From assembly GCA_030265395.1 (NCBI GenBank), contig JARFYF010000029.1, positions 30,406,309 to 30,470,308 on the forward strand: 64,000 bases of DNA, in the 5' to 3' direction. Of this stretch, positions 1 through 64,000 are shown one piece after another. Under the pieces are notes generated by a model, which did not search any database, had not been told where the DNA came from, and saw only the letters and a program-made list of their open reading frames with translations. This DNA is from Rhina ancylostomus (Eukaryota). The position numbers were made by a program, and so were the translations under genes. Position 1 is the stretch's first letter; the number at the start of each line of letters is the position of its first letter.

Positions 1-1038
1 AGGGAAGAAATCGCTGAGGCACTTTTAGAGTTATTTGCTTCATCATTAGCCACTAGCAAAGTTTCAGAAGACTGGAGGGTGGCTAATGTTGCTCCATTGT
101 TCAATAAGGGTAGCTAGAACAGGCCAGGGAACTACAAATCAGTGAGCCTGACTTCAGTTGTAGGGGAGTTACTGAAGGGATTTCTGAGGGACAAGACCTA
201 CCATTACTTGGATAGTCAAGACCTGATCAGGAATAGTCAGCATGGTTTTGTGTGTGGGAGGTCATGTCTGATTAATCTTTTGGAGTATTTCGAAGAGGTA
301 ACTAAGGGGATAGCTGAAGGTAGGGCAGTGGGTGTTGTCTATATGGACTTCAGTAAGGTCTTTGACAATGTCCTGTGTGGCAGGCTGACCTGGAAGGTTA
401 GGTCGCATGGAACTCGGAGAGCTAGCGAGTTAGATTCAGAACTGGCTTGATGATGGGAAGTAGACGGTGATGGTTGAAGGTCAATTCTCTGACTGGAGGC
501 CTGTGACTAGTGACTAGTGAATTACCTCTGTAATTTATTATTTATGTAAATGATTTGGATATGAATATACATGCCACAGTTAGCAAGTTTGCTGATGATA
601 CTAAATTAGGGGGTCTAGTTGATAGTGAAGCAAGTTTCAATGAATTGCAAAGAGATCTTGATCAATTAGGGAGCTGGGCTGAGGAATGGCAAATGGATCT
701 TAACTTGGATAAGTGTGAAGTGATGCATTTTGGACAGTCAAACCAGGGTGGGACTTGTACAGTGAAAGGCAGGGCACTGACAAGTGCTGTGGAACAGAGG
801 GACCTGGGAGTACAAGTGCACAGTTCACTGAAAGTGGCTGCGCAAGTAGACAGGATGGTGAAGAAGGCACTTAACATGCTGGCCTTCAGTCAGGACATCG
901 AGTTTAGGAGTAGGGACATTATGTCGCAGTTATTTAAGTTGTTGGTGAGGATGCACTTGGAGTATAATGTACAGTTTTGGTCACCCTGTTATAGGAAACA
1001 CATTGTCAAGATGGAGAGGGTGTAGAAGAGACCACAGG
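1..1038 (+). mobile_element. CR1-clade LINE, ORF2 reverse-transcriptase remnant (defective), runs into N-gap
   Basis: Translations SQHGFVCGRSCLINLLEYFE, VYMDFSKVFD, SKFADDTKLGG, KCEVMHFG, EQRDLGVQV are CR1 RT motifs. Stops present, and the GVPQGS segment is missing near 510-530. Confidence 0.95.
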
Positions 1039-1138
1039 NNNNNNNNNNNNNNNNNNNNNNNNNNNNNNNNNNNNNNNNNNNNNNNNNNNNNNNNNNNNNN
1101 NNNNNNNNNNNNNNNNNNNNNNNNNNNNNNNNNNNNNN

Positions 1139-1337
1139 CAAATAAGGGAGGTGGGAAGGGCAGATGGGAACAGTGGAGGGGAGGGGACCCAGTGGGAGGG
1201 GTGTCTGGGTGATGGGCAGATGGAGTGGGTGGAGGAGGGGAATGAAACAGGGTGATGGGGGCTGGGTGTAGATCAGGAGCAGAGAGAAAAAGGATAGAGG
1301 GGGAGCAGGTTACCTGAAATTGGAGAATTCAATGTTC
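1139..1337 (-). mobile_element. Penelope-like element fragment (3' end of ORF plus C-rich tail)
   Basis: Minus strand reads gaacattgaattctccaatttcaggtaa (NIEFSNFR*), followed by a C-rich tract, as recalled for elasmobranch Penelope elements. Confidence 0.6.
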
Positions 1338-1714
1338 CTGCATTGTCACTGTTTCCAACAGATTACTTTAATTAATTTTCAATTCCCTAGATGCATTCTA
1401 TAGATCATGAGTCCGGGTTATTAGTCCATAACCACTAAACCTATCCTTTTGTTGTTTCCATCCATGGATATTAAAACCATTCCCCTTCAATAATCCTTTT
1501 AAACACATGGAACCAATAGCAGAGAAGGTGACTCCCAGAATCTGGGCTATAGCTCTGATAAATTATCCAATTGTCTCCTCCTGACAGACAATATTTGGGG
1601 TCTAGACATCAGAAGGCACAGACCTAGTCAGGTGAAGGAAAGAGTGATGCACAGAATGGAAAGAAGTCAGAGAGATTTCTTATTGGGTTTGAGGACCAGA
1701 GACAGGATTGGAGA

Positions 1715-1945
1715 TGCACTGCAGTAACTCACCAAGACTCCTCAGATGGCACCTTCCAAACCCACCCCCTCTACCAGCTGGAAGGGCCAGGGCAGCAAAT
1801 GCACAGGGAAACCTCCCCCTGGAAGTTGCCCTCCCAGCCTCACACCTCCCTGACTTGGAAATATCTCGCCGTTCCTTCACTTTCACTGGGTTAAAACCCT
1901 GGAACTCCCTCCCTAACAGCACTGTGGGTGCACCCACACCTCAAA
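1715..1945 (+). mobile_element. 3' fragment of a second CR1-group LINE family (same family as 9551-11870)
   Basis: Aligns by eye with 11540-11760 (caccttccaaacc...gcagcaaatgca...cactgggttaaaaccctggaactccctccc...agcactgtg). Confidence 0.75.
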
Positions 1946-1954
1946 GACGTACAT

Positions 1955-2836
1955 CATTATGTATGTAAGTGATTTGAATATGAATGTACATGGCATGATT
2001 AGCAAGTTTGCTGATGATACTAAATTTGGGGGTCTTGTTGATAGTGAAGCAGGTTACAATGAATTGCAAAGAGATCTTGATCAGTTCGGGAGATGGGCTG
2101 AGGGATGGCAAATGGGTTTCAACTTAGATAAGTGTGAGGTGATGCATTTTGGACATTCAAACCAGGGTAGGACTTGTACAGTGAATAGCAGGGCACTGAC
2201 AAGTGTTGTGGAACAGAGGGACCTGGGAGTACAAGCGCACAGTTCGCTCACAGCACGCTGGCCTTCATCAGTCAGGGCGTCGAGTTTAGGAGTAGGGACA
2301 TTATGTTGCAGTTATATTAGTCACTGGTGAGGCCGCACTAGGAGTACTGTGTACAGTTTTGGTCACGTGTTATAGGAAAGACATTGTCAAGCTGAAGAGG
2401 GTGCAGAAGAGATTTACAAGGATGCTGCCTGGACTAGAGGGCTTGTTATAGGGAAAGGTTGTCCACACTGGATCTTTATTCCTTGCAGAACAGGAGAATG
2501 AGGGGTGACCTCACAGAAGTTTATAAAATCATGTGGGTATGGATAAGGTGGACGGTCATTGTCTTTTCCCCAGGACTGGGGAGTCCAAAACTAGAGGACA
2601 CTGTTGCAAGATAAGAGGAAGAGACTTAAAAGAGACCTGAGAGGCAACTTCTTTACACAGACAGTAGTGAGTCCCGGAAATGAGCTGTCGAGGTGGGTAC
2701 AATTGCAACATTTAAGGGGCATTTGGATAGGCGCTTGGAGGGTTATGAGCAACTGGGGCCAGCAGGGAGGATGCTGTGGTCAGCATGGACCAGTTGGGCT
2801 GAAGGGCCTGTTTCTGTGCTTTATTACTCTATGACT
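1955..2836 (+). mobile_element. 5'-truncated CR1 LINE with 3' end
   Basis: SKFADDTKFGG/KCEVMHFG/EQRDLGV, then LRGNFFTQ, and the tail ggctgaagggcctgtttctgtgct...actctatgact. Highly similar to 540-1038. Confidence 0.95.
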
Positions 2837-4689
2837 ACGTTTTGCAAACAGACTTTGTTGGATGTAAGACTCCACAGAGAGCATATATGGTGCACCAACA
2901 TAAATCAAGTTACTGCTTCAGTGCCGACCTCCCCAACGGCAGCCCGGTTAGATGGGTCTTTTAAGTAATGCAGGAGAAAGCCTTCACCCTTCTGGTTAGG
3001 TGGATTTTTGCAGTGTTGCAACACTGATGTTTCATTGCACACATTGCCATCACTGCTGGACCATGCAGAACTGGAATGTGATTTAGTGAAATGTGCTAAA
3101 GGGTGTATGGAGTTGCCAAATGCAGTTGGTAATCAGATTTCAGTAAAATTCCACAGTACCACCCATTAGACACTGTGTTAAGCACTAGGATTTGCAGCAC
3201 TCCTAGTTTTGAGGAACTACTCTTCTTTGCTGGTGTTTAGCTAGCAATAAAATAAACAAATGTTATTTTAGCACTGCAGAGGTTCCTTTAATCATTAATA
3301 ATGAGCAGCCTCAAATTCTTAGACTTTTAATCCACTGCTTCTGTTGTTCTGCGGGGGAAATCCTATTATGGAACAAGATGGGACACCCTGTCCCAACTCC
3401 TGGAGATGGGATTGACCACAGTTTCTATTCATACCTGTAGAACAGCACCTCTGTGGTGCTTCTCTTGAAGCTTCTGCAGAATGTTGGAATGGCACCATGG
3501 CATTCAGGTATCAGTGGCACAAAAATGAAGTGACTACTAATCTTCTCAAAATGGAATAAGCGGCTCCTCAGCAAAAATGATTGATCCCTCTTCAGATGAA
3601 TTAAATTAACCAAAGGAAAACTTTCTTCTAAGTATTTGTGGTTGCATTTCCTTAGGCAGAATTTTAGTGAATGTGTGTTGTACCCTCTCTAAATCCTTAA
3701 TGCACTTCTATAATGTAAAACCTTACACCATACAAGCACTTTAATGAAGGTCTTTATAAAATTTTAAATAGGATCATTATTACCATTTGTTTTCATTGCA
3801 TCTGCGATAAAACCCACAATTCCAAAAGTGTTTTTTTTAAACCAGCTTAAGAAACTGGTTTTAATGTTCAATAAAACCACATCCTCTGATCCCTCTGCTT
3901 TTTCACAGCACGGAGCCTATTTCTATTCATATCAAATGAAGGTAAAATAAAACTGCAGATGCTGCCTGTCCTGCAGAGTGTTTCCAGCATTTTCTGTTCT
4001 TATCCCTATTCACTTCAAATGGTTGACCTTCAGTTCCATGACCCACTTGCAAAATTTATTGTGTAATTTTACAACAGCGAATTCAAGAACCTGATGATGC
4101 ACTTTCAACTTTCCAAGGCCACATGCTGACGTTGTTTCTCTTTCTCATTGGCCTCAAAAGGTAAGTGAAACACTCGCTTGCAAAGCCTATCTTTTTTTCC
4201 AACCACTTCCACCTTTTGTGTATATGGTGGGAAAGTTACAATAACTTCCAGAATCGTGTCATGCTAAAAATAGTGAGCAGAGCATTTCTCATCCACGCAT
4301 TTTAAAAATGACCTGCCAGCTTCAGGTGGCTGCCTTTTCTGCTTGCATACAAGATAAAATGAAAGAAGGTTCAATTACTTTGGACCAGTGACACTGTTGA
4401 TTTCAATTGGCTAATTGCCTAATTTCCACCAGCAGTAGGCCATTAATTCCTAAGCATTACTATATTTATGGTATTATGAATGTATGTATTCATAAAGCTT
4501 GGATGTATTCTGAACCTATGTTTTATTTCTGATGTGGGGATTACAGGCTACATTTGCCAACTAATGAGCAAAAAAATCACATCTAATATTTAAAAGTTGG
4601 CATTTACTGTAGGAAAGATATAATACAAGAATCACCTACTTTTGTTCATCTTATTTGTTTCTATGTGCATCCTCCTTATGTTGATTTTA

Positions 4690-4985
4690 CCAGATCTCTC
4701 ATTTTTTTTTAGTGTTATGTATTTGGTCATGGAATGTGTCCATTGCTGATAATGTTGGAACTTATTGTCCATCTTTAAATGTCCTGAACTGAGGCAGTTT
4801 AGAAACATGCATATCGATGGAACCTGAGTCATGTATAAGCCAGACCAGACAGAGATTAAGTTGTTACATTTACTGAGAATGATTTTCCTTTTATTGAGTT
4901 CCTGGTATTTAATTCCCCAACAGCTTTGGTGAGATTCAAACTCGTGTTTCCAGAACAATGGTCCAAAACTAAACTACCACACTTG
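4690..4985 (-). mobile_element. Decayed tRNA-derived SINE (also at 38090-38325 +, fragment 1340-1440 -)
   Basis: Minus strand has a B-box-like gagtttgaatctcacc and internal gtctggtctggcttatacatgactcag, matching a recalled common shark SINE. Its tail resembles the 3' end of the LINE at 11800-11870. Confidence 0.5.
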
Positions 4986-5912
4986 CCAGTTTCCTAATCC
5001 ACATTTACAAACTTCAAAACAGTTTATGTTGCTTGCAATTTTCACTACTCTCATAATCTAATCTGAAGAGTTTACATTTAAACAGATAATATTTATGAAA
5101 ATATGTCACATTTAATGCTTGGTTAGTTTTAAATAGATATTTTTCTTTTGTGCAATTTCAGGATGATGCCAAGCATGTAACATTGGTTTCTTCATGGATC
5201 AACCTATTACTGTACTTAACAGGCAAACTTTCAAATGTGCTGCCTTGTTTGAATAAAGAAGCAGTTTATGTCACATTTGCACCTGATTTCATATTCGCAA
5301 AGTAGCAACTATTCAGGAATAAACAGGGACCAATCAATACCATGCAAATGAATGTAAAAATTATCATTCAAAAATCAGCAACACATAGCTTGATAAAGGG
5401 CAGACAAAGAAATTGCTCCTAACAAATTTTCAAGTTTTTTTTAAACTACCACTTGTTTTCTCCAACTACCACTTGTTTTTTTTCCATTGGGTTGAAAATA
5501 AGTGTTGTAACATAATAAAGACATAAAAAGGGGACTTTCAAAAGAAAAATTTGCACCTGTTTAGGATGCTTATCCTAAACCAATAAAGTTACAGGCTATA
5601 AAAGTGGCATGCACATATGCATAGAAATTTTTGATTTTGCTCTATGACTGGCTTCAAAACTTCCAGCTTATATCAAGGGAGGTTAATTCTGAAGTTATTG
5701 GAATTCATGCTGGAAATCCATGGATTAATCACTTGGTTGATTTTAACTGCCTGATTTTCACTGGCCACATAATGTGAAATATGCTTCTTATTTCTATACA
5801 AGGAGATATAAATAAGCATCATGTACTACATGTTCATTTTATGTCAGTTAAATTTCTAATACTGTTTCAAACCAAATGCCTCCAACTCACTCATTTACTC
5901 TCCTTGCTTTAT

Positions 5913-6587
5913 TAGAACATAGAACAATACAGCACAGGAACAGGCCCTTCAGCCCACAATGTCAGTGCTTAACATGATGCCAAATTAAACTAAATCTCTT
6001 CTGACTGCACGTGATCCCTATCCCTCCATTCCCAGCAAATTAATGTACCTATCTAAGAGCTCTTAAAAGTCGCCACTACCTATGGCAGCGCATTCCAAGC
6101 ACCTACTGTACCACTCTCTGTGTAAAAAAAAAAGCTTGCCCCACACATCTCCTTTAAACTTTCTCCCTTTCACCTTAAGTGCATATCCTCTAGTATTTGA
6201 TATTTCTACCTTGGGAGAAAGTTTCTGACTGTCTACCCTATCAATTCCTCTCATAATTTTATAGATTTCTATCAGGTCTCCCCTCAGCCAGAGTAAACAA
6301 CCTAAGTTTGCCCAAATGCTCCTTCCAGCTCATCTCTTCTAATCCAGGCAGCATCCTGGTAAACGTCTTCTGTACCCTTTCCAAAGCCTCTATAATCCTC
6401 CTATCATGGGGCAATTGGAACTGCACACAATACGCAAGTGTGGCATAACAGAAGTTTTATATAGCTACAACATGACTTCCTTACTCTTATACTCAATGCC
6501 CTGACCAATGAAGGCAAGCATGCCTTATGCCTTCTTTACCACCCTATCTACTTATGCGGCCGCTTTCAGGGAGCTATGGACTTGGAC
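5913..6587 (-). mobile_element. CR1 LINE 3' portion
   Basis: Minus translation MRGIDRVDSQKL..TRG..LKVKGRKFKGDVWGK; tail seen on + as agaacatagaacaatacagcacaggaacaggccctt. Confidence 0.92.
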
Positions 6588-7104
6588 TTTAAAATACTTG
6601 TGCTACTACTCTGGTGATATTATTTAACTTTGATATTTTAATAAATTCCAAATGGTTAAATGGGTTGTATTTGTTTTTTTTAATTGGGAAAAAATACCCA
6701 AAACTGATCATGGAAGTTCTGGAGACAGTTTCTGCTGCAAATATTTTTGATAATAAAGAAATATGGAAATTAGATTAATCCTTTCCCAAGCTTGACATTT
6801 CTTGACTTTCATGATTTTGATTCCTTTAGAAGATGCCAAAGATACATTCTGAGTTTGCTGGAAGAAATTAACAAATTGACCCCTGTTCTTTTTTGTGTTG
6901 AACCAGTCACAGTCACTTCACTATTTCTGAACTGTTTTACAAACTTTTCCAAAACCTTTCAATAAATTGTTTGGACATTTTGCATTCTGAAATATTGTAT
7001 CTTTTGAGACACACCACTGAAAAACTGTAAAATTAAACCTGATAATCTAAACTGAACAAAATACATCAGCAAAGTTCAGGTGTTCTTTAATAAGAGGCAA
7101 ATAC

Positions 7105-7258
7105 ATTTTTAAGACACTTTTGAATAATTAAAGGCTAATATTCCAGTCAATGTGCCAACATAACATTGTTTCCATGTCATTAATGACATAGAAACAAAGT
7201 TATGTTGGCACATTGACTGGAATATTAGCCTTTAATTTTTCAAAAGAGTCTGAAAAAT
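7105..7258. repeat. 154-bp near-perfect palindrome (77-bp arms, no spacer)
   Basis: Centre atgtcatt|aatgacat between 7181 and 7182. Arms pair with 5 mismatches, counted by hand. Confidence 0.97.
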
Positions 7259-8528
7259 TTCTTCACATTTCTGTGTCTTTAACTCTAATATGGAATAAAT
7301 TTAGGGATTATTAATCCTGGTCAGTTCTTACAATTCACAGTCTGTGTAAGAACATATCTAGTTAAATAAACTATACTTATAAAAAGCTCATGCTATGAGC
7401 TGCAAGTCATTAGTTCAGTTTTGGGACATTGATTTAGATTAGATAAAGATTAGGTTCTTGGAGACCCATGGCAGCACAAAACATTCCAAAATATAATCTG
7501 TCACACAAAATTACACCATTTTAGAGAGGAACAATATGCAATGGGATAGAATTTCTTGTTCAGACATAAACCAGAATTGGGCAGCATTGTATTGCACTTA
7601 GCTAAGGGTGGGCTAATTCCACCAGAACTTAGGAAGTCAGTTATAATACCCTCTGTGAGTTCTAGACCTGAATAACATCTGTTATTGAGAGTTCATTGTT
7701 GTGTGGGTTAGAAATCCTGTGCCACTGCACAAGTTAAAGACCTACATCAATTTAAAGAATATATGTTCTGCTAGTGAAATGTCATTATGAAATGTCATTT
7801 TGGAGGGTTTTGAGCAAGTAAAGGATGACTAGAAGAAACTTTAAGTCCCATAATGTCTTGTTTTACAGATGAAACTGCAGATACTTAATGGTTCAAGTGA
7901 GACCAAGGTGGGGCCCTTTTCGGGAAAAAGATAAAGTGCATTTAGTGGATGAGAGGAGGCGGCAATGAGCATGAATATACCATGCAGCATTTAATGGACC
8001 CAAGAACTAATGGTGCAGTTTTTTTTACCTTATCTGATTTAACTATCACTACTTTATACAAAGCCAATGTACCATGTGGCAAAGAATTTTCTCCCTTTTA
8101 CACTTTCTTAAAGTTAATAGGATATTAACCATCATTATGGAACAGGGTGAGCTTTAAACTGACAATTTATGTCTGTAAATGTTAATTCAGTGATGTGTTT
8201 AAGTATGTTATCCCAATACAAATGCTTCCATCTAATGTCATCACAGAATGCATATAAATGCACTCATAAACACACAGATGGTTTTCAATGCATGTATCCC
8301 TAAAGACGTGAACATTTCACCTCTATCTGCATGAAAAGACTGAACACAACTAAAGGAAGAAAACTTTACAAACTCTTACAAGCAATTAAGCTAATAGACC
8401 AACTGACTAATGTCAGCTCGACATTCAGGAACATTATGCTTAGATCAGGATTACGTTCTCTCTTCATGATCTTCTTTCTTATCCTGTTCACTCACCTATT
8501 GACTGACTCCAAAGCATGCTATGAAATA

Positions 8529-8753
8529 TAGGAAGTCCCTGGGTTATGAACGAGTTCCATTTTTGAGACTGTAAGCTGGTTTTGTAGGTAACTTGGAACA
8601 TTGTCCGCGCATGCACACTTGGCCCGGGGATCGCGGACGTGCACGCTCATTTGGCTGGGGGATCATGGCCGCGCATGGCCCCAGCCGCACATGCGCACTT
8701 GGCCATGAAGGTCGGTTAGTAAATACAGGCGTTCGTAAGTCAGGGACTTCCTG
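8529..8753. mobile_element. Tc1/mariner (Tigger/pogo-like) MITE, 225 bp
   Basis: 24-bp TIRs: taggaagtccctgggttatgaacg and cgttcgtaagtcagggacttcctg. Flanked by TA at 8527-8528 and 8754-8755. GC/CpG-rich interior. Confidence 0.85.
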
Positions 8754-8919
8754 TAAAATACCACGTTCTTCGTGTAGTTGTAGGGTTCACATTGAGTCAG
8801 CATTCTAATTTGTGTTCCTTTTTGCTTTAAGTCAGAGTCCCGCAGCAATCAAACAAGCATCTCATACTAAACACCAGGATTTACCAACATATCACAGTCA
8901 AAAAATATCTGATTGTGCA

Positions 8920-9055
8920 GAAATTCTGCAGGGTCTTGACCCAAAATGTTGACAATTCCTTTCCCCTCCACTGCTGTTGCTTGACATGCTGAGTTCATCC
9001 AGCAGTTTGAGCTTTCCTCCCGATTCCAGCATCTGAAGTCTCTTGCATCTCCACT
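8920..9055 (+). mobile_element. Penelope-type terminal repeat fragment
   Basis: gggtcttgacccaaaatgttgac...tgctgagttcatccagca...ttccagcatctgaag. Same motif at 3950-4000, 19900-20070, 39555-39705, 42460-42560, 45960-46100, 48390-48470. Confidence 0.65.
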
Positions 9056-9696
9056 CTGCATCAATGGCTTAAGGGGGACCAGTGGATGTACAATACCTAC
9101 ATTTACAGAAGGCATTTGATAAATTGTAGCATTGAAGATTATTACAGAATATACATGGTACGCAAGGTAACATACTGGTGTTGATATAAAGCTGGCTATC
9201 AGGAAATAGCAACCAGATCTTTTTAGAAAGATATAATGTGCCACAAGTATCGGTGCTGGAGCCTCAACTTTTTACAGTTTATCTCAATGATATTGTGTAA
9301 AGGAACAGAAGGTATGGTTGCTAAATTTGCAGATGACACAAAAATAGATAGGAAAATAAATTATGAAGAGGACAAAACGAGGGTACAAAGGGGTATGGAT
9401 AGGTTAAGTAATTGAGCAAAGTCTTGACACATGGGATATAATATGGAAAAATGTGAGCTTGTTCATTTTGGCATGAAAAATTATAAAAGATTACAAGATG
9501 CAAAGGGATCTAGAGCATGATTCACAAAAGGGTAGTATGCAGATACAGCTCATAATCCTCAATGATGACAGGGCCCAGCATGTGAGTGCTAAAGAAAAGG
9601 CTGAAGAATTCTCAACCATCTTTATCTAGAAGTGCCAATTACATAATAGTTCTTGGCTTCCTGCTGAGATACCCACCTTCACAGGAGCCTGTTTCT

Positions 9697-10104
9697 AAAT
9701 TTTTTCTAAATTTTATTTACTTTTTTTTATTTACAGCATGGTAACAGGCCCTTCTGGCCCAACGAGTCCGCGCCACCCATTTTAAACCCCAAATTNNNNN
9801 NNNNNNNNNNNNNNNNNNNNNNNNNNNNNNNNNNNNNNNNNNNNNNNNNNNNNNNNNNNNNNNNNNNNNNNNNNNNNNNNNNNNNNNNNNNNNNNCGGCC
9901 CAACGAGTCCGCGCCACCCATTTTAAACCCCAAATTAACCTACCCGTACGTCTTTGGAATGTGGGAGGAAACCAGGGCACCCGGAGGAAACCCACGCAGA
10001 CACGTGAGAACGTACAAACTCCTTACAGGCAGTAGCGGGAATTGAACCCGGGTTGCTGGCGCTGTAATAGCGTCGTGCTAACCACTACTCTACCGTGCCG
10101 CCCC
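9697..10104 (-). mobile_element. Young tRNA-derived SINE (V-SINE/HE1-like)
   Basis: Minus strand: ggggcggcacggtagagtagtgg (A box), ggttcaattcc (B box), gtgggtttcctccgggtgccctggtttcctcccaca (V-domain-like), CR1-type tail gaagggcctgttaccatgctgta plus A-rich tail. CpG-rich. Confidence 0.92.
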
Positions 10105-11240
10105 AGCTAACTCAATTCACATGATATCAAGGAACAGCTGAGAGTGCCAGATACAGTAAAATTATGAGGCCAGACATCATCCCAGTTGTAGTTCTGAAGG
10201 CCTAAAGTTCAGAAGTACCTATGCCTCTAGCCTAGCTGTTCCAGTACAGTTATAATACAGTAATCTACCCAACAACATGGAAAATTGTCCAGATACGTAT
10301 TGTTCATAAAAAGCTGCACAAATCTAAGCTGGCTTGGTATCACCTAAACGGTCTGCTCTCAATTATCAGCAAAATAGTGGAAGCTGTTGTCGACAGTGCT
10401 GTCAAGCTGCATCTACTCACCAATAATGTACTCATTTATTCCCAATTTGGGTTTTACCAGGACCAATCAGTTTCAGACCTCATCAGAGCCTTGGTCCAAA
10501 CATGCACCAAAGAGCTGAATTCTTGAGATGAGGTGAGAGGGGTTATCCTTTGCATCAGGGCAGCATTTGACTGAGTTTGGCATCAGGATGCCCTGGTAAA
10601 GCCGAAGTCCATGGGCAACAGAGGGAAACTATGCGTGAGGTTGGAATCACATTGCCACAAAGGAAGATGGTTATGGGTTTTGAGGTCAGTTATTTAGCCC
10701 TAGGAAATCATTGTAAGAGTTCCTCAGGAGAGTATCCTAGGCCCAACCACCTTCAGTTGCATCATCAGTGACATTCCTCCCATGTTAAGGTGGAAGTGGG
10801 GTTGTTTGCTGACAATATTCAATTCCATTTGCAGCTCCACAGCAAATGAAGCAGTCTTTGACTCCATGCATCAAGATGTAAATAACATTCAGGCATGGAC
10901 TGGTAAGCGGCAAGAATCAAAANNNNNNNNNNNNNNNNATACAATGGCCCTCTCCAACAAGAGAGTCTAACTACCTACACTTGCTATTCAAAGGCGTTAC
11001 TATTACTAAGTTGCTCATCAGCAGCATTGAGGGGGCCATCATTAACAAGAGGTTCAACTGGACCAGGCACGTAAATACCGTAGCTAAAAAACAGGTCAGA
11101 GGCTGGATATCTAGCAGTGAGTGACTCACTTCCTGACCTTCCAAAAACTTCCCACCATCTGCATGTACAAATCAGGAGTTGAAATATTCTCCACTTGCCT
11201 GGATGAGTGCAGTGTCACCAACTCTCAAGAATCTCAACAC

Positions 11241-11430
11241 TAGAAAGCTGTAAAGATGGATACAACTACAATGTTTAAAAGACATATAGACAAGTATACA
11301 GACAGGAAAGATTTAGAGGGATATGGGCCAAACACAGGCAACTGGGACTAGCTCAGGTAAACAACTTGGTCAGCATGGACAAGTTGGGCCAAAGGGCCTA
11401 TTTCCATGCTGTGTAACTCTATGACTTATA
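11241..11430 (+). mobile_element. Short CR1 3'-end insertion inside the 9551-11870 LINE
   Basis: tttaaaagacatatagacaagta...gggccaaagggcctatttccatgctgtgtaactctatgact. The host sequence rejoins as ctcaacac/accatccaagac. Confidence 0.85.
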
Positions 11431-14259
11431 ACCATCCAAGACACAGCAGCCTGCTTGATTGGTGCCCCTCTGGCACCCATCAACCATTCCAAACATTCAT
11501 TCCCTCTACTACTAATGTACTATGTCTGCAATGTGTACCATCTACAAAATTCACTGCAATTATTTGCCCAGGCTAGTCTGACAGCACCTACCAAACCTGC
11601 AATCTCTACTCCCAAGAAGGTCAATGGCAGCAGGTACATGGAGTCACCACCATCTGCAGGTTCCCCTCCAAGTTGCACACCAAGCTGGTTCTTCTTTATC
11701 ACTGGGTCTAAGCCTTGGAGCTCCCTCCCCAAGAGCACTGTGAGAGTACCTTTACCAGAAGGAGAGCAGAGGTTTAGGCAGGCAGCTCACCACCATCTTC
11801 TCAGGGCCAATTAGTGACGAGCAATGAATGTGGTCTCACCAGTGATGCTCAGATTCTGAAAATCAATATTTAAGGAAGGATGTAAATGCATTGGAAGCAG
11901 TTCAGAGGAAATTTACTAGACTAATACTGGAAATTGGTGGATGTCTGTTGAGGAAGCATTGAACAGGCTAGGTGGGTATTGACTGGAGTACAGAACAGTT
12001 AGAGAGGATTTGACTGAGGGGTCTTGACAGGATGGATGAGAAGAGGATGTTTCTTCTTGTGGGAAAATCCAGAAATTGGGGTCCCTAATCAGAAATATGG
12101 GGTTGCCCACTTAAAACAGAGATGAGGTGAATTTTTTTCTTTCCAACAGTTGTGAGTCTTTGGAACATTTCTTCTCAAAGGGCAGTGGAAGCAGAATCTT
12201 TGAATACTTTTAAGGGAGAGGTTGATATATGCTTGATAAGCAAAGGAGTGAAAGTTACCATGGGTGGACTGGGAATGTGTAATTAAGGTTACAATCGGAT
12301 CAGCCATGACCTTAGTAAACAGCAGAGTAGGTTGAGTAGGGAATGATTTCTCAAGGGGCTGAATGCCCTGCTCTTGTTCTTATTTCACATGTTTGTATGT
12401 AGAGGAATGTGTGACCAGGAAGGGGGCAAATAATGATTTCCTGGCCAGGAAATTGCTGCAGCCCAGCAAGGAGCCAGAATAGTATTTAAAAGGGGTAGTA
12501 CTGGTAGAAATGTTGTCCCCTTGAGGGTCTCTGTTTGAATCCTGGCATCTGTCCTTGCCAGTAAAGCAACTGGCAGCTTTCTCAAGAGGATTGGAAGGGA
12601 GTGGAGTTGGGTTGGTAGGTGGGTATATTCATGAAGCCCATCAATCAGGGTGCTGACTCTGAGGATGCAAATGCATTTTCAAAAATGTTGCCGTTGTTTT
12701 TGTACTCAGCTAGACTCCTAATTACATGACTATGGGTGGCTTTATGACGAAAGAATAGGAAAACTTCCACTGATCTCAATGATTAATTTGCATCAATGAC
12801 AGATATTTAACAAAGAGAACAAGACAAAATCTATATATATTTAAATACACATTTTTCTGAAGCAATCTTATCACAACGTTGGGTAACATCCATAGTAACT
12901 TTGAATAGATTAATTATGGAACCAGGTAAACAAAGGAAACAAATACCAGGAAAACTAATTTACTTAGTTATAATTCAGAATCAGCAAATCCAAACAGCTT
13001 ACTTTTGTAACATCAAATAAAGCTGCTTCTGACTAACTCTTTTGCTAGACAAGATTAGGGTGTACACATACAATTTTCTTCTTTCATGTCCCTTTCATTC
13101 ATCACAAAAACCACTTTCAGTAATGTATTCTCCTTCAATTTGCAGGCCGAGGCAAGATAGTCTCGACCACTGACTCATCCTCAACCACTGTTACTGAACA
13201 TTTGTGTTAACAACCACCGTGAGCTGCAGCTGATTATTTAATAAGTGGGACCGTTTGAGCAAATAAGCATGAGTAATATTAATTACTCCACTTCACAAAT
13301 TTCCATATGGTGTTCCGTTCAGCAAACCTGACTAACGACTGGTGAAAATGCTTACTTGATCCATTGAATCTGACTGCCAAACCTCAGAGTTTATCCTTCT
13401 GTTTGGATTTGAAATATTGATGAGTGAATTACTTGAGTAATTTCTAACATTATTATTTGAAAGATAGTGAATTTTGACTATTTTAACTAATAAAACAATT
13501 TTTAAATAAAATAGTTGTTAGCTGTAACTCTGAAAACACTGGTGTCCTGCAGAGGGCTCCCTCACACCAGAAGCATGTTCACATTGTATCACTGCTCCCT
13601 ATCAATGGGATTCCAAGGCTCTTTTTATTTTCACTTTATTCTACACATTTTAAATGTAATATTATGAAAGACAATTAATTCTTTTGGTAACATCTCAATT
13701 GATTTTATTATGAATGTAAAGATTTTGATGTGTTTATGTAATTTTTCAGAAATATCGTAAATATTAAACTGAAAGTTATGTGGTAAGCTGAATATTCCCA
13801 TTGTGGTTTGAATAAAGTCCACATAAAACATTCAGTTACTGGATGCTGACAAATGCAGTAGTCTGTCTTACATTGAGTTATTTGAGGTAATTTAATCTTT
13901 TCGCATTGGTCTTGTGCAAAAATAATTGTTTCAAACTTTCTTTAAACAGAGACTCTAGTGACAACACTGTTAGCTAATCAGGGCTGAGGCTTGCGGTAAA
14001 CAGTACTGCTCACAACATCAATTTCCTCAGAAAGCAGTCTATTTAAAGTGTGGAGCCTGATCTTATGAAAGAAACGACACGACACTTCCTTCAATCTGTG
14101 CATGATATTTTGCCCAATAGTGCAAAGAGTGGAGGATAGTTGCACATGAATTAGGTGCTTCAATTTAATCTGCTACAGCAACACTATCAGCAGGCTTGAT
14201 TGACCATGGAATTCCCCAGTCGTGCCCACTCTGTCTCACTACTACACACACTTCTCTTT

Positions 14260-14620
14260 AAAGAAACAATCTGGATATACGTTCCTGTGTATTTTACAGG
14301 GGTGTAGTCCTGAAGTGCAGTTTCTGTTATAGAGTAGAGAATACAGCAGCAAGTTTGTGCAAAGTAAGCTTTCACACACCATAATGTGGTAATTACCAGA
14401 TAATTTTGGTGATGGTGATATGATGAATATTGACCTTATCATTGAGGATATTTCTTCTGTTCTACTTCAGAACAGTGTCAGCTGAGAGGATTTCGTGTCT
14501 CATCCAAATAGCAGCACCTCTGCCAATGCAGCACAACTTCAACAGTGCACTGAATTCAAGAATCTTCTGCTCGAGAATGGGGATTGAACCTTTAGACTCA
14601 GAGCAGAATGCTAGCAACCA
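14260..14620 (-). mobile_element. DeuSINE-like (SacSINE1/AmnSINE1-type) SINE, old
   Basis: + strand tctcatccaaatagcagcacctctgccaatgcagcac and ataatgtggtaattaccagataat are the reverse complement of the recalled Deu-domain core. tRNA-like head ggggattgaacc near 14580. Confidence 0.65.
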
Positions 14621-14889
14621 AAACAGATCTTGTAACTATCAACAAAATTTACATTAGACCACATTTGGATTATTGTGATCAGATCTGATTTCCATATTAT
14701 TGAAATGAAACAGGCACAGGAAATGTGCCAAGAATGTACAAATTATATTAGAACTGAGAGGTTATAAATAACAATAATGATTGAACCATCTGGGCATTTT
14801 TGTTTTTTTGCTCTAGATGTTGTATAGTGCTTTAATATTGTGAAAGGGTAAGTGTAAAAAGGATGTCTCCATTTGCAGAGGATACGTCT

Positions 14890-15790
14890 ACTTGGGAAGT
14901 GCATGAAAAGGTGGATTTTCAGAAAGTCTCAAAGAAAGGGGCGGAGGGTGGTGGAATGGGAGAAGAGTGGTATCTAAGACAGGAGTTACGGCAAAAGGGA
15001 CAAACATCACCAAAAGCTTTGCCAGAATAGAGGAAGTCAGGAAAAGCATAGAAACCCTGTACCTAAGGAGCAGATGGGTACAAGGCTGTAGAATGCTTAA
15101 GAAGGACAGTGAGAGGCCATGGACAGATATGCAGATGATATAGATTTTTAATTCAATCCCCCAGGGATTAGCAAAGGTAATAGCAAAATAGCTTATTGCA
15201 AACAGGGCTAAGCCTAGTACAGAGATGCCAAAATTTTGAACTAGGTATATTTTATGGAGTGTAGAGGTCAGATATTTAGCAAGGGGAGCATTGGACAATT
15301 TGTATATGGAGGTTGAAAGTATATGTCCTTGGTGATTGATAAGATATGGACTCTGAATCTCAGTGTATGCTTAATAGAACAGGTTGTATGATATCTAGTT
15401 CAGCAAGGCAGCCAGAGAACAGGATAGAAATGGAATGAAGAGTGTAATATTTTGCCATGGGCTGATAATTTCCATCTTCCCAAAATTCAATTGGAAGAAA
15501 TTTTGGCCCATTCATTCAGTAGAAGTTGGTTGATGAAAATTACTTGATGGTAGAAATGGGTTTCAATGCTCATTTAGAAAGTGATGTCACTGAGATTCTG
15601 CTTCTGCATGAGGAAGAGGTGGCAGAGATGTCGGAGGAGAAAATGCCATTGCTACTTATATTCTGCCTGGAATTGACATCCCTCAACCATACAAAACTGT
15701 CTCATGATAAAACATGAAAGGAGGATGTTGTGGACTTTATAGAAATGCTGAGGGGTACAAGAAGAGAAAATATACTATGGTCAGATCACT
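14890..15790 (-). mobile_element. Highly decayed L2-like LINE
   Basis: Purine-rich + strand (aggtggattttcagaaagtctcaaagaaagg, gaaattttggcccattca) typical of antisense L2 remnants. No intact ORF. Confidence 0.45.
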
Positions 15791-16479
15791 GAAAATGGAA
15801 ATTAGATATTCTTTTTTTTGTGAAATAGGTTTGTGGTCTTTAGATTTCATTGGCAAAGCATAAACTAAAAGTGATGCCAATCTGCCCTTTTGTATTCAAA
15901 CAGCATTTTTTCTTAGGTGTGTCATGAGATCATAAACTCGGGAACACCCACATTCAATTCTAACTTATGGTCATTTAGCTGTTACCAGCGCAGTATTGGT
16001 AGGCAGCTACAATTAGCCTTATCCATGAATATGCAAGTTCTGGGATTCCAGATGCCAGCTTCTATTCCACGACTACTGCTGGAAATGAAGCATGCTAACT
16101 GAAGACAAGATTCCACTGAGTCGTCATTGTTTCCTGACTCCACAATCCCCATCCTCACCAATCCCTGGAAGTTGAACAATCTGTTAATAATACAGTGGAA
16201 CCTGATACCCACACCTGAAAGAGCAGATGAGGCCTTAGTTTAATATTTGATGAAGAAGGTATATTTTAAAATCAACAGGTGATGGTCATGGGTATATTTT
16301 AAAAGATGTTAAATGTAACTATGTTTTTAAATACAATTTAGAATAAATGGAAGGGATTATTATTGACAACATTAAAACAAATATTGACATGTGATCCACT
16401 ATTCAACATACTTAATGTGGGATAATTGATCTACTGTATCATTTCATGTGTAGAAACAAGGCCGTACATATTATTCATG

Positions 16480-16856
16480 TCACCCAACCAGGAGTTCTCT
16501 CTTCTCTCCTCTTCCATCAAGATGCAGGAGCCTGAAGGCACGTACCACCAGACATAAGGACAGCTTCTACCCTACTGTGATAAGACTATTGAATGGTTCC
16601 CTTATACAATGAGATGGACTATGACCTCCCGATCTACCTTGTTGTGACCTTTCACCTTATTGCACTGCACTTTCTCTGTAACTGTGACACTTTACTCTGT
16701 ATTGTTATTGTTTTTACTTGTACTACATCATTGCACTCTGTATTAACTCAATGTAACTGTACTGTGTAATGAATTGACCTGTACGATTGGTATGCAAGAC
16801 AAGTTTTTTACTGTACCTCGGTACAAGTGACAATAATAAACCAATATCAGTACCAA
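16480..16856 (+). mobile_element. Rex1/Babar-type LINE 3' end
   Basis: accaccagacataaggacagcttctaccctactgtgataagactattgaat (TTRHKDSFYPTVIRLLN), ending gtacaagtgacaataataaaccaata. Confidence 0.7.
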
Positions 16857-17669
16857 CATCAGTGGGGTTATAGAAGAATTAGTAGTTAGACTCAGTCATG
16901 CTGATCTAATTCAGTTCAATTTGTAGTCAAATATTCTAGCATTTTCAATAATACTTCCATTTTATTAATAATTTTTTTTCTAATTAAGTTTCAAAATGTA
17001 AATGTTTCTCTGCAAACAGGTTGAGGAACTGAGATAAATGCTACAGAAGCACCTCACCAACCGTAATAAGAGGTTATAATTACAATATGAAAGGTTTAGA
17101 AAGGTCATTTAATCATAAATCTGGAAATAATAACTTACGAAGGAAAAGCTTAATGGAAAGACGTGAGGATATAATATTTTTAATTTATTATGTAATTATA
17201 TTGTTCATAGGAATATCATTGCTTAAACTTGGTCTAATACTAATTACTGAAACATATGCTTGATCAGACTATCGAGGGTTATCTACCCATATTTTCTCAT
17301 TTTAATGTTCACTAATAAGATTCAAAATAGCAAGCAAAATTCTGGAAATTCAAGTGAAGATATTGGAGAATGCTTATTCATGTTTGCAGATGACATCTGT
17401 ACCATAGGTGTGATAAGCAATTATAAGCTCTAGTAAGGTCTTTCAACAAACAATATGATTTCCAACAGCATCACCAAGTACCCATCCATTAAACTCATAT
17501 CCAACAATGTAACTAAATGGGCCATATCCACATTATAGAAACAAGAGGAGAGAAAGGTGGGTGATCTTTGATGAATAACTTACTGCCGTCAAGCGCTCTG
17601 TTATTTTCTAGAGCCAAGATAGAGGTATGGTTGAATGTCCAACAATCATCTAGTTACTTGCAATTTCAG

Positions 17670-18105
17670 AGTGGTGCATCAAGTAGTGCTGTTACCTCAC
17701 TGCCCCAGCAGCCCAGGTTCAATATTAACCCCTGGAGCTGTCTATGTGAAGTTTCCACACACTCTCTGTCACCTCTTGGATTTTTCTTGGANNNNNNNNN
17801 NNNNNNNNNNNNNNNNNNNNNNNNNNNNNNNNNNNNNNNNNNNNNNNNNNNNNNNNNNNNNNNNNNNNNNNNNNNNNNNNNNNNNNNNNNNTTTTTCTTG
17901 GATACTCCAATTTCCTCCCACATTTCAAAGATGTGCTAGCTGATAGATTAATTGGCTACTATGAATTATACTTAATGTGGTAGAAGAATCAAGGTGGAGT
18001 TGATAGGCATGTGAGTGAAAGTACATTACAGGGCAACACATGGGATGAATGGAATTGTCTGGGAGCCAGCATAGATTTGATGGACTGAGTGGCCTTCTTT
18101 TATGC
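17670..18105 (+). mobile_element. V-SINE/HE1-like SINE (older copy, contains 100-N gap)
   Basis: gtagtgctgttacctcac...ccaggttcaatatt...tttcctcccacatttcaaagatgtgc, with CR1-type tail gatggactgagtggccttc. Confidence 0.75.
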
Positions 18106-18109
18106 TGAG

Positions 18110-18325
18110 GGGAGAAAACATATTCAAAGAACAGGTCTCTTGGACAAATATTATCCATTTACCAAGATCATAAATAAAAGATTTTCTGAATGGTTTATTT
18201 CATTGTCATCTATGGGACATCAATATTACCATGGTGACTACACTTTACCCCTAATTGATTAACTATGAGGCACTTTGGGATATCCTGGGGTTGTGGAAAG
18301 CACTCCAAAAAAGCAAGCTTTTTCT
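18110..18325 (+). mobile_element. DeuSINE-like 3' fragment
   Basis: ggacaaatattatcc...gtgactacacttt...gcactttgggatatcctggggttgtggaaagcact is complementary to 60222-60400. Confidence 0.6.
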
Positions 18326-18529
18326 GTTAAAGTGCCATTAAGTCAAAGTATCACAGCAATTTCACTTTTGTCAAAGAAGCAGACAAATTATTCAAATTTT
18401 TTTTTCAAATTTAGGGCTATTAAAGAAAGTGAAGAGAACAGCAAGTTTTTGTTGTTAAGCAAACTGAGCATAATGTTTAACTGATAGACTATAAGATATA
18501 TTTGAACATGAACGTAAATACATACAGCT

Positions 18530-18715
18530 AGATCATTCAAAGTATTTAAGGCAGTGTTGGGTCACTTTTTTGAAAGATCAGGGAAATGAGAGTTTTGGAG
18601 AACTGGCTCAGAAGAGGAGTCAAGGCCAGCATAGATCAGCCATGCTCATATTAAATGGTAAGGCAGGCTTAAAGGGACAGGTGGCCTCCTCCTACATCTA
18701 TTTTCTTCTGTTCTT
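18530..18715 (+). mobile_element. CR1 3' end
   Basis: gtatttaaggcag...atagatcagccatg...ggcaggcttaaaggg...ggcctcctcctac...ttcttctgttctt. Confidence 0.7.
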
Positions 18716-19899
18716 GTAATAGACAATTCTTGTTGGTACTGCAGGAAAATTCTGACTCTAAAATCTATCATATTTACTAAATATTAGATGAACATTGTCC
18801 CATGGATTTCTGGAAGATTAGTTTGTAACAAGTAATTCCAAAATGTCATATTTAACTTGGATTTACAAAACATCAAGGATGGCTTACATTTAAAAAAAAC
18901 ACCCTTGAGAGGGGGAAAGGGTTGGATTTAGGGAATAATATATGTGTATATGCCAGGGATGAGGAAGGAAGCAATTGTGGTTGAGGGAAGGGTTAGTGAG
19001 GAAAGGTGATGGAAGATAAACCAAAAATAATGGTTAGGCAGCATATCCTCCTCATAAGAGGAGAGGATTATGATTACTCTATTGGCAACAACCAATGAAT
19101 TTACACAATAGTGCTGTGGAAACAATGTTGGGCAGAGTATAAATCTATGGACAGTGTTGCCTTGGCTGAAGCAGATTGCCAAGAAGCTGTCTCTTTGATT
19201 CATTTCAGGTTTAGGTTGGATCCTCATAGGGAGCACAAACCGTAGCTCTGCTGCAGGTTGAAACTGCTTAGAACCAATGTTACTGCCTCAGTTATGACAT
19301 AGGATTCCATGTACTTAAACACATAATAAAGGCAAAAAGCTGAGATTTATCAGGTCAACTTTACGGGTTATATCTTGTACATTATATTTCCAATGTCCCA
19401 CCTGAAGCAACTTAATTAATTTGCAATATATGCATTGAATCAGATCCCTTTTCTTCAAAAATATTAAAAAGAAACTATTTTAATTCTAGGGTACTGGGAA
19501 AAGTTGTTTAGTTGCACAGCAAATGCTCCTTTAGTAATTTAATGGCATTGCAAATGTGCACAATGAAAAAGGCATGTTCAGGTTTTCCTTTTAACTGGAC
19601 AGTAGCTTCTTTAAAAGCAGCATGCCTTGAGTCTCCTAATTGAACCCCTAAAGAAGGGATTTTCCTTCCAGAACTGGTCAGTTGTGTAAATCCAACCAGA
19701 AAACAAATGTATGCATTTAGCAGGATATTCCATTGAACTGCAGTCACTTACAGTATAGACCAACAAGGTTTAACAGAAACTTGGAGTTTGTGCTTCAGAA
19801 TTTTACATTTTTTCTCTTAATTTACTTTTGCTAAATTGTTACATGAATGGAATAGTTATAGATCCGTTTGACACAAAATCAAAATACTTAGGATGTCAG

Positions 19900-20070
19900 A
19901 AATAAAATCAGAGAATTCTGGAAATATTCAGCAGGTCAGGCAGCATCCGTAGAAAGGGAAACATTTAATATCTTAGGTTCTAATGTATTCATTCAACATG
20001 TTAAATCTCTTTCCCTCTCCACCGATGCTGCCTAACCTGCTGAGTATTTCCAGCATTTTGTATATCTCGA
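19900..20070. repeat. Penelope-derived inverted repeat (fold-back)
   Basis: 19918-19947 and 20024-20053 are reverse complements with 2 mismatches in 30 nt, extending inward about 14 nt. Confidence 0.85.
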
Positions 20071-20545
20071 AATCCTNNNNNNNNNNNNNNNNNNNNNNNN
20101 NNNNNNNNNNNNNNNNNNNNNNNNNNNNNNNNNNNNNNNNNNNNNNNNNNNNNNNNNNNNNNNNNNNNNNNNNNNNNNNNNNNNNNNNNNNNNNNNNNNN
20201 NNNNNNNNNNNNNNNNNNNNNNNNNNNNNNNNNNNNNNNNNNNNNNNNNNNNNNNNNNNNNNNNNNNNNNNNNNNNNNNNNNNNNNNNNNNNNNNNNNNN
20301 NNNNNNNNNNNNNNNNNNNNNNNNNNNNNNNNNNNNNNNNNNNNNNNNNNNNNNNNNNNNNNNNNNNNNNNNNNNNNNNNNNNNNNNNNNNNNNNNNNNN
20401 NNNNNNNNNNNNNNNNNNNNNNNNNNNNNNNNNNNNNNNNNNNNNNNNNNNNNNNNNNNNNNNNNNNNNNNNNNNNNNNNNNNNNNNNNNNNNNNNNNNN
20501 NNNNNNNNNNNNNNNNNNNNNNNNNNNNNNNNNNNNNNNNNNNNN

Positions 20546-20566
20546 ACCAAGCCAGAGTTCTCATAG
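20546..20566 (+). CDS. WIF1: WIF1 exon 1, visible 3' end only ((H)QARVLI-G)
   Basis: ac caa gcc aga gtt ctc ata g|gtgagc matches WIF1 HQARVLIG with a phase-1 donor. ATG and signal peptide lie in the preceding N-gap. Confidence 0.93.
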   Translation, partial: TKPEFS

Positions 20567-21500
20567 GTGAGCAGCACCCTGACCAGGTCCTCCCGTGCAG
20601 GGCTTCAGAGGTATTTCCCCCCATTGGAAGAGAGGGCGTTCTAAGGGTTATTGGAAGAATTTGATGTATTTTCATTGTTTCCCCCTCCTCCCAAAACAAA
20701 ACTCCACCAGCTCTGTGTTTGGCAGCGTTTGTTGTCGGTGCGGCCAGTCCCAGCAAGCAGGTCAGTCAGCGTCTGAGGATGGGACATGTAACTCCACTAA
20801 ACTGTTGAGGATCAAATGAATGTGAAGTGTGGTTTTACAGCCCAAAGTCTCTCCGGCGCTTCTCCTGGAGCTCTCTTTCGCTGACTGTTTCCTTCCCTTC
20901 GCCGATTCGTGTGCACCATAGTGTTTATACCATCTCTCCCTGTTAATAAAACCCACCAACCTCCATCAAGCTTATTTGAATATGTAGCCATCGACTAGAA
21001 CGTTTAAATTAATGCATGTGATATCTGGGAACGTTTACTAAGCAAACTGAATGAGATTTATGCACCCTTATAGCATGAGACTGGAGGAAGTAATGGTCTA
21101 ATAACGTAGAATCAAACATATCTTGTGGCCGTAGAGAATTTGTTACTCGATTACTAAAACAACAGCAATGTTGAAGTTTGAGAGATCTATTGAACTGACG
21201 TATAAGTTTCATGATTTGGTGTTCATATGACTTTTTTTTGGGGGGGGAAGAACTCGCCAAATTGAGGCCACGGTTCTTAATCATCCTGAAATGACCACCT
21301 TTCAGGTTTTGAAGAGGATATTCTTATCGTTTCCGACGGTAAAATGGCTCCGTTCACTCACGATTTCAGGAAAGCACAACAGAGAATGCCAGCGATTCCA
21401 GTCAACATCCAGGCCATCAATTTCACCTGGCAGGCTACGGGACAGGTAAGGATCCGAGCCAACGTGATTTCGCAACAGATGTTCAATTAAATGTTTCATT
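20567..21500. promoter_or_regulatory. CpG-enriched intron 1/exon 2 region, probable edge of the WIF1 promoter CpG island
   Basis: Visibly more CpG (ggcagcgtttgttgtcggtgcggcc, ctccggcgct, ttcgccgattcg) than the CpG-poor background. The adjacent gap is consistent with GC-rich dropout. Confidence 0.55.
21306..21445 (+). CDS. WIF1: WIF1 exon 2 (140 nt): [46 protein letters not shown]
   Basis: ttcag|gttttgaa...ggacag|gtaagg. Near-identical to the vertebrate WIF domain; NFT sequon retained. Confidence 0.99.
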
Positions 21501-24014
21501 ATGTCTGAAAGATTTGCCTGCAAGCTTTGCGTTTTTCTGGGGGAGGAAATTTATGCTTTAATTTAAACTGTCATTTGCTTTGAAAATAATTATATTTGAC
21601 TATGTACGAATTGGCAAAGCATTCCTTTTTGAGATAGGCTGAATGCATTATCAATGACGTGTTTTCCATTAGCACAATCATAAAACCAATAAAGTTTGTA
21701 CTTCAATTGTACGTGATTTTTTGGGAGATAGTATTCTGAGTATTGACTCTGATTTTGTACTGCAGTTTTGGAGGTACAGATTTCATTATATTGTTATTGA
21801 CAATTACAATCATTCAAAATAAAATTCCTAGCAATTTGATGCTTCAAATAAAGAGTTTATTTCAAAACATGTGCTACCTGTATTTATATTAGAGTAGTTA
21901 AAATGCAATGATGCTTAACATACTTTTGTTATTTATGCCTAATCAATATAAAAATATGAATTTCATTTTTGTTTACTAATCCCAACTCTATTCATATGGC
22001 CAGTGCTTTATTCTTGGATGCAATTTAGCCCAGCACTGTCATGTAATCTTAGCATTTCCATCTCCTCATCCTAATACGACCTTTCACCTACAGTTTTGCC
22101 AGACATAAGAAATTCCTTGTTTGTGACTTATATCCAGTGGAGCTTGAAGGTGGATGTGAATTTTGCCTGTAGCTTGTAAGCTTTGTTTTACAGAAAGTGG
22201 CTCTTGTTTAAAATGAACTGCTTTGAAGTCTTAATATTTTTATCATGTTCCAATGTGGTATTTTGCATCCTAGTGTTGTGCATGCCAACCAAGATTAAAG
22301 CAATGGGGCCAGGAGATACCACTTTATTTCGTACAATATGCATGTGGCAGCCATCTGTTCCATCTATTAACAGAAAATAACAGTGATAAACTTCTCAGAC
22401 TTCTGCCAAACTTAAGAGCTTATTGCCTGCAGAAGAAGGTTTGATAGTTATCTTGTGGTCTACATCTGGTTGAACTGGGATTGTACATCATCAGACACAA
22501 ACTTGGTGTTTATGTGGCAAACATTGTAGCTGCATTATAGGGGTATCAAAACAGGAAAAAACAAGCACTCTGAAGGGAAAATAAAATAGTGAAGAATTAA
22601 AATTCCAATTAAGCATGCTACTGTTTATGTGGCAGTCAAGTTTTTATGACTGTCTCCAGGATAATGGTGTTCAAAGAATGGGATTATTGGACTTTACCAC
22701 AAAATAATATACAGTTACTTATCACCTAATTAACACTTGGTAAGATTTCAGTAATTGCAAAGAAATCATTATTTCTTCAGTGGAGAGAGCATCTTGCCTT
22801 AAAGTCAGGAAGATGAGTGATCTTTGGCATTTGTCAAACTAGCCCTGCTGGAAATAAGACGATTGACGACCAAGTAAAATCACTGCAATTACACCCACAT
22901 GCACATTTAAAGGGCATAATGTATTTTTAGGATTCATGTGGTAGTAAATTCCTTGGTGGTGTTGCTTTTTCTCATTCCTCACGAGTATTCACTACCATCT
23001 GTTATAAAATCTCAATAGTTTTCTCTGCCACCTGCCTTCTCAATTGAGTAAGGATATTTGCAAAATATTAACTTAAGTGTAATATGGAGAAGATGCTGTG
23101 GGGAAATTAACAAAGCAATCAAATGACCCCAAAACAAAAATTCAAACATTAGGCAATAATTGATTTTTTTGTTTGTTCTATTTTACTGCAGGTACTGAGT
23201 GTGAAAGTGTTTAACTGCCAGTCTTGAAATAACTGTATTCCATCTGATGTTGACTTTAGCAGAAATTACAGAAAGTGCTGCTTTCAGTTTCCAAACGAAA
23301 ACTCAGAGAAACATTGTTTCTCTAACTTTCACACTCTTTTGAGGTGTGTAATGCTGTAACCAGATAGTAGTTCTAGCCCATCACTATTTTGCTGTTTTTT
23401 GCCTGGGTTCTTTGCTCAAGAAATGCTTTAAAATGCAAGTGTTTGGAGTCGTTCAACAGGAAAAGGTGGTAATCAAAAACTTTGCCTTTTAATTAGATGT
23501 ATACATCAGAGAAGGAAGGGCTGATTCTGGTTGAGAGGTGGGCTGTTATCTTCTGGAACTTCACATCCATCTACTTCCAGGGAACAAATTAACATTGACT
23601 TTTTTATTGTAATAAAATGCAATTAAATTGATGAGCATTCAGTAGCATATGTTAAATTCTGCTGTATTTGTAAACTTAAAATGGCTGAAGAATTATTGTG
23701 AAAGATTTGTTTCTCTCCCAGCCAAAAACATAGAGATGGATTATTGTTCCATATGATCATAATCAGAAAAAAAGCTGCTTGGCATAATAACAGAAATTCA
23801 TCCAAACTTCAAAGCTATCGTTAAGGCCACAAGAACAGAGACTTTTAGATATGAAAAATGGCCTATTTCAGCTTTACAAAGTGCATAATTTTTTAAAGAA
23901 GTGAATGAAATTATTTTCCAGGGAATATTCTCATTAAAGGTTTCAAATGGTCAACATTGTTATTAAAATGACTGATGATTATGCCTTGATGTTCTCTGGA
24001 TGGAGAAAATTTTC

Positions 24015-24720
24015 CTCATTTAGCCCACTGAGTCCATGCTGGTTCTCAAACCGATGCCACCTATTCCATTTCTTCAGTTCTTTCCCTGTAACCTAGTCTC
24101 CCTCTCTCTCTCTCTCTCTCTCTTCCTCTCTCTCTCTCTCTCTCTTTCTCTCTCTNNNNNNNNNNNNNNNNNNNNNNNNNNNNNNNNNNNNNNNNNNNNN
24201 NNNNNNNNNNNNNNNNNNNNNNNNNNNNNNNNNNNNNNNNNNNNNNNNNNNNNNNNNNNNNNNNNNNNNNNNNNNNNNNNNNNNNNNNNNNNNNNNNNNN
24301 NNNNNNNNNNNNNNNNNNNNNNNNNNNNNNNNNNNNNNNNNNNNNNNNNNNNNNNNNNNNNNNNNNNNNNNNNNNNNNNNNNNNNNNNNNNNNNNNNNNN
24401 NNNNNNNNNNNNNNNNNNNNNNNNNNNNNNNNNNNNNNNNNNNNNNNNNNNNNNNNNNNNNNNNNNNNNNNNNNNNNNNNNNNNNNNNNNNNNNNNNNNN
24501 NNNNNNNNNNNNNNNNNNNNNNNNNNNNNNNNNNNNNNNNNNNNNNNNNNNNNNNNNNNNNNNNNNNNNNNNNNNNNNNNNNNNNNNNNNNNNNNNNNNN
24601 NNNNNNNNNNNNNNNNNNNNNNNNNNNNNNNNNNNNNNNNNNNNNNNNNNNNNNNNNNNNNNNNNNNNNNNNNNNNNNNNNNNNNNNNNNNNNNNNNNNN
24701 NNNNNNNNNNNCTCTGTCCC

Positions 24721-24753
<33 letters not shown>

Positions 24754-24970
24754 CGTCATCTCTCTCTCTCTCTCTCTCTCTGATTCGCCCACCACCCACT
24801 TATGATAGGTGTAATTAATAGTAGCAATTAACCTACGAAACCGCATATCCATGCGATGTGGGTGGAAAACCATGCGATTGTCAGCAGAAATGCAAAGTCC
24901 ATAGCGAGCATCAGAGGTCAAAGTTGAAATCTGGATGTTGGGTCTGTGACGCAGTTCCACTCTGCTGCCC
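24015..24970 (-). mobile_element. V-SINE-like SINE carrying an expanded (CT)n microsatellite
   Basis: SINE tail tttagcccactgagtccatgc at about 24020, and body caattaaccta...gatgtgggtggaaaacc...agcatcagaggtcaaagttgaaatctgg at 24820-24950. Confidence 0.7.
24097..24781. repeat. (CT)n microsatellite spanning an N-gap
   Basis: ctctct runs on both sides of gap 24156-24711. Confidence 0.95.
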
Positions 24971-27189
24971 ATCTTCATCTGTTGATGTAGTAGATGGCGT
25001 GCATTTGGGTGAAATGTTTGATGTATTTCATGGATCTCAGAATGTCACCCTCACAACTTTATAAATCTTCTTATGAATTTAAAGTGGCAGTTAAAGTTAG
25101 TAGTAATTGTGTACTGATAGACCTGCAGTGATAGTGCTGCAACCATTAACCTTGCATTGCTTTTCCTTTCCCTTGCTCCGTTCGTGCTTGAGGTTGAAAG
25201 ACATTTGGAGAAAAGGAGGGAATGAAGGCATATAAGGAACGGAGAGTGAAGTTGATGAGATACAGGATCTGCCATGATCCTGATTGGGGAAGCAGAGTCA
25301 AAGGGTCACATGGCTGACTCCCACTTATAGCATAATGAACATGGGAGGTATCAGAGACCAGTAGCTCGTAGAAGCAAAAACACCGCGAGACGTCGTCGAA
25401 ATTTTAATACATATTGTGATATTTTCATACCAAGTCCTCTGCTTACCTTTGCGGTGAGCTTTCTGTGTCTTCTCCCTTTTGAGTTCTTGAAGATGGGCTG
25501 AATCTTTAAATATTTTAGCATAAAATGTGAATCATCTTTTTTGTTTTGTCTTCGTCAGAATTTGCAACTCTGATATTACTTTCTAAAATAGATCAATGTG
25601 GCATATTGCCCAGCCCCCAAACTCCCACCTGAAATATCTCCTTGTGACCGATTGGCTCCCCACACCACTTGTTGAAGCAGCCACCCTCTCAGTACCAGAT
25701 TGTATAATTCTTCATGTCATTGAGATGCATTTTACTTCATCTCTAATGTTTTTATAATTACTGATGGAAAGTAGTCAAAAAAGATGTTTGGTGGAGAATA
25801 AACGTGTAATTTCTTTAATTCTGCTGTGATGTTTCTTCCATGATGCTTGCATTCATATGTGGGAAATTGATCCTAAATTCATGCGATTTCACGAGAGCTG
25901 GTGCTTACAATCCCTATCTTTTACTGCAGTCTCCTGTTGTGTTCCTGCTGAACCACAATTTCTGTTTTTGTACACCATAACTCTGGCCCACTGATTTCTC
26001 TCTAACCTCCTTATCAATTTATCTGTACCTCCTGTCTCCCAAACTCTTATTCTGTCCTTGGAACGACTGTCTTGCTTTCTTAATTGCCCAAAAATCCTGA
26101 GTTCAGATCCTATCATGGCAAACTGAGAAATGTTTGGTCTACCTTTAACTTCAATCTGACACTGGACAGAGTCTAGTGTAGATTTAGAGAATGGCCAGTA
26201 GCTGCTCACTGCCCGTGTTGTCCTCATCCTAAATTCATAAAAGAATAATATTGTGCCATTATGCTGACAGGATGGAGAAATTTAAGTCTCTGACCTCACC
26301 GTTTTTTTTCTCTGCACCTGTTCCCACAACAACTCCAGTATAGCTTTCTTTCTTCACCCATTCTGTCTTTCAGTTTGTTTCATTTTCATGAGTCTGTCTT
26401 TGCTTCCCTGATGCCTCCATTGGCTGCTTTCTGTGACTGTGAATCATCTAAAGTAGTAGGGTACTGGAGCTGAAGACCAGCCTGAATTTCATTGACTTAA
26501 AGCTACCCTCCCTCAGTGACATCCTGGTGGAACTGTTGAGAGTAGGGATGAAGTTCAAATTTCTTGTCAGCAAGAAGTGGGAGTTGAAGAAATGTGGGGT
26601 CCTGTTTATATGCAATCCCAAAATTCTTGTTTGTGACACCTTGGTGGTACATGGGTAATGATTTGGCATGGGTGGTAAGGGGCTTCACCCAACACAATTT
26701 CTATGTTTGTTTTTGAAGGAAAGAAAGAAGTGCTTCCAGACCTGCTCCCACCCAGAATTAGTCATTCTCATTGTGGGGACGTGGGAGGTGGTTAACTTTT
26801 TGCCAAATCTTTTCTTTCTTTGTGAATCAAAGTGCAGTCTCCCAGGTGGCCAGTATGTGGCAGCAGAGAACAATTCAGGTTTTTTCATATCAAGTAATAC
26901 CTTTTAGTTAATATTAACAGATTTAGGTTGAAAATCACGGTACTTGCATAGCTGGTAATGCAAGTATGTGGCAACATCTTTTCGTGTTTGTGTTTAGGAA
27001 GGACCATCTAATTTCACAAGTTTGAAATGCATATTGAAATTAAAAGTTGCAGTTTTGTTAGCATTGATATAAACATTGTAGATAGTAATAAGCCTTGAAA
27101 CTGGTAATGTTAATTTTAAAATATTATTTAACCCAACCTCATTTAATAATTCATTAGTTTTGGAATGGATTATGTTCAGATCTGACCTG

Positions 27190-27670
27190 TGGTGTCTGCA
27201 GACTGCCTCTGGTGGGGCAGGAGGTGTGTGAAGGATGGGTGAATGGATGTTGTGCTGCTTCCACCATTTTAGCTCAGCTTCTCTGTGCTTCCAACGAAGA
27301 GATGAGTCCCCATTGCCTTCCTGGATGCTGCTCCATCGTTCTGGTTAGACATGCCCATGAGCTGCTGAGGTTGTTACAATTTTTTCCCAGGAGACTTTGA
27401 AAATATCCCTGAAGTGTTTTCTTTATCCCCTTGGTGATCTCTTGGCATAACGGAACTCTGAATGGAGCACTTGTTTTGGCAGTGTGGCGTAGGACATGTG
27501 AATCAAGTGCCCTGTCCATCAGAGCCCACAGAGTGTGATCAAAGTTTCGTTGGCCTGGGAGGGGACACTGGTGTTGGTCTGTTTATCCTGCAGGTGGACT
27601 TGGAGAGAGAGTGTTGATGGTACCTGTCCAGTGCTTTGAGTTGCTTGCCTTGGATACAGTACCACAGGCA
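27190..27670 (-). mobile_element. RTE-clade LINE 3' remnant
   Basis: Minus-strand peptides such as QLKALDRYHQ and ccaaaacaagtgctccattcagag (PKQVLHSE) match the RTE ORF C-terminus. Confidence 0.75.
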
Positions 27671-27696
27671 TAAGTGCCTAATACTATATCTATATA

Positions 27697-28452
27697 TAGT
27701 CATATAGCACGGAAACAGGTCCTTTGACCAAACTGATCCATGCCAACCAAGACACCCATCTAAGCTAGTCCCATTTGCCTGAGTTTGGCCCATGTCCTGC
27801 TAAACCTTTCCTATCCATGTGTCTGTCCAAGTGTCTTTTAAATGTTGTTNNNNNNNNNNNNNNNNNNNNNNNNNNNNNNNNNNNNNNNNNNNNNNNNNNN
27901 NNNNNNNNNNNNNNNNNNNNNNNNNNNNNNNNNNNNNNNNNNNNNNNNNNNNNNNNNNNNNNNNNNNNNNNNNNNNNNNNNNNNNNNNNNNNNNNNNNNN
28001 NNNNNNNNNNNNNNNNNNNNNNNNNNNNNNNNNNNNNNNNNNNNNNNNNNNNNNNNNNNNNNNNNNNNNNNNNNNNNNNNNNNNNNNNNNNNNNNNNNNN
28101 NNNNNNNNNNNNNNNNNNNNNNNNNNNNNNNNNNNNNNNNNNNNNNNNNNNNNNNNNNNNNNNNNNNNNNNNNNNNNNNNNNNNNNNNNNNNNNNNNNNN
28201 NNNNNNNNNNNNNNNNNNNNNNNNNNNNNNNNNNNNNNNNNNNNNNNNNNNNNNNNNNNNNNNNNNNNNNNNNNNNNNNNNNNNNNNNNNNNNNNNNNNN
28301 NNNNNNNNNNNNNNNNNNNNNNNNNNNNNNNNNNNNNNNNNNNNNNNNNNNNNGTACTTGTATTCCTAGGTGTCTCTGTTCTACAACACTCCCCAGGGGC
28401 CCTGTCGTTCACTGAGAAAGTCCTACCTTCATTTGTCTTCACAAAATGCAAC
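27697..28452 (-). mobile_element. CR1 LINE 3' portion (centre in N-gap)
   Basis: MLHFVKTNEGRTFSVN and TTFKRHLDRHMDRKG; tail tagtcatatagcacggaaacagg. Confidence 0.9.
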
Positions 28453-28904
28453 ATAGACAGTGAATTCTGGTAAGCTGCTTGACTGTAGAAGTCATCGTAG
28501 TCTACGCACAGAGGAGTTCTGGCAAGAGTTGCACAACAACAGGTGGGAGTGAGACACAGCTAATCTTCCCTTCTCCTTAGCAGTAATGTTACCCGTGCTG
28601 AGAGGAACAAATTTAGCACAGATTGGTGTCTCAGTCTCAGCCAGTACTCTATCAAGTAGTATTGGTCTCTGTTCTGTAAGGTCCAAGCATGTACATAATC
28701 ACAAAACTGCTTCTATTTGAAGAGACAGGTGACATTCATAACCTGAAATGTCTCAAACACTTTTAGCTATTTTAAAATTCTCAGTTTTGTTCCTTTTCAG
28801 ATTTGAAAATTATTGGCAAGCTCTCCAGTTATGTTTTGGAAAAATTACTTTTGGGGAAATTCATGTCAGAAAATTAATGTTAGCTCTATAACTGACCCTT
28901 ACAG

Positions 28905-29013
28905 GCTGTGTATTTTTATGAATTCCAATCTCTTCGGTCTTTGGATAAAGATGTGATGGGAGATCCAACAGTGAACATTCCATTGCGTTCAACTATCTCA
29001 CGCAAGGCCACAG
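28905..29013 (+). CDS. WIF1: WIF1 exon 3 (109 nt): [36 protein letters not shown]
   Basis: ccttacag|gctgtg...gccacag|gtcagt. Phases fit exons 2 and 4. Confidence 0.98.
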
Positions 29014-29232
29014 GTCAGTAAGTATTGTGTCCCTCACTTCCTTTCCATGTTACATGTATTGCTTTTAATGTCTGAACTTTTGAACTACCACCTGCCTACT
29101 TGTATCACAACGAACCATTTTGGAATGCAGAATGATAAGAGAGCTTTTATCATGCTTTAGTTGTACAAAGGTGATCAGTTGTGAATATGACTAACACTGA
29201 ATCAAGTAAACTGATGACTGCTATATTTAAAA

Positions 29233-29643
29233 TAAAACTTGAATAACAAACATGATTGTTTTTCCAAAGGTTTGAGTGGGGTTATTTAACACATTACCTG
29301 GTCCCTAATTTGTAATGAGTTTGGTTTCCTTAGCAGCTGAGCACTACTCTTGGACCCAGCTGAGGAGAGGGAATAAATACAGCACTGCTGCTGCTTCTGG
29401 TCCCCACATAATGATCCCGCTGCAAATCAAGTCAGGATAGGCATGGACTCTGATGGCCCAGCCATGATAACACGCTGTTAGATTCACAGACAAGGAGATG
29501 TGTAAAGCTCTGAAGGATTGTGCTATTTGGCATTGCACGATGATAGGAAAAAGTTTTGTTTTAGTATTTTGCTATAAAACTAAACTGTTGAGTCCTAACA
29601 TTTCCTTAAATGATTACTGCATATTTTTGTTATTCAAGTTTTA
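29233..29643. repeat. 18-bp perfect inverted repeat bracketing about 375 bp (possible MITE)
   Basis: taaaacttgaataacaaa (29233-29250) and tttgttattcaagtttta (29626-29643). Confidence 0.6.
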
Positions 29644-30618
29644 AAAATCTTCTTTGTGAAGAAAAGCCATTGAAAAATAGCAGCACAGGGTGAAGTTATC
29701 CGAATGCATTTTCTATGCTTATTGATGAAATTAAGTCCCAAGCAATTTAAATAGAGCTCTTCAAAGCGCTCGGCAATGAAGTTACTTCAGTGATATTTAC
29801 TGATCTGTTTTACAAGCAAGTGCCAAAGCCAAGTATTCAATCCTGAAGTATATTAGTGGAGATCTAAAGTCAATTGAAAGGCTGTTCTGCACAATTCTTT
29901 CCCGACGAGTGGCTCAGTTTTTCTCAGAGCCCCGATGGTTACACACTAAAAAGATAATGGCTTCTCTTTCACTTTTGAAAGTACTTTATGTCAGTTCAGG
30001 TTGGGGAGGAGCACTCCTCCAGCCCTCAACTCCACCATCTGGTCATCAGTCTCACTACTGCGGTGATATGACAATAGGTGTGGGTGGAACCCAACCACCA
30101 GACCACCTCTGTCCTGCCTAGCTGGATTAGATATGGCTTCAAGTTCCCATGGGTCAGGGGTTGACCTAGATCCAGTCTGAAAACCAAAATAGCTTCTGGT
30201 AAAGTAGTTGGGTAATGGAAATTCGTCCTTGTGGAATTTACAAATCACTACCAAAAATTTTGAGATACAGAATAAAAATCCACTCTGACAGAATTTGTGA
30301 GGAAAAAAATAACTTAAAAAAACCCCCCACAAAATGTGAAAGAAACAACAAATTTTGTCAATTTTTGTCAAGGGTTCATATTACGATACANNNNNNNNNN
30401 NNNNNNNNNNNNNNNNNNNNNNNNNNNNNNNNNNNNNNNNNNNNNNNNNNNNNNNNNNNNNNNNNNNNNNNNNNNNNNNNNNNNNNNNNNNNNNNNNNNN
30501 NNNNNNNNNNNNNNNNNNNNNNNNNNNNNNNNNNNNNNNNNNNNNNNNNNNNNNNNNNNNNNNNNNNNNNNNNNNNNNNNNNNNNNNNNNNNNNNNNNNN
30601 NNNNNNNNNNNNNNNNNN

Positions 30619-30740
30619 TTGCCTCGGTGGCCAGGATGGAGTAGCAGCTTTTGAGGTCACTGTGGTCATTATGGATGCTGAAGGGAATGTTGTACTTCGA
30701 ACCCCTCACAATGCAATATTCTTCAAAACTTGCCAAAGAG
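30619..30740 (+). CDS. WIF1: WIF1 exon 4 (5' about 19 nt in gap): [40 protein letters not shown]
   Basis: C-terminal WIF-domain sequence; donor aagag|gtaagc. Acceptor lies in gap 30391-30618. Confidence 0.98.
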
Positions 30741-31744
30741 GTAAGCAGACCTTTTCCTGAATATCATGCTGCTCTTGTCAGTCATTTACATATGTCGGAA
30801 ACGAGATGAAGCAAGTAGATTTAAATTTTAATCTTTTCAAATATGGATTGGTGGTGACATTATAATTTCTGTTAGTGGTAAAATAATCTTGCTAGTAACT
30901 TGGCTACGTTAAATTAATGAAACATGTACAACATCTGAGAAAAGTAAAAAAGATCATTCACCATGGAAACCAAATTCCTCAAGGTGAAATGTAACTTGAG
31001 CATTATTACACTGATGCCTCTTTTAACAATTCATGATCTGATTTTGATAAAAAAATTTAGTTTTGAATGAATTTTAATTTATACTCATTACAAATTAAGG
31101 ATTCTCACTGAAGCATGATGTCTAATCCAAACCCCACTGCTCAGACAGTTGGAGGTGAGGTGAACAATTAGGGCCTGCTGCTATACCCATTTGATTCTAT
31201 TGCTTTTCACCATTTCCCCAATCTTAACCCATTCCTTTCAGCATGCTTATAGGACACCCACAGGAAGAAAGTGAGGCCCCTCTTTAAATGTACACAAACT
31301 GGGCCCAGTTTTTCATTTTTGGAATTTACAATATTAAATAATAGTAAATAAGATTGGATCTGGCTTTTTCTCACTATCTTTCCCCGCTAATCTGTCCCAA
31401 AATGTCCCCAGGAAATGCATATTGTATGTTTTTTTACTGGATTGGAATTTGTGTAAGTTATGCATCTTTTGAACAGAGAATTGTTAAAGACAGATGACAA
31501 AAGTTAATAATAGGCTAGTATTACAAATTTAAAATTAAACCTCTGGTAATTCAGCTAAAAAGACATTGTGGTGGAAAAGAAAACACTACAAATTATGAAA
31601 ACATGTTTTAAGTACAGAGAACTATCTTGCCTGGCTGTAATTTTTGGAAATTATATATTATGTGTTTGTATATATAGGTATATATGAATATAAATGATAT
31701 CTATATAAAGTATTGAATATTTACAAACTCTTTGATTTGCAAAG

Positions 31745-31840
31745 CCAAATGCCCAGGGGGATGTCGCAATGGAGGTTACTGTACAGAGAGACAGGTTTGT
31801 GAGTGCCCTGATGGATTCTATGGACCTCATTGTGAAAAAG
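31745..31840 (+). CDS. WIF1: WIF1 exon 5, EGF1: (A)[31 protein letters not shown]
   Basis: gcaaag|ccaaa...aaaag|gtaacg; 96 nt, 6 Cys. Confidence 0.98.
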
Positions 31841-33547
31841 GTAACGTTTAAAAGAAATAAACCCACAGCCGTCATTTAACTGTGATTTAAAAACAAAATC
31901 TCTAATAAGATGAATGAAGATTTTTTGTAAATGTCAAAGATTGATCAACTCTGTAACTAATACATCGCTTTCTCTACATGAAGACAGTGTGCTTTTTTTC
32001 CTTGAGTTGTTGCTTCAAGCTATCCAGGGAAGGCAGGGAAAGTTGGCAGGCAAATCACCTGGCAGATCTTGCACACTTACTAGCAGCCGTCACAGAGCTG
32101 TATTGTTTGGCCTTTTGGCAGGGATGTGATGTAGAAAGCCTCCAAAAGTGAGAAGATTAAAGGAGCAGGAGAATAAATTTGGGGAAAAAAAATAAACAAA
32201 TTAAACTAAAACTATTTGAGCTATTTTGTAAGCCAAAAGAGAGGATTAAAATGAAGTATTATGTTAAGAAAATATTTCAATTTCAGCAATATCCTGTAAG
32301 GAAAAATAAGCAGCTCTGTTACTTTGAATGAACAGCGGCTAACTCAACGATGTCTGTCCTGGTGGCCTTGGGCACTTAACCAATGTTTCAGATTGGGACA
32401 ACTGGTAGATTTCTACAGCTTTCCTCAAGGAAACAATAATGATCACTTTGACATGTTTTGTCCTTGTCCATATTTTTGGAAAAAAGACATTCATTCACTC
32501 TAAGAAAAGTTCTAGGATATGTGAACTTTAAATGTTGTGCAAGTTTAATTTTTGATATGTGATAATTTGAATTAAAGCATGAAATTTATTTTGGCAATTA
32601 TTTTTACCTCGATCATCATATTTGGTCTTTCTNNNNNNNNNNNNNNNNNNNNNNNNNNNNNNNNNNNNNNNNNNNNNNNNNNNNNNNNNNNNNNNNNNNN
32701 NNNNNNNNNNNNNNNNNNNNNNNNNNNNNNNNATATTTGGTCTTTCTCTTCTTATCTGGTATGAGTGCACAAAGCCCAACAAATGAAATATTCTGTATTA
32801 AAATTACTGATTTGTAGTAATGTAGACATTTCAGATTGAATTTTCCTTTTACACCTTGCCCTTCTCTTCCCTTCCCTGCCTCCCACCTCCCCTCCCACAC
32901 CCTTCCTATACAACATAGAGCAGTATAGCTCAGGAACAGGCCATTCAGCCCACAAATGCCATTTCCTCTGTCTGTTTATGTTCTGCTGCAGTTTTCTGAC
33001 TTTTACAGCAGGGAAAATTGTACTAATGTCTGAAAATACCAATCCTTTCGATCTTTTTTTAGATTACACCATGAAAATGGACAACTTCCGATGGACAGGG
33101 GCTGAAATTTTACAGATGCTATATCTGGACAGCAACATTATATATCTGGAGCACTGCTGTCATCTTTGACTGGAGATGGGGAGGGGTGTGGTCGGCAGGA
33201 GCTAGTCAGGGAGGGGAAGGGGTAGAAGTTAAGGGAAGATTCAACCTGATATATCTATTTGTTTGGCTTTGTGCGCTAGGTATAGGTAGAAAGACAAAAT
33301 ATGATGAATCAAGTGAACATAACTGACAAATGTCTTGCTTTAATTTGAACAATTCCATTTGGAGTTGCCTTGCCATTTGCTGGCCCAGAGTGTGCACAGA
33401 CAGGCTAGAGATTGGGGAAAATTAAAGCTGCTATTGGTTCTTTATTTGGAACATTGAATACATTTTCAAGGTACTTTTGGCTCTGCAGCCCACTTCTTAT
33501 TATTGGCAGGGTCCTGGGAGCAATTTACTTACTGTCTCATTTAGTAA

Positions 33548-33722
33548 AAAGACTTGCTTTATATAGAACTCTTCATCTTTTAGGATGTTGAGAGATGATA
33601 AATATTGCCTAGAATGCTGGTTATCTCTCTCTCTCTGGCTTTCTTCAAATTAGAGCCATGGGATCTTTTGTTCTCAGCTGAAAGAACAGATGGGGCCACA
33701 GCTTAACATCTCATCCAAATGA
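33548..33722 (-). mobile_element. DeuSINE-like fragment in WIF1 intron 5
   Basis: gccatgggatctttt...ctgaaagaacagatggggccacagcttaacatctcatccaaa is the reverse complement of the Deu core. Confidence 0.65.
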
Positions 33723-33911
33723 TCTAAAAGTTAAGATGGGGAGTGTAAGAAGCTGGAACAAACAAGGGGGTGGATGGGTGTGTATTTTATTTAAATGACG
33801 TTTTTGAGAGGAATATATAATTAAGTAATGAAAAGACTTTAGGGCATGCTAGTCTCCAACTCTATACTTCTATAAATACATTTAACCTTCCTATTTGCTT
33901 CATTCTGTTAG

Positions 33912-34007
33912 CTCTGTGCGTCCCCAGATGTCTGAATGGAGGACTGTGTGTCAGTCCAGGATTGTGCATCTGTCCCCCTGGATACTTTGGTATTAACTGT
34001 GATAAAG
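33912..34007 (+). CDS. WIF1: WIF1 exon 6, EGF2: (A)[31 protein letters not shown]
   Basis: ctgttag|ctctg...gataaag|gtaata; 96 nt, 6 Cys. Confidence 0.98.
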
Positions 34008-35099
34008 GTAATAGTTGAACATCCAGATTTAATTGGGTGACTTCTTTTGTGCACAATCATAAATCTTTCTGCTAGAGAACAGAACACTTTTGGCATGTAA
34101 TCACTGAACACCACCAAGTCAAATTTAACACCAAGGTCTCGCGCACACAAAATCTGGTGAACAGTTGCGGCAGAAAAAATGACATGTTCATCTGTTTGAA
34201 AATCAATGGACTACTTCCAGTTGTTACGCAGCTCTTCCAGAACTCTGACACTTAAGTAACAACTTTCCCTCCTGCTCTTAGTTCCAGTCCAGACTTGTGA
34301 TTTAAAGTTGGCAGCTGCTCCAACAGGATTGATACAGGGAGAGGAGATTTAAAGTCAGTAGCGTGGGCCTGGATTGGAGTAGGAAAGAAGAGTTGGCATA
34401 AAATGTAAGAATGCTGCAGAAGTCAAGGAAATTCCAATAAGATGTTTCTCTACTTTTTGGAGCTTGTTAAAAGTAAAATGTGCGGCTTATCATGCTTCAT
34501 AATTTTATTATTAGCTTTATAAGCAAGTGTGCAGTAAAGGTAAGGCGATTTTAATATGGGAATTTTAACTTTCATATGGACAGATAAGGGAATTAGTTCA
34601 TAGCTGGATTGTGCTTTACAGTTTACTGCAGCAATACTTCCTAGAACTTCCAAGGGAGCAGGACATTGAGATTTAAAATTGGGCAACGAGGCAGTATTAG
34701 TTAATGGACTAACTATGAGTGAAAGTTAATCTAACAGCAGTGGAAAAAATGAGCAAATTCAGTGTAGTGTGCGAAAGAGGAACAATGCAAAATGGCTACA
34801 AACATTCTACATGTGAGTGAGGTAGACGTCCATGCAATGGGGCAAAGACTGAGCACACCAAAATGGACATGTCTGTTAATAGATTCGTTCTGTGGTGCTT
34901 GTTTTAAAACATTAGCAATGATACAGAACAGTTTAAATCTGAGAGGCAGTAGCTAAAGTGCAACCGTAACGGGGAAGGAATAATAAGAAACTAAAAGAAA
35001 AACCTTATAGAGATAAACATACTAGTGGGAAATATTATGAGAAGAGCAAACAGTAAGAACTACAAAAACGGTATGTGAAAAGAAACACTCGTCTGGTGT

Positions 35100-35660
35100 C
35101 AAGATATTCCCCATCTCTGATCAAGGATAGTGACTGAACACCTTGAATATTTCCAGTTGATCGGAGAGAGCCTGCATGGATATGCATAGGATAGGCCATT
35201 CCGATGAACATGATTTTTCAAGGGATTGCAAAAGTACTGTGCAGAGAAATGTTTATATTTATTACTTATATGGACCTCCAGGAGATATTTGATGAAGTTC
35301 TTCAAAAGAAACTTAGCTAAGCTTGAAATTTTTTCAATTACAGGGTATTCATTGACGAGTAGGAAACTGACTGAGTAGCAGCAGGCAGACTATTGGGATA
35401 ATTGGCAACTATTCACATTGGCAAATTGTGTCCAGTCACTCTCCACGGGGTCTTTACTGGATCATATTTATAAATGACTTGGATGATGGGATAGAAAGCC
35501 ATGTATCCAAAGAGAGGTGGCATTGGAAGCAGCAAAGATGGAAGCATTGTAGAAATGGGCAAAATTGTGCCAAATGGATTTCAATATTGGCAGTTGAAAG
35601 TGATCCAATTTAGGCCTAAGAGGGATAGAATAAAGTATTTTCTAAGTGCAAGCCCAAAGA
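35100..35660 (+). mobile_element. Decayed CR1 RT fragment in intron 6
   Basis: atatttataaatgacttggatgatgggata (IFINDLDDGI) and tatatggacctccaggagatatttgatgaagtt (YMD...FDEV). Confidence 0.7.
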
Positions 35661-36244
35661 GTTACTGATTTAAGAACATGCTCATACTTGAGCAGAGCAT
35701 AGTCAGATATGGAATTGTTGAACTTGCAAGTTGCTATTCCTTATGTTAGCCCATTATTTGTATCAAAGCAAATGGGAATAATTTTCATGCAGTAATGGGC
35801 TGAACCTCAAAAAAAAAGGACTACAATTTAGTGCCTAGCTGTCTAACCCAATTCAACGGCATCTATCTACATATGTTGGGTTCTGGTTGAATCAGGTATA
35901 TCATCTCATTAAACATTTGGGGCTGTGTTCTATATTGGCCCAGCTCAGTACTTTACCTAGGTCAGGATGATTTAATTAGTATTACAGTATATGACTAGCC
36001 AGTTTGAGATTGTTCTACTTCCAGCGATAATTAGGTTAGGTATGGGAGGAAAGTTAGTCTGGCTTGCGTCAGCTTTGGGTTGGCTGTGTTGGGTTGGGTT
36101 TTGATTTTGTGCCTGAGCAGACATTTGCAATTTTTGAAATTATTTTATGGATAATTTTCTGAAATGTGATTTTTTTCCCTGTTCTAATATTTTGCATTAA
36201 AATTAATTCATACAGCTTATTCTTAAAATTTTATTTTATTTCAG

Positions 36245-36340
36245 CGAACTGTACCACAACCTGTTACAATGGTGGAACCTGCTTCCATCCTAACAAATGC
36301 ATTTGCCCTCCAGGATATGAAGGGGATCTGTGTGAGAACA
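36245..36340 (+). CDS. WIF1: WIF1 exon 7, EGF3: (A)[31 protein letters not shown]
   Basis: ttttatttcag|cgaac...gagaaca|gtcagt; 96 nt; NCT sequon. Confidence 0.98.
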
Positions 36341-36559
36341 GTCAGTATCAACCTTTACTCCTCTGTTCCCTCTCCCTCATGTGCTTCTATCCTCTGTTTA
36401 AATGAATCCATACCAGTTGTCTCAGTCACTTCCTGTGATAACACGTTTCATGTTCTCCTCGTTCAGTAGATAAATCGCTTTTCATTTCCCTTATACAATC
36501 ATCATTAAGAAATTTATACTTATGGCCCTTAGTCTGCCTCTTCCTCTGAAGTATAAGTA

Positions 36560-38090
36560 ACCTATACCAAATAATTGATAATTTAAAAAAAACCTCTGTT
36601 CAGCTACATCTCCAGGTTTGTAACTTTTACTCTGCTGATTTTGTCCTGGAATCTCTCTGGATCTGAATTTCACGGGGAGTTTGCTTCTTCCCCTTCTCCA
36701 GCCCAGGGATCCTCCATGGTATCGTTCAGTAGATGTAGCATTCAGCTTCTTTTTCACTCCTGATGTGTGTTTTCTCCATATCATCACCTGATGCCTCAGC
36801 TTTTGCTGCTCCTCTATTTCCTACCCTCTTGTGAATTTCTTTATTATTGTCTCTCTATTATTTACAAAATATCCATTCATCGTCCATGAGTTTACTTTGA
36901 ATGAATCCGTGAATGTCCTAGACATGACTGAACCTTGGTGCATCCTCTTCCACATGGCAGTTGCATCATCTGCTAAACGTTCACTGTGTTACTGTGGTTC
37001 TCCCTTCCATGTCCCATAAACTGGTCTCTTCACCCACTTCCTCAGCACCAGGTGATAAAATTCATCCTCTCTCATATGCATTATATGGTACTACATGTGC
37101 ATTGTACTCCATTTCCTAATAGAATTGTGCATTTGCTGCTATATTGTAAATTTTGCCCATACACTTCTACCCTTTCATCTGTCCCACTTCTGCTGCTCTC
37201 CTTCTCACTGCCTGCCAATGGTTTCTTATTTCTCAAACTTTTGAGCCAAATCTTGTTTTTGGAAAAAGTTAACATACACTTAAATTTCCCAACCAATACT
37301 CCAACATTTTAATCCTCCAACCCTCCATTAAACTCACACTGCATGCTAATTCATTTCACTGTAAAACTATACTCTTGGCGATGCTCACCCGGCCACTGTC
37401 AATCACTCCTGCAAGTTCCATCATCCTCCACCTGTACAATCCCTCTCCTGGTCTCGTACTCCTCATTTACATGCAACCTCTTTACAAGATCCACAATGTG
37501 TGAATGGCACGAAGTTTTGTTCCCTGCACGTTACCCTTGATTATGTAATAGTCGCAGTGNNNNNNNNNNNNNNNNNNNNNNNNNNNNNNNNNNNNNNNNN
37601 NNNNNNNNNNNNNNNNNNNNNNNNNNNNNNNNNNNNNNNNNNNNNNNNNNNNNNNNNNNNNNNNNNNNNNNNNNNNNNNNNNATGTTTTCAAGACTAAAT
37701 TTAATAAAATGCTCTGTTCGTTTCCCCCTGCTCTTGATCATCTCCCAGGTATGATTCATCTGCTTTCCCCTGAGCTCAATGGCATCACCAACTACCCACA
37801 ACACCACCTACTCTTGCGCTCATCCCCAGTATGTTGGCTTCACAATTCTCTCTCTCTTGTTTACAAATTCCTTTTAAGCCGTTTCTATATCCTCCCTCAA
37901 TTAGCTACATGACTACGGAGCCTAAAATTTCCTCCTTTGCTTGGTTTATCTCTCTCTTTCTCAACATACTTTAACCATGCCTTTGGTGACCTGCCCTATC
38001 CACGCATTCCCTGAAATGTGTACGGTCAATGCCTTTTGTTGAAGTACCTTGCAATATTCTGCTGAGTTAAAGATGATATTCTTTAATATT
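36560..38090 (+). mobile_element. Highly decayed L2-like LINE in intron 7
   Basis: Pyrimidine-rich body and a 3' end (catgcctttggtgacctgccc...tgaagtaccttgcaatatt...gttaaagatgatat) resembling fish L2 termini. Confidence 0.5.
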
Positions 38091-38667
38091 AAATCAGAGA
38101 CCGGAGTCTGAATCACAACATAGTAGTTGGAGAATTTAAGCAATTAAATTGATCTGGAATCACAAAAAAAGTATTGGGGACAGTAACCATGACAATACTG
38201 GAATGTCATAAAAATCTATCTCGTTTGGTAAAGTTCTTCAGAGAAGTATATCTGCTATCCCTTAGCCAGGAGTGGGCAATGAATGCTGACTCTGCCAAAG
38301 GTGTCCTTGTTTTGTGAATGAATTTTGTTTTAGAGTTACCACTAATCTGTACAATGAGTCTATACACTTAAAAGATTTACTGAGTGACACAGGCATAACA
38401 TAACCAGAAAGTAAGTAGGAGAAGGACATGAAGTGTTTGATTATTTATGAACAAGTTCATAACTGGTACATGGCTTTTGCTGTTTAGTTCTGGGTTGTTT
38501 GAAATATATTTCAGATTCTGGTGTATCCTATGTTGCATCTGTGCTTAAAATATTTTTCATTAACTGATTTTGGTTATACCTTAATGTAAAGTTTATTTTT
38601 GGGCTGATTGAAAAACATTGGATAGTTAGTGGTATGAAACTCGCATGTGGAACTCTCTTTGATGCAG

Positions 38668-38763
38668 GTAAATGTCGGCAGCCATGCAGAAATGGAGGGA
38701 AATGCACCGGGAGAAACAAATGCAAATGCATTAAAGGTTACCAGGGCGACCTGTGTTCTAAGC
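38668..38763 (+). CDS. WIF1: WIF1 exon 8, EGF4: (S)[31 protein letters not shown]
   Basis: gatgcag|gtaaatgt...tctaagc|gtaagt; 96 nt; basic residues typical of the heparan-sulfate-binding EGF region. Confidence 0.98.
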
Positions 38764-39554
38764 GTAAGTATCTTGCTCTTTATTATAAATAAAGGCCCAT
38801 TATTGGTTTGAGTTTTATTTTGTAGAAATAATTCTCTAAAGGAAATTAATGAAATGTTTAGTTGTGATGATCTTCCCAGTACCTGGCTAATTTTAGCATC
38901 AAAGCTAAATTTGACTTTCTGAGCATGTTATTTTTTTAAATTCTCCAATTGTTTCAGCATGATTAAACCATACTTGATTTTAGAGTACATTAGTATCTAA
39001 AAATTGCCTCATGGTCGTTGAGATTAAGATCAATGATTCTTTGACATCAGAAGTGAACCTAACATTGATTTCATTCAGTACTGAATTGTGAAATGCGTTG
39101 TGCTTCCAGCACATTCTGGGGCTGCAATTGGAGGAATGAATCAGCAGAATTGAAGCCAGTGGAAAAGAAAACTGAGTACAGTATAAAAGGGAATGCTTTC
39201 TTGATATTATATGTTTTTCTGATGAAAACCACTTTCACCCTCTTCAGCTAGTTTGATATTTAAGTGAATAAATAAATGGTGTTAGCTGAACAAAGTGACT
39301 TTGTCCCATATTTTTAGATTTTCACCTGCCTCACTTGGGAGGAAAGTCGGTTAAGCAGTTCCCTATTCTTTTCTCAAACCAGCCTGAGTTACATTGCATT
39401 CCAGTTACTCTGGGCTTGGGAGGAACTGGGGAATTGTGCTTGGCCACGACATTTCCAGGGTAACATGCTATGAGCTATTGTCTGGGTAGGAAGGGGACCA
39501 GGGATTCTGAAGGGTTTGCTGGAATTGTGAAACAATATCCTGTGATGAGCAATT

Positions 39555-39705
39555 AAAGCAGAAAATGCTGGAAACACTCAGCAGACCCGTCATCAGATCT
39601 GAAGCATTCACTCTATTTCTCCTTCTGCAGATGCTGCCTGATCTGCTGAGTGTTTTCAGCATTTTCTGTTTTTATCTCCAGTTTCCAGCATCTGTTGTGC
39701 TTTTG
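39555..39705. repeat. Penelope-derived inverted repeat in intron 8
   Basis: 39555-39585 and 39642-39672 are reverse complements with 2 mismatches in 31 nt. Confidence 0.85.
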
Positions 39706-40382
39706 ATTTCTGTGGCGAGAAGATGTAGTGGGGAAGGAGAACAAATCTGGAGTTGGTGTTGTGAAAAATGAGAATTTTATTTGTTGCAATATTGTTATAA
39801 GTACTGGTGCAAGTACTGTCTTTTGTTTGAATTAAGCAAAATTTCAATATATTTGGAAAGGAAAAATTAAATGCATGGGGTAAATAACCTACCTTACTGT
39901 TGAAACTCTCACATGCACCATAACTACTTTAGTGTGCTACTGAAGTCATTTGGAGATGTATTATAGCAAAGGAGCCTAATCTGCCAAGAAGGGAGGTGGA
40001 GAGAGGAGAACATTAACAGGAAAGAGGAATCTAATCTAATTATATGAATAAGGATTAATGATGATCCATATTAAACACCCAAGCCCAAATGATCATTCGG
40101 GACAATTGCCACTGTTTACTTCATTAAAAAAAAGTTATAAGTGATGTAAATTATTGGTATCTTAACATCAGCCTAAGAAGTGCATTTAACATTAAATGAA
40201 TAGGTGAAAATGGGGGGATATTTTAAATTAAAAATAATTATCATATGCATTTGCCAGACCAAACGTTTATAGCCATATTAACTGCAATTTTAACAGGCTT
40301 AATATACTTGGTGAAACTGAGTGCATCTGAAATCCTGCAAAAAAGAGAAAAATTATAATTTCATGCTTTGCTCCTTTTGCAG

Positions 40383-40478
40383 CTGTTTGTGAGCCTCACT
40401 GTGGACCACATGGATCCTGCATCGAGCCCAACAAATGTGAATGCAGGGAAGGCTGGCATGGAAGGCACTGTAACAAGA
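40383..40478 (+). CDS. WIF1: WIF1 exon 9, EGF5: (P)[31 protein letters not shown]
   Basis: ttttgcag|ctgtt...aacaaga|gtaagt; 96 nt, 6 Cys. Confidence 0.98.
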
Positions 40479-40619
40479 GTAAGTGGGAACAGAAGGGTTT
40501 GCAGCAGTTCTGATCTATTTCACAGCCTTTTCTTTGCCAAATAATCCAGACAATGTATTTGATCTTGAGAGTATATAAAATCCAAGGCAATTTGATACCT
40601 TTCAACTAATTGTAACAAA

Positions 40620-40840
40620 AGAAATGGAGACGGCAGCAGACAATACAGCCCCTTGTACCGGCTCTGCCATTTCATAAAATCATAACCAATCCTGCTCTTT
40701 GTTCATTTTCCCACCCAATTCCCATATCTCCTTCATGTCCTAAAAATGATCAGTCTCTTGTCTTAAATATACTTTGATGCGGGGACATCCACAGCCCTCT
40801 GAGGTGGAGAATTATAGGGATCTACAGCCCACTGAGATGG
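40620..40840 (-). mobile_element. CR1 3' end fragment in intron 9
   Basis: cagcccc...ctctgccatttcataaaatcata...gtcttaaatatac...catccacagccctctgaggtggagaatt. Confidence 0.65.
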
Positions 40841-41192
40841 TTATCTGCAGTCCTACTGTAGTTCTTTGCGTTTAATAGAGATACATCCAATCAATAATTC
40901 GCCACCAGAATAATGTTAATGCTGTATTTGATTTCCTTTGCAAACCAAATTTCAGTGGAACATCAATTAATCATTATATGGAGAGTGTAGCTAATTGCTG
41001 TAAATTGAATGCAGAACAGATCTTTTGAAATCCTGTCAGTTTAGCATAGCTTTGTTGACATATTCCTCCTGTTTACTGTAAGAGAATTCTTTCACCAAGT
41101 CTGCACTGTTCCAAAATCATATGAACTGTACAGATGCTGTAGATGTATCAATCAGTTGTTTTCAGTAGTTTTTGTTGATTTTTTTTCACAAG

Positions 41193-41324
41193 GAAANNNN
41201 NNNNNNTGGAGCCAGTCTAATGAACACCCTGAGGTCAGCGGGCTTCAAGCACAGACAGCATACGCCTTTACCTAAAGAGAATGTTGAGAGTCACATACCA
41301 CCCGAATCTAATTATATTTGGTAA
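41193..41324 (+). CDS. WIF1: WIF1 exon 10 coding part: ..GASLMNTLRSAGFKHRQHTPLPKENVESHIPPESNYIW*
   Basis: C-terminus matches WIF1 (RQHTP, PPESNYIW), TAA at 41322-41324. The acceptor (ttttttcacaag at 41192) is tentative because a 10-N gap follows at 41197-41206. Confidence 0.95.
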   Translation, partial: EXXXXGASLMNTLRSAGFKHRQHTPLPKENVESHIPPESNYIW

Positions 41325-42260
41325 AGGAAAACATCTGAAACCTTTTACTGTATATACAGTTTACAATTCCACTAACCCATCTGAGTACGAAGTTCAAAAA
41401 CAAAGTCTGTAATGGAAAAACCACTCGTCTGTTTTGCCATGTTATCTTCAGAACTACACTAATGTTGGAGTCGCTCTCTAATTACTTGAGAATATTCTTT
41501 TTATCTTCTGCATTTTAACAGAATTACCAAATAATTTTAGCCCTATTATTTTAATATGTATGCATCATGAAGTTAAATTAATAAACTTTTACACAATAGT
41601 TATATTTCATGCAACAATAAATATCAAAGAAGAATTATTTATACACAGCATCTACTACTTGTTGAAGAAATGGTGGTTGGCGTACCACCCAACAAGGGAA
41701 GTCAGTTTATATATTTAAATATGTATATACACATGTACACAAAATACATATTGAATGATTTAAATTTTCAGAATATCTTTGATTTGCATCGGCATTGAAA
41801 TTGCCTAGAGATCAAGTAAGTTGCCACTTAACCCCAACTGTAGGGCAATATTAGTCAGTTCTTCACTGTAAATCTTCCAATAAAAGGACCTATTTTATAC
41901 TTTCTTCTGTAGTTTAATAGTGTTCAATGCAATAACAAAATCTATGCTTTTCACTTTGTTATAATTCATGCAAATATATTTCTGTGGAATTCCTTGTAGT
42001 GCAAGTAGACTGATATGTGTAACTGAAGCCTCTTAAATAAAGCCATTACGTGAAAACATAATGCAAATTTTGGTCTGAATAGCAACAAAATACAACTACA
42101 AAATGATTTTATTGATATGGAATTATTGAGTTGGAATGTGTGCATTAGTACAAGTGGAATCTTCAACAGAGTAATGATGTTAAGTTTAATTTTCAAGATA
42201 GTTTAAGAAAATGGTATGTGCAACTGCATAACAATAAAGGCTTTATAACTCATGGAATCA
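41325..42260 (+). other. WIF1: WIF1 3' UTR, AU-rich, with candidate poly(A) signals
   Basis: AATAAA at 41580, 41616, 41879 and 42233. The true end cannot be determined from sequence alone. Confidence 0.6.
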
Positions 42261-44559
42261 TGTTTTAAAATATATTTTCAGTATAAGTACTAAATGACAT
42301 GATATGAAATTATATTTTTTCATATAAATTTTTGTTTGGAACATGCAAGAACATTCAGTTACAATCTTGTGTCAGTGACAGTGAGTTGCTCTTGTGAATA
42401 TGTTCAACCAAAGGTTCTTAAATTTTCCCGCTTGTCACTGAAATTGTAAGCAGAGCCCCGTTGCAGTGTCTTGACCCGAAATGTCGACTTGCACCTTTTG
42501 CCTCCGCAGAAGCTGCTTGACTTGTCGAGTTCTTCCAGCATTCTGTTTCATTTCAGCACAGCTTGTTTTGGCGCCTTATTTTTGGAGTGCCTCTCCACTT
42601 GGAAAATACCCAGGGATACAGTGGGGAAAGCAAGGAAGAAGACCAGGAATGTTGTCCCCTATCTCAGAAGCATCCTAACATTGGGCCACTGTGGATACAA
42701 GGATAATTACAGTGATTCTTGCAAATTAGGAGCTGTAGGACTAGGGACCTATGCAAAGAGTACCTTGTCATCACTTCCACTGAAATATGCTAGAAAACCT
42801 AAGTGAAGGCTTTCAAATGTATAGTTCAATAATTATGAAGCAAATCAGTACTTAATTTTAAGCATTCTTCAAAACCATAGTTTATTGCCATTGATGATGT
42901 CTAAGAGGAAAATAAATGAATCATTTCTGAAAAAAATTCATAATTCATTCAATAATTCAACTAGTAAGGCAATAATCATCAATTTTTGATGATGTAGCTT
43001 ACCATTGGAGTGTTCATTATAGTGCCATCTAGTGTTTGCACTGGAGGTAAGTGAAGATATTTTAATACTGAAAATTCTTGTTAATGTGCTTATTAGACAT
43101 TCAATGATGTAAAATGGGTATCCACTAAGCATGGGTGTGATGCATGATTTTTCATGTATATCCATACGTAGTGATTGTGCATTTATTTTCTGAAACAATT
43201 TGGCCTCAGTTGATTAATTTTGTGACTGAGTAATCCAAAGGGCCTGTTATTAATACTCAAACTTAGTCTCCTGAAAAATACAGGCCACCTGAGGTGTTGT
43301 TCTCATTTATTCATAAGACATTGCCATTATTGACAAAATAAGCATTTATTGTTCAACCCTTGTTATTCCTGAAGTGAGGAAGTGCTTATGAGTCAACAGA
43401 ACTCCAGCTGATGTGGCTCTGATGTTGCCCTCAAGTTGACACACTTTTCTTTGCACCAGTTAAAATGCACTGACTGCTTTCTCTTCTTCGATCTGCCAAT
43501 TTAAAGTCCTTGCTACTGAGTTTGACTAAATGGAAACTGTTGATTTTTGAGTGTTCACCATGCTACAGAGAAAAATATTAGGTTGGAGAAAGGGAGAATT
43601 GGCAAATGAAACACCAGAGGGGCACTGATGAGGTGATGATGATAAGACAACATAAGATGGAATATCTGGGGGAAGGGTGGAACAAATAGGGAGCGAGTGA
43701 TCTCACAGCAGGCACCAAATCAAGAAACAGAAGAAGCAAATGGCTCAAGATCAGCTTAAAGACTAATTTTAAATAGAACAAGAAGTTAGAGACTAGGACC
43801 AAGGATATAGATTCAACTGGAGAAAAATAAATGGATAGAGATAAATAAGAGTCATTAACAACAAAACTAGGAGTAATAAGATCAGGAGGAAGAGTGAGCA
43901 AAGATCACTTGGAGGTATGTGCACTTTGAGAGAAACATGGATAAGAGAGTAAATGAGGAGTATAAAGAATAAGAAAAGATGAAGAATGAGATGGAATGAG
44001 CAATGATGCTGGACATTTAGAATTGCAGCTTAACTTTGCATCCATATGCACCTACCATTATCATGATTGTGCATTACTGTCTATATTGAAATCTGTATGA
44101 AATAATGCTGTTATTTTCACTTTGTAAGCATATTAATTGTCCTATTGCCTCTACTTAGGATTAGAATTGGTTTGCCAATAGTTGCTTTGTTGCTTCCCTA
44201 CAAGAAAATGTCCATTACTTTGTGCAGTTTTCCAAAAGGGAGTACCAAAAGGATTCTGAATTTTCTCAGAACTACTCCCATTCTAATGAAAATGTGACTT
44301 CTTCTGTGCTCTTGGCAGCATTACAACAGTGGGATAGATACAATTGTGAGGAAATTCATGGCCTTCATTTGAGCCTGCAAGACCTTAACAATCAGAGTGG
44401 ATTTGATAACATTTTTGATTCAAATAGTTCTTAGTAAAAGCTTTCCGTAGAAGGAAATTTTAGTTTAATTGATCCCTACATAAAGGGAGTTCTTTATTTG
44501 TGCTAACTAGTTTTGCTTTTCTATCTTTTGTTGAAAACTCATGATTTATTTTTGTCCAC

Positions 44560-45870
44560 TTCTTGAATAGGAAGACTGTATATTCTGCAACATTTATATA
44601 ACTTCCCAGAGTCATTCGGCCATCAACAAAGTGCAAGAGATATTAGACGTGAAAAGGATAGGGTGCAGATTCACCTGAATTGTATGAAGTTCTATAAATC
44701 TGGCTTTCATTTGCTTGAGTGTAGAAGGTGGTGAGGTGATTGAACTGAGTTACTTAAGATGAGAAAAGGGCTCAAAAGAAAAGTACAGGGAAACTATTTG
44801 GTCTGGTTGGAACATCCAGAACATGGAGTTCATAGTTAAGATTAAAGCTAGGCCATTTGTGACTGAAACCAGGAAGCAATTTTTCCATAAAGAGTATTGG
44901 AAAAATGTAATTTACTTCCTCAAAGCTTTTGGATCTGGCTTAATTAAAATCTCTGAGGATAAGATTGATAGATTTGTGTTACTTAGGGATAACAGGGGAT
45001 AAGGAGCAAAGTTAGGTAACTGGAGTAGTGATACTGATCAACCATTATCTGATTGAAAGGAAGAATGGTTCCAGATGTCTGTTCATTCCTATATTTTTGC
45101 AAATGTGATTCTAAGTCAAGAATCTGATGAAATATTCATTACTTCAAAGCAGCTGCAACAACATTTGAAAGGCTTGATCTAAGTAGGTCAAAGCTGTTTG
45201 TTTGATAATTCCTTCACCCACCATCTTAAAAGCCTAACCCTTCTGCCACTGCTGTCCTAGTAGGTCCAGTGTGTACCAGCTGCAGGTTGCACTACATTAA
45301 CTCGTCAAAACTTCCCTGTCAGCACTTCCCAATCCTGCAAATTCCTCTCAGAGCAAAGGCAGCAGGTGCAAGGGAGCAACATGAGATAAGAGAGTTGGGA
45401 GAATGGACAGGGCCTTAGTTTGGTAGGAATATTCCATGAGATATGCATTGTGGACAAACTATTCTTATATTTATCAATAATTTAGATGGCCAAGTGGAAT
45501 GCCACATACTCAAGCTTACCAATGGCGTAAACAATGTGGATGAAAGCATAAAATCACAAATACAGTGAGTGGGAGGCCACAGACTAATGAATATAAGGAA
45601 GTAGGAAGCCATGTGCTTTTGGGTTGGAAAAACAATGGAGCAGAGATCTTCCTAAGTGGTAAAAAGCAAGAAGTGATAGGTGCTCAAAAAGACCAAGGTC
45701 ATTAAATGCCAACGATAAGTGCAAAATTAGTCAAAAAGTTAATGGAATGTTAGCCTTTATAGGACTGGAATATGGGGTGGTGGAACTCATGTTACCATTG
45801 TACAAAGTACCATTGTACCATTGGACTTGTGTATTCATTTCCGGACACCATTGAAAAAATTGTATTAACC
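44560..45870 (+). mobile_element. Cluster of decayed CR1 and CR1-group LINE fragments
   Basis: CR1 3' end at 44640-45090, second-family tail at 45250-45380, CR1 RT remnant atatttatcaataatttagat at 45465-45870. Confidence 0.6.
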
Positions 45871-45959
45871 TCTGATATCAAGGGAAACTGGAATGAAATG
45901 GATTTAAAGAAAAAATACAGCAGCTAGTAGAAATTTGAAATAAAATCTGTGAATGCTAG

Positions 45960-48620
45960 ATATGAAAACCAAATATAACTGCAGATGCTGGAAAATAGAA
46001 ATAATAACAGAAAATGTTGAAAGCACTCAACAGGTCAGGCAGCAGCTGCAGAAAGAGAAACGTAGTTAATGTTTCCGACTGAAAACCCTTCATCAGAACT
46101 GGGAAAGAGCAAAGTAAATAAGTTGCACAGATGATGATGAGAGAAACATGGATAGAACAAAGGGAACATCTCTGATAAGGTGAGGCTGAGGTTGACATCG
46201 ATATAAATTATAAATGAAATCATCTGGTTGTTGGGTTAGTGAAAGGTATTGGGGACAGAAGGTACGAGCAAGAGAACATAAAATTTATGAAATGAGGGCA
46301 GTTAAAGAGATAGACACAAACAAATGAAATGTAAAAGCAGAACAAACAAACTTGAAGGCAGAGTACATGGTTAACGGTAGGATTCTTAGCAGTGTGGAGG
46401 AACAGAGAGATCTTGGGGTCNNNNNNNNNNNNNNNNNNNNNNNNNNNNNNNNNNNNNNNNNNNNNNNNNNNNNNNNNNNNNNNNNNNNNNNNNNNNNNNN
46501 NNNNNNNNNNNNNNNNNNNNNNNNNNNNNNNNNNNNNNNNNNNNNNNNNNNNNNNNNNNNNNNNNNNNNNNNNNNNNNNNNNNNNNNNNNNNNNNNNNNN
46601 NNNNNNNNNNNNNNNNNNNNNNNNNNNNNNNNNNNNNNNNNNNNNNNNNNNNNNNNNNNNNNNNNNNNNNNNNNNNNNNNNNNNNNNNNNNNNNNNNNNN
46701 NNNNNNNNNNNNNNNNNNNNNNNNNNNNNNNNNNNNNNNNNNNNNNNNNNNNNNNNNNNNNNNNNNNNNNNNNNNNNNNNNNNNNNNNNNNNNNNNNNNN
46801 NNNNNNNNNNNNNNNNNNNNNNNNNNNNNNNNNNNNNNNNNNNNNNNNNNNNNNNNNNNNNNNNNNNNNNNNNNNNNNNNNNNNNNNNNNNNNNNNNNNN
46901 NNNNNNNNNNNNNNNNNNNNNNNNNNNNNNNNNNNNNNNNNNNNNNNNNNNNNNNNNNNNNNNNNNNNNNNNNNNNNNNNNNNNNNNNNNNNNNNNNNNN
47001 NNNNNNNNNNNNNNNNNNNNNNNNNNNNNNNNNNNNNNNNNNNNNNNNNNNNNNNNNNNNNNNNNNNNNNNNNNNNNNNNNNNNNNNNNNNNNNNNNNNN
47101 NNNNNNNNNNNNNNNNNNNNNNNNNNNNNNNNNNNNNNNNNNNNNNNNNNNNNNNNNNNNNNNNNNNNNNNNNNNNNNNNNNNNNNNNNNNNNNNNNNNN
47201 NCGGCAGCAACTTTGATCGTGAGAAAGTGAGTGGAGCTGAAGGAGTTTTCAAAGTGAAGACAAGTTCATCAGGGTGACTGAGCGTGTTGGTGGATGGGAA
47301 CTGGATGACCCTCTCTGTTTAAGGAAGAAATGGAGGTCCTTCAGATGGGAGATGGAGGTGTAGAGGGATTGTACATCCATGATAAAGAGGAGCTGGTTGG
47401 GACCAAGGAATTAGAAACTGTCAATTGGCAGAGCCCATCAGAGGTATCACAGATCTAAATGGATAGAAAGGACAGATCAAGATTGGAAGAAATAATTTTA
47501 GTGGGGCAAGAGGAGGGTGTTCTCAGTCATTTTGGGGCAGGAGGTGGAAGTGGGCTTTGTGGATCTGAGAGACTAAAAGGCTGGAAGCTGTGGAAGGAAG
47601 ATATCCCAAGGAAATGAGGTCCATGGGAGACAATGGTCTGACATTTACTGTTGGGGTCATGAGTTTGAAGGAGGAATGAGGAAGTGTCTGAGAGTGGATG
47701 TTTGGTCATTGCAGGATAGAGGTCAGTTTGCCCGACCACGTATGTCAGTCCAATGAGGATATCAGGGTTGGTTCTGAGGGAATGGAGTGCAGTGAGTTCC
47801 AAAAGAGGGTAGGTTGGGGAGAATAACAGGAATGGAAAGATCAAGAGCACCAAAGTCACATCAGCAGTTGGCAATGAATAGATCTAGTGAAGGTATGGGG
47901 TCAGGGGAGGGGTGAAGCTGGATCAGGGGGAAGAGTCTGGAGTGAAGTGGAGGCAGAGGCAGCAGAAATACAGTTCAACATCAGGTCAAGCCTGGAAACC
48001 ATTAAAATCATAGAGGATTACAGCACAGAAACAGGCCCCTTCAGCCTAACTTGTCCATGCTGACCAAAATGCCCATTTGCCCGTGTTGGGCCCACGTCAC
48101 TCCAAAGCTTTCCTATCCATTTAGAAGATACGGATTAAGATGCGGATATGGGGAGACAAAGCTGAGGCCTCTGCTGAGGACTAATCGTTTGGGATCAGAG
48201 CATGCTAGATAAGAAGGGTCAGTGAAAATACAGCAGGGGTTGGAACTGGGGAGAGAAGTCTAGAGCAGTATTGGAATTCAAAGCCTGCTGACGTCTGTGA
48301 GCTTTTACGTCTCAGAGGATGGAAGTAAATCATCTGCCGCAGCACCAAGTGCGGCAAAGAAAAAAATGAAACAACGGATCACGTAGCTTTGATTCTGGGA
48401 ATACTCAGCTGGCTGGGCAACATCTGCAGAGAAAGAAAGGTTCAAGGTCCTTTCATCAGAACAAGGAACTGTCAGAAATAAACATGCTTTATGATGGAGA
48501 GAAATAGGGAAGGGGAGGAGTGACTGAGGCCTTAAATAAGGTGAAAGGGTAGAAAGATTAAATGGAAAAAAGAGATGAGAATGCAAGGCAAAGGAGTGTG
48601 TTAATAGGAAAACATAGTGA
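45960..48620 (-). mobile_element. Penelope-like element remnant with terminal repeats, interrupted by CR1 insertions (46352-gap on +; 48005-48120 on -)
   Basis: 47220-47400 minus reads atcatggatgtacaatccctctacacctccatctcccat (IMDVQSLYTSISH) and gaacttgtcttcactttgaaaact (ELVFTL), Penelope RT motifs. Terminal repeat copies at 45960-46100 and 48390-48470. Confidence 0.8.
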
Positions 48621-51600
48621 AACAAATGATCGGTTTCGGAGGAAGACCATTACCTGAACTTACGGAAGGAAAGTAAGGTAAGTGCTCTTCTGAGAGCTTA
48701 CATTAAGTTTAATTGGAATGGTTTAGCTGGCCATGGATGCAGACGTCAGGGTGTGGTGGAGAATTAAAGCATTTTTTTTGTTGTTGCTTGTTTTGTACAT
48801 GAAAGACCTCTGCTAGGGAAGGTCAGAAGGGGTAACAAAGATCTGGCAGAAGTGACTTCAGAAGGAAGGATGAAAGCAGGGGACAGTGATTGTTTACTGA
48901 ATATCTGGTTGGGACACAAATCATCCATTATCTCATTGAATGCCAGGATGAGCTTGAATGGGGAAATACTCAACCGTTGTTCTCTTGGGATAGAAGTTTG
49001 GTGGAACTGAGTTCATTTTTACTAAGTCATGTGTTTATCACAAAATGAGTGGATGTATTTCTACCAATAAATTCTTAAAGGGTGGAGGACTCATAGGAGA
49101 AATGTTTAAGAACATGGTTTCTAGTAGAGAGAAGATTCACAATGTCCTGGAACAAATAATTTATTCACTGAAGCAAAAAACTGCAAAATTTCACTGAGAA
49201 ACAGTGAATTGCTTCACTCAATGTACTTTATTAAATAGCACCAGCTGCCAATTTGATCTTGATCTCGACTAATACATCACAGATATATAACAGAATGAAC
49301 ACAAAAATGATTTAGTATCTTATTAAATTTTAAGGAGGAATAAATTAACAGGATCATAAACAAAAAGGTATCTAATAAAATGATACATTCAAACAGTAAT
49401 GATACTAGAATGTGTGTGTGTCTTTTTTTGTGAATGNNNNNNNNNNNNNNNNNNNNNNNNNNNNNNNNNNNNNNNNNNNNNNNNNNNNNNNNNNNNNNNN
49501 NNNNNNNNNNNNNNNNNNNNNNNNNNNNNNNNNNNNNNNNNNNNNNNNNNNNNNNNNNNNNNNNNNNNNNNGTTGAGTAGTCTGGATCAATTTTGCATGG
49601 TTCACTTTTATTTTATAACCAGGCAGCTTCTATGGTCCAAATAATTGCACTGCATCAAAAGAAAGTACATGAATCTCACCTTGCAACAAACATGGAGATT
49701 CTTAAAAAAACATCTGGTCTGTTACAAGTTTTTAATGAAGTACAGATGTATCCAACAAAGAGTTAAATCTGAGACCTATAATTGTTCACCTAAACTTTCA
49801 ATCTCATTTATTAGTGTTGCTAGCCCTAACTTTTAATAATTTATTAAATACTTTTCATCATTTTATTGCCCTATTTATTTCATTCAGTTTTTTCTTCCTC
49901 AGGCAACACATTTCCTGCTGTTTAATGGCCAGGTCATGTGGCCTGCTCACAGGCAGCTCCCTTCTCATTCTTAGGTGCCAGGAAACCTGCAAAAGCAGTC
50001 TAGCAAATATTTCCCTCTTCTGTTTCCATCCCACCCATTTATAGGGTGCTACCTCGCCACTGCTTGACAAGTCCTTGCATTTATGGCTGGGGTTAAGAAT
50101 TTTTCTGAGCAGAAAATGAAGTCTTTGTTCCAGGGATCTGCCATACAGTAACCAAGATTCCTACTGCATTTCAATAAGGATTGTAAGGGTGAATTAATAT
50201 TATATAGATGATTATCTATGAACATATTAATAACGGGAAAGGATCCACCCTCTGCAATAAGAAAATAGAAAATTAGAAATGTCATAATTTGATTTTTCTT
50301 GTTTTGCTGTAATTTATAGAGGCACATTATACTTATATAAGACTTCACGAATTAGCACTATGAAGTTTCTCTTCAGATTTTGCATTTTTTCATTGATTTA
50401 CCTTCCAAATTCTTCAAGTGGTGAAACCTGGCTTTTTTTAAATTTGCTTTCAGAGTGTAGACCAATTGTAACATTAAATACATCAAGTATAGAGAGAATC
50501 AATAGCCAAGGATTGCTTGCAAAATGTCAGCAGTATTCTGAAGATCTGTCTCAGGGAGGCTGAGTTATTGTTCAGTTGGATAAAATGAACTGCACCACCA
50601 TGCACATAAGATTCCTGAAATGGATATTCTGTTGCTCAGTGACTCAATTTTTAATGCTGTCACTTTGATAATATTAAAGTGACAATGTTGGATTTTACTC
50701 CAACATTACAGCTGGCACAAGCTGCTGGTATACTCTTTCCCCAAGGGACTTGATCCACAATTCACTTAATTATTTGTGAAGTATGTCACAATATTTTCTT
50801 ACTAACTGTCTTAAATAAATTAATTCACAAACTATTGATTTTTATGCAGGATTAATTTAAACCTTTTTGGTAGTACAGATGAAATTATAATGAGAAAAAA
50901 CTTGTATCATTTAACACTAATTGTAAATAAAAATGATTTGCATTTACTTTATGCTTCGGTGTGACAGTACTGCAGTTTGATGATGTTCTGTACCTGCTAC
51001 TTGCAGTGATCAGGCCTGTGTTTCTTGACAAAGGGAGGGAAATGGTATCATAAACACATTGGAATAAATTTTTAACATCACTTCCTGGATAATAATTTTG
51101 TGAAGCAGACTTCTAGTCTATTATAAAATGTTTTGTGATTATTATTCCATTGAAAAGTTCAAATTGAAAATTGGGCAGGTTCCAAAAACCTGGGCAATCT
51201 GTTTGACCAGATTACCACCCAGAGAGTGAAGACAAAACTACACAGTTCTTTCTGAAAATGTATACAATGTCACCACAAAAAACAACAAATGAATTCTTTC
51301 TAACAGTTAGTTCCCAGTACAGATACTCCTACCAAGGAAGTTGCAAAGTGAAGACCAAAAGATAAAATAAGAGGACATGGCATTCTGTGTAATGAAACTT
51401 CTGATGGTTGCTTCAAAAATGACCATTACTAGATTTGGCCAAAGCTAGCTTGCTTGTGTCCTTGGCCAAGGACATGTGGTCCAAAGACTTCTAGAAAAAA
51501 AGGCAAGAAAATAACTTATAAGTGTGAATAAAGCAAGACCCACAGGATCTAAAATCTGTCAATGTTTTTAAATTAATATATATTCCCAATGGCCTCATTT

Positions 51601-52574
51601 TCCAGTTCACAGATTTGGTAGATGACATTAATGCTCTCCAAAATAAAACATTCCAAACTATAATTTCAATGTGAGTTACACAATTTGACTGTTATATTAA
51701 AAGAAGATTCTTTTGATAAGTCTTAAAAATGTCTACTCTGGGCCGATTGTATATTAGATAAATGTGACAGCTACAGCTAGATGAAAAATCAGGCTTTTGA
51801 AAAAGAGAGGCAATAACATCAGGCGTCATTGCAATGTTTACTTAAACAGTACTGCTGGAGAACTTAATGCTATTGCAAGCTTGACCTGCCTATCTGTTAA
51901 TTAAAGAATGTGAAGACAAATAATCACAATCAGGATGTGGGTAGCAATCTTGAAATCCACTGAAAAGGCAGGCCATTTAATTAAACTCCCCCACACAAGT
52001 GCTCTCTTCATTTGGTGAAATCATCAGACATACACTGTTTATTATGATAGTACTGGAGATGAAAAGCATATTATTACCAAATTGCTTAGCTTTAGTCTTA
52101 GAAGTGAGGAAAGTCAATACTGTGGTTTAGCATACCCAACGTTAATGCACAATCGTGTGCCTGTCAGAGTTGATATTTGTAAACCCTTCATTGCACAGTC
52201 CAAACCATCTGAAAAAGATTGAGGTGAGGATAGCCAGTGTTTGAAACACGTTGGCAAGATTACAGAGAATTTGAGAGGGCAAGTGGTTTCCATCATACTT
52301 CCCAGCCAGTTTTAGGGAAAAGAAACAAAACTGTTTCAGAAAGTTGTGGTCACTAACTGCTGATCCAGCTCTGTGCAAAGTTTTGACTTATGAAACCAAT
52401 GTTTACTGTAGTACATTTGCATTAGATAAATATCATTTAAGTATTATAACCCACATATACTTGTTAATTTAAAACTCATTCTGGATACTTGAGAATTACA
52501 TGGTGCAACAATTATGAAATTAGTCATATTGCAGGACTGTGTATATTTGTGTAAACCATTACAAACAGGTACTC

Positions 52575-52800
52575 TGATGAATGGACCACCTGTGTCCAGG
52601 AAAGTCCCAGTTTAATCAATTTTGCAATCTGAGTCAGGTCAGCACTAAAAATGGGTTTGATGAACCAGAACTAAGTGGAGGATAAAAATCAGCCATAGTT
52701 CCTGCTTCTGATCACTAGGCAGTGACCTTTGCTAAAAGGTGCACAGGTGAGGACAGAGCAAACATATTGTGATGTTTTCCTGGATAGCACTTAAGAAGTA
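52575..52800 (+). mobile_element. Old SINE-like repeat (related copy about 63525-63760)
   Basis: ggaaagtcccagttt...aaaaatcagccatagttcctgcttctgatcact...cagtgacc...ggtgaggacag resembles a recalled shark SINE family. Confidence 0.4.
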
Positions 52801-55604
52801 GCCTCAAACAATGGCCAGGAGGGCAAGGTTACTGGAAGTCTGCTATAACCTAGCATGAGGATACAGCATTAGAAAAGAATGGACACTCAAAAAAATACCT
52901 AAAACCTTACAAAGCATTAGCTGCTTTTATGCTCTTAAATTGTTAAATTGCAATATCAGCTCCCAATGCCCAAATAGAAGCAAATCCAACAATAACTTGC
53001 CAGCTTCATTGAAAACAGTGAACTGATTGAGATTTTTTCTGTGCATTTTTAGCTGCTTGCCTTAGTATATCTCATGAGCTTATATTGGTTTTGCCACCCA
53101 TTGTTAAAACATTGCAGGTGAGGAGTCAGTGTTAAATTGAAGATGCAAACAGATCATGACTTCAACTAAAGATAATTTAACCAAACTGTATCATTATTCG
53201 CTTTTTATTTCTTTAATTCTCCAGTCACTTTACAAATACATAGTAATTGAAATTGATGTCTCATTGACGTTTAACAGTGAAAAGTATACTGGTACCCAAC
53301 AGGTATTTCTAATGTGAATCCACTAACTTATTTACCCAGCAAACTTTCTTTGTTGTGATAATTGATTACAAGATGATAACTTTATCTGACTCTGAACTAT
53401 TTCCTTTTAAGCATTCGGGAGCTTGAACTGCCTGAATGTTTGAAGGTGCTGGAACTACTTCAAACAATGAGAGATTAAAGAACTTTGCTGAAAGATCTTA
53501 GCTGTGAGTGACATTTTAGGACTATGTGGTTAAGATGACAAAGTTTAAAATAACAGGTTCTTAATTTACTCAACCTTAACAAATATTGTTGAGATGAGTA
53601 AAAACTGTGAAAAAATTAGGTTCTTATCATTATATTAATATTAGTTTGTGTTAGCTTTGGTCTACTTTAGGCTTACTTTTCTGTACAAATGTTTTTACTA
53701 ATTAGATAATCAAACAATTCTGAAAGAACTAATTTGACAAGTGATTGATGCTAGTAAAGCTATTTTTGGAATAGGTTTGGCTTCAAAGAAAAGGAGGTAG
53801 TTCAGCATATCAAGAAATTACTTAATTAAATATTTCTTTGTTTGATGGATATATTTTTAAATTTTTAAAAAAGGTGGGATTTTGAATTCCAAAATCCATT
53901 GAACTTAATGGCATCCAGCAAGTACATATACAGGCATAAGTGGGACCAAAGGTTGGTCTGTATACAGACTCTTCAAATCAGATAACTTTTTTTTATAAAT
54001 CAGGATAAGGATCCTGGTTGATTACTTACCCTCCCCACCTTGAGAGAAGCATGAGCTTTTATTCTTCTAACTGCTAAACGCTGTCTTATGTAGAACAGGG
54101 ATATTACCTCAGATTTTCCTGATTTATTTGGCATTACTTCTGCTGCATGTGAAGTCAGGGACAAATATCTGATTTTTTTTCTTTAGTAAGGGTGTTTGCA
54201 CAAGTTTTATACTATCAAATTGTAAAGGTATTGGTGTACAAACTTTTCTGAGCATTAGAAGTATACCATTGCTAGGCCCTTGTTTGAGCTCAAATCACAC
54301 ACAAGGCCCAGTCTGATAGGAGCTCTTACACTGGTGGTTCCCATTACACGAGTGCATCTGCTGTAGCGGATTAGCTCTTGACTGGTAGGGCTAGGCTGGA
54401 GGATGAGCAACACAAGCTTCTAGTGGTTGAGCGAGTATTCGGGCTATGTGAGTTGGCATCTGGAGTGGGATGGTGATGGTCAGGGATCATCAAGTAAAAA
54501 GATGACAAATATACCTTAAAGAAGGACAAGCTCAGGACCATCCCAGATGGATGGACTCACTGGCAGTGGCTGCCAGGTAAGGACTGGCTCCTTTAAGCAA
54601 TGCAGATGCTGACTTAGAACCTTTGGGTAACCCCTGATCCTGCAGTCCTGTTTCATTTGGGAACCACTTATTCCAGTTATAAGATGGTAAGAGTGAAGGT
54701 GATCAGGCATTGTGACCCAGGAGCTTTGTTTGCTACACTTTGCAGAAGCATTTTATGTTCAATCATATCTATCATTTGGATTTTAGTTCTTCTTCTGTGT
54801 CATGTCTCCAGTCTAAGCTTTCTATGTAGCCTGCTCATAATATACAGATCACTGCTTCTGACATTGATCATTGCAGTGATGCAGGACATCTCAGGAAATA
54901 ATCTAATGCTTGCTTCTTCTGACAAAACATTTGGTTGCCTTGAGTCCACATAATTCAGGGCAGTTGGGTCTCTCATTCTCTTCAGCCTCCACTTTATTTT
55001 CCATTTGTAACTGGAGCCAGATGCTTATTCCTCTTCAGGTCCACTGGGTATTTCCTTTCTATACATTGTAACATACTTTGGTGATATTACTGTCAGGATA
55101 TTGGGCCATGTTATGTTGACAGGAGCCAGCCATTTCCCACAGCCTCCCCATGCCCTGTGCTTACTTGGTCCATACCCAGAGGGCTCGGCCTGTTGGCCTG
55201 AAATGTCTTAACACAAGAAACTGGGTGGCAGCAGAGCCTGAAGAAGGCCCAGACACATAATAGTATGCTCATTGTTAAAGGTGTTGGGAGTCTTTAAATT
55301 CTTAAAAACTATGAAAAATTAAGCAGATATTTAAAAAAAATAATGATAAAACACCAAAAAACAATGAATTTAAAACACTTATAAATAATTCAAAACAATA
55401 AACAAGATAAGCTATTCTCTTTATTTCGTTATGCTTTGTCCTACAATCCCCATGGAAATCAATGGGTCTGTGGATCCAAGAGCTGATTCCCCAGTGTAAA
55501 TGCTTGAGAATCTCAGTAAGATTAAACTCCATCAAGAGTCCAGTAGTCCAACAATAAAACACCTTGACATATATGGTGCCTATTGTTGCCAAATAGGTTC
55601 AAAA

Positions 55605-56000
55605 CTTACCTGGGAGGACAATTCCAACACACAGAAATGCAAGAGACTGCAGAAAGTAATGGATATAGCTCTCCCCACCATTGACAGCATCTACAGGAGA
55701 CACAGCTACCTTTCTTCAACCATCAGGTTCTTGAACCAACCTCCACAATCCTAATCTTACCTCAGCAATGGAACACTATGGACCACCTCTTGCACTACCA
55801 TGGACTTGTCTTTGTGTCTTTGTTATTTTTGCACTAATGTCTTGCTTTTGCACAGTTTTTTCAAAATATGGTATAATTTTATGTATAATTTATATTCTGT
55901 GTGCTGTCTGTACCTATGTGCCTGTGATGCTGCTGCAAGCAAGTTTTTCATTGTACTAAACTTCACCGTACTTGTGCACATGACGATAAACTTGACTTGA
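55605..56000 (+). mobile_element. Rex1/Babar-type LINE 3' end
   Basis: KRLQKVMDIA, LPTIDSIY, STIRFLN, and terminus gtgcacatgacgataaacttgacttga. Confidence 0.7.
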
Positions 56001-57844
56001 TTTATGCACTTGACTACGCATTGACAAAAGTCCATGACTGTTGTGCACTTAAACAACTAGAAACTACCAGCCATTAGCTTTAGTATGTGAGTATCCTTAA
56101 GAGTTAATTGAAATGATTAAGACTGCCATACCTGGAAACCATGTTAATGGCACTGTCTACAGATTGGTTGATTGTTTGGAATGGTTGATAGGTTTGGCCT
56201 CCTAGGACGTGACCTTAAGAAGTTGGCTGGGATATGCTACTACAAGGTATCTATAATGTATATGGATTTGATTTTAAATTCCAGCACATTGTGGATAAAA
56301 ACTTTGCACCAGCTGGTAGAATTTTTGGGCTATCTACTCTTAGCGAGGTCTGGTGACTTGATATGTGTTTATTTTGACCAGAATTTATACCCAGCATGTG
56401 TACAACCCTGGCAAGACACACTGTGATGATAGGGTTTCTAACATTTATGGACCATGAGGTGTCAAAATGTAGCATAGAACTAGAGTCACATTCAGGTTGT
56501 AAAATGGTGATGCTTCCTCCTATGAAATTTATTGGTGAATTGGCAGACATTTTACTCCAGATAGTAGCTATTGTGCCCTACTAAGGCTGGAGCTTGACTG
56601 TTTTTGGGGAGGAGTAGTCAGAACTTTATTCTGCATCTAGTTAGAAAGACAACACAGAGGACATTTGATTCTTTATAACACCTTTCATGACCATATGTTT
56701 TCCCATAGTGCTTCATACCCAATAAAGAGCTGTGATGATAGAGTTTCCTGAGCTGAGGTCAATTCCTGAACTACATGTTGGCTGCTAATAGAGGGTGCCC
56801 AAACTGGAAAGGAGTTCCATCACCAACACTATATATGAGGTTTGAGGGACCAGAATGGTAGATGTGGAAAATGTTTGACATGAAATGTGCAACATCTCTG
56901 AATTTGTCCTATCAGACTTTCCCTTGCTAGCTTGTAAATTGTTTATTTAAGAGATCTGATTAGCAGGAGTAAGCTGTTGTTTGCCACAACCCAGACTCCT
57001 AGAGTGGGTGAAGGTGGCCAAAGCTGTACTGCTCAGGGTTGGAAGATTTATTTTTTTCAAAACCAAGTCCTGTCCCTCATCAGAGAGAAGTGCTTAGCTG
57101 GAATTCAAACCATTTGCAAAGGGATTTGAAATTCAAAGTAATATCCACTAATTGGCTTCAAATACTACTCCAAAATGAAATGTGGGAAATTAAGAACAGG
57201 TGGCAATAACCACCAATCAACAAAAAGGCCAAGGGGACATTAAGCCTCACAGCTGTTGTTGGATATAATTGTGCAGTGGGATGCTCACTTACTTTCTAGT
57301 GCAAATTGGGTAGTACACCCCATTTCAAAGTACTCAACACCACTCCAGACAGGTGCCCTTTCACATCATCCGTTTTGAGCTTAAGAGCTTTTTGCATTCT
57401 CACTGTGTTTAAATTTTATTCCTCAATGGGTAGGATGAAAGTAGATCAGGAGATTTTAAATTAATCAATTAAATTCCATACTAACTTGGAATAGATATCA
57501 GACTGTTTTTCCCTATGTCGCTGTATGTTTCGTCGAACATCTTTTTTAGAAAAAGTCTGGAGGTATTTTTTTCAGAAGTCAGTATTTTATGGAGTCCATG
57601 TATTACGATTGTCAGAGGATTAACAAAATGAAATAAGTTTACTAGGTCCAAGAGTCTGGTCAATAGAAAGGAAATGTGGAAAACATGTCTAATGGATAGC
57701 CAGTTCAGTAACACCTCCTGTGCACTATTCCCTGAAGATAAAATGATCACACTAACCCCTGTCTCTGCCACTGTGTTCATTCTCCGTACGTGATATAACA
57801 GCAACATAACAATTTGTAACTGCCCTCAGGTGCTCATATTTCTT

Positions 57845-58180
57845 CACAGAAGGAGGCTATTCAGCCCCTGAACTACAAACCATGTCTCAGAACATGCCCA
57901 TTAGTTCCTTCCCTCACATCTCACTGCAGCCAATTCCGCTTCACATCCCCATCAAATACCCTCTACCCCGCGCCCACCCAATTCTCCTGACACCCACCAA
58001 CTGTAAGGTCATTTACAGTTAATTAATCCACTAGCACACCTTTGGGAAGTGGGAGGAAACAACAGCATTCTTGCCATCATGGGGAGAATGTGAAAATTTC
58101 ACATAGACAGCACAGACAAGATCAGGATTGAACCCGAGACCCTGGAGCTATGAGACAGATCCCTGCAGCTGTGCGGCATA
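57845..58180 (-). mobile_element. V-SINE/HE1-like SINE
   Basis: + strand ggctattcagccc (tail), tttgggaagtgggaggaaac, caggattgaacccgagaccctggagctatgag (B-box region). Confidence 0.8.
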
Positions 58181-60221
58181 GTTCTGCAAGGATATTCTCT
58201 TCCTGCCTTCTAAGAGAATGCAACAAAAGACACCTACATGATGCACTGTTCCATTTCTTTGATTCCATTCACATACAAGAAGACACTGGGACCCAGAGTC
58301 CTCTCCTGAATGAAAGAGATGTGGGACATGCTTATGGGAGTGAATGACCATACACTGATGCTGGCTGGTTAAATGTGACAGCCTCTGATATTTGTACTAG
58401 GCAGCATGATGTGGGATTTATCTGCATTTATGGAAATGTAATGTTGGATGACCAATGTTAATTGAGTGACTACAGTAGTACACTGTTGTGAAGATGTTTG
58501 CAAAACTAACTTTACATTAGTTTCTAGTGCAATTCTTCTTTGCTTACTGAAGAGAGGTAAAGTAAATCAAACATATGACAATTCATGTAGTGAAATAAGG
58601 CATTGTAATTGCTTTCCACAGCTGCAGTTCTTTGGGTAGAACAACCAGTTCTATGATTTAGAAGTCATGATTTATCTTCCAGCAGATAACAAAGTGGTTC
58701 AATGATCAAAAGCCTGCAAATGGGGGAAAAAAGTATTTGGAATGCTTTTGTTGCCAGCTGGACAGTTCAAATATTAAGAATACATCAGTCTTCCACCAAG
58801 CTTAAAAGGAGGCTGAAATGTTGACAGTGGCGTAATAAAAATATGAAGTGAAAATCAGATACAAGAGATGAGGGGTCGAGAAATCCATTAACTTTTAACC
58901 AAGTAAAAGGAAAGATGTGGAGGCATCACCCCTTGTTTGACAAAGAGAAACCAATTGCCTACAATTGATACCACTCTATGGTAATTCCAGTTGACTAAAG
59001 ACATAAGTCTCAATCTGATTCAGAAATAAATATGCAAAATAAAGATATGTTGTACTTGCCATTTTATAGCAGATTTACCACATTTTAATAAAAGTCTCTC
59101 ATTTTAAAAAAATGTTCTTTTTCTCCCAGCTTCCTGTCAGTATACTGTCTAGTTCTTGACTGTTTAGATTCTAGAGTGGTTAATTAGATTCCTGACTATC
59201 CAAAGTGACCCACAACCTGATTTCCCACAACACTTCAGATTAACAGTTCAGGTTCTACTTCATGAACAGATAAAATTGCCACATTATGTTAATGGTCATG
59301 ACTGCAAACAAGTTTCATTTCAAATGTAAATCACCACATACACATTAGTTTCAAGGCTAAAAGATTGGTTACTGTATACAGGTAGACATCAAGGAATCAA
59401 GGCACACACCAGTTCTCTGATATGAGCACTGAGTTCATGAATGATAATCTTCACCCATTGCCATCTTAAACACAGAAATGAGTTATATGTGAGTGAAGTC
59501 CTAGAGACAAGCAACAATGCATTCAAATAGTTTACAAATGTACTGTTGCCAAGTTTCACACCTACTATTTTACTTGGAAGGTTTTTCTTAGACTATAATC
59601 TAACAGGAAGGGAGAGATACAGTTCCACACAATGGGCTGAATGGCCTCCTTCTGCACTATAAATTTCTATGAACTATGATCTACTAATATTGTTCTAGAA
59701 TTCTTTAGTTNNNNNNNNNNNNNNNNNNGATGTGGCTAAACCATGTCATGCAACATTTAGAATTATTGCAATGAAGTGTATATATAACTTTTAATTGAGA
59801 AATAAATAACATACAGGCAAGGATAGGTCAGACACTAATTAAAGTGTTGTAAATGCTTCTTAGCAGCATCCCACAATTTTAATTAAAGGACCGTACTCTT
59901 AAATTAACAAGACAAAATAGTTGTAACTTTGGAATGCGCTCTTTAAAATAAATGGAATTATTCCAATATGGAAAAAATCTGATTGTACTGAATTAAAATG
60001 ATGTCTTCTGGACTATATCTTGCATTTATGATCCAAAAATTATATGTTTCAAAGCATGCATGATGGACATCAATCCTAATAATAAACTTTAGATTATTTC
60101 CCAATCAGCTTAAATGTGTTTGAACATCAAAGACATGGAGCTACTGACAGTTGGCCTCCACATTAGAGGTAGTTGCCAGCACAAATGCAAACAAAACAGA
60201 ATAAACTTGCTGTATGAAATG

Positions 60222-60620
60222 GAAAACTTGAAATCATGTAACTCCTTTCACAACCTCAGGGTGCCCATATGCTTTACATACAAATAAGTGATTTTTTATT
60301 TTAAAAGTCCAGACATTGTAACAATCTGAGAGGAGTGGCAGATGAGTTGTGCAATGCAATTGCCATGAGCAACAACAATGTGATAATGACCAGATTAAAT
60401 AGGTTTTATGATTTTGTTTGGGGGATTGTTTTGGGGAGATACTAAGGCAAGGCACTTTGGAATAGTGTCCTTGGATCTTCTATCTCCACCTGAGGGTGAA
60501 GAAGAGCTTTGGTTTCATGTCTCTTGAAATCTGTGACACTGCAGCACACCCTCAGCCCTGCATTAAAGTGTGTGCCTGAACGTTTGTGTTCAGGCAGTTG
60601 GCCCGTGTTAAACCTGAGTA
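60222..60620 (-). mobile_element. DeuSINE-like SINE, near full length
   Basis: cctttcacaacctcagggtgccc, caatgtgataatgaccagat, ggatcttctatctccacctgag, gcagcacaccctcagccctgca match the reverse complement of the SacSINE1-type consensus as recalled. Confidence 0.75.
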
Positions 60621-61319
60621 CTGTTTGGGTGGATGGAAGGTACATAAGTGTGGAATGCACTGATCAGCTTTGAACTATTTTAACTCTTTCCTTATGTTTA
60701 GATTCTCTTCAAAAATTTGAAGAGGAATTGGGAAATGAGTTCAGAGCACCAGTGACGACACTCCTTCAGGCTTGGAGAACCACTGATGTACCTCCTGATC
60801 TCTCAAAGAAATTACCTTCCTTTCCTGGAGTGTCTTTTTATCCTTCTCACAAGATTTAGCCTGATGACAAAACATCAATTACTTCCTCCACACAGGCCCC
60901 AGTTAATAAAGCCATTCAAAGGCTTGTGATGCCAGAGAAATCTGATCACCTTGTATAATTGAGGCTCCTANNNNNNNNNNNNNNNNNNNNNNNNNNNNNN
61001 NNNNNNNNNNNNNNNNNNNNNNNNNNNNNNNNNNNNNNNNNNNNNNNNNNNNNNNNNNNNNNNNNNNNNNATCACCTTTTATAATTGAGGCTCCTATCTG
61101 AATCTGTCAAAATCAGCAGCATAAATATTAGAGACTGGCTGGAAATGGAGCTGATCAAGTTTAGCTTCTTGCCTGCTCTGTTCCTGCCCAATTAAAACAT
61201 CCTCCAGTGTGTATTGCAAAGAGCATCTGGCTGAGAATTAGTTCAAGGCTGTAACCTATATCTGAGATTGAAATGGTCAAAACCACCTCAGTTCCTGAGA
61301 ACATCTAAGCCCTGAACTA

Positions 61320-61642
61320 TATCATGGAGTCATACAGGGCCTTCAACCCATTAAGTCTGTGCCAACCATCAAGCACCCATTTACACTAACCCATTTTATT
61401 CTCCCCACATTCCCATCAACTTCCTCCAGATCCTACCACTCATCTACATACCAGGGACAATTTATGATGGACAATTAACCGACCAACCTGGGTTGGGACC
61501 TGGAAAGAATCTGCAGCAGCCGGAGAAAACACACTTGGTCACAGAGAGAATATGCAAACTACACGGATGGTGCTGGAGGTCAGGATTGAACCTGGGATGC
61601 TGGAGCTGTGAGGCAGCAGCACTACCAGCTGCATGACTGAGC
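61320..61642 (-). mobile_element. V-SINE/HE1-like SINE
   Basis: ggtcaggattgaacctgggatgctggagctgtgaggcagcagcactacca (A/B boxes on minus) and tail gggccttcaacccattaagtctgtgcc. Confidence 0.85.
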
Positions 61643-64000
61643 ACTCACTGCCTTATAATTACGTCTGGATATTAACTTTGTTATTTAGCATTCTGGTATG
61701 CAGCTGATATGGAAATTGCCCAGATAGTATTTGGGGATTAATTTAGGAAAAGATTAACTAATTTTCAGTGAAGAAGGGATTGTTATAAGTTATCCTTCAT
61801 TTAGAGAATGCCATGATAAACAGGACTGAAAACGTACCTGCTGCAGAAAAAGAAATCCCACGGAGGTTAAGAAAAAAATACACTTCCTAATGTAAATAAG
61901 CACAAATCACATGAATTTTACAGAATTTTACTAGAAAGAACTGAATGAAACTGTGGTTAGTTCAGACAACCAGGTATAACAGCCCTCTCATAGCAGCCTG
62001 GGCAATGGGTGTTGGCAGTTGCTACAAAAATGACACGGACTTGGCCACATATCCTACCACAGTGAATATTGAGCATTTTGCAATATCAGACTTGTTCTCT
62101 TTACCACATCCCTTCCCTGTTGTTCTTTTTCACAGTAACGGCTATTGAACTAATTATTTACAAGGTACTTTGCTTTTCTCTTCCTTGCAACTTTTCTGTT
62201 GAACACTCATCACCATTTCACCTTCTTTCATTATTTCTCATATTCCGAGCAATCTAATTTCAGGCAAAGATGCCCTAGACCTAAAGTATTTTTGTTGACT
62301 CCTGCACTATTAATTCCAGATATTTATCTACTCTTTCTTTGTCAGAATGCTTCATATACTGCCACTGTTGCAGAGACATGATGGCCAGCTAATGCCAAAA
62401 CTGCATATGCACCTGGCAAGTGCACAGCAACAATGTACAGGTGCTATCCTATCACTTCTGGTGGTGCACGTGTGATGCATTCCTTTTTAAAATCTAGCTC
62501 TATCTATGGAAACATGGTGAGAAACAAAACAATTATGTTAAATAGATAGCAATGTTTTGCTACGATGAGCTGACTACAATAGAATGCCTTTTCAATTCCA
62601 CAAAACCTACAGCTTCTAAAATTAATTGTGCACTAAAATTAATTTTCAGGTGTGAGCTGTCACTAAACAATTGTTTGTTTTTGGATTAAGCAGTTTCCTG
62701 ATAAAATTTTTGTCCAATCTATCTTAAAGTGTTATTAAAATTGAAGCTATACTGTCCTGTTGAATTCAGATTTTAATTAGGCTTCCTGGTGTTCAATTGC
62801 CAATGACATTTCCAATTCTGGGCAATGAACACAATGGTCAGCTATTTTCCATCTATTAAGGCAGTCCAGTAAATCACTTAGACTTGTTCTCAGTTTGTTT
62901 TGTTAATCCTTATACTAAACAAAGTTATAGATGGTGGTGCTGTGGAAGAATATGCTTTTCTTTCAAGCATCCAGCAGAACATCAAACATCACAGATTAAG
63001 AATGCCATATCTGATACAAAGTAAGATTCTCTCTGTTCTGTCCCATCCTGCGGTGTGTCAGTGTGACACTGCGCCACTTTCTGCACTAATGTTCCTGTGG
63101 GCTGCATCGTATTGCCAGTTTCTGCCAGTCTCATGCCAAATTAGCAATTTAATGCCGAGCATTTATTTCCAACAGGCATTTGATTGAGATTGTATAGAAT
63201 AATTTGAACAGGACAGCTACAATAGGACGAATGAAAACCTGTACTAATTGAATCCATTTTCAATGCAAATCTAATGTAGTTGCAATGTAATAAGTACATT
63301 TATATTTCCTGCAACATTATAACACCTAAAGCATAACTACTTTGTAAGTTAGAGTTCTCTTTCTTGAAGCTTGGCACATTGTCCTATAAACTCTGCTCAG
63401 CAACAAAACAGCAGAACCTAATTATATTTTCATGTTTTATTTTAAAGTGATTAAGGATTTCTCTCTGATAGTTGAGTTGATAAATATGCTGTCTGGTTTG
63501 GTTGGGAACATTACAGGCTCTGAGCAATTTTGGGTCCAATTTGATCTGTAAGAGTTAACTGGTTTCAGCTGGGGTAACAGCAGGGACCTTGCACTTGGCC
63601 ACAGTTTACTGGGGCAAGGGAAGAGAAAAAAAATAAATCAACCCACATTCTCACTTCCTCTGTGTGCGAGGGGTGCTGGACTCAGCTGTAAAAGCACTTA
63701 TGGTCACAATAGAATAACCTGCTAAACGTGGTTGTTCAGGCTTATGCATGCAGAACATTCACTTGGGTGAGGTATCATTAGAAGCTAAGATCTATGGGAT
63801 TGTACCCCATCATGTTTTCAGGACAGGAGTGGAGAAAGCTGGTGAGAGGGAGGAAAATATGAAACATGATCACAGAAGCCATTGCCTTAAGTCAGCCCAT
63901 CACATACCCATCTTGTTTAAATATACTTTAAAAATATATGAAAATGAAATGATATTTATATGTTTTGACAAGCATCTGTACCATACCTTTTAGTATTTAA

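Follow-up and report, generated by a model that had tools for sequence, protein, structure and literature searches.

Template switching is a described source of DNA hairpins. Over 6,000 template-switch hairpins have been reported in primates, with switches of up to 83 bases, and a switch need not start from any earlier similarity at the locus (Monttinen, Frilander and Loytynoja 2023, PMC10710096). In yeast promoters, template switching expands inverted repeats and can alter the expression of neighboring genes (PMC13100816). According to figures cited in a review, the human genome contains about 180,000 spacer-less palindromes longer than 40 bp and 718 longer than 200 bp; the review adds that the risk grows with the length and similarity of the arms and as the spacer shortens (PMC7999016). 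Here, we characterize a spacer-less palindrome of 154 bp at 7105-7258 of a 64,000-nucleotide stretch of Rhina ancylostomus DNA (the window, meaning the whole stretch analyzed). Our preferred reading, which we put forward tentatively and at close to even chances, is that this palindrome is real, single-copy, and old, that it arose through one fold-back (template-switch) event, and that it has been kept in mildly constrained cis-regulatory DNA.

Structure of the palindrome and contigs across its center

The left arm (7105-7181, + strand) and the right arm (7182-7258, - strand) are 77 bp each, abut without a spacer, and pair at 72 of 77 positions. The arm length and the five mismatches given in a preliminary description of the locus (7111/7252, 7116/7247, 7125/7238, 7165/7198, and 7173/7190) were exact. 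Between the mismatches lie a perfect stem segment of 39 bp (7126-7164, with its mirror at 7199-7237) and a perfect center of 16 bp (7174-7189). Outward extension to 7100/7263 is weak, with pairing at 3 of 5 extra positions, and local gapped alignment of the flanks revealed no further symmetry. The sequence is complex, with a G+C count of 44/154 (71% A+T) and no CpG. The palindrome scores 57, compared to best scores of 9 to 16 across 20 shuffled windows, and is the sole structure of its kind in the window with a score of at least 12; no second copy occurs within the window, in agreement with the earlier statement that it resembles no other repeat there.

The perfect center bears mirrored matches to TALE-type and homeodomain-type motifs, and the palindrome also holds SOX-like matches at 7164 and 7193 and NFI half-site matches at 7153 and 7206, all scored against what we take to be the consensus of each motif. 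These mirrored matches are putative and are expected in any AT-rich DNA, but they are compatible with an enhancer reading.

Folding of the palindrome as RNA, a check that the preliminary description had suggested, gave a very stable hairpin with a 77-bp stem and a 4-nt loop (-96.2 and -101.5 kcal/mol for the two strands; z = -18.35; equally stable shuffles, 0/200). We considered that the locus could be transcribed, as an enhancer RNA or lncRNA, into a long RNA hairpin that would be cut into small RNAs. This stability would favor such a product, and template-switch hairpins have yielded miRNAs according to the primate report, although the same source gives a preferred stem of about 35 bp and a loop of at least 10 nt, compared to 77 bp and 4 nt here (PMC10710096). 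The palindrome thus has the stable hairpin of a canonical miRNA without its stem and loop proportions. It also lacks a match to a known family, given that none of the 16 Rfam matches at E<=5 between 5500 and 9000 reached its gathering score (for example, 59.5 versus 99); none of the 16 was a ribozyme family, and we discarded the miRNA matches among them as generic hairpin scores below threshold. No flanking gene crosses the site. Taken with the comparisons between organisms described below, a processed RNA hairpin seems quite improbable to us as the main explanation.

Contigs assembled from other sequencing runs were used to follow the palindrome in real DNA. Part of the stretch is contained in 12 runs, none of them recorded as RNA, of which 8 were examined (X1, X2, X3, X5, X7, X9, X10, and X11) and 4 were left out (X4, X6, X8, and X12). 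Contigs of 5 of the 8 runs bridge the center with at least 31 letters per side, and they come from three organisms (A, C, and D) and three studies. The X1 contig (organism A, 7135-7228) is identical to the window and may derive from the source sample. Contigs of X9 and X10 (organism D) bridge the center at 7128-7235, as do those of X5 (6705-8528) and X7 (7085-7465), which represent one sample of organism C. In X9, a 32-nt contig at 7126-7157 has a depth of 26 compared to 12 to 14 for its neighbors, as both arms are collapsed in it. X2 (organism B) has contigs at 6834-7131 and 7186-7700 and none over 7132-7185, and X3 has no contig over the palindrome, but such holes prove nothing. X11, which we guess to be RNA, gave scattered 151-nt contigs, none of them over the palindrome, and is uninformative.

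An artefact of assembly or library fold-back might be suspected in a short-read scaffold with many gaps, and the gap in X2 and the lack of a contig over the element in X3 would fit it. However, the five runs that bridge the center span three organisms and three studies and carry species-specific changes, which excludes an assembly chimera or a library fold-back and leaves an artefact with practically no chance. Spanning sequence was a check that the preliminary description had named, and its view that the palindrome is no simple read-foldback artefact is thereby upheld.

Copy number and origin

A DNA search of the 2.2-Gb genome with the left arm returned two matches, which are the two arms themselves; the arm is single-copy except for its own mirror, and this answers, for this genome, the copy-number question raised in the preliminary description. 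Pattern searches gave the same picture. A 23-mer with up to 2 mismatches had 1 other genomic site, which did not extend. The 14-bp core had 21 sites compared to 23 for its reversed control, and among the 15 core loci retrieved, all 14 others pair at 4 to 12 of the next 33 positions versus 31 in the palindrome. A 25-mer with up to 3 mismatches had 7 other sites, none of them symmetric, versus 1 for the control, where composition predicts 2.2 and 0.4 sites, respectively. This excess arises partly from composition and partly from two members of one abundant old repeat. We judge the approximately 20 nt common to the arm and this repeat to be a chance resemblance, given that a profile built from 24 copies of the repeat scores the two members at 216 and 227 bits and the palindrome region at -1.8. 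The repeat itself (L146:1480-1700 and L147) has 626 candidates, with about 70 to 75% identity between copies. No further copy of the palindrome was found in 1.37 Mb of background sequence, and metagenome contigs gave 0 matches. These searches have a reach of about 30% divergence, beyond which copies would escape them.

Within this sensitivity, a dispersed family is rejected, as no second site is symmetric, and no low-copy family of the Eulor/UCON type was found at several loci within about 30% divergence; some Eulor families are hairpin-shaped. None of 10 boundary choices is flanked by a direct repeat longer than 2 nt, and none by TA, in keeping with the earlier remark that there is no obvious target-site duplication, though age could have erased one. 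The fold-back transposon proposed at that time does not agree with a single copy lacking a target-site duplication. As in a Made1-type MITE, terminal inverted repeats make up most of the element; dispersed copies within about 30% divergence and a target-site duplication are absent, and an orthologous empty site was not seen in A, C, or D, the three organisms that cover the center.

It could still be argued that the palindrome is the last recognizable copy of an extinct palindromic nonautonomous DNA transposon that was exapted in the manner of Eulor/UCON elements. Its size and layout resemble those of Made1-type MITEs (PMC1784062), ancient repeats are described as concentrated in conserved regions, with their other copies lost over time (PMC3500645, PMC5753468), and copies diverged by more than about 30% lie outside the reach of our genome searches. 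Nevertheless, neither the DNA search nor the three pattern searches nor the background yielded a second copy, no target-site duplication is visible, the repeat that shares approximately 20 nt with the arm is separated from it by more than 200 bits, and an arm identity of 94% is high if every other member of the family has been lost. We consider an exapted transposon improbable.

To place the palindrome among the hairpins of this genome, we sampled a background of 160 stretches (1,367,686 non-N bases) from four chromosome-scale contigs plus C29, the contig of the window. Hairpins of equal arm length occurred once in 1.37 Mb, or 0.73 per Mb (95% range, 0.02 to 4.1). This hairpin (L080:4904-5066; G000:C84:89004904-89005066) has 77-bp arms, a 9-nt spacer, and 6 mismatches, and it is likewise single-copy, which suggests that events of this kind recur in this genome. 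No complex spacer-less palindrome of such size was present in the background (upper limit, 2.7 per Mb). The palindrome is uncommon, yet of a recurring kind. Two shorter complex hairpins were also noted, one with 43-bp arms and 2 mismatches (L097:5619-5708) and one with perfect 25-bp arms (L203:6144-6203), neither with a copy among the 160 background stretches.

A template-switch origin fits the palindrome because the sequence is unique, there is no spacer and no target-site duplication, and there is a single copy. At this one locus, a unique sequence stands next to its own inverted copy, and the 77 bp fall within the reported length of template switches. In the first step of the proposed mechanism, a short central palindrome would have let a nascent strand fold back and serve as its own template for 77 nt, so that one arm was replaced or added. 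We infer this origin, fold-back copying of 77 nt during replication, as likely; A, C, and D are all two-armed, and no preduplication orthologue was found among them.

Age and conservation in the LEMD3-WIF1 interval

The preliminary description placed the palindrome about 13 kb upstream of WIF1, and this label holds. A frame at 21290-21490 (+ strand) contains a WIF1 exon (Pfam WIF, E = 1.6e-8), and 20546-20566 (+ strand), followed by a GT donor at 20567, is the visible end of what we take to be WIF1 exon 1, with the remainder beneath an N block. The distance from the palindrome to this likely exon-1 end is about 13.3 kb. On the other side, a LEM-domain frame on the - strand (L008:3554-4561) puts the start of LEMD3 approximately 32.5 kb to the left. 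LEMD3 was placed via this domain, as a Pfam MSC search for it gave no match and its controls likewise gave none. The palindrome is therefore intergenic, between the divergent LEMD3 and WIF1, and neither gene covers the site. The Pfam scan took 17 of 152 long frames (200 kb upstream and around the window start), which leaves room for small exons of other genes. Wif1 and Lemd3 are also locus-mates in mouse and human, where many tooth and craniofacial enhancers are predicted (PMC10078798).

The window and its surroundings hold other repeats and assembly features. Retroelement debris with reverse-transcriptase fragments (Pfam RVT_1, below cut-off) lies at 534-1022 and 1917-2327, and an exact 40-nt duplicate (9756-9795 and 9897-9936) flanking a 100-N gap is likely due to two overlapping contigs that the assembly left unmerged. 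Close head-to-head pairs of one abundant short repeat occur at 19914-20057, at 39552-39675, and at L008:9308-9384; such pairs form weaker hairpins, were seen again in several background loci, and are frequent in the genome. A MITE-like insertion at 8527-8757, which ends in inverted repeats and is bordered by TA, has many copies in the examined runs, and its ends are presumably Pogo/Tigger-like. The insertion is missing from the contigs of C and D (228 and 267 nt skipped), where the orthologous site is empty, and is therefore specific to one lineage.

Organism D differs from the window at 36/506 positions in the left flank and 51/828 in the far right flank (together 87/1334). Within the palindrome, it differs at only 2 of 119 positions seen (7158 and 7257; the list from X9 is complete), where about 8 differences would be expected from the far flanks (p = 0.017), and it carries a 14-nt deletion in one arm (7163-7176; 14 gaps in X9 and X10), the contigs reading the same whichever arm sustained the loss. 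The far flanks of organism C differ at 73/1014 positions. Over 7085-7465, C has 14 differences, of which 9 were placed (1 in the palindrome) and 5 were not, giving 1 to 6 differences per 154 positions in the palindrome; we put the number at no fewer than 2, because the contigs run unbroken and this needs a change in the perfect segment. A and C retain the full palindrome length, with 0 gaps in X7 over 7085-7465.

The palindrome forms the left edge of a low-divergence noncoding stretch of approximately 0.8 kb (7081-7900), which differs by about 3% compared to 6 to 8% in the flanks and whose limits were drawn after seeing the data (D, 15/561; C, 24/799 over 7085-7901). In D, the palindrome (2/119) is not more conserved than the right part of this stretch at 7259-7700 (13/442; p = 0.35). 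When one rate was assumed throughout, scan-corrected p values for the stretch were 0.009 (D) and 0.001 (C); with rates allowed to vary among 100-bp blocks, they were 0.06 to 0.30 (D) and 0.02 to 0.13 (C). Moreover, C and D are close to one comparison rather than two, because most differences from the window are common to both. Organism B shows no contrast (left flank, 4/298; right part, 8/515) and is not usable as support, given that 3 of its 12 differences are unplaced and may fall in the palindrome. We rejected CpG decay as the cause of the divergence contrast, since the left flank is equally free of CpG and of like G+C. The palindrome has thus taken fewer substitutions than the far flanks, a contrast that amounts to about one independent comparison and is weaker under rate variation.

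Several lines of evidence bear on age. Organism D keeps the window letters at 7190, 7198, 7238, 7247, and 7252, and the double-depth contig of X9 begins exactly at 7126, so the 7125/7238 mismatch is common to D. These shared letters suggest that the arm mismatches mostly predate the split of the organisms. No two-sided (compensatory) changes were seen in D, and ongoing arm-to-arm conversion is unsupported, as the five mismatches are old and the changes in D are one-sided only. The preliminary description offered a recent inverted duplication among its explanations; a local inverted duplication remains the best origin, but it was not recent, since relatives with flanks diverged by 6 to 8% keep the palindrome. 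Mutation in the epaulette shark runs at 7e-10 per generation, one of the lowest rates on record (PMC10587355). At this rate, which belongs to another species, has a wide interval, and serves as a rough sign of age only, a divergence of 6.5 to 7.5% would correspond to about 5e7 generations per lineage. The same description called long palindromes usually unstable, and our comparisons cut both ways, as D has lost 14 nt near the center and the element is full-length in A and C. Deletion near the center is the expected route by which palindromes lose symmetry. Collectively, these comparisons give moderate support to an old palindrome in probably constrained noncoding DNA near WIF1.

Under our preferred reading, the five arm mismatches would have accumulated before A, C, and D separated, later repair of one arm from the other having left no trace, and purifying selection on the DNA letters of the 0.8-kb stretch would then have slowed change. 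We give slightly better than even chances to this selection, with the stretch as a likely enhancer of WIF1 or LEMD3. Enhancer-type selection is the simplest reading because conservation reaches beyond the hairpin and comes without compensation. The mirror copy would double any binding sites, and the 14-nt loss in D would remove one copy of the doubled inner sites; one arm may therefore lose 14 nt without loss of sites. The palindrome probably owes its symmetry to the way it arose and not to selection for the symmetry as such. Counting against constraint, the palindrome is no more conserved than the right part of the stretch, and D tolerates a deletion inside it.

These same comparisons weigh on the RNA hairpin. 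In its favor, the change at 7158 in D would leave a G-U pair in place on the + strand, and a loop of about 24 nt would result from the deletion. However, D has no compensatory change, the change at 7257 breaks a pair, the G-U-type asymmetry between strands is 1 versus 1, and conservation reaches far past the hairpin.

A neutral relic of the same fold-back origin, lying in a region of locally low mutation rate in a slow-evolving genome, with the deletion in D as the usual decay at the center, is possible but on the unlikely side. At about 0.7 equal hairpins per Mb, chance placement of one near a gene is expected; the drop in significance under rate heterogeneity, the absence of contrast in B, the deletion in D, and the low shark mutation rate (PMC10587355) all agree with neutrality. 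On the other hand, the palindrome was chosen before the comparison was made, and D still shows 2 differences versus about 8 expected, while the flanks on either side, which lie within 1 kb and have a similar composition, differ by 6 to 8%.

Inside the low-divergence stretch, the segment at 7428-7563 (+ strand) has a 71%-identical paralogue approximately 161 kb downstream on the same contig (L143:1501-1630; G000:C29:30574726-30574855), aligned over 137 columns in the same orientation. This paralogue is without a palindrome arm, and a third copy of the element was not found. The pair is possibly an old, locally duplicated regulatory element that stands on both sides of WIF1.

Implications and comparison with known systems

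As it stands, the locus is one old, probably constrained palindrome with a putative function only. A bolder proposal is that one fold-back doubled transcription factor sites and thereby produced a spacer-less 154-bp palindrome that works as a WIF1 enhancer (or hairpin RNA) in sharks and rays. Selection would have kept both arms along with their mismatches for tens of millions of generations despite cruciform instability, and such single-copy hairpins, which may number hundreds to thousands in the genome, would be an overlooked source of regulatory elements. We regard this proposal as doubtful. If true, the locus would offer a clean test of a distal vertebrate element that was born by template switching and then selected beside a Wnt antagonist used in the development of teeth, skeleton, and appendages, as one arm, both arms, and the symmetry could each be removed separately, and organism D provides a natural deletion of the center.

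In the titles and the opening parts of the abstracts of the papers surveyed, the palindrome is undescribed, and supplementary tables of shark miRNAs, open chromatin, or conserved elements could contain it. PATRRs, as reviewed, share the near-perfect palindrome and the cruciform potential, but they are several hundred bp long and more than 90% A+T, whereas this palindrome has 154 bp of complex sequence with 71% A+T and has been stable enough for several species to share it (PMC7999016). Like Made1/hsa-mir-548, it is a short near-perfect palindrome that would fold as one hairpin; Made1, in contrast, is described with 37-bp arms, a 6-bp spacer, 7,850 annotated copies, and a mariner parent, while the palindrome is single-copy, spacer-less, and without a target-site duplication (PMC1784062). 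As with Eulor/UCON repeats, a short noncoding element lies in conserved DNA near a developmental gene, although those repeats are reported as multilocus families across bony vertebrates and no family was found for the palindrome (PMC5753468, PMC3500645). The yeast promoter repeats have tested effects in yeast, whereas here a distal vertebrate site with 77-bp arms is known from its letters (PMC13100816).

The palindrome resembles the template-switch hairpins of primates as a near-perfect inverted repeat at a single locus in unique sequence, with 77 bp inside the range of up to 83 bases (PMC10710096). A hairpin-less parent sequence was not found for the palindrome. It also differs in being intergenic rather than intronic, in a stem that exceeds their criterion of 30 to 55 bases, and in being old and apparently constrained (PMC10710096). 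Single-locus fold-back palindromes were thus already known, and what this locus adds, with moderate support, is old age and a setting in constrained noncoding DNA near WIF1.
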